Shown here piece by piece: positions 1-64,000 of a stretch of DNA of 64,000 nucleotides. Each line of letters begins with the position of its first letter. The stretch's first letter is position 1. Source of the DNA: Alphaproteobacteria bacterium (lineage in GTDB: Bacteria > Pseudomonadota > Alphaproteobacteria > MPNO01); contig OZ219866.1 of NCBI GenBank assembly GCA_964291675.2, positions 1,632,001-1,696,000 of the forward strand, in the 5' to 3' direction. The translations under genes were made by a program, and so were the position numbers. Below the pieces are notes generated by a model. The model was not told the origin of the DNA, did no database searches, and was given only the letters and a program-made list of their open reading frames with translations.

Positions 1-182
1 ATCATCTATACCCTCAACACATGAAAGTCAACTCCAGGCCAGCCGGGTCTCGTTCAGTCCACGGGAGGGCAATCCGTTATCGTATCAAGTCAATGGAATA
101 ACGAAAGAAATGTTCTCTCAAGACCGCTCCGGTCCGTTCTAGACCGCTCCTGACCACAACCGCCGAATCCGGAATCATTTAA

Positions 183-198
183 TGTTTCACGTGAAACA
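183..198. promoter_or_regulatory. parS: parS centromere-like site (ParB-binding palindrome)
   Basis: Perfect 16-bp palindrome TGTTTCACGTGAAACA, identical to the canonical bacterial parS consensus, in a non-coding AT-richer stretch. Confidence 0.9.
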
Positions 199-307
199 AT
201 GGTCAACCTTGTTGACCTATGTAACGCGTGAAGAAATTGCCGGAAACGGTACGGACCGCGCGAGAAACCGCGCTTCCGCCCGGATTCGCCTGTGCGTCCC
301 CGGGGGA

Positions 308-664
308 CTACCCGCCGTCGATGTCGACGATGCGGTGCGGCGAGGCGTGGATGCCGAGGGTCTTGAGCGGGACGTCGCCGGTCACGCGGAAGCCGTGGCG
401 CTGGCCGGGCGGCAGGATCAGGGTGACGCCCGGGCGCAGCGCGACGGTCTCCTCGCCCTCGGCCCAGGCCTCGCCGGTGCCTTCGAGCACGGTGATCGCC
501 TCGACATAGGGGTGCGAATGCGCCGGCGTCTCGTAGCCCGGCGGCGAGGTCTGGATGCCCGAGCGCAGCGGGGTCGAGCCCGCATCGTCGCCGACCAGCG
601 TGCAATAGGTCGCCCCGCCCGGGAACCGCTCGCTCTCGAGCTTGTCGTGTTCGACCACCTTCAT
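308..664 (-). CDS. Cupin domain protein
   Basis: MKVVEHDKLE... with cupin motifs PAHSHPYVEAITVLEG and PPGQRHGF. The ATG overlaps the marR stop (ATGA), so the start is trimmed from track ORF 308..1162. Confidence 0.85.
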   Translation of the reverse strand: MKVVEHDKLESERFPGGATYCTLVGDDAGSTPLRSGIQTSPPGYETPAHSHPYVEAITVLEGTGEAWAEGEETVALRPGVTLILPPGQRHGFRVTGDVPLKTLGIHASPHRIVDIDGG

Positions 665-1137
665 CGTCCAACCTCCTTCGGCTCCCCGCCGAGCCCGGCG
701 AGGCGTTCGAGCACCTGCATCGCGGCCGCGCGCTCCGCCGCCGGGATCGGTTCGAGGATGCGCCGCTGCGCGCGCTCGACGGCGTCGACGGCGGATTCCA
801 TCGCCGCCCGCCCCGCCGCCGTCAAGTGCAGCGCGTTGGTGCGCCGGTCTTCCTTCTGGCGCTCGCGCCGGATCAGCCCGCGCCGGCCGAGGCGGCGCAG
901 GATCTCGGTCAGGGTGGAGCGGTCGATGCCGGTCATCCTCACCAGATCGGTCTGGTTGATCCCCGGGTTCTGGTGGACGCTCAGCAGCACCGCGAACTGG
1001 CGCGGCGTCGGCCCGTCCTCGCCCACCTCGTCGACGAACAGGTCGACCGCGCGCTGCTGCGAGCGGCGCAGGAGATGCCCCACCGCCGCGTGCAGGTCGT
1101 AGCTGCCGGTATCGATCCTGGCGGCGCCGTCGCGCAT
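661..1137 (-). CDS. MarR family transcriptional regulator
   Basis: TPRQFAVL...INQTDLVRMTGIDRSTLTEILRRL...EDRRTNALHLTAAG winged-helix signature; divergent from the LLM operon. Confidence 0.92.
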   Translation of the reverse strand: MRDGAARIDTGSYDLHAAVGHLLRRSQQRAVDLFVDEVGEDGPTPRQFAVLLSVHQNPGINQTDLVRMTGIDRSTLTEILRRLGRRGLIRRERQKEDRRTNALHLTAAGRAAMESAVDAVERAQRRILEPIPAAERAAAMQVLERLAGLGGEPKEVGR

Positions 1138-1150
1138 CGTCCACCCATGA

Positions 1151-1193
1151 TAATCTGTACACGGATTAAATTCTTCGCTACACTGCCTGTCAA
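1151..1193 (-). promoter_or_regulatory. sigma70 promoter of marR with overlapping palindromic operator
   Basis: Minus strand TTGACA (1193-1188), 17 bp, TTTAAT (1170-1165). Near-perfect inverted repeat TAATCTGTACACGGATTA at 1151-1168 overlaps the -10. Confidence 0.7.
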
Positions 1194-1226
1194 TAGCGCA
1201 GTCCAGCAGGGTGGAGAGAGACGGTC

Positions 1227-2300
1227 ATGGAATTCGGCATGCAATTCTTCCCGTGCGTCGGGCCCGAGCAGCGCCCGGCGGACGCGTATTTCGAGGACTG
1301 CCTCAAGCTGTGCGAGCTGTGCGACGAGTACGGCTACACCCATATCCGCACGGTCGAGCACTACTTCCACGCCTATGGCGGCTACAGCCCCAACCCGATC
1401 GTGTTCCTCACCGCCGCCTCGCAGCGCTCGCGCAGCGCGCGCCTGGTCACCGGCGCGGTGCTGCCGGTGTTCAACAACCCGCTCAAGCTGGCCGGCGAGA
1501 TCGGCATGCTGGACGCGATCTCCAACGGGCGGCTGGAGGTCGGCTTCGCGCGCGCCTTCCTGCCGCACGAATACCAGCGCTTCGGCGTCTCGCTGGACGA
1601 ATCCGTGCTGCGCTTCGACGAGGGGATGGCCCAGGTGCGCCGCCTGCTGGAAGAGGAGAACGTGACCGAGACCGGGCAGTTCCACAGCTTCGCCAACGTC
1701 ACCTCGCTGCCGCGCCCGACCCAGAAGCCGCGCCCCAGGTTCTGGACCGCGGCCTTCACCACCCCGCAATCCTTCGAGAAGGCGGGCCGCCAGGGCAACT
1801 GGATCATGGCGATCCCGATCGGCGGCGCGGCGATGCGCGAGCTCTGCGACATCTACCGCGAGGCATGGGACAAGGCGGGCCATGACGGCCCGGGGCGGGT
1901 GATGCTCGCCTTCCACATGTACTGCCACGAGGACGAGCGCGAGGCCGCCCGCATCGCGCGCGATCCGCTCAACCGCTATCTCGCCTCGCTGGTCGACGCC
2001 GCCTCGGACTGGATCAGCGGCACCTCGTCCACGGACTACAAGGGCTACGACAAGATGATCGAGGCGCTGAAGCGCGAGACCTTCGAGTCCCAGGTCGAGA
2101 AGGGCGCCGCCTGGGTCGGCACGCCGCGCCAGCTGGTCGACCGGATCGGCGCCTATGCCGAGGCGGTCGGCGGCATCGACGACGCCTCGCTGCAGGTCAA
2201 TTTCCACGACATGGGCCTCGCCGACGCCGAGCGCTCGGCGCGCCTGTTCGGCGAGCAGGTGATGCCGAGCTTCGGCGCCGCCAGGGCGGCGGCGGAGTAG
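1227..2300 (+). CDS. Luciferase-like (LLM class) flavin-dependent oxidoreductase
   Basis: EHYFHAYGG..PNP, PLKLAGEIGMLDAISNGRLEVGFAR motifs; GGAG RBS upstream. Confidence 0.92.
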   Translation: MEFGMQFFPCVGPEQRPADAYFEDCLKLCELCDEYGYTHIRTVEHYFHAYGGYSPNPIVFLTAASQRSRSARLVTGAVLPVFNNPLKLAGEIGMLDAISNGRLEVGFARAFLPHEYQRFGVSLDESVLRFDEGMAQVRRLLEEENVTETGQFHSFANVTSLPRPTQKPRPRFWTAAFTTPQSFEKAGRQGNWIMAIPIGGAAMRELCDIYREAWDKAGHDGPGRVMLAFHMYCHEDEREAARIARDPLNRYLASLVDAASDWISGTSSTDYKGYDKMIEALKRETFESQVEKGAAWVGTPRQLVDRIGAYAEAVGGIDDASLQVNFHDMGLADAERSARLFGEQVMPSFGAARAAAE

Positions 2301-2359
2301 CCGCAAGCCGCATCGCCCGCCCGCGCCGCGCTCTCGTTTCCGGCAGGGAAGACCGACGC

Positions 2360-3310
2360 ATGGACCCGCACCGGATCGACGTGCACCACCACATCCTGCC
2401 GCCCGACTACGTCGCCGCCGTCGGCGACGAGCGGATCGGCCCGCTGATCCTCGCCGGCCGCACGCCGGAATGGACGCCCCGGATGTCGGTCGAGGCGATG
2501 GACCGCAACGGCATCGCCACCGCCGTGACCTCGATCTCCGCCCCCGGGCTGTGGTTCGGCGACGACGCGGAATCGGTGCGCCTCGCGCGGATGTGCAACG
2601 AATATGCGGCCTCCATAAGGCGCGACCATCCGGGCCGGTTCGGCGTGTTCGCGAGCCTGCCGCTGCCGGACGTCGATGCGAGCCTCGCCGAGATCGAATA
2701 CGCGCTCGATACGCTCGGCGCCGACGGGATCGGCCTCTTGACCAGCTACGGCGACCGCTACCCCGGCGATGCCGCCTTCGCGCCGGTATTCGACGAGCTC
2801 GACCGGCGCGGCGCGGTGGTCTATTTCCACCCGACCGACGCGCCGTGCAGCCAGTGCCTGAAGGACATCCCGGCGGCGACGCTCGACTTCCCCTTCGACA
2901 CCACGCGGGCGGTGGTCAGCCTGCTGTTCTCCGGCACCTTCGCGCGCTGCCGCGGCATAAGCTTCATCTTCTCCCATGCCGGCGGGACGGTGCCGTTCCT
3001 CGCCGAGCGCATCGCCCGGCTCGGCGCGCGGCCGGGCTTCAGGGACGCGGTGCCCGACGGGGCGGTGGCGGAGCTGGAACGGCTCCACTACGACACCGCG
3101 CTGTCGGCCAACCGGCTCGCCTTCGCCAGCCTGCTCGCCCTGGTCACGCCCGACAAGGTGCTGTTCGGCAGCGACTACCCCTTCGCCCCCGAGGCGACGA
3201 TGACCGCCACCGTCGAGGGGCTGGTCGGGCTCGGGCTGGAGGACGCCGTGCTGCGCGGCATCGAGCGCGACAACGCGCTCGCCCTGCTGCCCCGGATCGC
3301 GGCGGGGTAG
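2360..3310 (+). CDS. Amidohydrolase_2 family protein (aromatic-acid decarboxylase/hydratase-like)
   Basis: IDVHHH metal motif, YFHP, SHAGG, LFGSDYPF. Confidence 0.88.
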   Translation: MDPHRIDVHHHILPPDYVAAVGDERIGPLILAGRTPEWTPRMSVEAMDRNGIATAVTSISAPGLWFGDDAESVRLARMCNEYAASIRRDHPGRFGVFASLPLPDVDASLAEIEYALDTLGADGIGLLTSYGDRYPGDAAFAPVFDELDRRGAVVYFHPTDAPCSQCLKDIPAATLDFPFDTTRAVVSLLFSGTFARCRGISFIFSHAGGTVPFLAERIARLGARPGFRDAVPDGAVAELERLHYDTALSANRLAFASLLALVTPDKVLFGSDYPFAPEATMTATVEGLVGLGLEDAVLRGIERDNALALLPRIAAG

Positions 3311-3428
3311 GGGCGCCGACCGGCCGGGAACGGCTCGCGTCGACCCCGTCGCAGTCGGCCCATCCTCCGCCGTTGACAGTACGACGGGAATGCGGTTTCT
3401 CGGGCTGCCATATGCAACGCATGGTAGT

Positions 3429-3644
3429 ATGCCGGAGGCCCCGTTGAGCGCCGAGATTCTCGCCATATTCGGGGTCGGCCTCGCGCTAGCCGCCTTCATT
3501 TGGCGTATCCTGACCAACATGGAGGCCCGTCTGGTCAAGAGGATCGAGCGCAGCGAGGGACAACTGTCCGACGTCAGGGAGCGCGTCGCACGCCTCGAAG
3601 GCGTGTTCGGGCGTGTCTTTCGGAAGGAAACGATAGAGGAATGA
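3429..3644 (+). CDS. Small membrane-anchored coiled-coil protein
   Basis: 71 aa; N-terminal TM (ILAIFGVGLALAAFIW) then heptad-like LSDVRERVARLEG. Start uncertain. Confidence 0.6.
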   Translation: MPEAPLSAEILAIFGVGLALAAFIWRILTNMEARLVKRIERSEGQLSDVRERVARLEGVFGRVFRKETIEE

Positions 3645-3648
3645 GCCG

Positions 3649-3879
3649 ATGGCACGCCGGGACCCGGACGTAGAGACGATCGCCACGGACAGGAAATGGG
3701 CGCTCTGCATCGGCACGATCTATGGCGACCTCAGAATCCGGACCTATGACACGGTCACCATGCAGGCGGACTTGATCGCCTGGCTGAGCCGGAACAACCT
3801 GCTCGCCGAATTGCAGGACAAGGGGCGGGCGGAGGACGAGATCGAACGCGGTCAGCGTACGTCCGCCGCTGGAGAATGA
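3649..3879 (+). CDS. Hypothetical protein (76 aa)
   Basis: Starts 4 bp after the upstream ORF, with GAGGA upstream; protein-like composition; no motif recognised. Confidence 0.45.
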   Translation: MARRDPDVETIATDRKWALCIGTIYGDLRIRTYDTVTMQADLIAWLSRNNLLAELQDKGRAEDEIERGQRTSAAGE

Positions 3880-3895
3880 CGCGGCCGGGGCGGTT

Positions 3896-3997
3896 CCTTC
3901 GAGACGCGGTTTCGCCGCTACTCAGGATGAGGGCGGGGTGGGGGCAAACCGCTTCCCTTCATCCCGAGTAGCCCCCCAGAGGGGCGCGTATCGAAGG
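3896..3997. repeat. REPIN-like palindromic element family A, copy 1
   Basis: CCTTCGAGACGC-hairpin-CTACTCAGGATGAGG, spacer, inverted TCATCCCGAGTAG-hairpin-GCGTATCGAAGG. Confidence 0.85.
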
Positions 3998-4089
3998 GGG
4001 CTTATCCAGATTACTTGACGGAGCGGGGGCCGGGCGTCACGGGGGGCGGCGCGCCCGAACGTCGGAACGCTCGCCATGCCTCCCCATCT

Positions 4090-4472
4090 CGTCATGCACC
4101 CCCGTCATGCACCCCCCTCGTCATGCCCCGGCCCCCGGATCGAGTCCGGGGGTGATCCGGGCACCCACTGCCGCCACCGCGCCTCCCGCCCGGGCACCCA
4201 TGCGGCCTCTCGGCGCGCACGGCGGGCCGTGCGGAGGCCTGGCGGCGCCGGTGGGTGGCCGGATCAAGTCCGGCCATGGGTGCCCGGATCAAGTCCGGGC
4301 ATGACGGGGGGTAAGTGGAGTCGGTGGAGCAACGGGGAGAAGGAGCGGGGGCCGGCCATGACGGGGTGGTGGCGGTGGAGGAGCAGGGAGAGCCGGGTGC
4401 GGCGCGCGTCGAAAGTCGAGACCGGACAGCAGAGGAACACGCCCGGACTTGATCCGGGGGCCGGGTATGACG
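4090..4472. repeat. Cluster of REP-like family B palindromes
   Basis: Several GTCATG/CATGAC ends and CC(C)GGATCAAGTCCGG(G) / CCCGGACTTGATCCGGG hairpin units in both orientations. Confidence 0.75.
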
Positions 4473-4534
4473 GACGAAACGTCGCGGCCCCCCGCCCGTC
4501 AAGTATTCGGTATAAGCCCCTATCGAAGGACGGG

Positions 4535-5512
4535 CTAGGGCAGCACGACAATCTTTCCGAAGAAGCCGCGCTCTTCCATCAGGCGTTCGGCGGCGCCGGT
4601 CTCGGCGAGCGGGAAGGTGTGGCTGACGACGGGCGCGAGCCGGCCCGCCGCGACATGGGCGACCGAGCGCTCGACGTCGTCCTGCGAGTAGCTGTTGGAG
4701 CCCAGCACGTCGAGCTCTCGCACCCAGATGTAGCGGAGGTCGGTGGCGGGGTCGTGGCCGGCGGTGGCGCCGCAGGTGAGCACCCGCCCGCCGCGCTTCG
4801 CGGTCCTGAGGCAGCGCGCCCAGGTGTCGCCGCCGGTAAAATTGACCACCACGTCGCAGCCCCGCTTGTCCGAGGCGAGCCACGCGGCGCGCGAGAAATC
4901 CTCCTCCGAGTAGTCGATGACATGGTCGGCGCCGAGCGCGGCCAGGCGCTCGCATTTCTCCGCCGAGCCGGCGGCGGCGATCACCCGCGCGCCGGTCATC
5001 TTGCCATACTGGAGGCAGGCGATTCCGACGCCGCCGCTGGCGCCGAGCACCAGCATGGTCTCGCCGGCAACCAGCCTGCCGCGCGTATACAGCATGCGGT
5101 GCGCGGTGCCGTAGTTGATCGGGATCGCCGCGGCGGTCTCGAAGGACAGGGTCTCGGGCAGGCGGATCAGGTTCTTCGCCGGCACGACGACCAGCTCGGC
5201 GAGCCCGCCCAGAATCTCCTCGCCCAGCATGCCGTCGTCGGTCTGCGGGTTCAGGGTCACCCGCTCGCCCGCCGACCAGCCCTCGACGCCCGGCCCCAGC
5301 GCATCGATCGTGCCCGCCACGTCGCCGCCCGAGATGAACGGCATCGGCACCGGAAAGCCCGGCATGCCGCGGCGCACGAAAATGTCGAGATGGTTGAGCC
5401 CGCAGGCCCTCACCGCCATCCGCACCTCGCCCGGCCCGGGCTCGGGGTCCGGCCAGTCGCGGCAGACGATGTTCTCGACCCCGCCCTGTCGTTCGATGAC
5501 CGCTGCTTTCAA
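4535..5512 (-). CDS. Medium-chain dehydrogenase/reductase (quinone oxidoreductase-like)
   Basis: TTG start (MKAAVIERQGG) after GGAGG; ACGLNHLD, LGASGGVG, FGKIVV C-terminus; lacks the structural-Zn Cys cluster. Confidence 0.9.
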   Translation of the reverse strand: MKAAVIERQGGVENIVCRDWPDPEPGPGEVRMAVRACGLNHLDIFVRRGMPGFPVPMPFISGGDVAGTIDALGPGVEGWSAGERVTLNPQTDDGMLGEEILGGLAELVVVPAKNLIRLPETLSFETAAAIPINYGTAHRMLYTRGRLVAGETMLVLGASGGVGIACLQYGKMTGARVIAAAGSAEKCERLAALGADHVIDYSEEDFSRAAWLASDKRGCDVVVNFTGGDTWARCLRTAKRGGRVLTCGATAGHDPATDLRYIWVRELDVLGSNSYSQDDVERSVAHVAAGRLAPVVSHTFPLAETGAAERLMEERGFFGKIVVLP

Positions 5513-5533
5513 ACCTGTCCTCCCTCGTTCCGT

Positions 5534-5635
5534 CCCTCGATACGGCGCTTCGCGCCGACCCGGGATGAGGGGCAGGATTTGGGCCGCCCACACCCCACCC
5601 TCATCCCGAGTAGCGGCGAAGCCGCGTATCGAAGG
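5534..5635. repeat. REPIN-like element family A, copy 2
   Basis: CCCTCGATACG...GGGATGAGG, spacer, CCTCATCCCGAGTAG...GCGTATCGAAGG; intergenic. Confidence 0.85.
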
Positions 5636-5637
5636 GC

Positions 5638-7152
5638 CTACCGCCCGCCGTCGTCGACGAAGCGGCTGATCCCGACATCCTCCCGCCAGCTCCGCCGCCA
5701 CGCCTCCAGCAGATGCGGGCGGAGCTTCGCGTTGCGCGCGGCGACCGCCCCGATGTCGGCGCGCAGCCCCGGCATCGCCGCCTCGACCTCGGACCGCAGC
5801 GCGTCCTCGTCGATGAAGGCGAGGCGGCGGTTCTCCATCGCCACCCTGCCGTCGACGATCACCGTATCCACGCTCTCGCCGCTCTCGGCGAACACGGTCT
5901 GGCGCGCCGCGCTGTTGAGCGGCACGTATTGCGGCGCGGCGAGATCGATCACCGCGATATCGGCCTTCATGCCCGGGCGGATCGCGCCGATTTCGCCGGC
6001 CAGCCCGAGCGCCCGCGCCCCGCCCAGCGTGGCGCAGGCGATGGTGTCGGCGGCGCTCGGCGGGCCGGGCTCGGGGTTGGTCACCGCGGCGAGCCCGGCG
6101 AACGCCTTCATCGCGTGGAACATGTTCTGCGAATCGCCGCAGGAGCAGTTGTCGCAGCCGATCGCGGTCGGCACCCCGGAATCGAGATAGCCGCGGATCG
6201 GCGGCACGCCGGACCGGGTCTTCAGGTTGCCGACCGGGTTGAGGATCACGTTGGTGCCGGTCCCGGCCAGGATCTCGATCTCGTCGGGGCGCATCCAGAC
6301 GCTGTGGGCGAGCCCGACATTGGGCCCGAGCAGCCCGACCGAGCGCAAATACTTGACCTGCGAGCCGTCATGCTCGGGCATGAACAGCCGGCCCGCGACC
6401 GCCATCGAGCGCGACTCGTAGATATGGGTGATCACCGGGAGGTCGTGCTCGGCCGACAGCGCCGCCAGCCCCTCCAGCAGGCGCGGGGTGCAGAACTCCG
6501 GGCTGGTCGGCCCGAGCGCCCAGCGGAACCGGGGCGAGGCGCCGCGCCAGGCGACAAAATGCTCGCGCACGTGCTCCAGCGGATCGAACCCGCCGGGCTC
6601 GACCGAGGCGCCGAGATGGCGGCGGTATTCCTCGGGCACGACCTCCTTCCAGAACGGCACCCGCTCGATCCCCGGGATGTCGCCGACTTGCAGCGAGAAG
6701 GTGCAGCGGATGCCGATCTCCTCATAGGCCGAGACCACGGTCTCCAGGTGTTCGGGGTCGAAGGGGAAGAGGGTGAGCATGTCCTGCACGGTGGTCATGC
6801 CCGAGCGCAGGCACTCGGCGGCGCCCAGCAGGGTGCGCGCGCGCACCTCCGCCGCCGACCGCTTGGGATAGGCCGGCGGCAAAGCGTGCATCAGCCAGAG
6901 TTCGAGCGGCAATGTCTCGAAGCAGCCCTTGAGCAGCACGTCGTGCGAGTGGTAATGCGCGTTGACGAAGCCCGGCATGACCAGCCTGCCCGCCGCGTCG
7001 ACGGTCTTGCCCGCGGGTCCGAGGTCCTCGCCGATTCCGGCGATGCGGTCGCCCTCGATCAGCACGTCGGCGACCGGCGGCAGGTCGGTGTCCCCGTCAT
7101 GATCGTAGACCCGGCCGCCCCGGATCAGGATGCTGGTCGCAGCTTCGGCCAT
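5638..7152 (-). CDS. Metal-dependent amidohydrolase (MTA/SAH deaminase - AtzA/TrzA-like)
   Basis: MPGFVNAHYHSH, THIYES, LAHSVW, IGCDN, ATLGGARALG..IGAIRPGMKADI. Confidence 0.9.
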   Translation of the reverse strand: MAEAATSILIRGGRVYDHDGDTDLPPVADVLIEGDRIAGIGEDLGPAGKTVDAAGRLVMPGFVNAHYHSHDVLLKGCFETLPLELWLMHALPPAYPKRSAAEVRARTLLGAAECLRSGMTTVQDMLTLFPFDPEHLETVVSAYEEIGIRCTFSLQVGDIPGIERVPFWKEVVPEEYRRHLGASVEPGGFDPLEHVREHFVAWRGASPRFRWALGPTSPEFCTPRLLEGLAALSAEHDLPVITHIYESRSMAVAGRLFMPEHDGSQVKYLRSVGLLGPNVGLAHSVWMRPDEIEILAGTGTNVILNPVGNLKTRSGVPPIRGYLDSGVPTAIGCDNCSCGDSQNMFHAMKAFAGLAAVTNPEPGPPSAADTIACATLGGARALGLAGEIGAIRPGMKADIAVIDLAAPQYVPLNSAARQTVFAESGESVDTVIVDGRVAMENRRLAFIDEDALRSEVEAAMPGLRADIGAVAARNAKLRPHLLEAWRRSWREDVGISRFVDDGGR

Positions 7153-7307
7153 GGTGGTCCTCCGTCCCGCCCACTATAGCGGGCCGCGCCCGAGTCGCAC
7201 CCGCCGGCCGGGCCGTTCGATACGCCGACCGGAATCCGCACCGACCCGCCAGCGCGACTTGCCGCGAGGCGGGCGAGATGCGAGGCTCGGCGCCGCGACG
7301 CAATGCG

Positions 7308-8042
7308 ATGGAGCTTCGAATGTACGGTTGGCGCGCCCGCATCGGCATGCTGCTGCCCTCGGTCAACTCGGCCGCGGAGCCGCTGGTCCAGGCGATGACG
7401 CCGGACGGGGTCTCGGTCCACACCACCAGGCTCCGGCTCGCCGGCTCCACCGAGGACGACATTTTGGGCATGGTCTCGGGCGTCGAGGAGGGGGCGAGCC
7501 TGCTCGCCGACGCCGAGGTCGACCTGATCGTCTTTCACTGCACCGCGGCGTCGATGTTCAGGCCCGGCTTCGACGACGACATCATCGCGCGCATCGAGGA
7601 CAGGACCGAGACGCCGGCGACCTCGACCTCGAAGGCGGTGATGGACGCCTTCGACACGCTCGACGTCAGGCGCATCGCGCTCACCACCCCCTACACCCAG
7701 GAGACCAACGACCGCGAAGTCGCCTATCTCGAAAGCCACCAGATCTCGGTGCTCAGCGAGACCGGGATGGGGATCGCCGGCAGCGGCACCGAGATGATCG
7801 CGGTCGAGCCCGGCGAATGGTACCGCCGGGTGAAACGCCAGCGGGACGAGGCGGCGGACGCCTATTTCATCTCCTGCACGGCGATCCGCGCCGCCGAGGC
7901 GATCGAGCCGCTGGAGCGCGATCTCGACAGGCCCGTCGTGACCAGCAACCAGGCCATGGTCTGGCACAGCCTGAAGCGGCTCGACATCCACGACCCGGTG
8001 CCGGGCTACGGAAGGCTGATGGACACGCTGGGCCGCGCCTGA
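7308..8042 (+). CDS. Maleate cis-trans isomerase / Asp-Glu racemase family protein
   Basis: RIGMLLPSVN, both catalytic Cys (FHCTAAS, ISCTAI), TPY, VVTSNQA. Confidence 0.88.
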   Translation: MELRMYGWRARIGMLLPSVNSAAEPLVQAMTPDGVSVHTTRLRLAGSTEDDILGMVSGVEEGASLLADAEVDLIVFHCTAASMFRPGFDDDIIARIEDRTETPATSTSKAVMDAFDTLDVRRIALTTPYTQETNDREVAYLESHQISVLSETGMGIAGSGTEMIAVEPGEWYRRVKRQRDEAADAYFISCTAIRAAEAIEPLERDLDRPVVTSNQAMVWHSLKRLDIHDPVPGYGRLMDTLGRA

Positions 8043-8062
8043 TCCCGCCCGATCCCGGGCGC

Positions 8063-9757
8063 ATGAACAAGTACCGCGAGCTCTGCCCGGCGGACGCGCG
8101 CCCCGACCTTCGCTTCGACCTCGCCGGGATGGACTACCCGGCGCGCATGAACGTGGCCGAGATTCTGCTCGAAGGGGCGATGGAGGCCGGCTGGGGCGGG
8201 CGCATCGCCTATTACTACCGCGACGAGGCGATCGACTATCGCGCGCTCCGTGCCCGGGTCCACCGCCATGCGGCGGCGCTCCGCGTGCTCGGCGTGAGGC
8301 CCGGGGACCGGGTCGTGCTGCGCATCGCCGACAGCCCGGCGCTGGTCTACGTGCTGCTGGCGGCGCATGCCATCGGCGCGGTGCCGATCCCGACCTATGT
8401 GCAGCTCCGCGCCGACGACCTCGCCTATCGCCTCGCCGACTCGGGCGCCCGCTTCGCGGTGGCGAGCGCGGCGCTCAAGGACGAGATGGACGCGGCGGTC
8501 GCGGCGACCCCGGGCGTGACCCTGGCGATAGCCGACGGCGATACCGGCGGGACCCTGCCGTCGCTGCCGGCGCTGTTGCCGGAGAGCGGGCCCGCGCCCG
8601 ACTATTTCGACAGCGACGCGGAAGACCTCACCCTGATCGTCTACACCTCGGGCTCGACCGGGCGGCCCAAGGGGGCCTGCCACTGCCACCGCGACCTGAT
8701 CGCCTCGGCCGATTCCTACTGGAAGCATTGCATCGGCCCGACCGCGGACGACGTGATCGGCGGCCCGCCCTCGATTCCGTTCTCGCTGGGCTACGGGCTG
8801 TTCGTGATCTTCCCCGCCCGCTTCGGCTCCGCCGCCGTGCTGGAGCCCGACAAGTCGGTCGAGGCATCGCTCGCCGCGATCGAGCGCCGCGGCGTCACCG
8901 TGTTCGCCGCCGTCGTCTCCTACTACCGGATGATGGCGGCGGGGCTCGACCGCGCCCGGATCGCGAGCCTCCGCCGCGCCATGACCGGCGGCGAGCCGCT
9001 CTCGCCCGAGACCGAGTCGCTGTGGCGCGAGGCCAGCGGGAAGGTGCTGGAGCAGTTCATCGGCACCACCGAGCTGTTCCACTGCTTCGTCACCTCGAGC
9101 GAGCCCGGCCGGCCGGCGCGGTCCGGCACCATGGGCCGCGCCTCGCCGGGCTACGAGGTGGCGGTGCTGGATGCGGACACCCTCGCCCCGGTCGCCGACG
9201 GCGAGCGCGGGCTGCTGGCGGTGCGGGGCTGCACCGGCACCGTCTACTGGCGGAACGAGGAGCGCCAGCGCGCGCTGGTGCGGGATGGCTGGAACGTCTT
9301 TCCCGACGTGGTGACGCGGGATTCGGAGGGCTGGTTCCGCTATGTCGCGCGGCACGACGACATGATCGTCTCGGCCGGCCACAACATCTCCCCGATCGAG
9401 GTCGAGACGGCGCTGCTCGGCCACGCGGCGGTGCTCGACTGCGCCTGCGTGCCGGCGCCGGACCCCGCCGGCCTGCGCGACGCCATCGTCAAGGCCTATG
9501 TCGTCGCCGCGCCCGGCTTCGCGGCGGGCGGCGAGCTGGCCCGGGCGCTGCAGGCGCATGTCAAGGCGACCGCCCCGCCCTACATGTACCCGCGCGCCAT
9601 CGCCTTCCTCGACGCGCTCCCCAAGACCCCCAACGGCAAGGTGCTGCGCTCGGAGCTGCGCGCCCGCGCGGCGTCCTTCGATACGCCCCCTTCGGGGGCT
9701 ACTCAGGATGAGGGTGGGGTTGTGGGGACCGCAAAGCCTTCTCCTCATCCCGGGTAG
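8063..9757 (+). CDS. Aryl-CoA ligase (benzoate/2-aminobenzoate-CoA ligase family)
   Basis: YTSGSTGRPKG, IGTTE, LPKTPNGKVLR adenylation motifs; the last ~28 codons lie in the repeat. Confidence 0.9.
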   Translation: MNKYRELCPADARPDLRFDLAGMDYPARMNVAEILLEGAMEAGWGGRIAYYYRDEAIDYRALRARVHRHAAALRVLGVRPGDRVVLRIADSPALVYVLLAAHAIGAVPIPTYVQLRADDLAYRLADSGARFAVASAALKDEMDAAVAATPGVTLAIADGDTGGTLPSLPALLPESGPAPDYFDSDAEDLTLIVYTSGSTGRPKGACHCHRDLIASADSYWKHCIGPTADDVIGGPPSIPFSLGYGLFVIFPARFGSAAVLEPDKSVEASLAAIERRGVTVFAAVVSYYRMMAAGLDRARIASLRRAMTGGEPLSPETESLWREASGKVLEQFIGTTELFHCFVTSSEPGRPARSGTMGRASPGYEVAVLDADTLAPVADGERGLLAVRGCTGTVYWRNEERQRALVRDGWNVFPDVVTRDSEGWFRYVARHDDMIVSAGHNISPIEVETALLGHAAVLDCACVPAPDPAGLRDAIVKAYVVAAPGFAAGGELARALQAHVKATAPPYMYPRAIAFLDALPKTPNGKVLRSELRARAASFDTPPSGATQDEGGVVGTAKPSPHPG

Positions 9758-9870
9758 GCGCGTCCTTCGATACGCCCGCCTGCGGCGGGCTACTCAGGAC
9801 GAGGGGTTCTCTTGAGGCTGACCAACCTCCCCTCATCCTGAGTAGCCGCGAAGCGGCGTATCGAAGGACG
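9673..9870. repeat. REPIN-like element family A, tandem double copy (copies 3-4)
   Basis: Two GTCCTTCGATACGC..CTACTCAGGA halves and two inverted halves between convergent genes. Confidence 0.88.
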
Positions 9871-11020
9871 CGGCGCAATCGGGCGTCCAGCCGAGCGGCA
9901 CGTGGGTCGCCGTGCGCAGGCGCTGCCGTTCGATCCAGCGGTTCTTGTGGGCGAAGTCGTAGAACCGGGCGCGCAGCCAGGGCGGCCAGCGTCCCGGCCA
10001 GCCATAGATCGTCGAGATGCGCTGGGTGTGCTCGGTGAGCGGGCGTTCGCTGCGCTCCCATTCGGCGAGCCCGGCGGCGATGTCGCGATGCCGGTCGAGA
10101 TGCACCGCGAGCGCGAGTCCGTTCATCATCCCGCAGCCGCCGCCCTGGCCAAGATTGGGGGCCATGGCGTGCGCGGCATCGCCGATCATCGCGACCCGCC
10201 CGCTCGACCAGCGCCTGAGCCGGACGACGACGAACGGGTCCCACCGCCCGCGCCCGCCGATGCGCGGGAACAGAGGGGCGAGATGCGGGAAGGTCCGGGT
10301 CCAGAGGTCGACATCGACGGGGATGCGCTGGGCCTCGCTGTCGGTCACCGGGCAGAGCAATGCGAGATAGACCGCCTCGTCGGAGACCGGGGTGTAGAGC
10401 AGCCGGCGCCTTCCCGACCAGTACTCGATGTAGCTCTGCGTCTCGGGGTCGCGGCGCTCGTCGGCGGTGCGCGGCACCAGGAGGCGGATCGCGCCGTCCG
10501 GCAGCCGCCGGAACGAGCGCATCAGGCCGAGCGAGTGGCGCACCGGCGAGCCCACCCCGTCGGCGCCGATCACCAGATCCGCCGCGAGCCGCCGCCCGTC
10601 GGCGAGCGCCAGCACCCCGTCCGGATCGGCGCCGGCGACCTCGGATCCGGTGACGATCTCGGCGCCGGCCGCGCGAGCCGCCGCCGCCAGCGCGTCGATG
10701 CAGGTCTGGCGGACGATCGAGAACATGCGCATCGGGCCTTCCGCCGGCCATTCGATGCGCGCGATGGTGTTGTTGGCATCGTCGCGCATCTCGCGCGCGC
10801 GGCCAGGGAAGGCGCCACGCGTGGCGGCCTCGTAGGCGCCCACCGCCTCGAACGTCTTGAGCCCGTTCTCGTAGATGTAGATGCCGGCGCCGGCGGTGCG
10901 CAGCCGGTCCGCCGCCTCGTGGACGCGGACGCTCCAGCCGCGCCGGGCGAAGGCCGCCGCGGCGGTCAGCCCGGCGAACCCGGCGCCCGCGATCTCCACA
11001 TGCCGCCGCGCCGCCGCCAT
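9833..11020 (-). CDS. FAD-dependent monooxygenase, MHPCO-like (hydroxypyridine ring-cleaving oxygenase family)
   Basis: EIAGAGFAGL, GAGIYIYENG, GADGVGS.VR, DGAIRLLVPR, GDAAHAMAPNLGQGGG. The pattern recalls 2-methyl-3-hydroxypyridine-5-carboxylate oxygenase (from memory). Confidence 0.8.
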   Translation of the reverse strand: MAAARRHVEIAGAGFAGLTAAAAFARRGWSVRVHEAADRLRTAGAGIYIYENGLKTFEAVGAYEAATRGAFPGRAREMRDDANNTIARIEWPAEGPMRMFSIVRQTCIDALAAAARAAGAEIVTGSEVAGADPDGVLALADGRRLAADLVIGADGVGSPVRHSLGLMRSFRRLPDGAIRLLVPRTADERRDPETQSYIEYWSGRRRLLYTPVSDEAVYLALLCPVTDSEAQRIPVDVDLWTRTFPHLAPLFPRIGGRGRWDPFVVVRLRRWSSGRVAMIGDAAHAMAPNLGQGGGCGMMNGLALAVHLDRHRDIAAGLAEWERSERPLTEHTQRISTIYGWPGRWPPWLRARFYDFAHKNRWIERQRLRTATHVPLGWTPDCAASFDTPLRGYSG

Positions 11021-11032
11021 GGCCGCGCCCGG

Positions 11033-11740
11033 TCAGGCGGCAGGCGCCAGGGTCCGCCGGAAGAAGTCGAGCAGCTTGGCCTGCGCGTCGCGCGACTGCT
11101 CTTCCCGGTAGTTGGGGCCGAGGAAGTTCTGGAACGCGTGCCCGGCGCCGTCATAGGCGTGGAAGACGTGGTCGATTCCGTGCTCGGTCATCGCCGCGCC
11201 GATCTTCGCCACGTCGTCCGGCGAGGGGTTCTCGTCCTCGTTGCCGAAGAAGCCGATGACCGGGCAGCCGATCGCGCCGACGCGCTCGATCGGCGCCGGG
11301 TTGCCCTCGCCCCAGGGTTTGAAGATGTTGCCGCCATAGAAGATGCCGCAGGCGGTGAACGCGCGGTTGGTCGAGGCGCCGATGAACGCCGAGCGCCCGC
11401 CCATGCAGTGCCCGACGATGCCGAGCGCGCCGTCGCGCCGGTCGGCGCGGCCCGAGACATAGTCCGCCGTCGCGTCGATGTCGGCGACGATCTCCCTGTC
11501 GTTCAGCGCGCCCATCGACTGCGTCGTGTCCTCGCCCGCCGGGCGCCGGTGGTAGAACGCGGGCGCCGCGGCGATATAGCCCTCGGCTGCGAGCCCCTCG
11601 ACGAACTTCCGGGTGAAGTCGTCGAGCGCGCCCCGATGATGGGTGACCACCACGCCGGGATGCGGGCCCGGCGTCGCCGGTGCGTCGACATAGACCTCCA
11701 TCGAGCTGCCGCCGACGGTGAGAAATTCGGTATGCGCCAT
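11033..11740 (-). CDS. Dienelactone hydrolase family protein
   Basis: GHCMGG nucleophile elbow, GAGHAF; start MAHTEF after AGGAGG. Confidence 0.9.
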   Translation of the reverse strand: MAHTEFLTVGGSSMEVYVDAPATPGPHPGVVVTHHRGALDDFTRKFVEGLAAEGYIAAAPAFYHRRPAGEDTTQSMGALNDREIVADIDATADYVSGRADRRDGALGIVGHCMGGRSAFIGASTNRAFTACGIFYGGNIFKPWGEGNPAPIERVGAIGCPVIGFFGNEDENPSPDDVAKIGAAMTEHGIDHVFHAYDGAGHAFQNFLGPNYREEQSRDAQAKLLDFFRRTLAPAA

Positions 11741-11750
11741 GCTTCGCCTC

Positions 11751-12764
11751 CTAGGAGATGGCCGCGGCCTGGGTATCGGGTATGTCGGTCTCGTCGTAGC
11801 GGATGTCGCGGAACGCGCCCGAGGCGACCGGGCGGTAGAGCGGCGGCCTGGCCGCGTCGGTGCAGCTCGGCAGGCAGGCGATCTCCGCGTCGTAGTTGGG
11901 CTGGTGGAAGAAGCCGATCGAGATGCGCCGCGCGCTCGGCCCGATCGCGGCCGGCGGGTTGACCACGCGGTGAAAGTTCGAGGTCCAGACGTCGTTGGTC
12001 CAGCGCCGGAACAGATCGCCGACATTGACCACGAACACGTCGGGCCGGGTCTCCACGTCGTACCAGCGCCCGTCGCGGTCCTGCACCTGGAGACCGCCCG
12101 GCTCGTCCTCGCCCATCAATATGGTGAAGGTGCCGAAATCGGTATGCGCGCCGGCGCGGATCTGGCCCTCCGGCGGGGCGACCGGCTGCGGCGGGTAGTG
12201 GTTGATCCGCATGGCGGTAACGTGACGGTCGATCTTGTCCTCGAACCAGCCCTCTTCGAGGTCGAGCGCGAGCGCGGCAAGCCGCATCAGATGGCCGACC
12301 AGCGCCTCCATCGCCGCGTAGTAGGCGCAAGCGGCATGGCGGAAGGCGGCCGGGCGGTCGGGCCAGATATTGGCGATGAAATAGCGCTGCCCCTCCTCGC
12401 CGGTGTAGTAGGGGTCATCCGGCCAGGACTCCCTGCCGAAGTGGTAGAACTCCTTGAGGTCGGGCGGCGCCGCCCGGCCGGCGGCGCGGCCGAGCGCCTC
12501 GCCCTCATAGACCCGGAGCCCCCTCGGCGTGCCGGCCACGGGGTGGACGCATTCGCGCTTCTCCGCATCCGGCAGGGCGAAGTATTCGTGCGAGGTGCGG
12601 CGCAGATCCTGGACGATCCCGGCGTCCACGCCGTGGCCGGAGATCGAGAAGAAGCCGATATCGGCGCAGGCCGCGCCGATCGCCTTGCCGACCCGGCGGC
12701 GCTCCGCTTCGCCGCCGCCGAAATAGGGTTCGATGTCGATCAGCGGCACGCGTGCGCTGCTCAT
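11751..12764 (-). CDS. Isopenicillin N synthase-family 2OG-Fe(II) oxygenase
   Basis: VPLIDI, PDLKE, HTDFG (HxD), FHRVVNP, RISIG (RxS). Confidence 0.92.
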   Translation of the reverse strand: MSSARVPLIDIEPYFGGGEAERRRVGKAIGAACADIGFFSISGHGVDAGIVQDLRRTSHEYFALPDAEKRECVHPVAGTPRGLRVYEGEALGRAAGRAAPPDLKEFYHFGRESWPDDPYYTGEEGQRYFIANIWPDRPAAFRHAACAYYAAMEALVGHLMRLAALALDLEEGWFEDKIDRHVTAMRINHYPPQPVAPPEGQIRAGAHTDFGTFTILMGEDEPGGLQVQDRDGRWYDVETRPDVFVVNVGDLFRRWTNDVWTSNFHRVVNPPAAIGPSARRISIGFFHQPNYDAEIACLPSCTDAARPPLYRPVASGAFRDIRYDETDIPDTQAAAIS

Positions 12765-12913
12765 CGGTCGCTCCTGCTCGCCTCGATTGCCTGTCCGGGC
12801 GCAGGATGCCTCGCGGGCCGGCCCAGGGGAAGACCCCGCTTTACAGCCCCGCTTTACAGCGATGCGGCCGGTCGCGAGACTGCGGCGATCTTCGAACGAT
12901 CGGGAGGGTTGCG

Positions 12914-15235
12914 ATGAAGTTCGGCGTCGGACAGCCGGTTTCGCGCACGGAGGACCCGCGCTTTCTCAAGGGCGAGGGCCGCTATGTCGACGACATCGCC
13001 CTGCCCGGCGAGGTGCACGGATACGTGCTGCGCTCGCCGCACGCGGCTGCCCGCATCCGCTCGCTCGACGTGGAGGACGCGCGCCGCGCGCCCGGCGTCG
13101 TCCTGGTGCTGACCCGGGAAGATGTCGAGGCCGAGGGGGTCGACGGCATCCCGCACTTCATCCCGCCGATGGCGTTCGGCGCCCCGCCGCCCAGATTCAG
13201 CCCGCTGCACCCGGTGCTCGCCGGCGACCGGGTGCGCCATGTCGGCACGCCGGTCGCCTTCGTGGTGGCCGAGACGCTGGACCGGGCGATGGACGCGGCG
13301 GAGACCGTCGCGGTCGATTACGAGATCCTGCCCTCGGTGACCGCGCCGGGGCGGGCGACCGCCGAAGGCGCGCCGGCGGTGTGGGACGAGGCGCCGGACA
13401 ATATCTGGTTCACCGTCGAGCGCGGCGACCGGGCGGCGACCGATGCCGCCTTCGCGCGCGCCGCGCATGTGACGCGGCTCAGCCTCTCGAACAACCGGCT
13501 GAGCTGCAATGCGATGGAGCCGCGGGCGACGATCGTCGAGTACCGGCCCGCCACCGACCACGTGACCATGTACACCGAGAACCAGTCGCCGCACGCCCAG
13601 CGCAGCCATCTCTCGCACGTGTTCCACAAGCCGGAGGGGAATTTCCGGGTGATCAGCCCGGATGTCGGCGGCGGGTTCGGGATGAAGAACGCGGTCTATC
13701 CCGAGGACGCGCTCTGCGTGATCGCCGCAAGACGGCTCGGACGCCCGGTGCGCTGGACCGCCGACCGGACCGAGAGCCTACAGAGCGACGCCCATGCGCG
13801 GGACGCGGTGACCGAGGCCGCGCTGGCGCTCGACGCGGAGGGAAACTTCCTCGCGCTGCGCGCCGAGACCGACCACGCGGTCGGCGCCTATCTCGGCGAG
13901 GCGGGCTGCGTGCCGGTCGGGCTGGGCTCGACCATGTATGCCGGCAACTACGACCTGCCGGCCGCCTGGCTCTCGGTCAACGCGGTGTTCACCAACACCA
14001 ACACGGTGGCGCCCTATCGCGGCGCCGGCCGGCCGGAGGCCTGCTACATCGTCGAGCGGCTGGTCGACCAGGCGGCGGTCGAGCTCGGCATCGACCCGGT
14101 CGAGCTCCGGCGGCGCAACTACATCAAGCCCGCCGACATGCCCTACCAGAACGCGATCATGACGGTCTACGACACCGGCGAGTTCGAGAGGATCGCCGAC
14201 AGCGCGGTGGCGCTCGCCGACCGCGACGGCTTCGCCACCCGAAAGGCGGCATCCGCGGCGGCGGGAAGGCTGCGCGGTCTCGGCGTCACCTATTTCATCG
14301 AGATCGGCGCGCCGTTCAACGACCGCATGCAGCTCTATTTCGACCCGGCGGGCGGGGTCACGATCGCCGCCGGCACGCACAGCCACGGCCAGGGCCACCA
14401 GACGGTCTACGCGCAGATGGTATCGGACTGGCTCGGCGTCGAGTTCGACAGCATCCGCCTGGTGCAGGGCGACACCGACCAGGTGGCCTACGGGCGGGGC
14501 ACCTACGGCTCGCGCTCGGTCACCGTCGGCGGGGCGGCGCTCAAGGACGCGGCCGACCAGGTGATCGCCAAGGCGAAGCGCATGGCCGCCCATCTGATGG
14601 AGGCGGCGGAGGCCGATATCGAGTTCGCGGACGGAAGCTTCACCGTCGCCGGCACCGACAAGTCGATCGGCATCGTCGACATCGCCCGGGCGTCGTTCAT
14701 GCCGGTCGGCTGGCCCGAGGCGTTCGGCATCGGGCTGGAGGCGACCGGCAGCTTCACGCCGACCAACGGCAACTTCCCCAATGGCTGCCACATCTGCGAG
14801 GTCGAGGTGGATCCCGAGACCGGAAGGGTCGAGCTTGTGCGCTACTCGGCGGTCAACGATTCGGGGCTGATCGTCAACCCGCTACTGTTCGAGGGCCAGG
14901 TGCATGGCGGGCTCGCCCAGGGCATCGGCCAGGTGCTGCTCGAGCACGTCGTCTATGACGAGGAGTCGGGCCAGCTCCAGTCCGGCTCCTTCATGGATTA
15001 CTGCATGCCGCGCGCCGACGACCTGCCGTCCTTCGTGCTCGACGATGTCGAGGTCTACTGCGAGACCAACCCGCTCGGGGTCAAGGGCGCGGGCGAGACC
15101 GGAACCGTCGCCGCGCTGCCCGCGGTGATGCACGCCATCCTCGATGCGCTGCGCCCGCTCGGCGTCTCCGACCTCCAGATGCCGGCCACGCCGCAATCCG
15201 TCTGGCAGGCGATCCGCGACGCGCGGGCGGCGTAG
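12914..15235 (+). CDS. Xanthine dehydrogenase-family molybdopterin-binding large subunit (CoxL form II-like)
   Basis: RTEDPRFLKGEGRYVDD, GGGFGMK, PYRGAGRPEA, HGQGHQT, GVKGAGE. Confidence 0.93.
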   Translation: MKFGVGQPVSRTEDPRFLKGEGRYVDDIALPGEVHGYVLRSPHAAARIRSLDVEDARRAPGVVLVLTREDVEAEGVDGIPHFIPPMAFGAPPPRFSPLHPVLAGDRVRHVGTPVAFVVAETLDRAMDAAETVAVDYEILPSVTAPGRATAEGAPAVWDEAPDNIWFTVERGDRAATDAAFARAAHVTRLSLSNNRLSCNAMEPRATIVEYRPATDHVTMYTENQSPHAQRSHLSHVFHKPEGNFRVISPDVGGGFGMKNAVYPEDALCVIAARRLGRPVRWTADRTESLQSDAHARDAVTEAALALDAEGNFLALRAETDHAVGAYLGEAGCVPVGLGSTMYAGNYDLPAAWLSVNAVFTNTNTVAPYRGAGRPEACYIVERLVDQAAVELGIDPVELRRRNYIKPADMPYQNAIMTVYDTGEFERIADSAVALADRDGFATRKAASAAAGRLRGLGVTYFIEIGAPFNDRMQLYFDPAGGVTIAAGTHSHGQGHQTVYAQMVSDWLGVEFDSIRLVQGDTDQVAYGRGTYGSRSVTVGGAALKDAADQVIAKAKRMAAHLMEAAEADIEFADGSFTVAGTDKSIGIVDIARASFMPVGWPEAFGIGLEATGSFTPTNGNFPNGCHICEVEVDPETGRVELVRYSAVNDSGLIVNPLLFEGQVHGGLAQGIGQVLLEHVVYDEESGQLQSGSFMDYCMPRADDLPSFVLDDVEVYCETNPLGVKGAGETGTVAALPAVMHAILDALRPLGVSDLQMPATPQSVWQAIRDARAA

Positions 15236-15244
15236 GGGTGGGCC

Positions 15245-15351
15245 GTCCTTCGATACGCGGCTTCGCCGCTACTCAGGATGAGGCGGGAGGCGCAGGCGCC
15301 GATAAACCACCCCTCATCCCGAGTAGGCGCGAAGCGCCGTATCGAGGGACG
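15245..15351. repeat. REPIN-like element family A, copy 5
   Basis: GTCCTTCGATACGCGGCTTCGCCGCTACTCAGGATGAGG ... CCTCATCCCGAGTAGGCGCGAAGCGCCGTATCGAGGGAC. Confidence 0.88.
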
Positions 15352-15391
15352 CGCCGCGACGGTTCCATCTGACGCGGATACGCTCTAGGAA

Positions 15392-16678
15392 ATGCGCATG
15401 CCAGTCGAACCCCTCCTCCCAGTCGCGCTCGGCAACGGCCGTGTGCATTACGCGCCGGGGATGCGCGCGGGCCCGTGGGTGTTCGCGAGCGGCCACATGG
15501 CGCAGGATTACGGGAACGGCATCGCCGCCTCGGTGCTGCGCGAAGCCGCGCCCAACGCCGCCGGCCCCAGATCCGCCCGCGAGGCGTCGCGCGTGTTCGA
15601 CAATGTCGAGGCGGTGCTCGCCGCCGGCGGGTCCGCGCTCGACCGCGTCGTGCGCACCGACCAGTACTACACCACCGTCGCCATGGTGCCGCCCTACCAG
15701 GCCGAGCGGCGGCGGCGCTTCGGCGCGCTGATCCCGCCCAGCACGTCGATCGTCCAGCACGGGCTGCTGCTGCCGGGCGCCGCGCTCGACCTCCAGGCGA
15801 TCGCAGTCGCCGCCGACGGCCCGCCGGTCGAGCATATCGACCACGATACCCTGAGCGGCCAGCCGAGCTCGGGCTACTCGGCGGCGCTCACGGCGGGGGA
15901 TTTGGTCTTCGTGCCGGGCAACACGGCAACGGCGGTCGCGGGCGAGGAGGCGCGCAACGGTGTCGCCGCCGATGCCCTGATCAGAGAGGGCCAGCTCTGG
16001 GGCGGTGAGCGGCTGAGGCTGGAGGCCGGGTTCATCGTCGAGCGCCGGCTGTTGCCCTCGCTCGACCTCGCGGGGCTCCGCCCCGAGGATGTCGTCAAGG
16101 CGCAGATCTACCTCACCGATCCGGCGGACTGCGCGGTCGTCCAGGACGTCTGGGCGGAGCATTTCGGCGCCGGCGCCGCGCTGTCGGTCGTCCCCTGCGC
16201 GCCGCGCGGGCTGGTGATCGAGGACGGCAAGATCGAGATCAACATCCTCGCCCACCGGGGCGGCGCGGCGGCCAAGACGGTCGTCGAAGCGGGTACGGCG
16301 CCGACCTTTGCCCGCCAGGCGGAGGCGGTCCGCTGCGGCGACCTTCTGTTCCTGTCGGCGCTGATGGCGGCGGATGGGGACGGGAGGCTGGTCGCGCCCG
16401 ATCCGCGCCAGCCCCATTTCTGCGAGCCCGCGGGCGAGGAGGCCGACGCGATATTGGAGACCGCCGCGCGGATCTGCGCAGCGGCCGGCGCGTCGCTGGA
16501 GAACGTCGTGAGGGTCCAGCAGTTCCACACCGACATCGCCGGCTTCTACCCCGTGCACCAGGCCTGGCAGCGCCGCCTTCCGGACCGGCCGATCCCGTTC
16601 TCGGCGATCGAGGTTCCGGGGCCTCTTCCCGTGCCCGGCTGTTCGGTGATGATGGATCTCTGGGTCTACGCACCCTGA
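15392..16678 (+). CDS. Protein with three tandem Rid (YjgF/YER057c/UK114) domains
   Basis: Three ~130-aa repeats: RAGPWVFASG..LAAGGSALDRVVR; TAGDLVFVPG..AGLRPEDVVKAQIYL; RCGDLLFLSA..AGASLENVVRV. Confidence 0.82.
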   Translation: MRMPVEPLLPVALGNGRVHYAPGMRAGPWVFASGHMAQDYGNGIAASVLREAAPNAAGPRSAREASRVFDNVEAVLAAGGSALDRVVRTDQYYTTVAMVPPYQAERRRRFGALIPPSTSIVQHGLLLPGAALDLQAIAVAADGPPVEHIDHDTLSGQPSSGYSAALTAGDLVFVPGNTATAVAGEEARNGVAADALIREGQLWGGERLRLEAGFIVERRLLPSLDLAGLRPEDVVKAQIYLTDPADCAVVQDVWAEHFGAGAALSVVPCAPRGLVIEDGKIEINILAHRGGAAAKTVVEAGTAPTFARQAEAVRCGDLLFLSALMAADGDGRLVAPDPRQPHFCEPAGEEADAILETAARICAAAGASLENVVRVQQFHTDIAGFYPVHQAWQRRLPDRPIPFSAIEVPGPLPVPGCSVMMDLWVYAP

Positions 16679-16696
16679 CAACGAGGGAGGGCGTCG

Positions 16697-17617
16697 ATGC
16701 GCCTCGCCGTACCGGATCTGATCTCGAACTCCTACTTCCCGTCGATCTCCGCGGTCGAGCTCGGCGACTTCGCCGAACAGGGGCTCGACGTGAGCCACGA
16801 GCTGATCTTCCCCGTCGACAAGTGCTACCGGGCGCTGCGCGACGGCGAGGTCGACCTGATCGGCGGCTCGGCGCATGCGGTGCTCTCCGCCTTCCCGCGC
16901 TGGGAGGGGGCGAAGATGCTCTGTTCGCTCTCCCGGGGGATGTACTGGTTCCTCGTCATGCGCGCCGACGAGGGCCATGCGCGCGGCGACCTCGGCGCCG
17001 TCAGGGGGAAGAAGATAGGCGCCGCGCCCTGGGTCGATATCGGCCTCAAGCGGATGCTGCGGGAGGGCGGGATCGACATCGAGCGCGACGGGGTCGACAT
17101 CGCGCCGGTGCCGGGGACGACCGGACCCCGCGTGAGCTTCGGGGTGACGGCGGCCAGGGCGCTGGAGGACGGGCTGCTTGACGGGTTCTGGGCCAACGGC
17201 ATGGGCGCCGAGATCGCGGTCACAAGGGGCGTCGGGACCGTGGTGGCCGACGTGCGCCGGGGCGACGGCCCGAAACCCGCCTTCAACTACACCCAGCCGG
17301 TGCTGGTCGCGACCGAACGACTGGTCGCCGAGCGCCCCGGCGACGCCGCCGCCGCGGTGCGCGCCATCGTCTCCACCCAGCGGAAGCTCAAGCAGGATGT
17401 CGGCCGCGCGACGGCGATCGGCGAGAAGCTGTTCGCGCCGGACGAGGCGAAGCTGATCGCCCGGGTGGTCGAACGCGACCTGCCGTTCTACGACCCGGCG
17501 ATCGCCGAAGGCTTCGTCGACGGCATGATCGCGTTCGCCCGCGACATGGGCATCCTCGACCGCGCCGTTCCCTACGAGAGCGTGGTCGCGACCGAGTTCA
17601 GCGAGCTCTGGGCTTGA
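16697..17617 (+). CDS. NMT1/THI5/SsuA-like binding-protein-fold protein without signal peptide
   Basis: AVELGDFAEQGLDV, ALRDGEVD, VRGKKIG pattern of the class II PBP fold; begins directly with a beta strand. Confidence 0.8.
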   Translation: MRLAVPDLISNSYFPSISAVELGDFAEQGLDVSHELIFPVDKCYRALRDGEVDLIGGSAHAVLSAFPRWEGAKMLCSLSRGMYWFLVMRADEGHARGDLGAVRGKKIGAAPWVDIGLKRMLREGGIDIERDGVDIAPVPGTTGPRVSFGVTAARALEDGLLDGFWANGMGAEIAVTRGVGTVVADVRRGDGPKPAFNYTQPVLVATERLVAERPGDAAAAVRAIVSTQRKLKQDVGRATAIGEKLFAPDEAKLIARVVERDLPFYDPAIAEGFVDGMIAFARDMGILDRAVPYESVVATEFSELWA

Positions 17618-17618
17618 G

Positions 17619-18245
17619 CTACTTCACCGGCGAGTAGTCCGCGGCGAAGCAGATCTTGCATTCCTGGGTCAGGATCGGGTCCGGCCCGCCGCTTACGTTC
17701 TTGGGCGGCCAGATGCCTTTCTCCCTCGCCTCCTCGCGCACCTCGCGGCGGTGCTCCAGGCTCTCATAGCCCCAGATGTGGACGAACTTGTTGAGCGCGC
17801 CGCATTCGGTGACCATCGCCATGACCAGCGGCGACATCTCGACCCGTTTCTCGATGGCCGTCGACCAGTTCTCGACCAGCGCCGGCTGTCCGTCGGAGCG
17901 CATCGTGTATTCGCGCCACTCGAAGACCGGTCCGAGATCGCCGCTCGCCATCGTCGGGGTGAAGGGCAGCGGGGCGAAGATCTCCGACTGCATGGTCTCG
18001 ATCACGTGCGAGACCTTGGGCGGCCAGTTGGGGTCCTTGGCGGCTTCGACGCGGATCCGCTCGCGCTCGCCCATGTCGGCATAGGGCCAGATGTGGATGA
18101 CCTGGTTGAGCGGCCCGATCTCGGTATAGAGCATCGCGCTGATCTGCGAGTGTTCGCTGCGCGTCTCGTAGCCATCCGCGAAGAGCCGAAGGAATTCCGG
18201 CACCTTGCCGCGCGCGATTCGGTAGCTCCTGGCTTCGTAGATCAT
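17619..18245 (-). CDS. NIPSNAP family protein (two domains)
   Basis: MIYEARSY..TEIGPLNQVIHIWPY, and second repeat VFEWREY..TECGALNKFVHIWGY..YSPVK. Confidence 0.92.
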   Translation of the reverse strand: MIYEARSYRIARGKVPEFLRLFADGYETRSEHSQISAMLYTEIGPLNQVIHIWPYADMGERERIRVEAAKDPNWPPKVSHVIETMQSEIFAPLPFTPTMASGDLGPVFEWREYTMRSDGQPALVENWSTAIEKRVEMSPLVMAMVTECGALNKFVHIWGYESLEHRREVREEAREKGIWPPKNVSGGPDPILTQECKICFAADYSPVK

Positions 18246-18268
18246 CACCGGTCCCTTTCCGTTCGGTG

Positions 18269-19333
18269 TCAGATGAGGCTGTTGCCGGCGAACCGCTGAC
18301 GCCACAGCGGGATCGCATCGGGATTGACGACGTTCTCGGGGATTTCGCCGCGGATCGCGGCGAAGATCGCCTTCTCGACCCAGGGCACCGCCATCTGCAA
18401 GCCGGTGCCCACATTGTTGGAAACCATGTGCGGCGACAGCAGCACCTTGTCGCCGAGCCCGAGCAGCGGGGTCTGCGGGTCGGGCGGCTCTTCCGGCAGC
18501 ACGTCGAGCGCGGCGGCGGCGAGCCGGTCCGATTGCAGCGCGTCGAACAGCGCGTCGATGTCGACGATGGGGCCGCGCGCGGTGTTGATCAGCACCGCGC
18601 CCGGCTTCATCAGCGCGAGCTCGCGCGCCCCGATCAGCCCCTCGGTCTCCGCCGTCAGGTTGCAGTGGATGGTCACCACGTCGGCTTCCGACAGCAGCGC
18701 GTCCAGCGGCGTGCGGCGGACGTTGTGGGTGGCGAAGCGCGCCTCCTCGGCATAGGGGTCGTGGCCCGAGAGGCGCACCCGCCAGGGCGCCAGCAGGTCG
18801 GCGACGCGCGAGCCGATGCGCCCCAGCCCGACGATGCCCACCGCGATGCCCGGGTAGTCGTCGATGTGCCGCGCGCCGAGATAGGTGCCCATCAGCGACG
18901 GGTCGCGCCAGCGCCCCTCCTTCACGCTGCGGTCGCGCTCGCGCACCTTCTTGAGCAGCGCCAGGATGAAGGTGACCGCCCCTTCCGCGACCCCGCCCCA
19001 GTTGCTCTCCGTCGGGCTGTTGACGACGAGGATGCCGAGATCGGTCGCCGCCGCCTCGTCCACATTGTCGTAGCCGACCGAGTACTTGGCGATCAGCCGC
19101 AGATCCGGTGCGGATTCGAGGGTGCGGCGGGTCAGCGCGTTGAGCCGGTTGGCGACCCCGGCGGCGGCAACCGTCGACGGGGCGAAGACCAGCTCGGTCG
19201 TGGCGCCGGAGCGGTTCGCCGTCTGCGACCAGGGCTCGTCGGGGATCTGGACGTCGAGCCCCGCCGCGCGCAGTCGCTCGTAGGAGCCGCCGGTCGCGTC
19301 GACCGCGGCATAGATGTGGATCCTGGGCTGCAC
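18269..19333 (-). CDS. D-isomer-specific 2-hydroxyacid dehydrogenase (SerA-like)
   Basis: VGYDNVD, GIVGLGRIG, LINTARGPIVD, LDVLPEEP, SPH. GTG start estimated. Confidence 0.9.
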   Translation of the reverse strand: MQPRIHIYAAVDATGGSYERLRAAGLDVQIPDEPWSQTANRSGATTELVFAPSTVAAAGVANRLNALTRRTLESAPDLRLIAKYSVGYDNVDEAAATDLGILVVNSPTESNWGGVAEGAVTFILALLKKVRERDRSVKEGRWRDPSLMGTYLGARHIDDYPGIAVGIVGLGRIGSRVADLLAPWRVRLSGHDPYAEEARFATHNVRRTPLDALLSEADVVTIHCNLTAETEGLIGARELALMKPGAVLINTARGPIVDIDALFDALQSDRLAAAALDVLPEEPPDPQTPLLGLGDKVLLSPHMVSNNVGTGLQMAVPWVEKAIFAAIRGEIPENVVNPDAIPLWRQRFAGNSLI

Positions 19334-19359
19334 CGCGCGGCTCGTCTCGACGGTTGACG

Positions 19360-19743
19360 CTACGACTCGTCCGGGATGTCGGAGACATGCGCGGACACGA
19401 TCCGCCAGCCCTCCTCCATGCGGACCCAGCACTGGCTCTGGCGGCCGACGATGCCGCCGGGCCGCGTCGACTCGGTATCCGCCATCGCGAAGTCCCGCCC
19501 GAAGGTCTTGATCACCGTGTTGCGCAGCGTCCGTTCGACGCCCGCGATGTTGCGGTTGCGGCGGAACCGGTCGATCGCGCGGTGGCCCAGCAGCGTGCCG
19601 TTAGGGCCGTAGCGCAGGGTGAGCGGGCTGTCCCAGAACAGCTCCGCCAGGGTGTCGACGTCGTTCGTCCCGAGCGCCTTCTCGTAGCGCTCGAACGCCG
19701 CCGTCACCTCCGCCACCACCTCGGGGATGTTGACCTCCTGCAC
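19360..19743 (-). CDS. AtzH-like / HpxZ (DUF3225) protein
   Basis: NIPEVVAEVTAAFERYEKAL..LFWDSP.TLRYG..GRQSQCWVR..WRIVSAHVS. Confidence 0.9.
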   Translation of the reverse strand: MQEVNIPEVVAEVTAAFERYEKALGTNDVDTLAELFWDSPLTLRYGPNGTLLGHRAIDRFRRNRNIAGVERTLRNTVIKTFGRDFAMADTESTRPGGIVGRQSQCWVRMEEGWRIVSAHVSDIPDES

Positions 19744-19889
19744 CTTCCCCACAACGCCCCTCCGCCTTTGCCTGCCCCGGCGCAAGGATGTCGCGATAGC
19801 CCCGCCGGTTCAACCGGGCGTCCGCTTGTCAGGGCGGCGGCGCGGCTGCATGCTCGGCGCCGCGACGGGGATCGGGGGTTGCAGGCGCC

Positions 19890-21275
19890 GTGGAAGAGCA
19901 GACACTGAGAGGCTTCATCGACAAGGTGGAGAAGGCGGCGCCGGACGAGATCCTGCGCATCGCCGAGCCGGTTCGCCGCGAGCTCGACATCACCTCGACC
20001 GTGTTCGAGCTCGAACGCGCCGGGCGCAGCCCGATCGTGGTCTTCGAGCGGGTCGAGGGGTTCGACATGCCCGTCGTCACCAACGTCGCCGGCAACCGGA
20101 GGCTGCTCGGGCTCGCCCTCGGCGTCGCGCCCGAGGACCTGCCCGGCGCCTATCGCGAACGCTGCCAGAACTACCTGCCGGTGGAGCGCGTGGCCGACGC
20201 GCCGTGGCAGGATGTGGTGCTCGAGGGCGACGATGTCGACCTCACCAGGCTGCCCATCCCGCTCCATTTCGGGGTGGACGCCGCGCCCTATATCACCGCC
20301 GGGCAGATCGCCGCGCGCGATCCCGAGACCGGGGTCGACACCACCGGGTTCCACCGCCTGATGCTGCGCGGGCGCGACCGGCTCGGGCTGTCGCTCCATT
20401 CGCGGCGGCGCATGTACGAATACCACCGCCGCGCGGAGGAGCGGGGCGAAGCGCTGCCGGCGGCCATCACGCTCGGCATCCACCCGGTGCATTACATGGG
20501 CTCCATGGCCTATCACTACCCGCCCGGCGTGCGGAAGGTGGAGATCATCGGCGCGCTGTTCGGCGAGCCCTACCGCGTCGCAAGCTGCGGGACGTCCGAG
20601 CTCGACGTTCCCTGGGGGGCGGAGATCGTCATCGAGGGCAGCATCCTCGCCGGCGTCCACGAGCCCGAGGGTCCGTTCGGCGAGTTCACCGGATACGCCT
20701 CCTACCGCTCGACCGAGAACGTGTTCGTCGCCGAGCGGATCCAGATGCGCGGCGACGCGATGTTCCATTCGGTTGCCTCGGGCACCGCTCCGGACCACAT
20801 CCTGATCTCCAGCATTTCGCGCGAGGCGGAGATCCTCAACGCGTTGCGCCGCAACCTTCCCAACGTGCGCGCGGTCCACGTGCCGACCGCCACCGTGGGC
20901 GCGCTGATGGCCATCGTCTCGATGAAGAAGACCGCCGAGGGCCAGCCGCGCCAGGCGATCATGAGCGCGCTCGGCACCGAGTTCTATGTCAAATGCGTCG
21001 TCGTGGTGGATGACGATGTCGACGTGTTCGATCTCTCCGACGTGATGTGGGCGGTGATCACGCGGACCCGGGCGGAGAGCGACGTGATCTACATCCCGGG
21101 CGCGATGGGTGCGATCCTCGATCCGACCTCCGACCCGGAGACCCACACCGTCACCAAGGTCGGCATCGATGCGACCAAGCCGGCGGGGCGCGACTTCGCG
21201 GAGCGGCTGACCATCGCCGACGGGCAGCGCGCCCGGGTGCGCGAGATTCTCGCGCGCGCCGGCATGCGTATCTGA
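19890..21275 (+). CDS. UbiD family prFMN-dependent (de)carboxylase
   Basis: DLTRLPIP, GFHRL, EGPFGEFTGY, VVVDDDVD, KVGIDAT. Confidence 0.92.
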   Translation: MEEQTLRGFIDKVEKAAPDEILRIAEPVRRELDITSTVFELERAGRSPIVVFERVEGFDMPVVTNVAGNRRLLGLALGVAPEDLPGAYRERCQNYLPVERVADAPWQDVVLEGDDVDLTRLPIPLHFGVDAAPYITAGQIAARDPETGVDTTGFHRLMLRGRDRLGLSLHSRRRMYEYHRRAEERGEALPAAITLGIHPVHYMGSMAYHYPPGVRKVEIIGALFGEPYRVASCGTSELDVPWGAEIVIEGSILAGVHEPEGPFGEFTGYASYRSTENVFVAERIQMRGDAMFHSVASGTAPDHILISSISREAEILNALRRNLPNVRAVHVPTATVGALMAIVSMKKTAEGQPRQAIMSALGTEFYVKCVVVVDDDVDVFDLSDVMWAVITRTRAESDVIYIPGAMGAILDPTSDPETHTVTKVGIDATKPAGRDFAERLTIADGQRARVREILARAGMRI

Positions 21276-21358
21276 GCCCGCCCGAGTCCCCGCCGGCTTG
21301 CGCGCATGCGCGGCGCGAGCCATCCTCGCCCGTCCCGGATCCCGCAAAAGGATGAATC

Positions 21359-22762
21359 GTGCGCGCCAGGTTCAAGTCGCGGGCGGACGCCAGCACCGTC
21401 CCCATCGTCCCGATCGAGAAGGATGTCTTCGACGCCTGGCTCGCCGACCAGCCGGCCGGCACCCGCGCCTGGGTGGAGAGCACGGGCTTCAAGGCCGCGC
21501 CGCGCAGCCTGAGCCTGGTCGCGGGCGAGGACGGCGCGCTCGCCAGCGTCCTGTTCGGGGTCGAGGCGCATGACGATTTCTGGGCCTATGCCGATCTTCC
21601 GGGCCGGCTGCCCGCCGGCAGCTACCGGATCGACGCGCGGATGGAGCACGGAGCCGCCACCGGGGCGGCGCTCGGCTGGGCGCTCGGCTGCTACGCCTAT
21701 GACCGCTATGCCGCGAAACGGTCGGCGCCGGTGCCGGCGCTGGTCTGGCCGGCGGGCGCCGACCGCGCCCATGTGCGGAGCGCGGCGGAGGCGACGACCA
21801 CGATCCGCGACCTGATCAACACCCCGGCCAGCGATATGGGCCCGGCCGAGCTCGCCGCCTCGGTGCGCAGCGTGGGCGAGGCGAAGGGCGCGGAGGTCGC
21901 CGAGATCAAGGGAGCCGGGCTGCTCCGCCGGGGCTATCCGACGGTTCACGCCGTGGGGCGGGCGAGCGCCAACGCGCCCCGGCTCATCGACCTCCGCTGG
22001 GGTCGCGCCGACGCGCCCAAGGTGACGCTGATCGGCAAGGGGGTGTGCTTCGATTCCGGCGGGCTCGACATCAAGCCGGCAAGGGGCATGCTGCGTATGA
22101 AGAAGGACATGGGCGGCGCGGCGCATGTCCTGGGGCTCGCCCAGATGGTCATGGCGGCCGGCCTCGACGTCAGGCTGCGCGTGCTGGTTCCCGCCGTGGA
22201 GAACAGCATCTCCGGCAACGCGCTGCGCCCGCTCGACATCGTCAGGACGCGCAGCGGAATCGCCGTCGAGGTGGGCAACACCGACGCCGAGGGCCGGCTC
22301 ATCCTGTGCGATGCGATCACCGAAGCGGAGAGCGAGGGGCCGGACCTGCTGATCGATTGCGCCACGCTGACCGGCGCGGCGAGGGTCGCGCTCGGGCCGG
22401 AGCTGCCGGCCTTCTTCTGCAACGACGATGCGCTCGCCGAGGCGCTCGCGAGCGCGGGGGAGGCGGTGTCCGACCCGCTCTGGCGCCTGCCCCTGTGGCG
22501 GCCCTATCGGCGGATGCTCGACAGCAAGACCGCCGATATCAACAACGTGTCGGAAGGCGGCATGGCCGGCGCCATCACCGCGGCGCTCTATCTGCAGGAA
22601 TTCGTGAACGGAACGACCCCCTGGATCCATCTGGACGTCATGGCCTGGAACCTCACCGCCCGTCCCGGTCGCCCGGTCGGCGGCGAGGCGCAGGGCGTGC
22701 GCGCGCTCTACGCCCTGATCGAGTCCCGCTTCGGGGGCGAAGGGCGGCCGGCGAGCGGCTGA
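21359..22762 (+). CDS. M17 leucyl aminopeptidase (PepB-like)
   Basis: GKGVCFDSGGLDIK, MKKDMGG, NTDAEGRL, ATLTGA. Confidence 0.95.
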   Translation: MRARFKSRADASTVPIVPIEKDVFDAWLADQPAGTRAWVESTGFKAAPRSLSLVAGEDGALASVLFGVEAHDDFWAYADLPGRLPAGSYRIDARMEHGAATGAALGWALGCYAYDRYAAKRSAPVPALVWPAGADRAHVRSAAEATTTIRDLINTPASDMGPAELAASVRSVGEAKGAEVAEIKGAGLLRRGYPTVHAVGRASANAPRLIDLRWGRADAPKVTLIGKGVCFDSGGLDIKPARGMLRMKKDMGGAAHVLGLAQMVMAAGLDVRLRVLVPAVENSISGNALRPLDIVRTRSGIAVEVGNTDAEGRLILCDAITEAESEGPDLLIDCATLTGAARVALGPELPAFFCNDDALAEALASAGEAVSDPLWRLPLWRPYRRMLDSKTADINNVSEGGMAGAITAALYLQEFVNGTTPWIHLDVMAWNLTARPGRPVGGEAQGVRALYALIESRFGGEGRPASG

Positions 22763-22778
22763 GGGGTTGGCCGGGGCC

Positions 22779-22889
22779 GTCCTTCGATACGCCTCCTTCG
22801 GGGACTGCTCAGGATTAGGGTGGGGTGTGGGCTGCCCCCAGCAACCCTCCCTCATCCCGAGTAGGCGCGCAGCGCCGTATCGCGGGACG
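22779..22889. repeat. REPIN-like element family A, copy 6 (degenerate)
   Basis: GTCCTTCGATACGC..CTGCTCAGGATTAGG ... CCTCATCCCGAGTAG..GTATCGCGGGAC between convergent genes. Confidence 0.8.
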
Positions 22890-22897
22890 CTTTCGCC

Positions 22898-24526
22898 TTA
22901 CGTCGCCACCGCGTCGGTCTCGACCGCCTCGATGTCGAAGGCGGCGGCGATCAGCGCCCTGGTATAGGGCTCGGTCGGGGTCTCGAAGATGCGCTGCGTG
23001 CTGCCCTGCTCGACGACGCGGCCGTGGCGCATGACGATCACCTCGTCGGCCAGCGCGCGAACCACCTTGAGGTCGTGGCTGATGAACAGATAGGCGAGGC
23101 TGTGGCGCTCCTGGAGCGCGCGCAGGAGGTCCACGATCTGCGCCTGGATCGACATGTCGAGCGCCGATGTCGGCTCGTCCAGCACGATGAAACGCGGCTT
23201 GAGCGCGATGGCGCGGGCGATGGCGATCCTCTGGCGCTGCCCGCCGGAGAACTCGTGCGGATAGCGGTCCTGGGAATCGGGGTCGAGCCCGACCTCGACG
23301 AGCGCATCGGCGATCGCCGCCCGCCGTTCGTCGTAATCGCCCGCCATGCCGTGGACGACGAGGCCCTCCTCGATGATCTGGCCGACCGAGAACCGGGGCG
23401 AGAGCGAGCTGTACGGGTCCTGGAAGACGATCTGCATTTCGCGCCGCAAGGGACGGAGATCGGACCAGCTCATGCCGCTGATGTCGCGCCCGCGGAAGCG
23501 GATCGGCCCGAGGCTCTTCTCGAGCCGCAGCAGCCCCAGGGCGAGGGTGGTCTTGCCCGACCCGCTCTCGCCGACGACCCCCAGCGTGCGGCCCTCGCGC
23601 ACGGCGACCGAGACCCCGTCCACCGCCTTGATGTGGCCGACGACGCGGCGCAGGATGCCGCGCTTGACCGGGAACCACACCTTCAGATCCTCGGCCGTCA
23701 TCACCGCCCCGGCCTCGCCGTCGGCGGCGACCGGTCTTCCCTTCGGTTCGGCGGCCAGCAGGTGGCGGGTATAGAGGTGCTGCGGGCTTTCGAAGATTTG
23801 CGCCGTCGGGCCGGTCTCCACGATCTCGCCCTCGGTCATCACGGCGACGCGGTGCGCCACCTTGCGGACGATCCCGATATCGTGGGTGATCAGCAGGATC
23901 GCCATGCCGCGCTCGCGTTGCAGGTCGGCGAGCAGCTTGAGGATCTGCGCCTGGATGGTGACGTCGAGCGCGGTCGTCGGCTCGTCGGCGATCAGTAGCT
24001 CGGGATCGTTGGCGAGCGCCATGGCGATCATCACCCGCTGGCGCTGCCCGCCCGAGAGCTGATGGGGGTAGGCGTGGAGCCGGCTCTCCGCTTCTGGCAG
24101 GCCGACCTGGTTCAACAGGTCGACGATCCGCGAGCGCGCCTCCGCGGGGGGGAGGCCCTTGTGGACCTTGAGGATCTCGCCGATCTGCTTCTCGATCGTG
24201 TGCAGCGGGTTGAGCGAGGTCATCGGCTCCTGGAAGATCATCGCGATCCGGTTGCCGCGCACGCTCCGCAGCAGCGGCTCCGGACACCCCATCAGCTCCT
24301 CTCCGGCGAAGCGGATACTGCCGCTCGGGTGGTGGGCGAGCGGGTAGGGCAGGAGCTGGAGGATCGACAGCGCCGAGACCGACTTGCCCGAACCGCTCTC
24401 GCCCACCAGGGCGAAGGTCTCGCCGCGGCCGATGGCGAAGGAGATGTTGCGGACCGCGCGAACCTCGCGCTCGCCCGTGCCGAAGGATACCGAGAGGTCG
24501 TCCGCCGCGAGCAGGGTGCCGTCCAT
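22898..24526 (-). CDS. yejF: Peptide ABC transporter ATPase, two NBDs (YejF)
   Basis: Two GESGSGK Walker A motifs and two SGGQRQR signatures; start MDGTLL. Confidence 0.9.
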
Positions 24527-24534
24527 CGCCCTTC

Positions 24535-25599
24535 CTACTCGTTCACCGTCTTGCGCGGATCGAACGCGTCGCGCACCCCCTCGCCGACGAAGATCAGCAG
24601 CGAAAGCGTGACGACGATCGTCAGGCTCGCGGTGACCGCGAGCCACGGCGCCTGCAGGTTGGCCTTGCCCTGCGCCAGCAGCTCGCCCAGCGAGGGCGAG
24701 CCGGGCGGCAGCCCGAAGCCGAGGAAATCGAGCGCGGTCAGGCTGGTGATCGAGCCGGTCAGGATGATCGGCAGGAAGGTCAGCGTGGCGACCATCGCGT
24801 TGGGCAGCACGTGCCGGCGCATGATGGTGAAGTTGCTCACCCCGAGCGCGCGCGCCGCCCGGACATAGTCGAAATTGCGCGCGCGCAGGAATTCCGCCCG
24901 CACCACGCCTTCGAGCGCGGTCCAGCCGAACAGCACCATGATGCCGAGCAGCCACCAGAAATTGGGGGTCACGATGCTGGCCAGGATGATCAGCAGGAAC
25001 AGGGTGGGCAGCCCCTGCCAGACCTCGATGAAGCGCTGGAAGGCGAGATCGGTCCAGCCGCCGAAATAGCCCTGCGCCGCGCCCACCGCCACGCCGATGA
25101 TCGACCCCAGCACGGTGAGCGAGATACCGAACAGGACGGAGATGCGAAACCCGTAGATCGCGCGCGCCAGCACGTCGCGCGCCTGGTCGTCGGTGCCCAG
25201 CCAGTTGTCGCCCGACGGCGGCGCCGGGGCGGGCTGCTCGAGGTCGTAATTCACCGTCCGGTAGCTGTAGGGGATCAGCGGCCAGACCATCCAGCCGCCC
25301 TTGTCCCGGATGAGCTGCTGGACGTCGGGTTCGCGGTACTCCGCCTCGGTCTCGAAATCGCCGCCGAAGGCGGTCTCCGGGTAGGTCGCGAAGACCGGGA
25401 AGTAGTACCCGCCCTCGTACTGGATCAAGAGCGGCTTGTCGTTGGCGAGGAACTCGGCCGGCAAAGTGAGAGCGAACAGCGCGAGAAACACCCAGAGCGA
25501 GACGAAAGCGCGGCGGTTGTTGCGGAAATTCCTCAGCCGCCGCCGTGTGAGCGGCGTCAGCCGTGCCCCGAAGGCCCGGTCTGCGCCGCCGTCAGCCAC
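24535..25599 (-). CDS. yejE: Peptide ABC transporter permease (YejE)
   Basis: EFLANDKP, YPETAFGGDF, WLGTDDQARDV, RAEFLRARNFDYV. Confidence 0.92.
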   Translation of the reverse strand: MADGGADRAFGARLTPLTRRRLRNFRNNRRAFVSLWVFLALFALTLPAEFLANDKPLLIQYEGGYYFPVFATYPETAFGGDFETEAEYREPDVQQLIRDKGGWMVWPLIPYSYRTVNYDLEQPAPAPPSGDNWLGTDDQARDVLARAIYGFRISVLFGISLTVLGSIIGVAVGAAQGYFGGWTDLAFQRFIEVWQGLPTLFLLIILASIVTPNFWWLLGIMVLFGWTALEGVVRAEFLRARNFDYVRAARALGVSNFTIMRRHVLPNAMVATLTFLPIILTGSITSLTALDFLGFGLPPGSPSLGELLAQGKANLQAPWLAVTASLTIVVTLSLLIFVGEGVRDAFDPRKTVNE

Positions 25600-26710
25600 C
25601 GCGCACCTCGAAATCGATGCGCGGGTCGACGACCGTGTAGGTGAGGTCGCCCACCAGCCGCAGCACCAGCCCGAGCAGGGTGAAGAAATAGGTGGTCGCG
25701 AAGACGATCGGGTAGTCGCGCTTGATCAGCGCCTCGAAGCCGAGCAGGCCGAGCCCGTCGAGCGAGAAGATCACCTCGATCAGCAGCGAGCCGGTGAACA
25801 GGATGCCGACGAAGACCCCGGGAAAGCTGGCGATCACGATCAGCATCGCGTTGCGGAACACGTGGCCGTAGAGCACGCGGCGCTCGGTCAGCCCCTTGGC
25901 CCGGGCCGTGAGCACGTATTGCATGTTGATCTGGTCGAGATAGGAATTCTTGGTCAGCAAAGTGAGCGCGAGAAAGCCGCCCGCCACCAGCGAGACCAGC
26001 GGCAAAGCGAGGTGCCAGAAATAGTCGGCGATCTGGCCGAAGAAGCCGAGCTCGTCGAAGTTCTCCGAGGTCAGGCCGCGCAGCGGAAACCAGTCGAGAA
26101 AGCTGCCGCCCGCGAAGAACACGATCAGCAGCACCGCGAGCACGAAGGAGGGCGTGGCGAAGCCGATGGTCATGACGATCGTCGTCCACAGGTCGAAGCG
26201 CGTCCCGTCCCTGACCGCCTTGCGGATGCCGAGCGGGATGCAGACCAAATAGAGGATCAGCGTCGACCAGAGCCCGAGCGAGATGGAGACCGGCATTTTC
26301 TCCAGCACCAGGTTGACCACCGTCTCGTCGCGGAAATAGCTGGTGCCGAAGTCGAAGGTCACGAAGTTTCCCATCATCAGCGCGAAGCGCTCGTGCATCG
26401 GCTTGTCGAAGCCGAACTGCTCTTCGAGCTGGGCGATGAACTCGGGGTCGAGCCCGCGCGCGCCGCGATACTTGCTGGTCACCGCCGAGGATGCCGCGTC
26501 GGCCTGCGCGGCGGACGGCGAGGCGCCGGTCTCGGTGCCGCCGCCCCCGCCGAACCGGCTGGTCGGCGCGACGCTGGTGCCGGTCACCTGAGCGATGATC
26601 TGCTCGACCGGCCCGCCGGGCGCGACCTGGATGATCAGGAAGTTGATGACCATGATCCCGAGCAGCGTCGGGATCATCAGCAGCAGCCGCCGGACGATAT
26701 AGCTCAGCAT
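25592..26710 (-). CDS. yejB: Peptide ABC transporter permease (YejB)
   Basis: RRLLLMIPTLLGI, APGGPVE, KYRGARGLDP, FSLDGLGLLG, DPRIDF. Confidence 0.93.
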   Translation of the reverse strand: MLSYIVRRLLLMIPTLLGIMVINFLIIQVAPGGPVEQIIAQVTGTSVAPTSRFGGGGGTETGASPSAAQADAASSAVTSKYRGARGLDPEFIAQLEEQFGFDKPMHERFALMMGNFVTFDFGTSYFRDETVVNLVLEKMPVSISLGLWSTLILYLVCIPLGIRKAVRDGTRFDLWTTIVMTIGFATPSFVLAVLLIVFFAGGSFLDWFPLRGLTSENFDELGFFGQIADYFWHLALPLVSLVAGGFLALTLLTKNSYLDQINMQYVLTARAKGLTERRVLYGHVFRNAMLIVIASFPGVFVGILFTGSLLIEVIFSLDGLGLLGFEALIKRDYPIVFATTYFFTLLGLVLRLVGDLTYTVVDPRIDFEVRGG

Positions 26711-26744
26711 CCCAAGGGAGGTCCGCCGGACCCTGCCGTTGCCG

Positions 26745-28583
26745 TCACGGTGCGGGCGGGGCCTTCCCCGCCGCGATCATCGCCGCCTTTTCCGGGTTGT
26801 ACCACCAGGTGTCGACAACGCCGCGGCCGAAGCGGGGCTTGATCGCCGGGCGGTCGAACTTGTTCCAGTAGGCGATGTGGTGCACGCCCTTGAACCACTG
26901 CGGCACGGTGTAGCTGTTCCACATCAGCACCCGGTCGAGCGCGTGCACGGCGGTGGTCAGCTCCGAGCGCGTGCGCGCGGCGATGACCTTCTCGATCAAC
27001 GCATCGACGGCCGGGTCCTCGATGCCGCCGACATTGAACGACCCGGGCAGGCCGGCGCTCGCCGAGCCGAAATAGTTGCGCTGTTCGAGCCCCGGCGTCA
27101 GCGGCTGGACGAAGCGCTGGATGACGACGTCGAAGTCGTGATGGTCGGTGCGGTACTTGAAGTTCGCCGCGTCGGCGATGCGGATCGTCGCCTCGATACC
27201 CAGGCGTTTGAGATTGGCGATGTAAGGCGAGACGATCCGCGAGAACGAAGCCTCCAGCAGCAGAAACTCGATCGTCACGGGCGCGCCCGAAGGGTCCCGC
27301 AGCACGCTGTCCCTGACCCGGTATCCCGCCTCGCGCAGCAGGCGCGCGGCCTGGCGCAGCTCGCGGCGGATCTTGCCGCTGCCGTCCGTCACGCTGGCCT
27401 TGTACGGCCGGGCGAAGACCTCTTCGGGGACTTGGCCGCGCAACGGCTCGAGAAGGGCGAGCTCCGCTTCGTTCGGCGGGGCGTGGGCCGCGAGCGGGGA
27501 ATTCTCGAACATCGAGTTGGTCCGCTCGTAGAGCCCGAAGAACAGGTTCTTGTTGGTCCACTCGAAATCGAAGGCGAGATCGAGCGCGCGGCGCACGCGG
27601 CGGTCCTGGAACTTGTCGCGCCTGAGGTTGAAGAAGAAGGCCTGCACGCCGGACGGGGTCTCGTCGGGCAGCGCCTCGCGGACGATCAGCCCCTTGCGCA
27701 CCGGCGGCTTGTCGTACTGGGTTACCCAGCTCCGGGAGGTGAACTCCTCGCGAAAGTCGTACTGGCCGGCGAAGATCGCCTCGAACGCGATGTCGCGGTC
27801 GCGGTAGTAATCGACCTTGATCCGGTCGAAATTGTAGCGCCCGCGGTTGACCGGAAGATCGCGCGCCCAGTAGTCGGTCACCCGCTCATAGGTCACCGAC
27901 CGTCCGGGCTCCGCCCTGGCGACGCGATAGGGTCCGCTGGAAAGCGGCGGGGTGAAGGTCGTCCGGTCGAACGCGACCGTGGCATAGTATTTTTCCGACA
28001 GCACCGGCAGCGCCGCGAGCTGGACAGGAAGGTCGCGGTGACGCCCGGGCTTGAAGTCGAACCGCACCTTGTGACGGTCGACCGCTTCGACACCGGCCAC
28101 GTCGCGGAACAGGATGCGGAACTGCGGATGCCCCTTGGCGACCAGGGTGCGATAGGTGAAGGCCACGTCGTCGGCCGTGATCGGCGTGCCGTCGTGGAAC
28201 CGGGCCTCGGGCCTCAGCCGGAACGCGACCCAGCCGCCCGCCTCGGGGACCTCGACCGCCCGGGCGACCAGCCCGTAGAGCGCATCCGGCTCGTCCAGGG
28301 CGCGCGCCATCAGCGTGTCGAAAATGAGCGCGTTCCACGCCTCCTTCCGGCCCTTGAGGATGAAGGGGTTGAGGGTCTCGAAGGTATCGAGCCCCCAGAG
28401 CCTGAGCGTCCCGCCCTTCGGCGCGTCCGGGTTGACGTAGTCGAAATGGGTGAAGTCCGCGCCGTATTTGAGGTCGCCGAAGACCGAGACGCCGTGGCCG
28501 ATTTTGACCGTCCCGGCGAGCGCCTGGGAGGCGAACGCCGCCAGCATGGCCGCGCCGGCATGGCGAAGAAGGGCCGTCCTCAC
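26745..28583 (-). CDS. yejA: Peptide ABC transporter substrate-binding protein (YejA paralog 2)
   Basis: HFDYVNPDAPKGG, ARFHDG, SGPY, DFEWTNK; GTG start overlaps the upstream TGA. Confidence 0.88.
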   Translation of the reverse strand: MRTALLRHAGAAMLAAFASQALAGTVKIGHGVSVFGDLKYGADFTHFDYVNPDAPKGGTLRLWGLDTFETLNPFILKGRKEAWNALIFDTLMARALDEPDALYGLVARAVEVPEAGGWVAFRLRPEARFHDGTPITADDVAFTYRTLVAKGHPQFRILFRDVAGVEAVDRHKVRFDFKPGRHRDLPVQLAALPVLSEKYYATVAFDRTTFTPPLSSGPYRVARAEPGRSVTYERVTDYWARDLPVNRGRYNFDRIKVDYYRDRDIAFEAIFAGQYDFREEFTSRSWVTQYDKPPVRKGLIVREALPDETPSGVQAFFFNLRRDKFQDRRVRRALDLAFDFEWTNKNLFFGLYERTNSMFENSPLAAHAPPNEAELALLEPLRGQVPEEVFARPYKASVTDGSGKIRRELRQAARLLREAGYRVRDSVLRDPSGAPVTIEFLLLEASFSRIVSPYIANLKRLGIEATIRIADAANFKYRTDHHDFDVVIQRFVQPLTPGLEQRNYFGSASAGLPGSFNVGGIEDPAVDALIEKVIAARTRSELTTAVHALDRVLMWNSYTVPQWFKGVHHIAYWNKFDRPAIKPRFGRGVVDTWWYNPEKAAMIAAGKAPPAP

Positions 28584-30436
28584 TGCGCGCCGCCCAGCTT
28601 GCGCTTGCGCTCTTCGAGGCTCGCCGCCTTGCCCGCATCGACCCACCAGCTCATCAGGTCGTTGCCGTATTTGGGGCTCTCGGCGGGCTTGCCGAACTTG
28701 TCCCAATAGGCGATCCGGTCGAAGCGGATATGCCATTGCGGGATGACGTAGTGGTTCCACAGCAGCACGCGGTCGAGCGCGCGCGTCGCGGCGACCAGCC
28801 GGTGGCGGTCGGGTGCGGCGATCAGCTTCTCGATCAGGGCGTCGACGACCGGGTTCCGGATGCCGACCAGGTTGCGGCTGCCCTGGCGGAGGGCGGCGTC
28901 CGAGCTCCAGAAGTCGCGCTGCTCGTTGCCGGGCGAGTCCGACTGGCCCCAGCTCGCGATCGCCATATCGAAGTCGAAGCCGTTCAGCCGGTTGATGTAT
29001 TGCGACGAATCGACCACCCGGATGCGCCCCTCGATGCCGAGCCGCTTGAGGTTGCGGATGAACGGGGCGACCACCCGCTCGAAGAGGGGGCTGACCAGCA
29101 GGAACTCGATCTCCATCTTCTCGCCGCTCGCCGCATGGGTCAGCCGGCCGTCCCGGATCGTCCAGGACGCGGCCTTGAGCAGCCGGACGGCGCGGCGCAG
29201 GTTGCGCCGGACATTGCCCGACCCGTCGGTCTCGGGCGGCTTGAACTCTGTCGTGAACACCGCCTCGGGGATCTTCCCGCGAAACGGCTCCAGCAGCGCC
29301 TTCTCGGCCGGTCCGGGCGGCCCGCTGGCGGCGAGCTCGGAGTTGGAGAAGAAGCTCGTCGTCCGGCTGTACTGGCCATGGAACAGATTGCGGTTCGACC
29401 AGTTGAAGTCGAAGGCGAGCCCGATCGCCTCGCGCACCCGGATGTCCTGGAATTTCGCCCGCCGGAGGTTGAAGGCGAAGGACTGCATCCCGGTCGGCCG
29501 CGAATGGCGCACCTGTTCGGCATGCACCAGCCCCGCTCTCGCCGCGGGGAATTTGTAGCCCGTCGCCCAGTCCTTCGACGAGTTCTCCGAGCGGTAGTCG
29601 TACTCGTTCGCCTTGAAGGCTTCGAGCGCGACCGTCCGGTCGCGGTAATAGTCGATCCGGATGCGGTCGAAATTGTTCATGCCGAGATTGATCGGCAGCC
29701 GCTCGCCCCAGTAGTCCTTCACCCGCTCGAACTCGACGAACCGCCCGGGCTCGAAGCGGGCGATCCGGTAGGGCCCGCTGCCGAGCGGCGGCTCCAGCGT
29801 CGTCTGGTCGAAGGCGCGGCCCTCCCAGTAGTGCTTCGGCAGGACCGGCAACTGGCCGGTGATCTGCGGCAGCTCGCGGTTGGGCGGCCCGGTGAAATGG
29901 AACTTGACCCGATGCCGGCCGAGCCGTTCCGCCCTCGCGATGTTGCGGTAGTAGTAGCGGTAGAAGGGCTGGCCCTTCTCGCTGAGCGCGTTGAAGCTGA
30001 AGATGACGTCGTCCGCCGTCACCGGCTTGCCGTCGTGGAAGCGCGCCTCCGGCCGCAGGTTGTAGATCACGTAGGACAGGTCGTCGGGCACCTCGACCGT
30101 CGCGGCGACCAGACCGTACTCCGCCGACAGCTCGTCGCGCGGCGAGGTCATCAGGGTATCGACGACGAAGGCGAGGCTCGCGGAATCGCCCTTGACGATA
30201 TAGGGGTTGAAGCTGTCGAACGAGCCGATCGCGTGCAGCTTGATCGTCCCGCCTTTGGGCGCGTGGGGATCGACGTAGCTGCGATGCGCGAAGTCGGCAG
30301 GGTATCCGAGCTTGCCCACCAGGGTGAGGCCGTGGCTCTTGACGACTTCGGCGACGGCGGACCCGCCGCCGAGGACAAGCGCGGCAGCGGCGAGGATCCC
30401 GGCTGCCCGGGCTCCGACCCTCTGGATACTCTGCAT
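28580..30436 (-). CDS. yejA: Peptide ABC transporter substrate-binding protein (YejA paralog 1)
   Basis: Signal peptide, YVDPHAPKGG, PPLGSGPY, SPGNEQRDFW, ALDRVLLW. Confidence 0.88.
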   Translation of the reverse strand: MQSIQRVGARAAGILAAAALVLGGGSAVAEVVKSHGLTLVGKLGYPADFAHRSYVDPHAPKGGTIKLHAIGSFDSFNPYIVKGDSASLAFVVDTLMTSPRDELSAEYGLVAATVEVPDDLSYVIYNLRPEARFHDGKPVTADDVIFSFNALSEKGQPFYRYYYRNIARAERLGRHRVKFHFTGPPNRELPQITGQLPVLPKHYWEGRAFDQTTLEPPLGSGPYRIARFEPGRFVEFERVKDYWGERLPINLGMNNFDRIRIDYYRDRTVALEAFKANEYDYRSENSSKDWATGYKFPAARAGLVHAEQVRHSRPTGMQSFAFNLRRAKFQDIRVREAIGLAFDFNWSNRNLFHGQYSRTTSFFSNSELAASGPPGPAEKALLEPFRGKIPEAVFTTEFKPPETDGSGNVRRNLRRAVRLLKAASWTIRDGRLTHAASGEKMEIEFLLVSPLFERVVAPFIRNLKRLGIEGRIRVVDSSQYINRLNGFDFDMAIASWGQSDSPGNEQRDFWSSDAALRQGSRNLVGIRNPVVDALIEKLIAAPDRHRLVAATRALDRVLLWNHYVIPQWHIRFDRIAYWDKFGKPAESPKYGNDLMSWWVDAGKAASLEERKRKLGGAQ

Positions 30437-30515
30437 GCCTCCCCTCCGGGCGGTATCCGCGCGGAATGCGATTCTGTGCGCAACGCCGGGCGCGTTCAAG
30501 CGCGCCCCTGACGCC

Positions 30516-31304
30516 CTAGTTGGTGCCGCCGGCGAGCAATTCCAAGGCCGTTTCGTGAATTCGGGGATCGCCGGCCGCGATCACCCGGCCCGCCGACCGG
30601 GGGCCGAGCGCGTCCCCTGTCCAGTCGGTGATGCGTCCGCCGGCGCCCTCGACCACCGGGACCAGCGCGCAGAAATCGTAAGTCTTGAGACCGGCCTCGA
30701 CGACGAGGTCGATATGGCCCGATGCGAGCAGCCCGTAGGCGTAGCAGTCCCCGCCATAGCCGGTGCTTCGCACGCTCCGGGCAAGCCGGACGAAGGCGTC
30801 CCGGTCGGCGCCCTCGAAGAGCTCCGGCGACGTCGTGTTGAGGATGGCGCGGCCGATACGGGCGCAGCCCCGCGTGCCGATGGCCTTGCCGCAAAAGCGC
30901 GACCCGGCCCCGGCGGCGCCGACCCAGCGCTCGCCGAGGACCGGCTGGTCGATGATGCCGAGGATCGGCTTGCCGTCCCGGAGCAGCGCGATCAGCGTGC
31001 CGAATATGGGCTTGCCCGCGACGAACGCCCTGGTGCCGTCGATCGGGTCCAGCACCCAGACTTCGGGGGAGTCCGGGCGCTCATTGCCGAACTCCTCGCC
31101 GACGATGCCGTGCCCGGGGTAGCGCTCGGCGATCATCGAGCGCATCGCCCGCTCGGCCTCGCGGTCGGCGACGGTGACTGGCGAGGCATCCGCCTTGTCC
31201 TCGACCGGGAACGGCGTCCTGAAATGGCGGCGGATTTTCGCGCCGCTGGCATCGGCGAGCTCGTGGGCGAAGTCGATATAGGCCTGCGGGCAGGCGGCGG
31301 GCAT
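30516..31304 (-). CDS. hisN: Histidinol-phosphate phosphatase (inositol monophosphatase family)
   Basis: SPVTVADREAE, GEEFG, WVLDPIDGTRAF, GGDCYAY. Confidence 0.88.
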   Translation of the reverse strand: MPAACPQAYIDFAHELADASGAKIRRHFRTPFPVEDKADASPVTVADREAERAMRSMIAERYPGHGIVGEEFGNERPDSPEVWVLDPIDGTRAFVAGKPIFGTLIALLRDGKPILGIIDQPVLGERWVGAAGAGSRFCGKAIGTRGCARIGRAILNTTSPELFEGADRDAFVRLARSVRSTGYGGDCYAYGLLASGHIDLVVEAGLKTYDFCALVPVVEGAGGRITDWTGDALGPRSAGRVIAAGDPRIHETALELLAGGTN

Positions 31305-31313
31305 CGGGCGCCG

Positions 31314-31853
31314 CTAGGGAAGCGGTGCGGGGGAGTCGCTCAACGTCCGCAGATAGGCGATCACGGCGGCCCGGTCCCTGGCCTTCTTGATGCCGGCGAA
31401 GGCCATCTTGGTGCCCGGGAGCCAGGCCTTGGGCTTGGCGAGGAAGCCGCCGAGATTGTCGTAGCTCCACGTCCCGCCCTTCGCCAGCATCGCCTTGGAA
31501 TAGGAGAAGCCGGCCCGCTTGCCCGCCTCCGAATTCACGACATCCCACAGATTGGGGCCGATCTTGTTCTTGCCGCCCTTCTCCACCGTGTGACAGGCCT
31601 TGCATTTCTTGAACACTTTTACGCCCCGGGCGGTGTCCGCATCGGCCAGCAGGGTGGCGATCGGCACCGGCGGGGCGGCTTCGGCGGGCGCCTTGGCCTC
31701 CGGCTCAGGCGTTGCCAGGGCGGCGACCGCAACCTCGCCCTTGCCGCTGTCGCGCGGGTGGACGAGCGCGTTGCCGATCGTGCTGATCGCGACCAGCGCC
31801 AGGGCGAGCAGCAGTACCGCGCCGGCGATCTTGTTGGCGAGCATTTGCGACAT
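31314..31853 (-). CDS. Membrane-anchored cytochrome c (CycM/c2-like)
   Basis: N-terminal TM, CKACH heme motif, [13 protein letters not shown]. Confidence 0.93.
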
Positions 31854-31972
31854 GGTTCGTCTTCCTTCGGACGGCCCGGCGCTCCTCCGTCTGCCGCGAC
31901 GCCGGCGCAGGATTAGCAGAACGGGTTTCCCCTTTGCAAGCCGCAGCCGGGCGGACCCGGGAGGCGGGCGGT

Positions 31973-32001
31973 TTGACAGGGGAACGGGCGAACTCGATAC
32001 T
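31973..32001 (+). promoter_or_regulatory. Putative sigma70 promoter of pheA
   Basis: TTGACA-17 bp-GATACT, about 30 bp upstream of the ATG. Confidence 0.5.
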
Positions 32002-32031
32002 CCGCCGCCGCCGCGGCGCCGACGGAACGCC

Positions 32032-32907
32032 ATGACCGGATCCAGCAAACCCCGCAACAGCATCGCCTTCCAGGGTCTCCCGGGCGCCTATTCGGAGCTC
32101 GCCTGCCGCTCGATATTCCCGAAGATGGCGACGCTCCCCTCGGCCGCTTTCGAGGACGCTTTCGCAGCCGTGCGCGACGGGCAGGCGCGCTATGCGATGA
32201 TCCCGATAGAGAACTCGGTCGCGGGCCGCGTCGCCGACATCCACCGCCTGATGCCCGAGTCCGAGCTGTTCATCGTCGGCGAGCACTTCGTGCGGGTGAA
32301 CCATCACCTGCTGGCGCCGGAAGGCGCGACGCTGAAGACGATCCAGAGCGTGCACAGCCATGTCCACGCGCTCGGCCAGTGCCGCAAGCTGATCCGCAGG
32401 CTGAATCTCCGACCCGTGGTCCATGCCGACACCGCGGGCGCCGCCGCCGAGATCGCCGAACGCGGCGACCCCAGCCAGGCGGCGATCGGCTCGGCGCTCG
32501 CCGGCAGGGTCTACGGGCTCGCCTCGCTGGCCGCCAATATCGAGGATGCCGAGCACAACACGACGCGATTTCTGGTGCTCTCCCGGACGCCCCGACGGCG
32601 CGGCAGGGGCGACGGCACGCTGGTGACCACCTTCGTCTTCCAGGTGCGCAACGTGCCGGCGGCGCTCTACAAGGCGCTCGGCGGTTTCGCGACCAACGGG
32701 GTCAACATGACCAAGCTGGAGAGCTACATGATGGGCGGCGATTTCGCCGCGACCCAGTTCTACGCCGACATCGAGGGCGACCCGCGCGACCGCAACGTGA
32801 CCCTGGCGATGGAGGAGCTCGCCTTCTTCTCGCACCGGGTGAAGGTGCTCGGCACCTACCCCGCCGATGCGTTCCGCGCCACCAACAAGCCCCTCGACCC
32901 GGGCTGA
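32032..32907 (+). CDS. pheA: Prephenate dehydratase
   Basis: [27 protein letters not shown] domain NMTKLES. Confidence 0.95.
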
Positions 32908-32916
32908 GCGGAGGCT

Positions 32917-33825
32917 TCAGCGCCCGTACACCCAGTCGTTGATCAGGCGCCGCGCGATCGAGTCCGAGCGCGCCCGGCGCACCAGCCCGGCGCCGCCCCG
33001 CCTGAGCTCCGCCCGCGTGAACCAGCGGGCATCCTCGAGCTCGTCCGGATCGAAGGCGATCTCGCCCGACAGCGCATCGGCATAGAACCCCAGCATCAGC
33101 GAGGCCGGGAAGGGCCAGGGCTGGGAGGAGTGGTAGCGGATATTGGCGACATCGATCGCGACCTCCTCCCTCACCTCGCGGGCGACCGCCTCCTCCAGGC
33201 TCTCGCCGGGCTCGACGAAACCGGCCAGCGCGGAGTACATGCCGTCCGGCCATTCCGCCTTGCGGCCGAGCACCGCGCGGTCGCCCTCGGCGATCAGCAT
33301 GATGACCGCCGGGTCGGTGCGCGGGAAATGCGACACGCCGCAGGCGCGGTCGGTGCAGATGCGCAGATGCCCCGCCTCCCGGCTCTCGGTCGGCTGGCCG
33401 CAATTGCCGCAGAACCGGTGCCGTTCGTGCCAGTGCAGGATGCCCTTGGCGTAGGCCAGCAGCCCGCCCTGGTCGCGCGGCAGCAGCGCGCCGACGCTCC
33501 TCAGGTCGACGAAGGTGCCGCGCTCGGCGAAGGGCGGACGCGCTTGCGGGTCCTCGACATGGGACAGGTCGAAGGCGAAATGCGCCCGCCCGCCCTTGAG
33601 GCCGAGAAACACCGCATCGCGCCTCTCGTGGAGGAAGGGGCGCACTTCGCCCGGCTCGAAACAGACCGCGCGCGGGGTCTCCGCGGATCGCACGAAGGCC
33701 CGCGAGCGCCAGACCGGAAGCACGCAGGCCGCGTTGTCGAACCGGGCGTCCAGCCAGCCCTCGTCCATCCGCCGTTCGGCATGGCGCTCCAGCCCGTAAT
33801 CGGCGTAGTGGTTGGGCGCTCTCAT
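32917..33825 (-). CDS. nudC: NAD(H) pyrophosphatase
   Basis: FCGNCG zinc finger, FPRTDPAVI, Nudix GFVEPGESLEEAVAREVREE, SQPWPFP. Confidence 0.95.
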   Translation of the reverse strand: MRAPNHYADYGLERHAERRMDEGWLDARFDNAACVLPVWRSRAFVRSAETPRAVCFEPGEVRPFLHERRDAVFLGLKGGRAHFAFDLSHVEDPQARPPFAERGTFVDLRSVGALLPRDQGGLLAYAKGILHWHERHRFCGNCGQPTESREAGHLRICTDRACGVSHFPRTDPAVIMLIAEGDRAVLGRKAEWPDGMYSALAGFVEPGESLEEAVAREVREEVAIDVANIRYHSSQPWPFPASLMLGFYADALSGEIAFDPDELEDARWFTRAELRRGGAGLVRRARSDSIARRLINDWVYGR

Positions 33826-33911
33826 CGAAGCAGGGCACGGTCGTTGCGCACGGCCGGCAAACTGCCACAGCGCTCCGTGGCACGCAATTTCGATCGCTGG
33901 TATAGTGAGTT

Positions 33912-34006
33912 GGGAGGCCGGTCGCGGACGGGGCGCTCGCCAACCCGGTCAGGTCCGGAAGGAAGCAGCCGTAACGAGAAGGCTCCGGGTCGCCAGCCGG
34001 CCTCCC
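33912..34006 (+). ncRNA. ffs: Signal recognition particle 4.5S RNA
   Basis: Helix-8 motif GGTCAGGTCCGGAAGGAAGCAGCC, terminal stem GGGAGGCCGG/CCGGCCTCCC, TATAGT -10 at 33901; directly upstream of dnaX. Confidence 0.96.
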
Positions 34007-34067
34007 GCTGTTTCGACCGGTCCCATCGTTTGACATCGTCGGCAGGGCAGCACGGTTTGCGCGAGGC

Positions 34068-35759
34068 ATGAACGGCTCATCGGAAACCCGGCCCTACCGG
34101 GTGCTCGCGCGCACCTACCGGCCGAGCCGATTCTCCGACCTCGTCGGCCAGGACGCGATGGTGCGGACTCTCGCCAACGCGATCTCCTCGGGCCGGCTGG
34201 CGCATGCCTTCATCCTGACCGGCATCCGCGGCGTCGGAAAGACCACCACCGCCCGGATCATCGCGCGCGCGCTGAACTGCGTCGGGGCCGAAGGCGGCGG
34301 CGAACCGACGCCCGATCCCTGCGGAGCCTGCGAGCACTGCACGGCGATCGGCGAGGATCGCCATGTCGACGTGATCGAGATGGACGCGGCCAGCCGCACC
34401 GGGGTCGACGACATCCGGGAGCTGATCGAGGGGGTGCGCTACCGCCCGGTCTCGGCGCGTTTCAAGATCTACATCATCGACGAAGTGCACATGCTCTCGC
34501 GCAACGCCTTCAACGCGCTCCTGAAGACGCTGGAGGAGCCGCCCGAGCATGTGAAGTTCATTTTCGCGACGACCGAAATCCGCAGGGTCCCGGTGACCGT
34601 GCTGTCGCGCTGCCAGCGTTTCGACCTGCGCCGGGTGGACGGCGATACCCTGTTCGAACACCTCGGGGCGATCGCCGCGCGCGAGGGGGTGGAAGCCGCG
34701 GAGGATGCGCTGCGCCAGATCGTCCGCGCCGCCGAGGGCTCGGTGCGCGATGCGCTTTCGCTGCTCGACCAGGCGATCGCCCATGCCGCGGGCGGACAAA
34801 TCGACGGCGACCGGGTGCGCACCATGCTCGGTCTCGCCGACCGCATGCAGACGGCGGACCTCCTGGAGGCGCTGGCCCGCGGGCAGATCGCGCCCGCCCT
34901 CGCCATTTTCGACTCGCTCTACGAAGCGGGCGCCGATCCGATCGCGGTACTTCAGGACCTGCTGGAGTTCACCCACTGGCTCACCCGGCTCAACGCGGCG
35001 CCCGGGGACGCGCAGGCCGGTGGCGCGGTGTCCGATCTGGAGCTCGAGCGCGGCCGCGAGCTGGCCGCCGGGTTGTCGATACCCGTGCTGACGCGATGCT
35101 GGCAGATCCTGCTCAAGGGGGTTTCGGAAACCCAGCTTGCGGCGGACCCGCGACAGGCGGCGGAGATGGTGTTGATCCGGCTTGCCTACGCCGCCGACCT
35201 GCCGACCCCGGCGGAGATCGTCCGCGCGGTGGGCGGGGAACGGGCCGAGGCGCAACCCCCTGCGACGCCCGCGCAAGCGACCGCGCCGGAAGCGGCGCAG
35301 CCGGTCCCGGAAGACTTCGAGGCGCTGGTGGACCTGTTCAAGAGCAGGAAGGAGTTGGTGCTGCACGCCCATCTCGCCAACGACGTGGGTCTGGTCGAGT
35401 ACGCGCCCGGACGGCTGCGCTACCGGCGCGGACCGCACGCCCCGGAAGGGCTGGAGAACCGGGTTCGCCGCGCTCTCGACGACTGGACCGGGCGGCGTTG
35501 GTCGGTCGAGGCGGTCGATGGCCGGGGCGCGGCCCCGAGTCTTCGCGAACAGCACCAGGAGCGCGAGGCGGCGGAGCGCCAGCAGGCGCTCGATCATCCC
35601 GCGGTGCAGGCCGCGCTCGAAATCTTCCCGGGGGCCACGGTCGAGGGCGTTCGCAGCGTCGAGGCCGCCCCGATCCTCGGCGAAACCCCGCAGGAGCCGC
35701 CGACCGACGCCGATGACGATCCCGATGGCGAAGGCACACAGGGAGAACCGCCGCGATGA
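34068..35759 (+). CDS. dnaX: DNA polymerase III subunit gamma/tau
   Basis: [42 protein letters not shown]. Confidence 0.97.
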
Positions 35760-36079
35760 AGAATTTCGGCCAATTGATGAAACAGGCCCAGGAAATGCAG
35801 TCCAAGATCCAGGACATGCAGTCCCGGCTGGCCGAGATCGAGGTCACCGGGCAGTCCGGCGCCGGTCTCGTCACGGTGATCATGAACGCGCGCAACGAGG
35901 TCAGGCGCGTCGGCATCGACCCGTCCTTGTTCAACGCCGAGGATGTCTCCGTGGTGGAGGATCTGATCGTCGCCGCATTCACCGATGCCAAGGGCAAGGC
36001 GGAGAGCAGGGCGGCGGAGGAAATGCAGAAGATCGCGGGCGGTCTCAACCTGCCGCCCGGTCTCAACCTGCCGTTCTGA
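35756..36079 (+). CDS. ybaB: YbaB/EbfC nucleoid-associated protein
   Basis: [23 protein letters not shown]; lies between dnaX and recR. Confidence 0.95.
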
Positions 36080-36101
36080 GGCTCGGCGGCGGCCCCGCGC
36101 G

Positions 36102-36701
36102 ATGGCCCTCTCCGAGATCGACCGATTGGTCCAGCTGCTGGCGAAGTTGCCGGGGCTGGGCCCGCGCTCGGCGCGGCGCGCGGCGCTGCACCTGATCGAG
36201 CGGCGGACCGGGCTGCTCGAACCCCTCGCCCAGGCGCTGGCCGCGGCCGCGGAATCGATCCGGCAATGCGGCGTCTGCGGCAATGTCGACACCGCCGATC
36301 CCTGCGCGATCTGCGCCCACGAGGCGCGCGACGGCTCGGCGATCTGCGTCGTCGAGGACGTGGCCGATCTCTGGGCGCTGGAACGGACGGCCGCCTTCAA
36401 CGGGCGTTACCACGTGCTCGGCGGCACGCTGTCGGCGCTCGACGGGCGCGGACCGGACGAGCTCAACATCGATGCGCTGGTGCGGCGGGCCGGCGCGGCG
36501 ACTGTGCGGGAGGTGATCCTTGCCACCTCGGCGACGGTCGAGGGCCAGACGACGGCGCACTACCTGACCGACCGGCTGGCGGAGTGCGGCGTGACCGTCT
36601 CGCGGCTCGCGCACGGCGTCCCGGTCGGGGGCGAGCTCGACTATCTCGACGACGGCACCCTGTCGGCGGCCCTCAGGGCGCGGCGCCCCGTCGAGTCGTG
36701 A
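36102..36701 (+). CDS. recR: Recombination protein RecR
   Basis: [12 protein letters not shown]4 zinc finger, [17 protein letters not shown]. Confidence 0.97.
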
Positions 36702-36779
36702 TGCGCCGCGGTTGACGGCGGGGCGGGCGCGGCATACGTAATCCGCAGCGTGCAAGCGACGGCGAGACCCGCTAATCCG

Positions 36780-37304
36780 ATGGCGAAGCTGCCCATCATC
36801 ACCGCACCCGATCCACGCCTCAGGCGCAAATGCGCGCCGGTCGAGGCGGTGGACGGGACCGTGCGCGGGCTGATGGACGACATGCTGGAGACCATGTATG
36901 CGGCGCCTGGAATCGGCCTCGCCGCGCCGCAGGTGGGAATCGCCAGGCGCGTCGTCGTCGTCGACATCTCGCGCGAGGACGAGGAGCGCACGCCCTACCG
37001 CATGGCCAACCCCGAAATCGTCGAGGCGTCCGATACTCTCGCCGAGTACGAGGAGGGCTGCCTGTCGCTGCCGCAGCACTACGAGGAGGTGGCGCGCCCC
37101 GACCGCGCCCGGATCCGCTATCTCGACGAGACCGGCGCGCGGCGGGAGATCGAGGTCGAGGGCATGCTCGCGACCTGCATGCAGCACGAGATCGACCACC
37201 TCGACGGCATCCTCTTCGTCGACCACATCTCGAAGCTCAAGCGCGACATGATTCTGCGCAAGCTCGCAAAGGCCAAGCGCGCGGAGGCTACGGCCGGCGC
37301 CTGA
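36780..37304 (+). CDS. def: Peptide deformylase
   Basis: GIGLAAPQVG, EGCLS, QHEIDHLDG. Confidence 0.97.
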   Translation: MAKLPIITAPDPRLRRKCAPVEAVDGTVRGLMDDMLETMYAAPGIGLAAPQVGIARRVVVVDISREDEERTPYRMANPEIVEASDTLAEYEEGCLSLPQHYEEVARPDRARIRYLDETGARREIEVEGMLATCMQHEIDHLDGILFVDHISKLKRDMILRKLAKAKRAEATAGA

Positions 37305-37306
37305 GC

Positions 37307-38218
37307 ATGACGGCGCTGCGCATCGTCTTCATGGGCACCCCGGCCTTCGCCGTGCCGGCCCTCGGGGCGCTGATCGCCGCCGGGCACGATGTCGCCAGCG
37401 TGTATACCCAGCCGCCGCGCCGCGCCGGGCGCGGCCAGCGCAAGCGCCTCTCGGCGGTGCACGAGGTGGCGAAACGGCACGGTCTGGCGGTGCGGCATCC
37501 GGCGCGGCTGGACGATGCCGGAGAGTTCGCAGCCCTTGCCGCCGATATCGCCGTGGTGGCGGCCTACGGGCTGATCCTGCCGGCCGCCCTTCTGGAGACG
37601 CCGCGTCTCGGGTGCGTCAACATCCACGCCTCGCTGCTGCCGCGCTGGCGGGGCGCGGCGCCGATCCAGCGTGCGCTGCTCGCCGGCGACGACGAGACCG
37701 GGATCACCGTCATGCAGATGGACGAGGGCCTCGATACCGGCGCGATCCTTGCCCAGAGGCGGCTTCCGATCGGCGCCCGGGACGACGCCGGGACGGTGCA
37801 TGACGCGCTCGCCGCGATGGGCGCGGAGCTGCTGCTGGAGACGCTCCCCGAGATCGCCGGCGGCTGCTGCCGGGCGCGGCCGCAGCCGGACGAGGGGGTC
37901 ACATACGCCGCCAGGATCGAACGCGGCGAGACGGCCATCGACTGGCGCGAACCCGCCGCCGCGGTGCATCGCCGGATTCGCGCCTTCGGCCCGGCCCCGG
38001 GGGCGTGGTTCGAGGCGCGCGGCACCCGCATCCGGGTGCTTGCCGCCCGTCCGATGCCCGAAATCGCGGCTCCGCCGGGGACGGTGGTCGACGGCGAAGG
38101 GACGGTCGCCTGCGGCGAGGGCGGGCTTCGCCTCGAACGGCTCCAGCGCGCCGGCAAGGGCGCGGTGGATGCCCGGGCGTTCCTCCGCGGCTTCCCTCTG
38201 CCGGAAGTGCTGGCGTGA
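37307..38218 (+). CDS. fmt: Methionyl-tRNA formyltransferase
   Basis: [29 protein letters not shown]. Confidence 0.97.
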
Positions 38219-38952
38219 CCCGCTGGCGCATCACCGTCGAGTATGACGGCACGGGCTTCGTCGGCTGGCAGCGCCAGGACAACGGGAGGTCGATCCAGGA
38301 GGCGCTGGAGACCGCCATTCTCCGCTTCTCCGGCGAGACGGCGCGGGTCTTCGGCGCCGGGAGGACCGATGCCGGGGTCCACGCGCTCGGCCAGGTCGCC
38401 CATTTCGACCTCGCGAGGACGACAACCGCCCATACCGTCGCCGATGCGCTCAACGCCCATCTGAGGCCGCAGCCGGTCGCCGTGCTCGACGCGGCGGAAG
38501 TCGATCCCGGCTTCGACGCCCGGCTGTCCGCGCGCGAGCGGGCCTATCGCTACCGTATCCTCAACCGCCGCGCGCCGCTCACCGTCGAGCGCGACCGCGC
38601 CTGGCTGGTGCAGACCCCGCTGGATGCGGCGGCGATGCGGGAGGCGGCGTCCCGGCTGGTCGGCAGGCACGATTTCTCGACCTTCCGGGCGAGCCTCTGC
38701 CAGGCGCGCTCGCCGGTGAAGACCCTCGACGTGCTGGACGTCGCGCGCGACGGCCACGAGATCCGCATCGAGGCCCGCGCGCGATCCTTCCTGCACCGCC
38801 AGGTGCGCAATATCGCCGGCACGCTTCGTCTGGTGGGCGAGGGCAGGTGGAGCGCGGACGACGTGACAGCCGCGCTCGAGGCGCGCGCCCGCAGTCGGGG
38901 CGGCCCCACCGCGCCGGCGAGCGGGCTCTATCTGACCGAGGTGCTCTACTGA
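38215..38952 (+). CDS. truA: tRNA pseudouridine(38-40) synthase
   Basis: [37 protein letters not shown]; GTGA overlap with fmt. Confidence 0.96.
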
Positions 38953-38959
38953 GCCCCGG

Positions 38960-39523
38960 CTATAGGAAGCGGTTGGACACCAGGTTGATCAGGACGCTGA
39001 TGATCAGGTCCAGCCCGACGATCGCCGCCGCGCCGCCGCCCGAGATCTCCAGCGCCGTGCGCGCGATGAACCACTGGTAGAACAGGATCGCGACGGTCGC
39101 GGCGAGACCCAGAAAGACGGAATAGGCGCCGCCCAGAAGCCCCTTGGACAGGATCGTCACGGCGAGGAACAGCGCCACCTGGATCACGTTCGACCAGTTG
39201 TGGGCGACGATGTATCGCAGATAGCGGTCGAAGCGCCCGATGCGGTCGCAGACATAGATCATGACCAGGGGGAAGGCGACCCAGCCGATGATATAGGCGA
39301 GGGTTTCCACCGCGATGACGGCGAGCCATCCCGCCCGAGCGTCGACCTCGGCGAGCCTGAGAATCAGCAGGAACGCGTAGGCGGGCGCGACGATCGCCGC
39401 GGCGTTGAAAGATTTCCAATAGGCCTCGATGGTCGAGTCGAAACAGTCGAGCCCCTTGCGGTCGAGCAGCGCGAGCCGCCAGGCGCCGTAGACAGCACGC
39501 ATGAATTCGCCGCCGGTGACCAT
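38960..39523 (-). CDS. Conserved membrane protein
   Basis: About 5 hydrophobic helices, YIVAHNWS motif; follows dapE in the same operon. Confidence 0.8.
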   Translation of the reverse strand: MVTGGEFMRAVYGAWRLALLDRKGLDCFDSTIEAYWKSFNAAAIVAPAYAFLLILRLAEVDARAGWLAVIAVETLAYIIGWVAFPLVMIYVCDRIGRFDRYLRYIVAHNWSNVIQVALFLAVTILSKGLLGGAYSVFLGLAATVAILFYQWFIARTALEISGGGAAAIVGLDLIISVLINLVSNRFL

Positions 39524-39529
39524 CCCGCC

Positions 39530-40684
39530 TCAGCCCGGGAAGTAGTTGTCGATGACGCGCTCGTATATGTCGCCGAGGGCGGCGAGGTCGGCCAGCGCGA
39601 TCCGCTCGTCGACCTTGTGCATGGTCTGCCCGATGGCGCCGAATTCGGCGACCGCGCAGTAATCCTTGATGAAACGGGCATCCGACGTGCCGCCGGTCGT
39701 GCTCAGCACGGCCTCGCTCCCGACCACCGATCCGATCGAATGCTGGATCAGCTCGCTCAGCCTGCCCGGCGGGGTGAGAAACGATTCGCCGGTCAGATGC
39801 GTCTCCAGCTCGTACTCGCCGCCGACCGCATCGAGGCGTTCGCGGACCCAGGCGAGCATGCTCTCTCCGCTATGCAGGTCGTTGAAGCGGATGTTGAAGG
39901 CCGCGCGCGCGACGCCCGGGATGACGTTGGTCGCGGCGTTGCCGACATCGACGGTGGTGAGCTGGAGGTTGCTCGGCTGGAAATGTTCGGTGCCGTCGTC
40001 GATCGGCGTCTCGGCGAGGGCGGTCAGCATGCGCGCCAGCCTCGGCAGCGGGTTGTCGGCAAGCTGCGGGTAGGCGGTATGGCCCTGCACGCCGCGCACC
40101 GTGATCCAGCCCGACAGCGCGCCGCGGCGGCCGATCTTGATCATCTCGCCGAGCCGCATCGGGTTGGTCGGCTCGCCGACCAGGCAGTCGTCGATCCGCT
40201 CGCCGCGCTCGGCGACCCAGTCCAGCAGCTTGGCGGTGCCGTTGATCGCCGGGCCCTCCTCGTCGCCGGTGATCAGCAGGCTGATCGACCCGTCGAACGC
40301 TCCGCCGCGCCGGTCGAGAAAGCGCGACACCGCGCCGACGAAGGCGGCGATCGCCCCCTTCATGTCGGCGGCGCCGCGGCCGTACAGGACGCCGTCACGG
40401 ATCTCGCCCGCGAACGGGTCGACCGTCCATGACCCGCGATCCCCGACCGGGACCACATCGGTGTGTCCGGCGAAGCAGAAATTGGGAGAACCCGTGCCGA
40501 GCCGGGCATAGAGGTTCTGCACGTCCGGCGTTCCCGGCGCGCTGAACGTCACATGGTGGCAGGCGAAGCCGAGCCGTTCCAGCGCGCCCGCGAGCGTCGC
40601 CTGCGATCCGCCGTCTTCCGGCGTAACGCTGGGGCAGCGGATCAGGGCCCGCGCCAGTTCGACGGCATCGACGACAGCGTTCAA
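39530..40684 (-). CDS. dapE: Succinyl-diaminopimelate desuccinylase
   Basis: [40 protein letters not shown]. Confidence 0.96.
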
Positions 40685-41538
40685 TCGCGCAACAGGTCGT
40701 TGATCGAGGTTTTGGCCCGGGTGCCTTCATCGACTCGCTTGACGATGACCGCGCAGTAGAGGCTGGGGCCGGGCGAGCCGTCGGCCAGCTCGCGCCCGGG
40801 GAGCGAGCCCGGCACCACGACCGAGTATTCCGGCACCCGCCCGTAATGCACCTCGCCGGTGGCCCGGTCCACGATCCTGGTCGACGCGCCGATGAACACG
40901 CCCATCGACAGCACCGAGCCGCGCTCCACCAGCACGCCCTCGGCCACCTCGGACCGCGCGCCGATGAAGCAATCGTCCTCGACGATGACGGGGTCGGCCT
41001 GGAGCGGCTCCAGCACGCCGCCGATCCCCGCCCCGCCGGATATATGGCAGTTGCGCCCGATCTGGGCGCAGGAGCCGACCGTCGCCCAGGTGTCGATCAT
41101 GGTGCCGCGGTCGACATAGGCGCCCAGGTTGACGAAGCTCGGCATCAGGACGACGCCGGGCGCGATATAGGCCGAGCGCCTGACCACGCAGTTGGGCACC
41201 GCGCGAAATCCGGCCTGGCGGAAACGCGCCTCGTCCCAGCCGGCGAATTTCGGCGAGACCTTGTCGAACCAGGGCGTCGCGCCGCGATGCGGATCGTCCG
41301 GCCCGCCCGGCATCGGGGCGGTGTCGTAGAGCCTGAACGACAGGAGGACGGCCTTCTTGAGCCACTGATTGACGCGCCACTCTCCGTCGATCCTCTCGGC
41401 GACCCTGAGCGAGCCGGAATCGAGCCCGTCGAGCGCGGCCTCGATGGCCGCGCGCAAATCCCCGCCGGTCGCGGGGGAGATCGTCTCGCGGTCTTCCCAC
41501 GCGACGTCGATGGTCGATCGAAGCGAGTCTTCGTTCAT
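40681..41538 (-). CDS. dapD: Tetrahydrodipicolinate N-succinyltransferase
   Basis: [42 protein letters not shown]. Confidence 0.97.
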
Positions 41539-41591
41539 GCGTCCCGAGGCCCCTGGCGGATGCGCAGAAAATCACCGCCCGGCGCGTCCTG

Positions 41592-42284
41592 TCAACACGG
41601 CGCGGCGACGCCTTCGAGCCACCCGGCGATGTCGTGGGTCTGATGGTGGATATGCGGCCCGGCGGCGGCGTCCTCGTCCCAGGCGGCGCCGGTCCGCACC
41701 CAGATCGTGGTCATTCCCATCCTGGCCGCGGGCTCCAGGTTGTGCGGGATGTCGTCGACCATCGCCGCCCGCTGCGCGTCGATGCCGTGCAGGTCGCAGA
41801 GATGGCGGTAGCTCTCGATCTCCGGCTTGGGGCGAAAGCCCGCGGCCTCGATGTCATAGACCGCATCGAAATGCTCTCCGAGCGATAGCAGATCGAGCAC
41901 CAGCCGCGCGTGGCTGGCGAAGGCGTTGGTGTAGATCACCTTGCGCCCGTCGAGCGCCGCGATGGCGTCCTGCAGGCGGCGGTCCGGCCTGAGCCCGGAG
42001 TAATCGAGCCCGCCCCCCATATGGCTCTCGTATACCCTTGGATCCAGGCCGTGATTGACCATCAGCCCGCGCAGCGTGAGCCCGTATTTGCGGAAATAGT
42101 CCTTCTGGATGGCGTAGGCAGTCTCCGCATCCACGCCGAGAAACTCCGAAACGAAGCGGCGCATGCGCGCATCCAGCTCGGCATGCATGGGCGGCGGTAC
42201 GCGATAGAGCGTGTTGTCGAGGTCGAACACCCAGGTCTCGACGCCGCCCAGGCCCGGGATCGCGGTTTGCCGTCGGCGTTCCAT
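41592..42284 (-). CDS. HAD-family pyrimidine 5'-nucleotidase
   Basis: WVFDLDNTLY, YGLTLRGL, PKP, MVDDIPHNL, GMTTIWV. Confidence 0.9.
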   Translation of the reverse strand: MERRRQTAIPGLGGVETWVFDLDNTLYRVPPPMHAELDARMRRFVSEFLGVDAETAYAIQKDYFRKYGLTLRGLMVNHGLDPRVYESHMGGGLDYSGLRPDRRLQDAIAALDGRKVIYTNAFASHARLVLDLLSLGEHFDAVYDIEAAGFRPKPEIESYRHLCDLHGIDAQRAAMVDDIPHNLEPAARMGMTTIWVRTGAAWDEDAAAGPHIHHQTHDIAGWLEGVAAPC

Positions 42285-42307
42285 GCAAGTCCGTGCGGCC
42301 GCGCGCA

Positions 42308-43255
42308 TTACGCGCCCGCCGGCGCACCCTCCGACCGGATCAGCGTTCCGACGCCGCGCTCGGTGAACACTTCGAGCAGGATCGCGTGCGGCACCCGACC
42401 GTCGAGGATGATCGCGGCCTCTACCGCGTTCTCGACCGCGTTGAGGCAGGTCTCGATCTTCGGGATCATGCCGCCGGTGATCGTCCCCTCGGCGATGGAC
42501 GAGCGCGCCTGACCCGCGCCCATCTCGCCGATCAGCCTGCCCTCCCGGTCAAGCACGCCTTCGACGTCGGTCAGCAGGAAGAGCCGCGCCGCCCCCATGG
42601 CGGCGGCGATGGCGCCGGCCACCGTATCGCCGTTGATGTTGTACGTCGTGCCGTCGTCGCCGACGCCGATGGGCGCGATCACCGGGATGATCGAGGACCG
42701 CTCGAGGGTCTCCAGGACCCGCGCGTTGATCGCCATCGGCTCGCCGACGAAGCCGAGATCGAGCACCTTCTCGATATTCGAATCGGAACGCCGGGCGGTC
42801 TGGCGCAGCTTGCGGGCGCGCACCAGATCCCCGTCCTTGCCGGACAGCCCGACCGCGAGCCCGCCGGCCCGGTTGACCGCGGTGACGATCTGCTTGTTGA
42901 TCGAACCGCTGAGCACCATCTCGACGATCTCGACGGTGGCCCGGTCGGTCACCCGCAGCCCGTCGACGAAATCGCTCTTGATCTTGAGGCGTTGCAGCAT
43001 CTCGCCGATCTGCGGCCCGCCGCCATGGACCACGATCGGGTTGATGCCGATCCGCTTCAACAGCACGATATCGTGGGCGAACTGGTCGGCGAGCGCGGGA
43101 TCGCCCATCGCGTGCCCGCCGAACTTCACCACGAATGTCCGCCCGGCATAGACCTGCATATAGGGCAGCGCCTCGGACAGCGTGGCGGCCTTCTCCAGCC
43201 ATGTCGCGAGGTCGTCGCCGCCCGGCCCAGCCTTGGAAATCTCGGGTTTCGTCAT
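42308..43255 (-). CDS. argB: Acetylglutamate kinase
   Basis: [32 protein letters not shown]. Confidence 0.97.
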
Positions 43256-43266
43256 CGCGCGGCACT

Positions 43267-43950
43267 CTAGCCGAGGGGGTTGGCGCTCGCCAGCGCGGCG
43301 ATCTCGGCGCGGAGCTCGGCGATGCCGGCCTGCGTGCGCGCGCTGGTGACGATCAGGCGCGGGTGCGCCGCGACATGGCCCTGGAGGATCGAGCGCGTGC
43401 CGTCCTCGCTCGTCCGCAAGGCGTCGTCGCCGATCTTGTCCGCCTTGGTGAGCACGCCCTGGAACGACACCCCGGATTCGTCCAGCATGGCCATCAGCGC
43501 GCGGTCGCTGTCGCTGACGCCGTGCCGGGCATCGATCAGCAGGCAGAGCCGCTTAAGAGCCGCCCGGCCCTTGAGATAGGCCCGGAGCAGCCGGTTCCAC
43601 TGGCCGATCTCCGCCTTGGACGCGCGCGCGTAGCCGTAGCCCGGCAAATCGACCAGCATCAGCCGGCCGCCGAGATCGAAGAAGTTGAGCTGGCGCGTGC
43701 GCCCCGGGGTGCGCGAGGTGCGCGCCAGCGACCGGCGGCCGGTGAGCGCGTTGATCAGCGTCGACTTGCCGACATTCGACCGCCCGGCAAAGGCGGTCTC
43801 GGGCAGGGCGGAAGGGGGGAGCGCGTCGATCGAGGCGATTCCGGCAACGAAGTCGCAGCGGCCGGCGAACAGGCGCCGGCCATGTTCCATCGCCGCCCGC
43901 GCCTCGGCGTCGTTCTCCATCGCCCCGGATGCATCGCCGGTCTCGCCCAC
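43267..43950 (-). CDS. engB: Ribosome biogenesis GTPase YihA/EngB
   Basis: [22 protein letters not shown]. Start uncertain. Confidence 0.95.
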
Positions 43951-43964
43951 CGCGCGGCTCCGGT

Positions 43965-45944
43965 TCAGGACGCCTTGCGCTTCGGCCGTTTGCGCTTGTT
44001 GTTGCCGGGACGGCGCTTGGGCGGGCTCTGCGGCGCCTCCTCTGTGGAGGCCTTCTTGCGCCGCTTCGCCTTGGCCGGTCCCGCAGCCGGTTTCGCGCCG
44101 GAGGACGCGCCGGAATCGGGCTTGGTCTTGCTACCCGGCAGCGCGACGGTCTGGCCCGACATGGTCACCCCCATCTGGCGCATGATGATCCATTGCTGGG
44201 CGATCGAAAGCAGGTTGTTCCAGGCCCAGTAGATCACCAGCCCGGCGGGGAACTGGCCCAGCATGAAGGTGAACACGATGGGCAGCATCAGGAAGATCTT
44301 GGCCTGGGTGGGATCGGCCGGCTGCGGGTTCAGCTTCTGCTGCAGGTACATGGTGCCGCCCATGATGAGCGGCCAGATGCCGATATTGGCGAGTTGCAGT
44401 ATTTCGGGGATCGACCACTCGACCAGCCCGAACACGGTGAGGATGCCGAGCGGGTCGGGGGCGGACAGGTCCTGAATCCAGCCGAAGAACGGCGCGTGGC
44501 GCATCTCGATGGAGACGAACAGCACCTTGTAGAGCGCGAAGAAGACCGGGATCTGGATCAGGATGGGGAAGCAGCCGCTGACCGGGTTGGCGTTCTCCTT
44601 CTTGTAGAGCGCCATCATCTCCTGGTTCTGGCGCTGGCGGTCCTCCTTGAAGCGGTCGCGGATCTTCATCATCTCGGGCTGGAGCTTCTTGAGCCGGCTC
44701 ATCGCCCGGTAGGATTTGTTGGCCAGCGGGAAGAACGCGATCTTGATCAGCACGGTGAGCAGCAGGATCGCGACGCCGAAATTGCCGAGCAGGCGGTTGA
44801 AGTACTCCAGCACGTAGAAGATCGGCTTGGTCAGGAAGTAGAACCAGCCGAAATCGACCGCGAGATCGAAATTGACGATGCCGAGATCGGCCTCGTAGGC
44901 GTCCAGCAGGCGGACTTCCTTGGCGCCGGCGAACAGGCGCTTGGTCACCTCGACCGTCGCGCCGGGCTGGACGACCAGCTGCGGCCCGAGCACGTCGACC
45001 TGGTACTTGTCTTCGCGGTCCTGCTGGGTGTGGACGAACCGGCTGGCGATGGCGGTCTTCTGGTCGGGAACCAGCGCGGCGAGCCAGAACTTGTCGGTGA
45101 TGCCGATCCAGCCGCCCTCGCTGGTCTGCGAGATCATGCCGTTGTCGGCATCGGATACGTCGTCGTAGTCGACCTCTTTCAGCGCGTCTCCGAACACGCC
45201 GAGCAGCCCCTCGTGCAGGATCCAGAAGCCCAGCGTATCCGGCTCGCCGGTGCGCGAGATCAGCCCGTAGGGCCTGAGCCCGACGGAACGCTCGCCGCGG
45301 TTGGTGACGCGCTGGGTGACCTTGAACATGTAGTCCCGGTCGAGCGTGATCTCCTGGGTGAAGGCCAGCCCGGCGCCGTTGTTCCACGAGAGCGCGAGCG
45401 GGCGCTCCGGTTCGAGCGTGCCGCTCGGGCTGGTCCACACCGTCTCCGGCGTCGGTGTGACGACGTCGGTATCCGTCGCCACCCAGCCGAACTGCGCGAA
45501 ATAGGGCGCCCCCGATCCCGGCGGCGCGAACAGCGTGATCTGCGCACTGTCGTCTTCGATGGTCTCCCGGTAATCGGTGAGCAGCAGGTCGTCGATGCGG
45601 GCGCCCTTGAGCGAGAGCGAGCCCTTGAGCCGGCTGGAGTCGATCCGCACCCTGGGCTCGGTCGCGGCCGGCGGCGCCGAGGGGGCGACCCCGGGCGCCG
45701 GTGGAAGCCCCACCGTCCCGCCCGGCACCCCGGGGAGCACCGCGCCGCTGCCCGCGCCGCCGGCGGGCGGGGTCGCGGGCCTGGCCGTCTCGACGGTCTC
45801 GCCCGCCGCCCGGCGCTCCGCCTCGGCGGCCTGCTGCGCCGCCCGCTCGCGCTCGATGCGCGGCTGCTCGAACAGGAACTGGTAGCCGAGCAGGACCGCC
45901 ACCGAGAAGACGATCGCGAGCAGCAGGTTGCGCTGTTCCATCAT
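43965..45944 (-). CDS. yidC: Membrane protein insertase YidC
   Basis: N-terminal TM, DFGWFYFLTKP, GCFPILIQIPVF, YWAWNN; basic C-terminal tail. Confidence 0.97.
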   Translation of the reverse strand: MMEQRNLLLAIVFSVAVLLGYQFLFEQPRIERERAAQQAAEAERRAAGETVETARPATPPAGGAGSGAVLPGVPGGTVGLPPAPGVAPSAPPAATEPRVRIDSSRLKGSLSLKGARIDDLLLTDYRETIEDDSAQITLFAPPGSGAPYFAQFGWVATDTDVVTPTPETVWTSPSGTLEPERPLALSWNNGAGLAFTQEITLDRDYMFKVTQRVTNRGERSVGLRPYGLISRTGEPDTLGFWILHEGLLGVFGDALKEVDYDDVSDADNGMISQTSEGGWIGITDKFWLAALVPDQKTAIASRFVHTQQDREDKYQVDVLGPQLVVQPGATVEVTKRLFAGAKEVRLLDAYEADLGIVNFDLAVDFGWFYFLTKPIFYVLEYFNRLLGNFGVAILLLTVLIKIAFFPLANKSYRAMSRLKKLQPEMMKIRDRFKEDRQRQNQEMMALYKKENANPVSGCFPILIQIPVFFALYKVLFVSIEMRHAPFFGWIQDLSAPDPLGILTVFGLVEWSIPEILQLANIGIWPLIMGGTMYLQQKLNPQPADPTQAKIFLMLPIVFTFMLGQFPAGLVIYWAWNNLLSIAQQWIIMRQMGVTMSGQTVALPGSKTKPDSGASSGAKPAAGPAKAKRRKKASTEEAPQSPPKRRPGNNKRKRPKRKAS

Positions 45945-45955
45945 GCGACGGCCGC

Positions 45956-46213
45956 CTAGCGCGCGCGTTTCCAGGGCAGGCCGACGCGCTCCGGCACCGG
46001 GTCCGGACCGCAGCCGCCCCAGGGGTGGCATCTGAGGATGCGCGCCAGGGCGAGCCAGACACCGAGCACCGGACCGTGCCGGTCGATCGCCTGGATCGCA
46101 TAGCCCGAGCAGGTCGGGTGGTACCGGCAGGTCTGCGGCAGCACCGGAGAAACCAGCCGGCGATAGGCCCAGATGGGCGCCTTCAGGAGGCCGGAGATCG
46201 CCTTGTCAATCAC
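45956..46213 (-). CDS. yidD: Membrane protein insertion efficiency factor YidD
   Basis: [23 protein letters not shown]. Confidence 0.95.
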
Positions 46214-46599
46214 CGCTCGTCCCGCTCTCGCCGCCGGCCTGCCCGCCCGTCCGCCAGCACCGCATCGGTACGCGCAACCGCCTCTTCCAGGTCTTCCACC
46301 AACGCTCCGAACGGGCGGGCGAGGGTCCCCCGCCTGCCGATCAGCACATAGTCGCGGCCGCGCCGCCCGCGCTCGCCCAATACGCGCTCGGCGACCGCCC
46401 GGAGCCGTCGACGCGCCCGGTTGCGGGCCACCGCGTTGCCCACCTTGCGGCTTACCGTGAAACCGACCCGGATGCCGCCTTCCGTCGCCTCCGCTTCGCC
46501 GTTGGGCCGAACCTGAAGGACGAGCCCCGGAGTCGCCGATTTGACGCCGGCCGCCGCCGCGCGCAGGAAGTCGCGCCGTTTCTTGAGCGTCGGCAGCAC
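46210..46599 (-). CDS. rnpA: Ribonuclease P protein component
   Basis: [31 protein letters not shown]. Confidence 0.96.
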
Positions 46600-46609
46600 G
46601 GCAGCGCGC

Positions 46610-46744
46610 TCAGGCCGAGAGACGCTTGCGACCCTTCGCCCGGCGGTTCGACAATATCCTGCGACCGCTCACGGTTGCGCGGCGGGCACGAAATCCGTGG
46701 CGCCGCTTGCGCACCAGGACGCTCGGCTGAAAAGTGCGTTTCAA
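46610..46744 (-). CDS. rpmH: 50S ribosomal protein L34 (below the ORF-track size cutoff)
   Basis: Manual translation from TTG: [44 protein letters not shown]; GGAG RBS. Confidence 0.97.
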
Positions 46745-46788
46745 GGCGAGAAACTCCAGGCTCGGACGCGGTCCGGAACGAGCCCCGC

Positions 46789-46817
46789 TGTATAGGGTCT
46801 CGCGCCGGGCGAGTCAA
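46789..46817 (-). promoter_or_regulatory. Putative sigma70 promoter of the rpmH operon
   Basis: Minus strand TTGACT-17 bp-TATACA. Confidence 0.6.
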
Positions 46818-46827
46818 TGCGCGCCGG

Positions 46828-46913
46828 GCGAGCCGCCGTAAAATGATCCCGCTTGGCGGCTATGCGCCGCGCGAGCCGCCGTAAAATGGTCCCGCTTGGC
46901 GGGTATGCGCCGC
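46828..46913. repeat. 43-bp tandem duplication
   Basis: GCGAGCCGCCGTAAAATGRTCCCGCTTGGCGGSTATGCGCCGC twice with 2 mismatches; each unit has an internal CCGCC/GGCGG stem. Confidence 0.9.
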
Positions 46914-47166
46914 AGAACGCCTGACACGCGTGCCGCCGCGCCGATTTAGGCGGTCCGAGGACATGGCCTGGCCGGGGGACGCTCGATACGGCATACCTTG
47001 TTGAATTCGTATAGTTCTTTGAGATCGTGAACGGTTCGGCTGCGCCGTCACGCCGCCTGTGCCGCAATTCGGCCGGGAAGGCTCGAAAACACCCGGTTTC
47101 TGTCCTGCGTCACAAGCGGTTGCAAGGTAGGCCATTCCCGGGGCCTCGCCGCCCCGGCCTCATTGA

Positions 47167-47325
47167 ATCGACCGGCTCTCGACCTGCCGGCAGATCGGCA
47201 TGGAGCCCGGACCAATCGCCTGGCGCGACATCGTGGAATACGCCGACCGGGCGGGGCTCGGCCGGGAGAACACCGAGGCGCTGGTCGCGGTGATCACGGC
47301 GATGGACGCGGCCCGGCGCGACTAG
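47167..47325 (+). pseudogene. Fragment resembling a phage tail assembly chaperone C-terminal segment
   Basis: Reads IDRLSTCRQIGMEPGPIAWRDIVEYADRAGLGRENTEALVAVITAMDAARRD*, with an in-frame stop just upstream; motif recognised from memory. Confidence 0.55.
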
Positions 47326-47447
47326 CAGGCGGCGCGGCGTGACGCGGATCGCCGACGGTTTCAACACCCGGTAAATTTTCCGTCGCAAATTCTCTCAAGG
47401 AGAGAAAAATCGATACTTACTACAACCAGGGAGATAGAATTCGGGCA

Positions 47448-47975
47448 ATGGGCGGGAGAGGCGGCATGGAAGGCAGCGGCGCCAGGCTCCGCTGGCGGCT
47501 CACAACGCAGTTCGGCGTGTTCGTGGCGTTCATCCTGCTGATGGTGCTGTCCGGGCTCGCGGCGCTCATCCTGCTGATCGCGCTTGCCGACCGCGTGGTC
47601 GCCCCGGCCCCCGAGCGGCCGGCGGGCACGGAACGCGGCGGGGAGACGGCCCCGTTACGCTACGACCGGTCGGCCAGGGAGGAAATGGACGCCTTGTTTC
47701 GCGAAACCCCGGAAGGCCACGTCCCGTCGGTCAGGGACGAATGGGCCACCGCGCTGCACGGAATCCCCGGGGTGGGCCATGCCGAGTGGCGCGACGACAC
47801 GCTCAACGTGTTCGTCGACTTCCGCGGCGGCGGGGAGGAGTTCGAGCTGCTGGCGCTCCGGCTGTGCCACGGGCTGGTGCAGGTCGGGGTGCGCGGGGTC
47901 TATGTCGCGCTGCTCGATCACGAGTTCGCCAAGCTCGGCGTGACGAAGACGCGGCAGCACATGTTTTGCCCTTGA
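47448..47975 (+). CDS. Hypothetical membrane-anchored protein (possible phage moron)
   Basis: Long N-terminal hydrophobic helix plus soluble domain; AT-rich upstream region containing TAGAAT. Confidence 0.65.
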   Translation: MGGRGGMEGSGARLRWRLTTQFGVFVAFILLMVLSGLAALILLIALADRVVAPAPERPAGTERGGETAPLRYDRSAREEMDALFRETPEGHVPSVRDEWATALHGIPGVGHAEWRDDTLNVFVDFRGGGEEFELLALRLCHGLVQVGVRGVYVALLDHEFAKLGVTKTRQHMFCP

Positions 47976-48070
47976 CCGGGACGTTGCTCGGCGGCGGCGC
48001 GATCGTCCGCACGCTCGCCGAGTTCGGCCAGGCGATGTCGACGGTCCGCGCAATCGCCGGGGTGACGGGG
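47972..48070 (+). pseudogene. Fragment resembling a phage tape-measure protein (TP901-type core start)
   Basis: Reads LTGTLLGGGAIVRTLAEFGQAMSTVRAIAGVTG, like the A.F...MS.V.AI.G.T motif; very short. Confidence 0.4.
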
Positions 48071-48137
48071 CGTCGCCGCCCCGGTCTCGTTGAAGCACGG
48101 TCTACGTCATGACGGACGACGTCCCGCCGGTCCGCGG

Positions 48138-49778
48138 TCAGGACGACGGCGTGTCCTCCACCCCCGGCGGGTAGAGCGATGCAACCCGCGCGCCGCCGAA
48201 GGTCTGCCAGCCGACCAGCTCGTGCGGGTCCTCGAGGTGGAGCTCGAAGACGACCTCGCGCGATGCGTCGCGCTTCATCTCGCGGATCCGCGTCCAGTAG
48301 GGCATGTCGTTGGGGTGCCATTCCTCGCGTTTCCATTCGTTCCAGGTCAGGTCGCTGACGTGGCAGCTCGCTGTCAGCTGTTCGCGCATCGGCAGGCAGA
48401 TCGAATCGACGATCAGCATGTTGTCGTTCGCCAGGCGGTGGGCATCGCCCATCGCCCACGAGATCACGCGCTCCGGATCGTCGTCGTCCGAGGACGTCCA
48501 CACCTCGCGCACGCTGCGTGCGGCCTCGTCGACCGCGTACTCGACCGCCCGGGCGAAGCATTCATGCGGGGCCGCCTGCGGTTCGTAGGGCTGGGCGCGG
48601 CAGATGCCGTTGTCGTACATCAGGATGGTGCCGTCCGCGGTCACCCGGGGGTTGTGCCCGTGATAGTGCCAGCGGAGCTCGTGTGCGGGCTCCAGCAGCT
48701 TCTCCTTCTGCGGGCTCTTCCAGTTCCCGTGGTCGCCGAGGATCCACCTGATCTCGCCCGACGCCTTGTCGATCTTGATGAGCGCATCCTGGTGGCGCAG
48801 CGAGACGATGACGCTGTCGTCGACGGGGTCGTAGGTGATGCCGTTGCCGTGGGTCCAGTCGAGATGGTGCGGAAAGCCGCGGTTGTGCCAGTAGACCTCG
48901 AGCAGGTGGTAGGACCAGCGATAGACGTCGAGATGGTCGAACGTGTCCCAGCTCCAGACGATGTCGCCCGCCGGCGTGAACTCGACGAAACGGTCGCCGA
49001 CCACGGGCTGGGTCCTGCGCGGCGCGTCCGGGTCGGTCTCGCTGGTGAAGTAGTTCTCGATCGTCCGCGCGTTCGCGGTCATCGCCAGGAAATTGCCGTT
49101 CGGCATCTGGTGCGGCTGGTGGTGCAGGCTCGCCGCCTCGATCGGGATCGCGCCCGCGACCGGCCCGCCGGGCCGGCCCGAGGCGTAGAACATGCGGATC
49201 ACCCTGCCGGTCATGTCCATCTCGACCGACCGGAAGTCGACGTGATGGAAGAACAGGTTGCCGTTCGACATCTGGGTGACGCCCGCGATGCGGGCATCCG
49301 ACACGTAGTACCAGACCACCTCGCCCTCCTCGTCGACAGCCATCAGCATTCCCCACCTCGTGGTGAAGCGGACTTGCGCCGGCGTCATGAAGGTCTGGCG
49401 GACGTTCACCGTGCGGCGCACGCTCAACAGCGTGAAGCCGGGCTGCATGTCCGACGTTCTCGCGATCCGGGTGGCGATGGTGGGCCACTCCGCGCTGTCG
49501 GCCGGAAGCGGCGGCGTGCGGTAGGTCAGCGTGACCGGCGGGATGTCGCCGGCGGCGACGGTGATGCGGTGGTCGGTGTCGGCCCGCATGCCGACGATCG
49601 GCAGCCCGTCCGCCGGATCGTGCGAGGCGTCGTACGCCACCGAGCGCGTCCGCCTGCCGTCGTCGACGGCGATCCTGGTCGCGACCGGCTCGGAGGTCCG
49701 GAAGCGGACCAGGGCCACGAGCGGAACGTTCCCGTTGGGGTTCCGCTCGACCGTCGGAGCGGTCACGAAGTCGGTCAT
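48138..49778 (-). CDS. Aryl-sulfate sulfotransferase (ASST family)
   Basis: NPNGNVPLVA Ig-like start, LHHQPHQMPNGN, DWTHGNGITYD, SLRHQD, HGHNP, YDNG. Confidence 0.85.
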   Translation of the reverse strand: MTDFVTAPTVERNPNGNVPLVALVRFRTSEPVATRIAVDDGRRTRSVAYDASHDPADGLPIVGMRADTDHRITVAAGDIPPVTLTYRTPPLPADSAEWPTIATRIARTSDMQPGFTLLSVRRTVNVRQTFMTPAQVRFTTRWGMLMAVDEEGEVVWYYVSDARIAGVTQMSNGNLFFHHVDFRSVEMDMTGRVIRMFYASGRPGGPVAGAIPIEAASLHHQPHQMPNGNFLAMTANARTIENYFTSETDPDAPRRTQPVVGDRFVEFTPAGDIVWSWDTFDHLDVYRWSYHLLEVYWHNRGFPHHLDWTHGNGITYDPVDDSVIVSLRHQDALIKIDKASGEIRWILGDHGNWKSPQKEKLLEPAHELRWHYHGHNPRVTADGTILMYDNGICRAQPYEPQAAPHECFARAVEYAVDEAARSVREVWTSSDDDDPERVISWAMGDAHRLANDNMLIVDSICLPMREQLTASCHVSDLTWNEWKREEWHPNDMPYWTRIREMKRDASREVVFELHLEDPHELVGWQTFGGARVASLYPPGVEDTPSS

Positions 49779-49811
49779 GCCTGATCTTCTCCAGCCGGGC
49801 CGTCGCCGGCG

Positions 49812-51836
49812 CTACAGGAACAGCCACTCCGGCAGCCAACCGGGAAGATCGGCGGCGACCAGCGCGTGGGCGAGCGAGTCGTGAAACGTCAGCCTGATGA
49901 TGCGGTCGTAGAAGCCGACCAGCAGAGCCCATATGGCGAGCGCGTAGACGGTGCAGACCGCAAGGCGCATGCGGCCCCAGACCAGCAGATAGGCGAAGAC
50001 GAAGAGCGGCAGCGCGATCTTCATCCCCACGAGCAGGGTCGCGAGGATCGTCGCCGCGAGCCATGCGAGGAACAGCGCGGACCTCGCCAGCACCGCCTCG
50101 CGCGCGCCCGCGGCGATCATGGCGCGCCCGGGGGCATCCGAACCTGCGGTCAGCGACCGCGTGTCCCGCAGCAGGGCCACCGCGGCGAGCACCGCGCCGG
50201 GCGCCGCCATGACCAGGGGAAACTGACCGACCTCCGCCTCCCACCCCGTTGCGGTCCACGCCGCCGCCGCGAACGCCGAGAAGAACAGGAGCGCGACCGG
50301 GAGCGACATCGCCGGATTTCTCGCCCGCCCCTCGCCGGCCCGCGGCGCGTCGACCTGCGCGTTGGACCGGATTGTGCTGCGCGCAGACAGGACCATGGTG
50401 AGGATGCCCAGCGCGAGCACGATGAGCACGATGGGGTTGGCAAGCCATCCGATGCCGTCATAGGTCTTCATGCTGAGCAGGAACCGGTTTTCGACGATGG
50501 TTCCCAGGATCAGCCCGAGGATCAGCGGCGGCCGCGCCCAGCCGCCCGCCTTCATCAGGTAGCCGACGACGCCGAACAGGAAGCAGGTCAGCCAGGCCTC
50601 GATGGTCGAGAGACCGCCGAGCCAGGACCCCATGAACACGAACACGATGACGCCGGGCACCAGGAAATGCCCCGGCACGAAAGCGAGCCTCGCGACTTGC
50701 CGGCTCCACATCATCAGCAGCCCGGCCGCGACCACGTTGGCGATCACCAGCATCCACACCATCGAGAAGGTGACGTGGAGCTCGGTGGTCAGCATGTCCG
50801 GGCCGGGGCGGATGTCCTGCAGGATGAGGGCGCTCAAGAGGATCGCGGTGCCGAGGCTGCCCGGGATGGCGAACGCCACGGCCGGGATCAGCGCGCCGCC
50901 CTTGGTCGCGTTGTTGGCCGCCTCGGGCGCGATCACGCCGCGGATATCCCCCTCGCCGAAGCGGCTCTTGTCGCGCGCCGACTGGACGGCATGGCCGTAG
51001 GCCACCCAGTCGACGATGGCCGCGCCGAGACCGGGCAGCATCCCGACATAGGTTCCGATCGCCGCGCAACGCGTCGCCAGCCAGCCGTGCCGGATCGCGT
51101 CGTTCACGCCGTCCCGGATGCTGCTGCCTGCGTCCTGGCGGGCGGTCTCCCGCGCAATCGAGATATTGCGGGTGGCGAGCTCCATCAGCTCGGGGATGGC
51201 GAAAATCCCCAGCACCACGGGGATCAGGGGCAGATCGTCGACGAGATACTCCAGCCCCATCGAGTAGCGCTCTTCGGCCACCGTCTGGGCGGCGCCCACC
51301 GTCGACAGCAGCAACCCCATCGCGGCGGCGGCGAGCCCCTTGACCATCGAACCGCCGCTCAGCGCGCCCACCATGGCGAGTCCGAGCAGCGCGAGCGCGA
51401 AGATCTCCGGCGAGCCGAAGGCGAGGATCAGGGGCTGGACGATAGGCAGCGAGATCGCCAGCGCGACCGCGCCGAACACCCCGCCATAGGCGGATACCGC
51501 GAAGGCGGCGCCGAAGGCGCGCGGCGCTTCGCCCCGCTTGGCGAGCGGGTAACCGTCGAGAATCGTCGCCTGCGACGCCGCGGTGCCCGGAATCCCGAGC
51601 ATGACCGAGGCGATGGTGTCGCTGGTGGTGGTGACGGCGAACAGCCCGAGCAGCAGCGCGATCGCGCTCAGCGGCTCCATGTCGAAGGTGAACGGCAGCA
51701 GCAGGAGCATGCCGATGATGCCGCCGAGCCCCGGTACCGCGCCGAGCCAGATTCCGATGAATATCCCGAGCCCGAGGAACAGCAGGACCTTCAACTCGAA
51801 GATCGAGTCCAGTCCGGTGAGCAGGGCCTCTAGCAT
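49812..51836 (-). CDS. tctA: Tripartite tricarboxylate transporter TctA with fused TctB-like C-terminus
   Basis: GAVPGLG, GIPGT...LDGYP, GVIAPEAANNA, IPGS; ~170 extra residues with 4 TMs. Confidence 0.88.
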   Translation of the reverse strand: MLEALLTGLDSIFELKVLLFLGLGIFIGIWLGAVPGLGGIIGMLLLLPFTFDMEPLSAIALLLGLFAVTTTSDTIASVMLGIPGTAASQATILDGYPLAKRGEAPRAFGAAFAVSAYGGVFGAVALAISLPIVQPLILAFGSPEIFALALLGLAMVGALSGGSMVKGLAAAAMGLLLSTVGAAQTVAEERYSMGLEYLVDDLPLIPVVLGIFAIPELMELATRNISIARETARQDAGSSIRDGVNDAIRHGWLATRCAAIGTYVGMLPGLGAAIVDWVAYGHAVQSARDKSRFGEGDIRGVIAPEAANNATKGGALIPAVAFAIPGSLGTAILLSALILQDIRPGPDMLTTELHVTFSMVWMLVIANVVAAGLLMMWSRQVARLAFVPGHFLVPGVIVFVFMGSWLGGLSTIEAWLTCFLFGVVGYLMKAGGWARPPLILGLILGTIVENRFLLSMKTYDGIGWLANPIVLIVLALGILTMVLSARSTIRSNAQVDAPRAGEGRARNPAMSLPVALLFFSAFAAAAWTATGWEAEVGQFPLVMAAPGAVLAAVALLRDTRSLTAGSDAPGRAMIAAGAREAVLARSALFLAWLAATILATLLVGMKIALPLFVFAYLLVWGRMRLAVCTVYALAIWALLVGFYDRIIRLTFHDSLAHALVAADLPGWLPEWLFL

Positions 51837-51876
51837 GCGCTGGTCCCGGCCGTCCGCCCTGTTACCCGGCTTCGGG

Positions 51877-51911
51877 CGCCGCCGGGCGGGTTCGGGTTCC
51901 GCCCGGCGGCG
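51877..51911. terminator. Intercistronic stem-loop after the binding-protein gene
   Basis: 13-bp stem CGCCGCCGGGCGG/CCGCCCGGCGGCG. Confidence 0.5.
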
Positions 51912-51917
51912 GCCGGG

Positions 51918-52988
51918 TCAGCGGATGATCGACTTGAGGTAGGCCTTCGCCTCCGCGCCGATATTGGTGTAGCCGCTCAGCAGCGCGCCGGCCTGTTCGC
52001 CGGCGAGCCAGAACGGTTCGGACTTCGTCGCCTTGGAGAAATTCGCCACCGTGCGCTTGTCGGCCCAGTTCGCGGCATAGGCCTTGCGCATCGCGGCAAC
52101 GACCGCGTCGGGGGTGCCGGGCGGCAGCATCAGCCACATGGCCCAGACCTGGTGCGCGGCGAACCACTTGTAGGCCTCGAACATCGGCCCCGACGGCGCC
52201 ATGCCCTTCGCTTTCTTGTAGAACGCGACGAAGTTCGGCACGTCGCCGAAGGTCTTGTCGTGATCCTCCGGCGTGTCGGAGCCGACCGGGAACGCCGAGT
52301 GGTAGAACAGGTCGATCGCGCTGCCCTTCTTCACGAGGTCGTGCTTGTAAAACACCCAGTAGCCGATATCGCCGGTCGAGATCGCCTGGATCTCGTTCTG
52401 CATCAGCCCCGCCTTCAGCTTCGGCTGGTTCTTGTAGCCGATGGCGAACCGGTAGGGGATGCCCAGCATGTCGAAGGAGAAGCGCGAGAACAGGCCGAGC
52501 GCGCCGCCCGGAATACGTGCGCCGACATTGAAGTCCTTGGCCTTGAGGATATCCGCGCGGCTCTTGAGCCCGCCGGCGAGGTCCGACCGCACCACGGTCA
52601 CGAAGTTGACGCCGATGACGCCGACCGGGTTGAACTCCGCCGGGACGTATTTGACGCCCTTGAGGCCGAACAGCAGGCCGGGGAAGTTCATCGGCCCCCA
52701 CAGCATCTGGGTGCCGTCCTTCCTGGCCCGGTTGAAGACGAAGTTGATGCCCTTCTGGCCGCCGCCGCCGACGATGTTGCGCACCTTGATGCTGGGCTTG
52801 CCGGGGATGTGGTCGGAGAAAGTCTTGGCGAAACGCTGCGCCTGGCGGCTCAGCCCGCCGCCGGCGCCGGCCGGCACGATGAACTCGATCGTCTTGCCGG
52901 AAAAATCCTGCGCACCGGCGGGCAGGCCTCCCATCAACAACCCGAGTCCCGCGAGACCGGCCACCGCGCAATTCGTACTTCTTGTCAT
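51918..52988 (-). CDS. Bug/TctC-like substrate-binding protein
   Basis: Signal peptide, FSGKTIEFIVPAGAGGG, IPGKPSIKVRNIVGGGG, LPPGTP. Confidence 0.85.
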   Translation of the reverse strand: MTRSTNCAVAGLAGLGLLMGGLPAGAQDFSGKTIEFIVPAGAGGGLSRQAQRFAKTFSDHIPGKPSIKVRNIVGGGGQKGINFVFNRARKDGTQMLWGPMNFPGLLFGLKGVKYVPAEFNPVGVIGVNFVTVVRSDLAGGLKSRADILKAKDFNVGARIPGGALGLFSRFSFDMLGIPYRFAIGYKNQPKLKAGLMQNEIQAISTGDIGYWVFYKHDLVKKGSAIDLFYHSAFPVGSDTPEDHDKTFGDVPNFVAFYKKAKGMAPSGPMFEAYKWFAAHQVWAMWLMLPPGTPDAVVAAMRKAYAANWADKRTVANFSKATKSEPFWLAGEQAGALLSGYTNIGAEAKAYLKSIIR

Positions 52989-53148
52989 CGTCGCGCTCCC
53001 TGTTCCTGTCCGGCGAACCCTAGTTCGGCCGCATGGCGCGAATCAAGCCGGTCCGACGGCGCGGCAAAGGAATCGCGCGCCCGGGCATCGACAGATGCCC
53101 GTCCGGTCCCTAAGTGTTGGGTGCCAGACCATCGCGAGGTCCGAAAGC

Positions 53149-53883
53149 ATGTCCGACAGCGAAACTTCCGCAGGCGGGTTGAACGTCAAGCGCCTGCTGC
53201 CCATCGCCGTTCTGGTCGCCGGGCTGGTCGCCTTCTTCGCTTTCGATCTCGACAAATTCGTCACCCTCGATGCGCTCAAGACCCATCGGACGGTGCTGCA
53301 GGGATGGGTCGAATCGCAAGGCGCGGTGGCGTGGCTGGTCTACGCCGCAATCTACCTCGCGGCGGTGGCGTTCTCGGTGCCGGGCGGTTCCATTCTCACC
53401 ATCGCGGGCGGCTTCATGTTCGGCCCCTATGTCGCCACCGCGGTGGTGGTCGTCGGTGCGACCTTGGGCGCGACCGTGCTGTTCCTCGCCGCGCGCTACG
53501 CCTTTGCCGATTATCTGCGCGGGAAAGCCGGCGGGGCGATGCGCAGGATGGAGGCCGGGTTCAACGAGAACCCGGTGAGCTACATGCTCATCCTCCGCCT
53601 GGTACCGTTGTTCCCGTTCTGGCTGGTCAACCTGGTGCCGGCCTTTCTCGGCGTAAAAATTCGCGTCTACTTCCTGAGCACGCTGTTCGGCATCATTCCC
53701 GGCACGTTCGTCTATGCGCTGGTCGGCGACGGCGCGGGCGCGGTGCTCGATGCCGGGGGCGACCTCGATCTCGGGATCATTTTCGAACCGCGCATTCTCG
53801 CCCCGATCGTGGGGCTCGCGCTGCTCGCCTGCATCCCGATCGTCTACAAGCGCTTCCGGGCGCGGCGCGGCGCGCAACCGTGA
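53149..53883 (+). CDS. TVP38/TMEM64 (DedA/SNARE-associated) membrane protein
   Basis: SVPGG..LTIAGGFMFG, GATLGA, LRLVPLFPFWLVN, GIIPGTFVY. Confidence 0.93.
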   Translation: MSDSETSAGGLNVKRLLPIAVLVAGLVAFFAFDLDKFVTLDALKTHRTVLQGWVESQGAVAWLVYAAIYLAAVAFSVPGGSILTIAGGFMFGPYVATAVVVVGATLGATVLFLAARYAFADYLRGKAGGAMRRMEAGFNENPVSYMLILRLVPLFPFWLVNLVPAFLGVKIRVYFLSTLFGIIPGTFVYALVGDGAGAVLDAGGDLDLGIIFEPRILAPIVGLALLACIPIVYKRFRARRGAQP

Positions 53884-55301
53884 AGCGCCACCGGGTCGAT
53901 CTCTGCGTCATCGGGGCCGGCTCGGGCGGGCTCAGCGTCGCCGCCGGCGCCTCCCAGATGGGCGCTTCGGTGGTGCTTGTCGAGCGCGACCGGATGGGCG
54001 GGGATTGCCTCAATGTCGGCTGCGTGCCGTCCAAGGCGCTGATCGCCGCCGCCGGTGCGGCCGAGGCCGCCCGCGGCGCCGGGAGGTTCGGCGTCCGCCT
54101 GGCGGCGCCCGAGATCGATTTCGCCGCGGTCCACCGACACGTTCACGGCGTGATCGCGGCGATCGCGCCGCACGATTCGGTGGAGCGCTTCGAGGCGCTC
54201 GGCGTCACCGTCATCCAGGAGCACGGCCGGTTCACCGGACCGCGGAGCGTGGTCGCCGGCGAGCACGAGATCGAGGCGCGGCGCTTCGTCATCGCCACCG
54301 GCTCGCGTCCCGCCGCGCCGCCGATCCCGGGGCTGGAGGACGTTTCCTATCTGACCAACGAGACGGTGTTCGAGCGCACCCGCCTGCCGTCTCCCCTGAT
54401 CGTCATAGGCGGCGGTCCGATCGGTCTGGAGCTCGCCCAGGCGCACCGCCGGCTCGGCGCCGAGGTCACCGTGCTGGAGATGTTTGCAGCACTCGGCAAG
54501 GACGACCCGGAGCTCGCCGGGATCGTCACCGCACGACTGCGCCGGGAAGGCGTGGTCCTGCGCGAAGGGGTGGGGGTCAGCCGCGTCTCCGCTGCCGGGG
54601 ACGGGGTCGCCGTGGAAATCGAAGACGGCGGGCGCGTCGAGAAACTGATCGCCGCCGAACTGCTGGTCGCGGCGGGTCGGCGGCCGAATATCGACGACCT
54701 CGGACTGGAGGACGCGGGGATCGAGCGAAACCGGTCGGGCGTCGTGGTGGACGACAGGCTGAGGACCACCAACCGGCGGGTGTTCGTCGCGGGCGATGCG
54801 GCGGGCAAGCTCCAGTTCACCCATGTCGCCGCCTACCACGCCGGCATCATCATCCGTAACGCGCTGTTTCGCATTCCGGCACGGGTCGACGACCGCGCCG
54901 TTCCCTGGGTCACCTATACCGACCCGGAGCTCGCGCATGTCGGGATGACCGAGGCGGTCGCTCGCGAGCGCGCGGGCGATATCCGCGTGCTGCGGTTTCC
55001 GTTCGCCGAGAACGACCGCGCCTGGGCGGAGCGCGCCACCGAAGGCTTCGTCAAGGTGATCGCCTCCAGGAAGGGCAAGGTGCTCGGGGCAAGCATCGTC
55101 GGCGCCCATGCCGGCGAGCTGATCCAGACCTGGATCCTGCCGGTCGCGCAAGGGATGAACATCAAGCACGTTGCGGGGCTGATCTTGCCCTATCCGACGC
55201 TGGGCGAGGCCAACAAGCGGGCGGCGGGTTCGTACTTCGCGCCCACCCTGTTCGGCCCGCGGGTCCGGCGCGCCGTCCGTCTGCTCGCCCGCCTGGGATG
55301 A
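53880..55301 (+). CDS. Class I pyridine nucleotide-disulfide oxidoreductase (Lpd/MerA-like, neither)
   Basis: GAGSGG, GGDCLNVGCVPSK, GGGPIGLE, FTHVA, PYPTLGE; GTGA overlap with the TVP38 gene. Confidence 0.9.
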   Translation: MKRHRVDLCVIGAGSGGLSVAAGASQMGASVVLVERDRMGGDCLNVGCVPSKALIAAAGAAEAARGAGRFGVRLAAPEIDFAAVHRHVHGVIAAIAPHDSVERFEALGVTVIQEHGRFTGPRSVVAGEHEIEARRFVIATGSRPAAPPIPGLEDVSYLTNETVFERTRLPSPLIVIGGGPIGLELAQAHRRLGAEVTVLEMFAALGKDDPELAGIVTARLRREGVVLREGVGVSRVSAAGDGVAVEIEDGGRVEKLIAAELLVAAGRRPNIDDLGLEDAGIERNRSGVVVDDRLRTTNRRVFVAGDAAGKLQFTHVAAYHAGIIIRNALFRIPARVDDRAVPWVTYTDPELAHVGMTEAVARERAGDIRVLRFPFAENDRAWAERATEGFVKVIASRKGKVLGASIVGAHAGELIQTWILPVAQGMNIKHVAGLILPYPTLGEANKRAAGSYFAPTLFGPRVRRAVRLLARLG

Positions 55302-55457
55302 CCGGGACCACGCGGGACCCGCCCGGTGGCGCGGTGGCGCCGGGACCGGTCGGCGTACCGAAACCTCACTTGTGAGCTTGGCACAGATATATCATTAGTG
55401 ATATGCATCGCCGACCGGTTTGCGATGTCGATGGCGATATGAAGCGTGTAGCTTAGG

Positions 55458-56864
55458 ATGATGCCCACCCCCAAAGGTGGAGGCGCAAGGCTCGCGATGG
55501 GGCTGTCGGCGCGTTTGCTCGTGTTGACGATCTTCTTCGTGATGCTGAGCGAATTCCTGATCTATGCGCCTTCGATCGGCCGCTACCGTCTGGTCTACAT
55601 GCAGGAACGGATCGCGGCCGCCCATCTCGCCTCGATGGCGGCGGGCGCCCCGGTAAGCGGCACCCTGTCCCAGCGGTTCACCACGGAACTGCTCGACCGC
55701 GCTCGCTCGCGGCGCATCGTCGTCCGCGGCGCGTCCGACGCGGTGACGCTCGCCGGCGCCGCGCCGCTTGCGGTCGAGGCCGTGTACGATCTGCGGGAGG
55801 CGGCGTTCTTCCCCCTCATCTGGGAGGCGTTCCTCATCCTCGGGCGGGGCAGGAACCGGACGATCGAGGTGGTCGCTCCGTCTTCCAAGTCGCCCGACAT
55901 CCTGATCAGAACGGCGATCGACGAAGCGCCGATGCGAATGGAAATGTTCGACTACTCGGAGCGGATCCTGGCGCTCTCCATCATCATTTCGCTGATCACC
56001 GCGACGCTGGTCTATATCAGCCTCCAGCTTCTCTTCGTCCGCCCGATGCTCGGCATCACCGAGAGCATGATCGCCTTCCGTGCCGATCCGGAGGACGCGA
56101 GGCGCGTTGTCACGCCCGGCTCGCGGTCGGACGAGCTCGGGCGTGCCCGGCGCGAGCTGGCGGCGATGCAGGGCGCGTTGCGGCAGGCGCTGCGGCAGCG
56201 CTCGCGCCTTGCCGCGCTCGGCACCGCAGTTGCCAAGATCAATCACGACCTCCGCAACATACTGGCGAGCGCCCAGCTTGTGTCGGACCATATCCGCGTC
56301 AGCCCCGACCCCGGGGTGCGCAAGATCGCGCCGACGCTGCTCGGCGCGCTCGACCGGGCGATCAAGCTGTGCGGCGAGACCGTTGCCTTCGCGCATGAAG
56401 GCGACGTGCCGCCCTCCTATTCCCATTTCGATCTTCGCGCGCTGGTGTCGGAGGTCGGCACGGATCTGGCCGAGAGCAAACCGCCCGGCGCCGACTTCGC
56501 CTGCCACGTGCCGCGGGACCTCACCGTCGGCGCCGACCGCGAGCAGCTCCGCCGCGCGCTCACCAACCTCACGCTGAACTCCTTTCAGGCAAGAGCGGGG
56601 ATCGTGGGGATCGATGCCCGCCAGAGCGACGGCTCGGTTCTGATCACCGTGGCGGATGACGGTCCCGGCCTGTCCGAAGCGGTCCGCGAGCACCTGTTCG
56701 AGCCCTTCTCGGGATCGGGCCGGGCCGGCGGCACCGGGCTGGGGCTGTCGATCGCGCGCGACCTCATGCGCGGCCACGGGGGCGACATCCGCCTGGTCGA
56801 GACCGGCGAGGCCGGCACCGTCTTCGAGATCGAGCTGCCCGCGGAGACGTCCGCGCCACGCTGA
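55458..56864 (+). CDS. Membrane sensor histidine kinase (orphan)
   Basis: Two TMs, HAMP (SDELG), H-box INHDLRNIL, DDGPG, FEPF, GTGLGL. Alternative start at 55497. Confidence 0.92.
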   Translation: MMPTPKGGGARLAMGLSARLLVLTIFFVMLSEFLIYAPSIGRYRLVYMQERIAAAHLASMAAGAPVSGTLSQRFTTELLDRARSRRIVVRGASDAVTLAGAAPLAVEAVYDLREAAFFPLIWEAFLILGRGRNRTIEVVAPSSKSPDILIRTAIDEAPMRMEMFDYSERILALSIIISLITATLVYISLQLLFVRPMLGITESMIAFRADPEDARRVVTPGSRSDELGRARRELAAMQGALRQALRQRSRLAALGTAVAKINHDLRNILASAQLVSDHIRVSPDPGVRKIAPTLLGALDRAIKLCGETVAFAHEGDVPPSYSHFDLRALVSEVGTDLAESKPPGADFACHVPRDLTVGADREQLRRALTNLTLNSFQARAGIVGIDARQSDGSVLITVADDGPGLSEAVREHLFEPFSGSGRAGGTGLGLSIARDLMRGHGGDIRLVETGEAGTVFEIELPAETSAPR

Positions 56865-56968
56865 AGCGGAGCCCGAAATTCCCGCATCCGCCGGAGGGCC
56901 CGGACCGGCGGCGCCTGCGAGACTGCGCGGATCGCGCCCGTTGCGCCTGTCGGACGACAGGACCCGAG

Positions 56969-58243
56969 CTAACAGCCGAGACCCCGAGACATTTGGGCAT
57001 AGCTGGTGAGAGGGACCCCGCACATCCGATCCCGGTCCGATTTGTCGATGACGGGCCGGCTCATCAGTTCGAACATTTCGTCGAACTTGCGGAGCGCGGC
57101 GCAGCCCACCGCCTCGGGGTCGGCCGCGCTGCGGTGTCGGGGCCAGACACGATCGCGGGCGTGGCGCCAGAATTCGCTGTCGTACACCGAGCCGCAGGAA
57201 TAGTGCCAACCGACGAACAGGCCGTAGCAGAGTACATTGTCGACGAGAAATCGATTGACCACCGGCGCGTCGCGCTCGAGGTGCTCGATTCGACGGTTGA
57301 GACGCGTGTTGAGGACCATCCCGATCTGCAGCTGGGCGGACACGATCGCGGTTGCTTCGAGCGGCTCCATGAAGGCCGCTGCGTTGCCGATGCGAGCCAC
57401 AGCACCGTCATATATCTGGCGATGCACGAAATTCGGAAACGGAATGACCGAACGTTGTTCGAATTCCGATACGCCCTCGCTGTCGAGGAACGCATCGAAG
57501 TCCAATTCGACGTCATCGAGGCGGGATATATTGCGGTTGAAGATGTACCCGTAGGATGTGTGAACCGTGAGCGGAATGACGAAAATCCAGCCGTGGGGTC
57601 GGGCAACCGCACGGGTATAGGTGTGTTCGAGCGCCGGCCCGTCCTGCCGTTCTCTCATTATTGAGGGACAGCGGCGGATGACGGCCGTATCGGTCGGGAT
57701 GAAAGAAATATCGATATGCCGGTCGGGATCGGGTCTTCCGGGAAATCCCCTGGCATCGAAGACCAGATCGTAATGTTCCGGCGTCCGGCCCTCCAATTCC
57801 ACCAGCGCGCCGCCCTCCACTCGGGTGATATTGAGCACTTTCGCGTCGATGCGGCGTGCGCGCGTGCACTCGCGCAGCAGGGCTTCCATCAGATCGGCGG
57901 ACAGGTGGTAGGCGTAAGAAACGTGTTGCGGCGTGAAGTAGTGGGTGAAGTCCCGAGTGCGTCGGCCCCATCCCTCGAACGCAACACCGTATTTGCGCGT
58001 TCCGTTCAAGCGTTGCTGGACGGTTTCATGGGGCAGATCCGTCAGCTGCTGCAATTGCCGGACCAGGCTCGGCCAACTCCCTTCGCCCACCCCGATGACC
58101 GGAATGCGCGAGTCGTAGATGTGGTGCAGCTCGTGGTCGCTGTCCGGGTGAAGCCGGCTTACGCTGGCGGCCGCCAGGGATCCCGCGGTGCCTCGCCCGA
58201 CGACCGCGATCTTCCGTAGCGATTCACTGCCCGGCTGTATCAT
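56969..58243 (-). CDS. srpI: Flavin-dependent tryptophan-halogenase-family enzyme; probable peptidyl-Trp brominase (SrpI-like)
   Basis: GRGTAG FAD motif, IGVGEG, catalytic-Lys region GTRKYGVAF, GWIFVIPL (WxWxIP variant), GNAAAFMEPLEATAI; 424 aa; near a Trp-terminated precursor. Symbol by resemblance only. Confidence 0.82.
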   Translation of the reverse strand: MIQPGSESLRKIAVVGRGTAGSLAAASVSRLHPDSDHELHHIYDSRIPVIGVGEGSWPSLVRQLQQLTDLPHETVQQRLNGTRKYGVAFEGWGRRTRDFTHYFTPQHVSYAYHLSADLMEALLRECTRARRIDAKVLNITRVEGGALVELEGRTPEHYDLVFDARGFPGRPDPDRHIDISFIPTDTAVIRRCPSIMRERQDGPALEHTYTRAVARPHGWIFVIPLTVHTSYGYIFNRNISRLDDVELDFDAFLDSEGVSEFEQRSVIPFPNFVHRQIYDGAVARIGNAAAFMEPLEATAIVSAQLQIGMVLNTRLNRRIEHLERDAPVVNRFLVDNVLCYGLFVGWHYSCGSVYDSEFWRHARDRVWPRHRSAADPEAVGCAALRKFDEMFELMSRPVIDKSDRDRMCGVPLTSYAQMSRGLGC

Positions 58244-58393
58244 GCCACATGACTCCCGCCGGGACGGTCCGTCATCCCGCGCTGGAACGCCCATGTACAC
58301 CGTGGACGCAACAGGCTACCACATCGCCGGCGCCGTCGCCCGTTCTCACCGCGCCGACAGCCTGTCCCGGCGAGGTCGGCCGGCGAAGCTCCG

Positions 58394-59281
58394 TCAGCGT
58401 GCGCGCAGAAGTGCGGATCGGGTGAACTGACTGTCGTCGAGACCGGTGCGGAACCGAAAATCGGTCCACTTCAGCACCGTGCTCGCACCGGTCAGGTGAT
58501 TTACCATCTTCTGTTCTTCCGCCCTCCAGTAGCGGTCCAGATATTGCCGGTAGTTCGCGAGAGTTAGCGTCTTCAGGTGCGAGCCCCTCCGGTCGTACAG
58601 GTCCATTCTCCAGGTTCGCAGCTCGCCCGTGTCCTGCCAGACCACCTTGCGGCTGTATCCGGACCTCTTGTCCAGGGGAACCTGCTCGATAACCGTGCAC
58701 GTGAGTTCGCCGCAGGGCTCGTCACGCAGATACTTGTAGGCGTATTCCTCGACCTCCGGAGAGCTCATGTCCTCGTATGAAAACTCGCTTCCCATGAAAG
58801 ACCCCGAACGCCGCGCGGCGCTGATGCGCTTCACCCTTTTCAGGGCGGGCAGATACAGCCACTGGTCGTCCGGGGTGTTGATGTGGGCGTGGGTCAAGAG
58901 GGCGGTTCCCCGCACGTGTCGCGGCTGATCGAACACGAACAGGCTCTTGTCGCCATCTCCCGGCACCTCGAGCACGTTGAAACGCATCTGGCGGACGCTC
59001 TCCCGACCCTGCCGGTCGCGCAGCACCATCGTCATTCCAGCGGTGAAATCCCGGAAGCCGTCGTTGCGGGCGCTGGCTTCGCGCGCAAGCCGCAGACCCT
59101 TCTCCTCCGGCGTTTCCGCCAGCGCAATGACATCTGCACCCGGCGAACAGAAGCAAGCCAGCGCGAAGACCAGCGCACCGAGGAACGCCCGTCGTACGTG
59201 TGGAATGCCCTTCGCCCTGCCTCGGTCCTCAAGCGCTTTCCTGACGAATTCGTGATCTCCGCACATCCACACAGGTCCCAT
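58394..59281 (-). CDS. Outer-membrane lipoprotein-sorting (LolA-like) protein
   Basis: FDQPRHVRGTALL, DDQWLYLPALKRVKRI, SFMGSEFSYEDM. Start uncertain. Confidence 0.85.
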   Translation of the reverse strand: MGPVWMCGDHEFVRKALEDRGRAKGIPHVRRAFLGALVFALACFCSPGADVIALAETPEEKGLRLAREASARNDGFRDFTAGMTMVLRDRQGRESVRQMRFNVLEVPGDGDKSLFVFDQPRHVRGTALLTHAHINTPDDQWLYLPALKRVKRISAARRSGSFMGSEFSYEDMSSPEVEEYAYKYLRDEPCGELTCTVIEQVPLDKRSGYSRKVVWQDTGELRTWRMDLYDRRGSHLKTLTLANYRQYLDRYWRAEEQKMVNHLTGASTVLKWTDFRFRTGLDDSQFTRSALLRAR

Positions 59282-59756
59282 GATCGCAAAAGGACATTGT
59301 ACTTTGATTCCCGCAAACGGGAGAAGTCAAAGCTTGACTGGCAATCCCGTCGGTGGGACACGAGACGGCCAAGCCCGTTCCGCGCCGAAAAGAGATCGAC
59401 TGTAGACCCCCGAACGCGAGCCCGCCCCGTCATGTTGGCCGCGCGCCTCACGACGCAGCGGCGCCGAGCGCGAAAGAACGCGCCGTTCCCGCCGGGGCTA
59501 CGCACGCGTTGCGCGCCCTCTGCCTCTCCAACAAATCGGAACGGCACTTGGCGAGGCAAGAGATTTAATCTCCCTGCCTCAAGTCTTTTTGCAGCCTTCC
59601 GTTTCATGCCTCGCGTGCGCAACAAAGAATATAGGATCGGCTCTCCAAGCAACAAAAGTCTAATTGCTCGCTGACTTGACCTTGCGACGCCACCGTGTTA
59701 GCCCTATCTCTCGACATGTCGGCGTAGCTGTGCGTGCAAAGCAAAGGAGGATTGCC

Positions 59757-60008
59757 ATGAGAAGTGGCGATGAGATGCTGCAACAGATTGTTGAGAAATC
59801 CGCCATGGACGCGGGTTTCAGGCAACAGCTTCTCGAAGACCCCAAGACTACCATCAGCGAAGAATTGGGCATCACCATTCCCGATTCGATGACCATCAAG
59901 GTCCATGAGAGCGACATGCAGACGGTGCATCTCGCCTTGCCGCCGGATCCGAACATCACCGAGGAGCAGCTCGAAGCCATCTCGGCCGGTCTTTGCTGCT
60001 GCTGGTAA
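59757..60008 (+). CDS. srpE: NHLP-leader (proteusin) RiPP precursor, core LCCCW (SrpE-like)
   Basis: AAGGAGG RBS; leader KSAMDAGFRQQLLEDPK...HLALP, then ITEEQLEAISAG (double-Gly-type site) followed by LCCCW*. Symbol by resemblance. Confidence 0.93.
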   Translation: MRSGDEMLQQIVEKSAMDAGFRQQLLEDPKTTISEELGITIPDSMTIKVHESDMQTVHLALPPDPNITEEQLEAISAGLCCCW

Positions 60009-60082
60009 AGCCGATCGCCTGCGAGCATGCGATCGGGACGCGGAACGAGGCCGATCCGCGATCTCGCGTCGCCCGAACTGAC

Positions 60083-60110
60083 CCACCCGACTCCGACCGG
60101 AGTCGGGTGG
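60083..60110. terminator. Hairpin between convergent genes (possible terminator)
   Basis: 12-bp stem CCACCCGACTCC/GGAGTCGGGTGG with GACC loop. Confidence 0.6.
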
Positions 60111-60139
60111 CTGTTCTGGCACGTCGATACGGGCCGACA

Positions 60140-61258
60140 TTACTGGGGGACCGCTCCGGAGAGCACCATGAACACGTAGGCCTTGGCTCTTCGGAGCCGA
60201 TTTTCGGAGATCACCAGTTTGATGTGGTGGATGCCCCGTAGCAGTACATAGCGCCCGGACTTCGCAAACAGCGTCGTCGGTTTTGCGACCCAGTCGGCAA
60301 GCGCCGTGAGCTTCTGCGGAACGACAAATTCCTCATGGCTCATCGCTTCCAAGAGCGGATCCCAATCGGTCGGGCCGTCGAGCCAATAGCGTGGATCTTT
60401 CGTGTATCTCTGCTTGACGATGAATGTAAGGCCCAGCGTCGGGCCCACCCCGTCTTCGCGCACGTCAATGTTCGCTCCGGTCCTGACAATATTCACGCGT
60501 TTCCTGAATCGTTCGATTACCGAGTGGACGGCCGAGATCTGGCCCGGCCAGCCCGTATCTTCGAGATATGAACATATGTCCTTCCGCGATTTGAAGCCCA
60601 TGACGGCCAGGCGGATCGCTCGCGAGCGAGAGGGGAATACGCCGAACGAATCCATGCGGGTATCTTCCGGCTGAGCCAGGTAAACCCTTTCGACGTTCTG
60701 CCGCTCGGCAGGGGTCGTCTCCCAGCCCACGCAGGCAAGGAGCGCGTCGACCACCATCGCCGCATCGGTCTCCTGACGGCGGGCGCCGACAATCGCGCGT
60801 TCCCCGGGCCGCAGGAACATCGCCGGAAGGGAAATTTCATCCTGCCGCGCAGAGCCGATGTCGTATTCCAGCATCAACTTGCGGCCGACGATGTCACGCA
60901 GGGGCGAAACTTCGGTGTCCATCCGTTCGAACAGCCGCACGATCGCTTTCGCGGTCTCATCGGTCCGGTCGGTCCGCGCGCGTTCCTCAAAAAACGTCGC
61001 CGTCCTGGTTCCGCTCGCCAGCGAGGCCCCGAAATCCGCCTCCGGACTGCGCGCGTGCAGCGGCAGTTCGAAGCCGAACGGAAGAGCGCCCATCGTGATC
61101 GGAAGTCTTCCGGCGCATTCGAGCACCCGCTGCCATTCCGGATCTCCGATGAGGTTTGGTGAAATCCTGTTGCGAAAGTGCCCGAGCAGGTCGCCCATGG
61201 TGCCGCCTTCTTCGGCCAGGCGGTCCTGGGTGAGCGTGATTGCCTTGTCGATGTCCAT
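60140..61258 (-). CDS. Uncharacterised 372-aa RiPP-cluster protein
   Basis: Starts 9 bp after the YcaO stop with a purine-rich RBS; globular; motifs FGFELPL, MLEYD, HHIKLV...AKAYV. Confidence 0.8.
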   Translation of the reverse strand: MDIDKAITLTQDRLAEEGGTMGDLLGHFRNRISPNLIGDPEWQRVLECAGRLPITMGALPFGFELPLHARSPEADFGASLASGTRTATFFEERARTDRTDETAKAIVRLFERMDTEVSPLRDIVGRKLMLEYDIGSARQDEISLPAMFLRPGERAIVGARRQETDAAMVVDALLACVGWETTPAERQNVERVYLAQPEDTRMDSFGVFPSRSRAIRLAVMGFKSRKDICSYLEDTGWPGQISAVHSVIERFRKRVNIVRTGANIDVREDGVGPTLGLTFIVKQRYTKDPRYWLDGPTDWDPLLEAMSHEEFVVPQKLTALADWVAKPTTLFAKSGRYVLLRGIHHIKLVISENRLRRAKAYVFMVLSGAVPQ

Positions 61259-61267
61259 ATTCCCCCC

Positions 61268-63586
61268 TCACGCCACGACGGGTGCGGGATTGAGGTCGGC
61301 TTCGGCGAGAGGACGCTTGCGCCGGCCCATGCCGACGGGCACGTCGTACAGGCGCCCGGGCGCGAATCTCGCCCAAAAATGGCGCATGCCCGGCACGATC
61401 ACCCGCGCCACGGGCATGCCGATATCGGGCCGGGTCTGATCCAGCACCAGGAACTCCATGCCCCTGGCTTCGACGAGCGCGCGGCAGGTCTCCACGTCTT
61501 CCCGCGTGTCCGTCGACTCGATCACCGGATACTGCGAAGCCTTGCCGGGCGGGCTGTCTTCGGCCGGCGCCAGCCATGGGCATTCGGCGAGACGAGCGGT
61601 GTTCCACCACCAGAGCGCCAGCGGATCGTCGATCATCGGTCGGCCGTCGCCCCTCGCGGGACGTGGCAACCAGGTGAGGCACTGGTTCAATTCGCAGATC
61701 GCCCGCAGGGCCGCTATGCGCGGGTCGGCGTGGGCCCCGGCGCCGTAGATGATGTCCTCGGTTTCGGCGTTCGGTCGGCGCGAGAGCGCCACGAATGTCG
61801 GGATGCCGATGTCTGAGGTTGCATCCAGCATCCACAGGTCCCGTTCGCGCCGGGCGTAGTACTCCGGCGCCGATCCGAGGTACTCGTCGTCGAAACCGGG
61901 AAGATCGACCGCCGGGAGCCGCAGCCGGTTGTACCACCAGATGGCGAACGCATCGCGTTCCGCCAGCTCGTAGAAGCCTTGCAGGATGGCTTCTTCCAAC
62001 GTGTTGCCCGCCGCGCAGCCATTGGAGTCGGCGATCAGGTCGGTAGGGCCGCGCAGCTCGCCGGGCATGCTGTACAGCATCGACGTCGGCAGATAGCGAT
62101 GCCGCTGCTGCGTCAGCGACCACACCGGCGTCCAGTCGATTTCGGCGTCCGGGTCGAAACGCCGCGGCACGACATTGTAGGGGTGGCCTCTCGCGTTGAT
62201 GCTCTTCGCGTTGTCGAGCTGACGGTCGCTGAACAGCTGCGCGTCGTTCGGATGGATGGCCTCGTCCCCGACGGCGAGCTCGACGAACCGCTTGCGGATG
62301 CGGATCTCGTCTCCGTGGCGAGCGCCGGAATGGCGCTCCACCGCCTCGCAGAGCGCGCTGACCCTGGATTGCTCCGATGTGCTGCCCTTGCCGGCGCTGT
62401 TGCTGCGCAGGCTGCGCCTGAGCGAGCTCAGGCTCCGGCTTCTGGCACCGAGATTGCTTCCGGCCCAATGGACGTGCAGCCAGGCGTCGGTCTCGTCCGT
62501 GGTGCGCGTGAGCCAGGTTACGACACCGCTGACCGGGCTCACCAAATGGCGGTATTTGGCCAGGGTGACTTCCGGCGCAACCGAGCGCGCGCCGCCGCTG
62601 TTGCGATGGGTCTTGGGGCTCGTTTCAAGCCTCAACGGAACCGGCGCTCGATCCGGCCGATGCAACGCTTCGTCGCCACAGGCAAGGCATTGCGGCCGGC
62701 GCATAACCCGATGATGCGACGTCGCGAATGTGCCGGTATTCATCGCGATCGCGTGCTCGTGAATCGCGGCCGCCTCTTCCAGCACCAGCCACTTGACGAT
62801 CTCCGCCGCGATCAGCCCGTACAGCGCGTCCAGCAATGCGGGCTGAGACGCGAACGGCCTGAAGGCGGCCTCCTCGCCGGCAAGGTTGCGCAGAAAACCG
62901 TGGACTTCCTGATGGCTGCGCAGGCGGTGCGCCAGGCAGTCCCAGCAAGGCCCCCGATCGCCCGCGCGAAAGATCGGGCCGAACAACGACTCCATGCCGC
63001 GCGGCCGCACCAGCGTCCATGGCACTCTCGTCTCGATCCGGCGCCGGTTCTCGTCCGCGAGGCGCGCTTCGAGGTAATCTTCGCAGACGATGACCGTGAG
63101 TTCGGGACCGGCAGCCGCCACGCTGGCGCCGCTGTCCGCCAGATGCCGGGACAGGCTTCCGTCGTCGCCCTCGACCGCCACGCGCGCTTCCGCCAGACGT
63201 CGTTCGACCCAGCGCGGCGATGCACCGAGCGACGACCAGTAGGCCGCCCGGCATCGGTCCATGCCATGATCGGCCGAGACGACGTAGCCCTTGGCCGAGA
63301 GCGCAGCGATGGCGGCGAGAACATCGGCCGCGGGATGGGCGTCCTGGAGGGAAGCGACGATCTCGTCCAGCCTGTGCCGACCGTCGAGCAGCGGCAGCAG
63401 ATCACGATTCAGCGCTCCGTGGAGCAGGGTGTTGAACGATTCGGAGACCAGAAGGGTCTGCTGTTCGCCGATATCGTGCACTTGAAAATGGGGGACCAGG
63501 GCGGGAAGCTGGACGAGGCCCTGGTCCTCCGGGGTCGCTTTGGTCAATATCCCCGGTCGGGGAGTCCGGGCGGTTTGAGTCGTCAT
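61268..63586 (-). CDS. srpC: Fused leader-binding/E1-like + YcaO cyclodehydratase (SrpC-like)
   Basis: GPCWDCL and RRPQCLACG (E1-like Zn sites), SAGKG, ALCEAVER, SNGCAAG..EEAILQGFYELAERDA, C-terminal LNPAP (PxP of azoline-forming YcaO). Symbol by resemblance. Confidence 0.92.
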   Translation of the reverse strand: MTTQTARTPRPGILTKATPEDQGLVQLPALVPHFQVHDIGEQQTLLVSESFNTLLHGALNRDLLPLLDGRHRLDEIVASLQDAHPAADVLAAIAALSAKGYVVSADHGMDRCRAAYWSSLGASPRWVERRLAEARVAVEGDDGSLSRHLADSGASVAAAGPELTVIVCEDYLEARLADENRRRIETRVPWTLVRPRGMESLFGPIFRAGDRGPCWDCLAHRLRSHQEVHGFLRNLAGEEAAFRPFASQPALLDALYGLIAAEIVKWLVLEEAAAIHEHAIAMNTGTFATSHHRVMRRPQCLACGDEALHRPDRAPVPLRLETSPKTHRNSGGARSVAPEVTLAKYRHLVSPVSGVVTWLTRTTDETDAWLHVHWAGSNLGARSRSLSSLRRSLRSNSAGKGSTSEQSRVSALCEAVERHSGARHGDEIRIRKRFVELAVGDEAIHPNDAQLFSDRQLDNAKSINARGHPYNVVPRRFDPDAEIDWTPVWSLTQQRHRYLPTSMLYSMPGELRGPTDLIADSNGCAAGNTLEEAILQGFYELAERDAFAIWWYNRLRLPAVDLPGFDDEYLGSAPEYYARRERDLWMLDATSDIGIPTFVALSRRPNAETEDIIYGAGAHADPRIAALRAICELNQCLTWLPRPARGDGRPMIDDPLALWWWNTARLAECPWLAPAEDSPPGKASQYPVIESTDTREDVETCRALVEARGMEFLVLDQTRPDIGMPVARVIVPGMRHFWARFAPGRLYDVPVGMGRRKRPLAEADLNPAPVVA

Positions 63587-63618
63587 CTGGGATTTCCGCG
63601 CCGGATCGGCCGCGACCT

Positions 63619-64000
63619 TCAGCCGCGCGAAGGCAGCGCATCGACATGGGCGGCGGCGCGGGCCGCGGTCTCGGCGACCGCCGATTTGAGCGCATCGAAA
63701 TTCTCGTGTCCGCAAGCGTTCGCGACGAGGGATTTCACCTTCGGTCTTGCCGCGGTCGCATCAAATCCTTCCTCACCGGCGAGGCGCGTGACGCCCTGCA
63801 AGTCCCGCCACATGGCCGCGGCTTCCGCCAGCGGCGCGGCACCGGCGGCCTCGAACACCGCCGCGGCGGTCGGAGCCGGATCGTCGAGGTCGGGACCGGC
63901 ACTCGTCAGCTGCAGGAAGCGCGCGGCCCTCTCGACCTCTTCCAGCCCGCCGCGCATGCGGGCATAGGCGAACACGCCCGTTTCGACGGGATCCGGCAGT
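63619..64000 (-). CDS. Partial ORF (3' end) with a degenerate GlnE-like helical C-terminal domain
   Basis: Frame is open to the window edge; RGGLEEVERAARFLQL..MWRDLQGVTRL..ACGHENFDAL resembles the GlnE C-terminus (GGLxDIEF..QYLQL). Confidence 0.55.
   Translation of the reverse strand, partial: LPDPVETGVFAYARMRGGLEEVERAARFLQLTSAGPDLDDPAPTAAAVFEAAGAAPLAEAAAMWRDLQGVTRLAGEEGFDATAARPKVKSLVANACGHENFDALKSAVAETAARAAAHVDALPSRG

Follow-up and report, generated by a model that had tools for sequence, protein, structure and literature searches.

The srp biosynthetic gene cluster (BGC) of marine sponge microbiomes, named for a sponge-derived RiPP proteusin, was reportedly described by Nguyen et al. (J Am Chem Soc, 2021), an account that reaches us through later papers. 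According to the accessible parts of those papers, the precursor SrpE carries the core LCCCW, whose three Cys are turned into thiazolines by the YcaO enzyme SrpC (PMC10858898; PMC10286304), and SrpI is a leader-dependent Trp-6 halogenase that acts on the C-terminal Trp with bromide only (PMC10286304). The available text further assigns to SrpI a catalytic Lys84 and a loop at residues 104-110 (P105-Q106-Q107-V108-S109), and to SrpE the motif NLTEEQL at residues 66-72, in which a Leu67Ala exchange lowered bromination in vitro (PMC10858898). In the available portion of a sponge metatranscriptome study, a consensus of 191 sequences gives a precursor gene of 252 bp with ITEEQL, and srp is ranked with the BGCs that are most broadly distributed and most strongly transcribed in sponge microbiomes, with a cryptic product and an elusive role (bioRxiv 10.1101/2023.06.09.544420).

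Here, we analysed a stretch of 64,000 nucleotides (the window) from an alphaproteobacterial genome, together with related loci, defined as the best 80 of 319 species genomes with a halogenase relative (halogenases 79-93% identical). The segment 56969-63586 belongs to a further copy of the published srp gene cluster. A close precursor (84-95% identity) is present in 35 of the 80 related loci and the core is LCCCW in every one of them; the core finding is therefore already known. With high confidence, we regard the window as holding the left half of an srp-type BGC, situated on an island of lower GC content that spans about 19 kb of the genome of a Defluviicoccus-like alphaproteobacterium, for which we propose a scheme of steps below. 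Likeness to srp was judged by published motifs, lengths and residue numbering, against the descriptions of srp in the later papers; the PDB holds no entry for SrpE, SrpC or SrpI, and SrpI has only been homology-modelled.

Core genes of the srp-type cluster

Three genes make up the core of the cluster (Table 1). The precursor comprises a leader of 78 residues counted from the ATG, ending in ...NITEEQLEAISAG (EAISAG), with LCCCW and the stop codon directly behind it, and it matches NCBIfam TIGR03793 (NHLP leader peptide family RiPP precursor) at 71.0 bits (cut-off 50.9; E 5.5e-20). This bears out the claim of an earlier note on this DNA that a nitrile-hydratase-like leader of about 78 residues is followed by LCCCW only. 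The best solved relative is the NHLP MprE7 (8tb1; E 5.7e-10). In the close precursors of related loci, the last 18 residues are identical in 30 of 35. The gene is 252 bp long and places NITEEQL at residues 66-72; Ile67, which differs from Leu67 of the studied SrpE, is found in 33 of the 35 close precursors as well as in the sponge ITEEQL consensus, and is thus the natural majority form.

Table 1. Features of the srp-type cluster within the window
Feature	Position	Strand	Basis
SrpI-type flavin-dependent Trp halogenase (predicted peptidyl Trp-6 brominase), 424 aa from ATG	56969..58243	-	Trp_halogenase
LolA-like periplasmic lipid/lipoprotein-carrier-fold protein, 295-aa ORF	58394..59281	-	PF17131
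SrpE-type proteusin (NHLP) precursor, 83 aa	59757..60008	+	TIGR03793; core LCCCW
372-aa protein, predicted ABBA (PT-barrel) aromatic prenyltransferase fold	60140..61258	-	fold; starts 9 nt after YcaO stop
SrpC-type fused E1-like/YcaO azoline-forming cyclodehydratase, 772 aa	61268..63586	-	YcaO, TIGR03604, TIGR03882, PF21084
AlkB-type membrane diiron alkane hydroxylase + GlnE-like nucleotidyltransferase fusion, 3' end	63619..64000	-	tblastn, 8f6t

The assignment of a fused azoline-forming YcaO also stood: the protein matches Pfam YcaO (E 1.8e-97), the SagD-family TOMM cyclodehydratase model TIGR03604 (274.4 bits; cut-off 219.25) and the leader-binding E1-like domain model TIGR03882 (135.6 bits; cut-off 36.9), has an RRE-like winged helix at its N-terminus (PF21084; E 4.1e-07), and ends in ...LNPAPVVA, a PxP tail short of the full PxPxP. 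Its start is the ATG at 63586, within a stop-to-stop ORF that extends to 63715. The third protein belongs to the Trp-halogenase family of flavoenzymes, as the earlier note had proposed, with a Pfam Trp_halogenase match of E 2.9e-43, a GxGxxG motif (GRGTAG) at residue 16, Lys84, PQHVS at 105-109 and EPLEAT at 293; of the 1107 proteins with E<=0.001, the 120 listed are 80-93% identical to it. Lys84 is kept in the halogenases of all 80 related loci. The loop reads PQQVS in 70 of these and PQHVS in none; the window copy has His107 where SrpI has Gln107.

Taken together, the window shares with srp the LCCCW core, the 83-aa NHLP precursor with N-x-TEEQL at 66-72, the fused YcaO, a halogenase of 424 aa that carries Lys84 and the loop at 104-110, and a cross-phylum spread at about 80% identity. 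The earlier note had located all three genes correctly and had named srp as the matching cluster; core, precursor length, motif and halogenase numbering agree with that assignment. Its expectation that the core chemistry is not new is met by the accessible text of the papers on SrpE, SrpC and SrpI (PMC10858898; PMC10286304).

The genomes with the 80 related loci are labelled as Alpha-, Gamma- and Deltaproteobacteria, Binatia, Acidobacteriota, Gemmatimonadota, Latescibacterota, Nitrospinota and others. Since the cluster genes recur across them in conserved order at 70-95% identity, their grouping is not due to chance. Compared with the related loci, the window copy lacks a 423-aa gene known from 28 of the 80, which was not found at the cluster, and carries an MMPL pump known from 16 of the 80.

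Conserved neighbours in and beyond the window

The earlier gene list omitted two genes lying among the three core genes, as well as the continuation of the cluster past position 64,000. The first of the two encodes the 372-aa protein, for which Pfam and NCBIfam model searches returned no match and whose family profile gave no sequence-level match to solved prenyltransferases. Its predicted structure is an antiparallel beta-barrel of repeated alpha-beta-beta-alpha units, the arrangement of ABBA prenyltransferases, with only 6-13% identity to MpnD, TleC, DMATS, CymD, IptA, PagF, LimF and PatF. Eight residues (two Asp, D75 and D133; two Arg, R211 and R216; two Lys, K316 and K347; one His, H345; and one Tyr, Y361) are conserved in 90% or more of the 87 diverse family members compared, and most of the eight lie on predicted strands; ABBA enzymes bind the prenyl diphosphate through basic and Tyr residues along the inside of the barrel. 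The gene is present in 31 of the 35 loci with a close precursor, at a short and constant distance from the YcaO gene in 20 of 21. ABBA-fold proteins can be inactive, and the putative prenyltransferase role rests on fold and gene order; the structural matches include PatF, which has the ABBA fold, belongs to a RiPP pathway and is presumed inactive. The second gene encodes a protein with a strong match to Pfam LolA_like (PF17131; E 1.1e-58, 198.4 bits, cut-off 30), and has counterparts of at least 60% identity in 37 of the 80 related loci. Its true start probably lies later in the ORF, ahead of a signal-like hydrophobic stretch.

In the same genome, the cluster extends about 12 kb past the end of the window, in the order AlkB+GlnE fusion, NHLP-cyclase, ABC2, PCAT, HlyD-like stub and MMPL. 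The AlkB+GlnE gene is truncated by the window end; the whole gene encodes 798 aa (G000:C2:1695619-1698015, from L088 3619-6015), and a homologue at locus L018 matches window positions 63993-63625 with 79% identity (tblastn). Over residues 46-369 the protein aligns with alkane 1-monooxygenase (8f6t; E 2.5e-45), and it also matches Pfam FA_desaturase (E 2.4e-28); the GlnE match is weak.

In the protein encoded by the following gene, a Pro-rich linker joins an NHLP domain to a predicted class II terpene cyclase. The model of the cyclase, of middling confidence (pLDDT 70.2), has the alpha/alpha toroid of class II terpene cyclases (Foldseek E 1.3e-07), and the cyclase-domain profile matches drimenol synthase (E 1.9e-05). 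The motif D209-L-D211-S-T, of the form DxD(D/T/S)T, is invariant in 33 of 33 cyclase sequences and aligns with D-L-D-T-T of drimenol synthase, D211 falling on a residue listed as mutated (D333N) in entry 9m7d; a QW-like motif is likewise present in 33 of 33. Full-length versions of the fusion occur in 42 loci (68-77% identity), and the protein collection contains 1067 relatives.

The exporter genes adjoin the NHLP-cyclase gene. PCAT, an NHLM-type C39 peptidase/ABC exporter of 736 aa (G000:C2:1702442-1704652), lies 6.4 kb past the window end, which gives a concrete candidate for the C39 cleavage that the earlier note had invoked for such leaders. Set against the NHLM bacteriocin system (TIGR03796, TIGR03797, TIGR03794), PCAT matches TIGR03796 end to end at 853.3 bits, exactly the cut-off, and Pfam Peptidase_C39 at E 3.1e-33; its ABC partner has TIGR03797 as best match but, at 674.2 bits, does not reach the cut-off of 709.4; and the adaptor is a stub of 241 aa that covers only positions 6-56 of a 421-position HlyD-type model (E 3.3e-04).

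The NHLP domain of the cyclase could be a secretion leader, cut after the conserved ...RTG by the C39/ABC exporter, so that the cyclase would act on the exported prenyl-peptide in the periplasm, close to the LolA-like protein and the MMPL pump. The proximity of the exporter genes, the TIGR03793 match and a retained ...LPP...EA..G layout with an invariant Gly78 ahead of the Pro-rich linker are consistent with such a role, and class II cyclases need no cofactor. Nevertheless, we consider secretion unlikely: the TIGR03793 match reaches only 42.8 bits (E 3.5e-11) against the cut-off of 50.9, the Ile/Leu/Ile at -4/-7/-12 of the SrpE leader are Ala/Arg/Phe in the cyclase domain with Thr at -2, and a folded cyclase of 355 aa would be unusual cargo for a C39 peptidase/ABC exporter.

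A more general doubt is whether the cluster is intact and belongs to this genome at all. The assembly is in two contigs with an estimated contamination of 6.67%, the GC content of the cluster (0.64; MMPL gene 0.63) is 5 points under its surroundings (rest of window 0.695), and one search row showed a TGA inside the PCAT match, as might be seen if the cluster were an inactive or mis-assembled passenger arising from a chimeric bin or decaying genes. We judge this highly improbable. The flagged TGA lies upstream of the start, in a stop-to-stop query, and the PCAT frame itself is open, as are those of all genes, which have the lengths usual for their families. The independent assembly of locus L001 has the same junction, in which a histidine kinase (92% identity) adjoins the halogenase (93%); the kinase is also kept beside the halogenase in the alphaproteobacterial loci L003, L007 and L025, and the halogenase is present in 7 of 11 other species of the genus.

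Proposed pathway and nature of the product

By orthology with the published srp system, for whose proteins these steps are reported, the precursor would be bound through its nitrile-hydratase-like leader, and the fused E1-like/YcaO enzyme would convert the three core Cys into thiazolines at the expense of ATP and with loss of 3 H2O. The halogenase would dock on the N-x-TEEQL helix just ahead of the core and brominate C6 of the C-terminal Trp. Judging from family membership, cleavage after ...ISAG and export of the five-residue product would fall to the C39 peptidase/ABC exporter, working together with the ABC partner and the short HlyD-like adaptor. Fold and conserved gene order suggest further steps, in which the ABBA-fold protein may prenylate the peptide, with the indole as the likeliest site, the NHLP-fused cyclase and the AlkB-type hydroxylase may cyclise and oxidise the isoprenoid, and the LolA-like protein and the MMPL pump may handle a hydrophobic product in the envelope.

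The earlier note had predicted Leu-(thiazoline)3-halo-Trp as the product. Its core chemistry stands; as an end product it is probably incomplete. Because prenyltransferase, class II cyclase and AlkB folds are predicted among the conserved neighbours, the mature product is probably more than Leu-(thiazoline)3-bromoTrp, and possibly a prenylated and cyclised terpenoid peptide. In its full form, with ABBA prenylation of the (bromo)indole, a leader-fused cyclase, AlkB oxidation and LolA-like/MMPL transport, this peptide-terpenoid hybrid is a tentative proposal, which we hold possible and somewhat short of probable.

A simpler end product, Leu-(thiazoline)3-6-bromoTrp and nothing more, is a serious contender that likewise stops short of being probable; the ABBA, cyclase and AlkB genes would then be inactive relics, have a part in immunity or regulation, or provide for a separate lipid exported by the same route. 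A presumably inactive PatF among the structural matches of the ABBA-fold protein fits such a reading. So do the published experiments, in which, according to the accessible text, SrpC and SrpI alone sufficed to modify SrpE (PMC10858898; PMC10286304), and the available portions of the srp literature after the founding 2021 paper, which make no mention of prenylation. Against it, the three genes are 68-80% identical across phyla, which is the level of the halogenase and YcaO genes, the spacing between the YcaO and ABBA genes is nearly fixed, and the cyclase motifs and the polar residues of the ABBA family are retained. Such conservation would not be expected of relics.

The product question has thus become a concrete experiment, with a predicted [M+H]+ of 651.09 for the brominated pentapeptide and an increment of 68.06 per isoprene unit. 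A terpenoid extension may explain the absence of reports of the bare pentapeptide from sponge extracts. The useful part of our analysis is the re-annotation of conserved genes as encoding a predicted prenyltransferase fold, a leader-fused cyclase, an AlkB-type hydroxylase and lipid-handling export.

Comparison with other described systems

The window cyclase differs from MstE, drimenyl diphosphate/drimenol synthases and squalene-hopene cyclase in its additional N-terminal nitrile-hydratase-like leader domain, and a literature search yielded no described fusion of an NHLP leader domain with a class II terpene cyclase. If the peptide-terpenoid hybrid is real, its class II terpene cyclase would be a first among RiPP pathways, and the NHLP leader domain of the cyclase a first on any enzyme.

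Among RiPP systems, the methanotroph mpr system (MprE1-10, MprC, MprD) has in common with the window NHLP precursors with an L(X)4L motif and an RRE-bearing YcaO, and the accessible text reports that the MprE7 leader supports SrpI activity (PMC10286304). The same text describes an azoline oxidase, MprD, and many longer cores as features of mpr (PMC10286304), whereas Pfam and NCBIfam searches found no azoline oxidase gene in the cluster described here; moreover, MprC does not accept the SrpE leader. The MppC/MppI system, as presented in the available parts of two papers, pairs the leader-dependent Trp geranyltransferase MppC with a Trp brominase that likewise depends on the leader; in bringing bromination and prenylation of Trp together within one RiPP pathway, on a long structured leader, it resembles the pathway proposed here. 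It differs in being a lanthipeptide system with a Nif11-type leader and in having no YcaO (PMC12715784, PMC11791876).

Gene content of the island

Open reading frames and family matches bear out the description and coordinates that the earlier note had given for an LCCCW precursor, a YcaO protein and a halogenase, while a LolA-like gene and a 372-aa gene went unmentioned there (table below). The precursor carries a nitrile-hydratase-like leader whose C-terminal end, NITEEQLEAISAG, is followed directly by LCCCW and the stop codon, and its gene has the lowest GC within the cluster (0.552). A 475-bp gap (window 59282-59756) lies between the divergent LolA-like and precursor genes; a consensus scan of window 59200-60200, limited to sigma-70 promoters and intrinsic terminators, gave no match to either.

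An ORF at window 63619-64000, considered as a housekeeping glnE and hence the cluster edge, was rejected as such, being the C-terminal part of the conserved cluster gene of 798 aa in which an AlkB domain is fused to a GlnE-like domain. We examined the next 15 kb of the same genome, where the minus strand encodes, in order, the AlkB fusion, an NHLP-toroid protein, an ABC partner, a C39/ABC exporter, a HlyD-like stub and an MMPL pump, so that the leader-cleaving C39 peptidase expected in the earlier note is indeed present, and the whole island spans about 19 kb. A paralogue of the AlkB fusion (36% identity, an 832-aa frame at G000:C2:686400-688703) lies elsewhere on the same contig, and the fusion thus belongs to a wider family.

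Features of the island and its left flank. The last column counts, among the best 80 halogenase-relative loci, those with the gene at at least 60% identity in the 10 kb flanking the halogenase on each side; gene content was established by reference-locus searches.
Feature	Position	Strand	Support or remark	Loci of 80
ORF, by eye resembling a pyridine-nucleotide disulfide oxidoreductase	window 53900-55301	+	beside the kinase	
Histidine kinase, 468 aa, left island flank	window 55458-56864	+	adjoins halogenase in four alphaproteobacterial loci	
Trp-halogenase-family gene, 424 aa	window 56969-58243	-	Pfam E 2.9e-43	
LolA-like gene	window 58394-59281	-	PF17131 E 1.1e-58	37
NHLP precursor, 83 aa	window 59757-60008	+	TIGR03793 71.0 bits (cut-off 50.9)	35
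372-aa gene without family match	window 60140-61258	-	start lies 9 nt past the YcaO stop codon	35
Fused E1-like/YcaO cyclodehydratase	window 61268-63586	-	YcaO E 1.8e-97; TIGR03604 and TIGR03882 above cut-offs	37
AlkB-type alkane hydroxylase domain fused to GlnE-like domain, 798 aa	past window end	-	residues 46-369 match 8f6t, E 2.5e-45	34
NHLP-toroid: N-terminal NHLP domain, C-terminal alpha/alpha toroid, 433 aa	past window end	-		47
NHLM ABC partner	past window end	-	TIGR03797 674.2 bits, below cut-off 709.4	
NHLM C39 peptidase/ABC exporter	6.4 kb past window end	-	TIGR03796 853.3 bits, at cut-off	
HlyD-like stub, 241 aa	past window end	-		29
MMPL/HAE3 pump	past window end	-	GC 0.631, like the island	16

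Conservation and spread

Scoring of 8000 candidates gave 1107 halogenase relatives at E<=0.001, and the 120 listed share 80-93% identity and are almost all 423-424 aa long. In contigs taken from one genome per species, relatives are encoded in 319 stretches, of which the top 80 (79-93% identity) bear titles naming Alpha-, Gamma- and Deltaproteobacteria, Binatia, Acidobacteriota, Gemmatimonadota, Latescibacterota, Nitrospinota, Thermodesulfobacteriota and others, with a sponge genus in the title of one. Where the precursor is found among these 80 loci it is 84-95% identical, with LCCCW as the core in every one of the 35 copies and the window's last 18 residues unchanged in 30 of them. In 28 of the 80 loci the LolA-like gene and the halogenase are separated by a 423-aa gene without a Pfam or NCBIfam match (L002:8667-9935, + strand); it is absent from the corresponding interval of the window (between 58243 and 58394) and from the nearest relative, a Defluviicoccus sp. 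locus.

In that closest locus all five genes are 88-95% identical to those of the window and the flanking histidine kinase is 92% identical. Since the kinase adjoins the halogenase both there and in three more alphaproteobacterial loci, the left junction is real. The kinase and the neighbouring oxidoreductase-like ORF seem to lie outside the cluster. Within the window's genus the halogenase is present in 7 of 11 other species, and it was found in none of eight genomes (completeness 64-100%) from five other genera of the family. The low GC of the cluster (0.64 vs 0.695 for the rest of the window), together with roughly 80% identity across phyla, fits horizontal spread of the cluster, which is also the conclusion of the sponge srp work (bioRxiv 10.1101/2023.06.09.544420). 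A search of public sequencing runs listed 20 matching runs from 12 studies, two of them with at least half of the words, and the small shares support no habitat claim; no RNA run is among those listed, which has no bearing on expression.

Predicted folds of the 372-aa and NHLP-toroid proteins

The 372-aa protein has no Pfam or NCBIfam match, and its 87-sequence profile returned a single chance-level row against the PDB. A full scan of protein-cluster representatives recovered 552 relatives at E<=0.001, and in 20 of 21 loci 12 nt separate the alignment ends of YcaO and the 372-aa gene. An AlphaFold2 model built from the 87-sequence alignment (pLDDT 95.6, pTM 0.93) consists of repeated helix-helix-strand-strand units, and Foldseek placed it against 61 PDB matches at E<=0.001, those listed (TM 0.39-0.55) all being aromatic prenyltransferases: EpzP, NphB/Orf2, TleC, AmbP1, PatF, DMATS, CloQ, LimF, PagF and CymD. 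A language-model atlas pointed in the same direction. A pair each of Asp, Arg and Lys residues, plus a single His and a single Tyr, show at least 90% conservation across the 87 family sequences, and the window copy has every one of them. Because model, structural matches, atlas lead and kept residues agree, we regard the predicted aromatic prenyltransferase (ABBA) fold as settled. Prenyltransferase activity is a putative assignment from this fold, as are its donor and acceptor; PatF illustrates that RiPP clusters can contain ABBA-fold proteins without activity. Modelling the precursor and the ABBA-fold protein as a complex gave a median score of 0.28 against a mark of 0.32, which is evidence neither way.

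In 42 loci the NHLP-toroid fusion is read as an unbroken frame (68-77% identity). The protein collection contains 1067 relatives, and those of the 120 listed that bear a name are annotated as 'hypothetical protein' or 'nitrile hydratase subunit alpha'. Modelling of the fusion protein reached middling confidence (pLDDT 70.2), with the toroid helices well placed. Used as a single sequence, the cyclase domain retrieved nothing useful from the PDB, and a domain-only profile matched drimenol synthase (E 1.9e-05), aligning the invariant D209-L-D211-S-T with D-L-D-T-T of that chain, such that D211 falls on the position listed as D333N in entry 9m7d. A QW-like Q-x-x-D-G-S-W motif is likewise invariant in the family.

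Proposed pathway and relation to the srp system

We propose a pathway in which leader binding would be followed by three cyclodehydrations and by Trp-6 bromination, for which the N-x-TEEQL helix serves as guide, steps shown for orthologues in print, and in which, judging from their family, the C39/ABC pair would cut after ISAG and export the product. Folds and linkage suggest four further contributions: (i) the ABBA-fold protein may prenylate the peptide; (ii) the leader-fused cyclase may carry out an acid-catalysed cyclisation; (iii) the AlkB domain may hydroxylate; and (iv) the LolA-like protein and MMPL pump may serve envelope transit. For the released core the predicted mass is [M+H]+ 651.09 with a 1:1 Br doublet; prenylation would add 68.06, 136.13, 204.19 or 272.25 Da and the AlkB step 15.99 Da, while cyclisation would be isobaric. 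The main texts examined on srp and srp-like clusters do not mention prenylation in connection with srp, the word occurring just once, in a reference title, and a literature search for an srp-type pathway with terpenoid tailoring found no case.

Two loci carry second gene sets. Beside the halogenase, L008 has a second NHLP precursor (L008:11898-12203, + strand) ending EEQLEAISAG and then WCCCGQ. After it come an MMPL pump, a SAM methyltransferase and an ABBA-fold paralogue of 49% identity (L008:12412-14862, 14382-15725, 16811-17959), and the set looks like a variant srp-like pathway. Directly past its halogenase, L035 (12027-20874) has a diverged set with a HlyD-like protein of 291 aa, a PCAT (63% identity), an ABC partner (57%), an AlkB+GlnE fusion (50%) and an ABBA-fold protein (39%), without a YcaO between those last two. 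Both variants are consistent with the ABBA-fold family being linked to CCC cores that bear Trp.

A concrete, testable lead to the mature srp product comes from the conserved genes for the prenyltransferase-fold protein, the class II cyclase and AlkB; the window cluster itself adds to an already known system. Published srp work (PMC10858898; PMC10286304) gives LCCCW as the SrpE core, whose three Cys become thiazolines through the YcaO SrpC, and describes SrpI as a leader-dependent, bromide-only Trp-6 halogenase that acts on the C-terminal Trp and does not take free tryptophan as a substrate. SrpI has no PDB entry, the closest solved relative of the halogenase matching at E 1.1e-23, and we used the published residue numbers of SrpI and SrpE as the test of identity. 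Counted from its ATG, the window halogenase has Lys84, the catalytic residue of SrpI, which is kept in 80 of 80 related loci, and reads PQHVS at 105-109 where SrpI has the leader-binding loop P105-Q106-Q107-V108-S109 (PMC10858898); PQQVS occurs in 70 of the 80 loci and PQHVS in none. Residues 66-72 are NITEEQL in the window precursor and NLTEEQL in SrpE (PMC10858898). The shared core, residue numbering and published SrpE/SrpC/SrpI features support the reading, already favoured in the earlier note, that the cluster is the srp system. A preprint on sponge metatranscriptomes reports a precursor gene of 252 bp whose core is LCCCW, with ITEEQL as the consensus of 191 sequences drawn from several phyla (bioRxiv 10.1101/2023.06.09.544420), and the window precursor has exactly this form.
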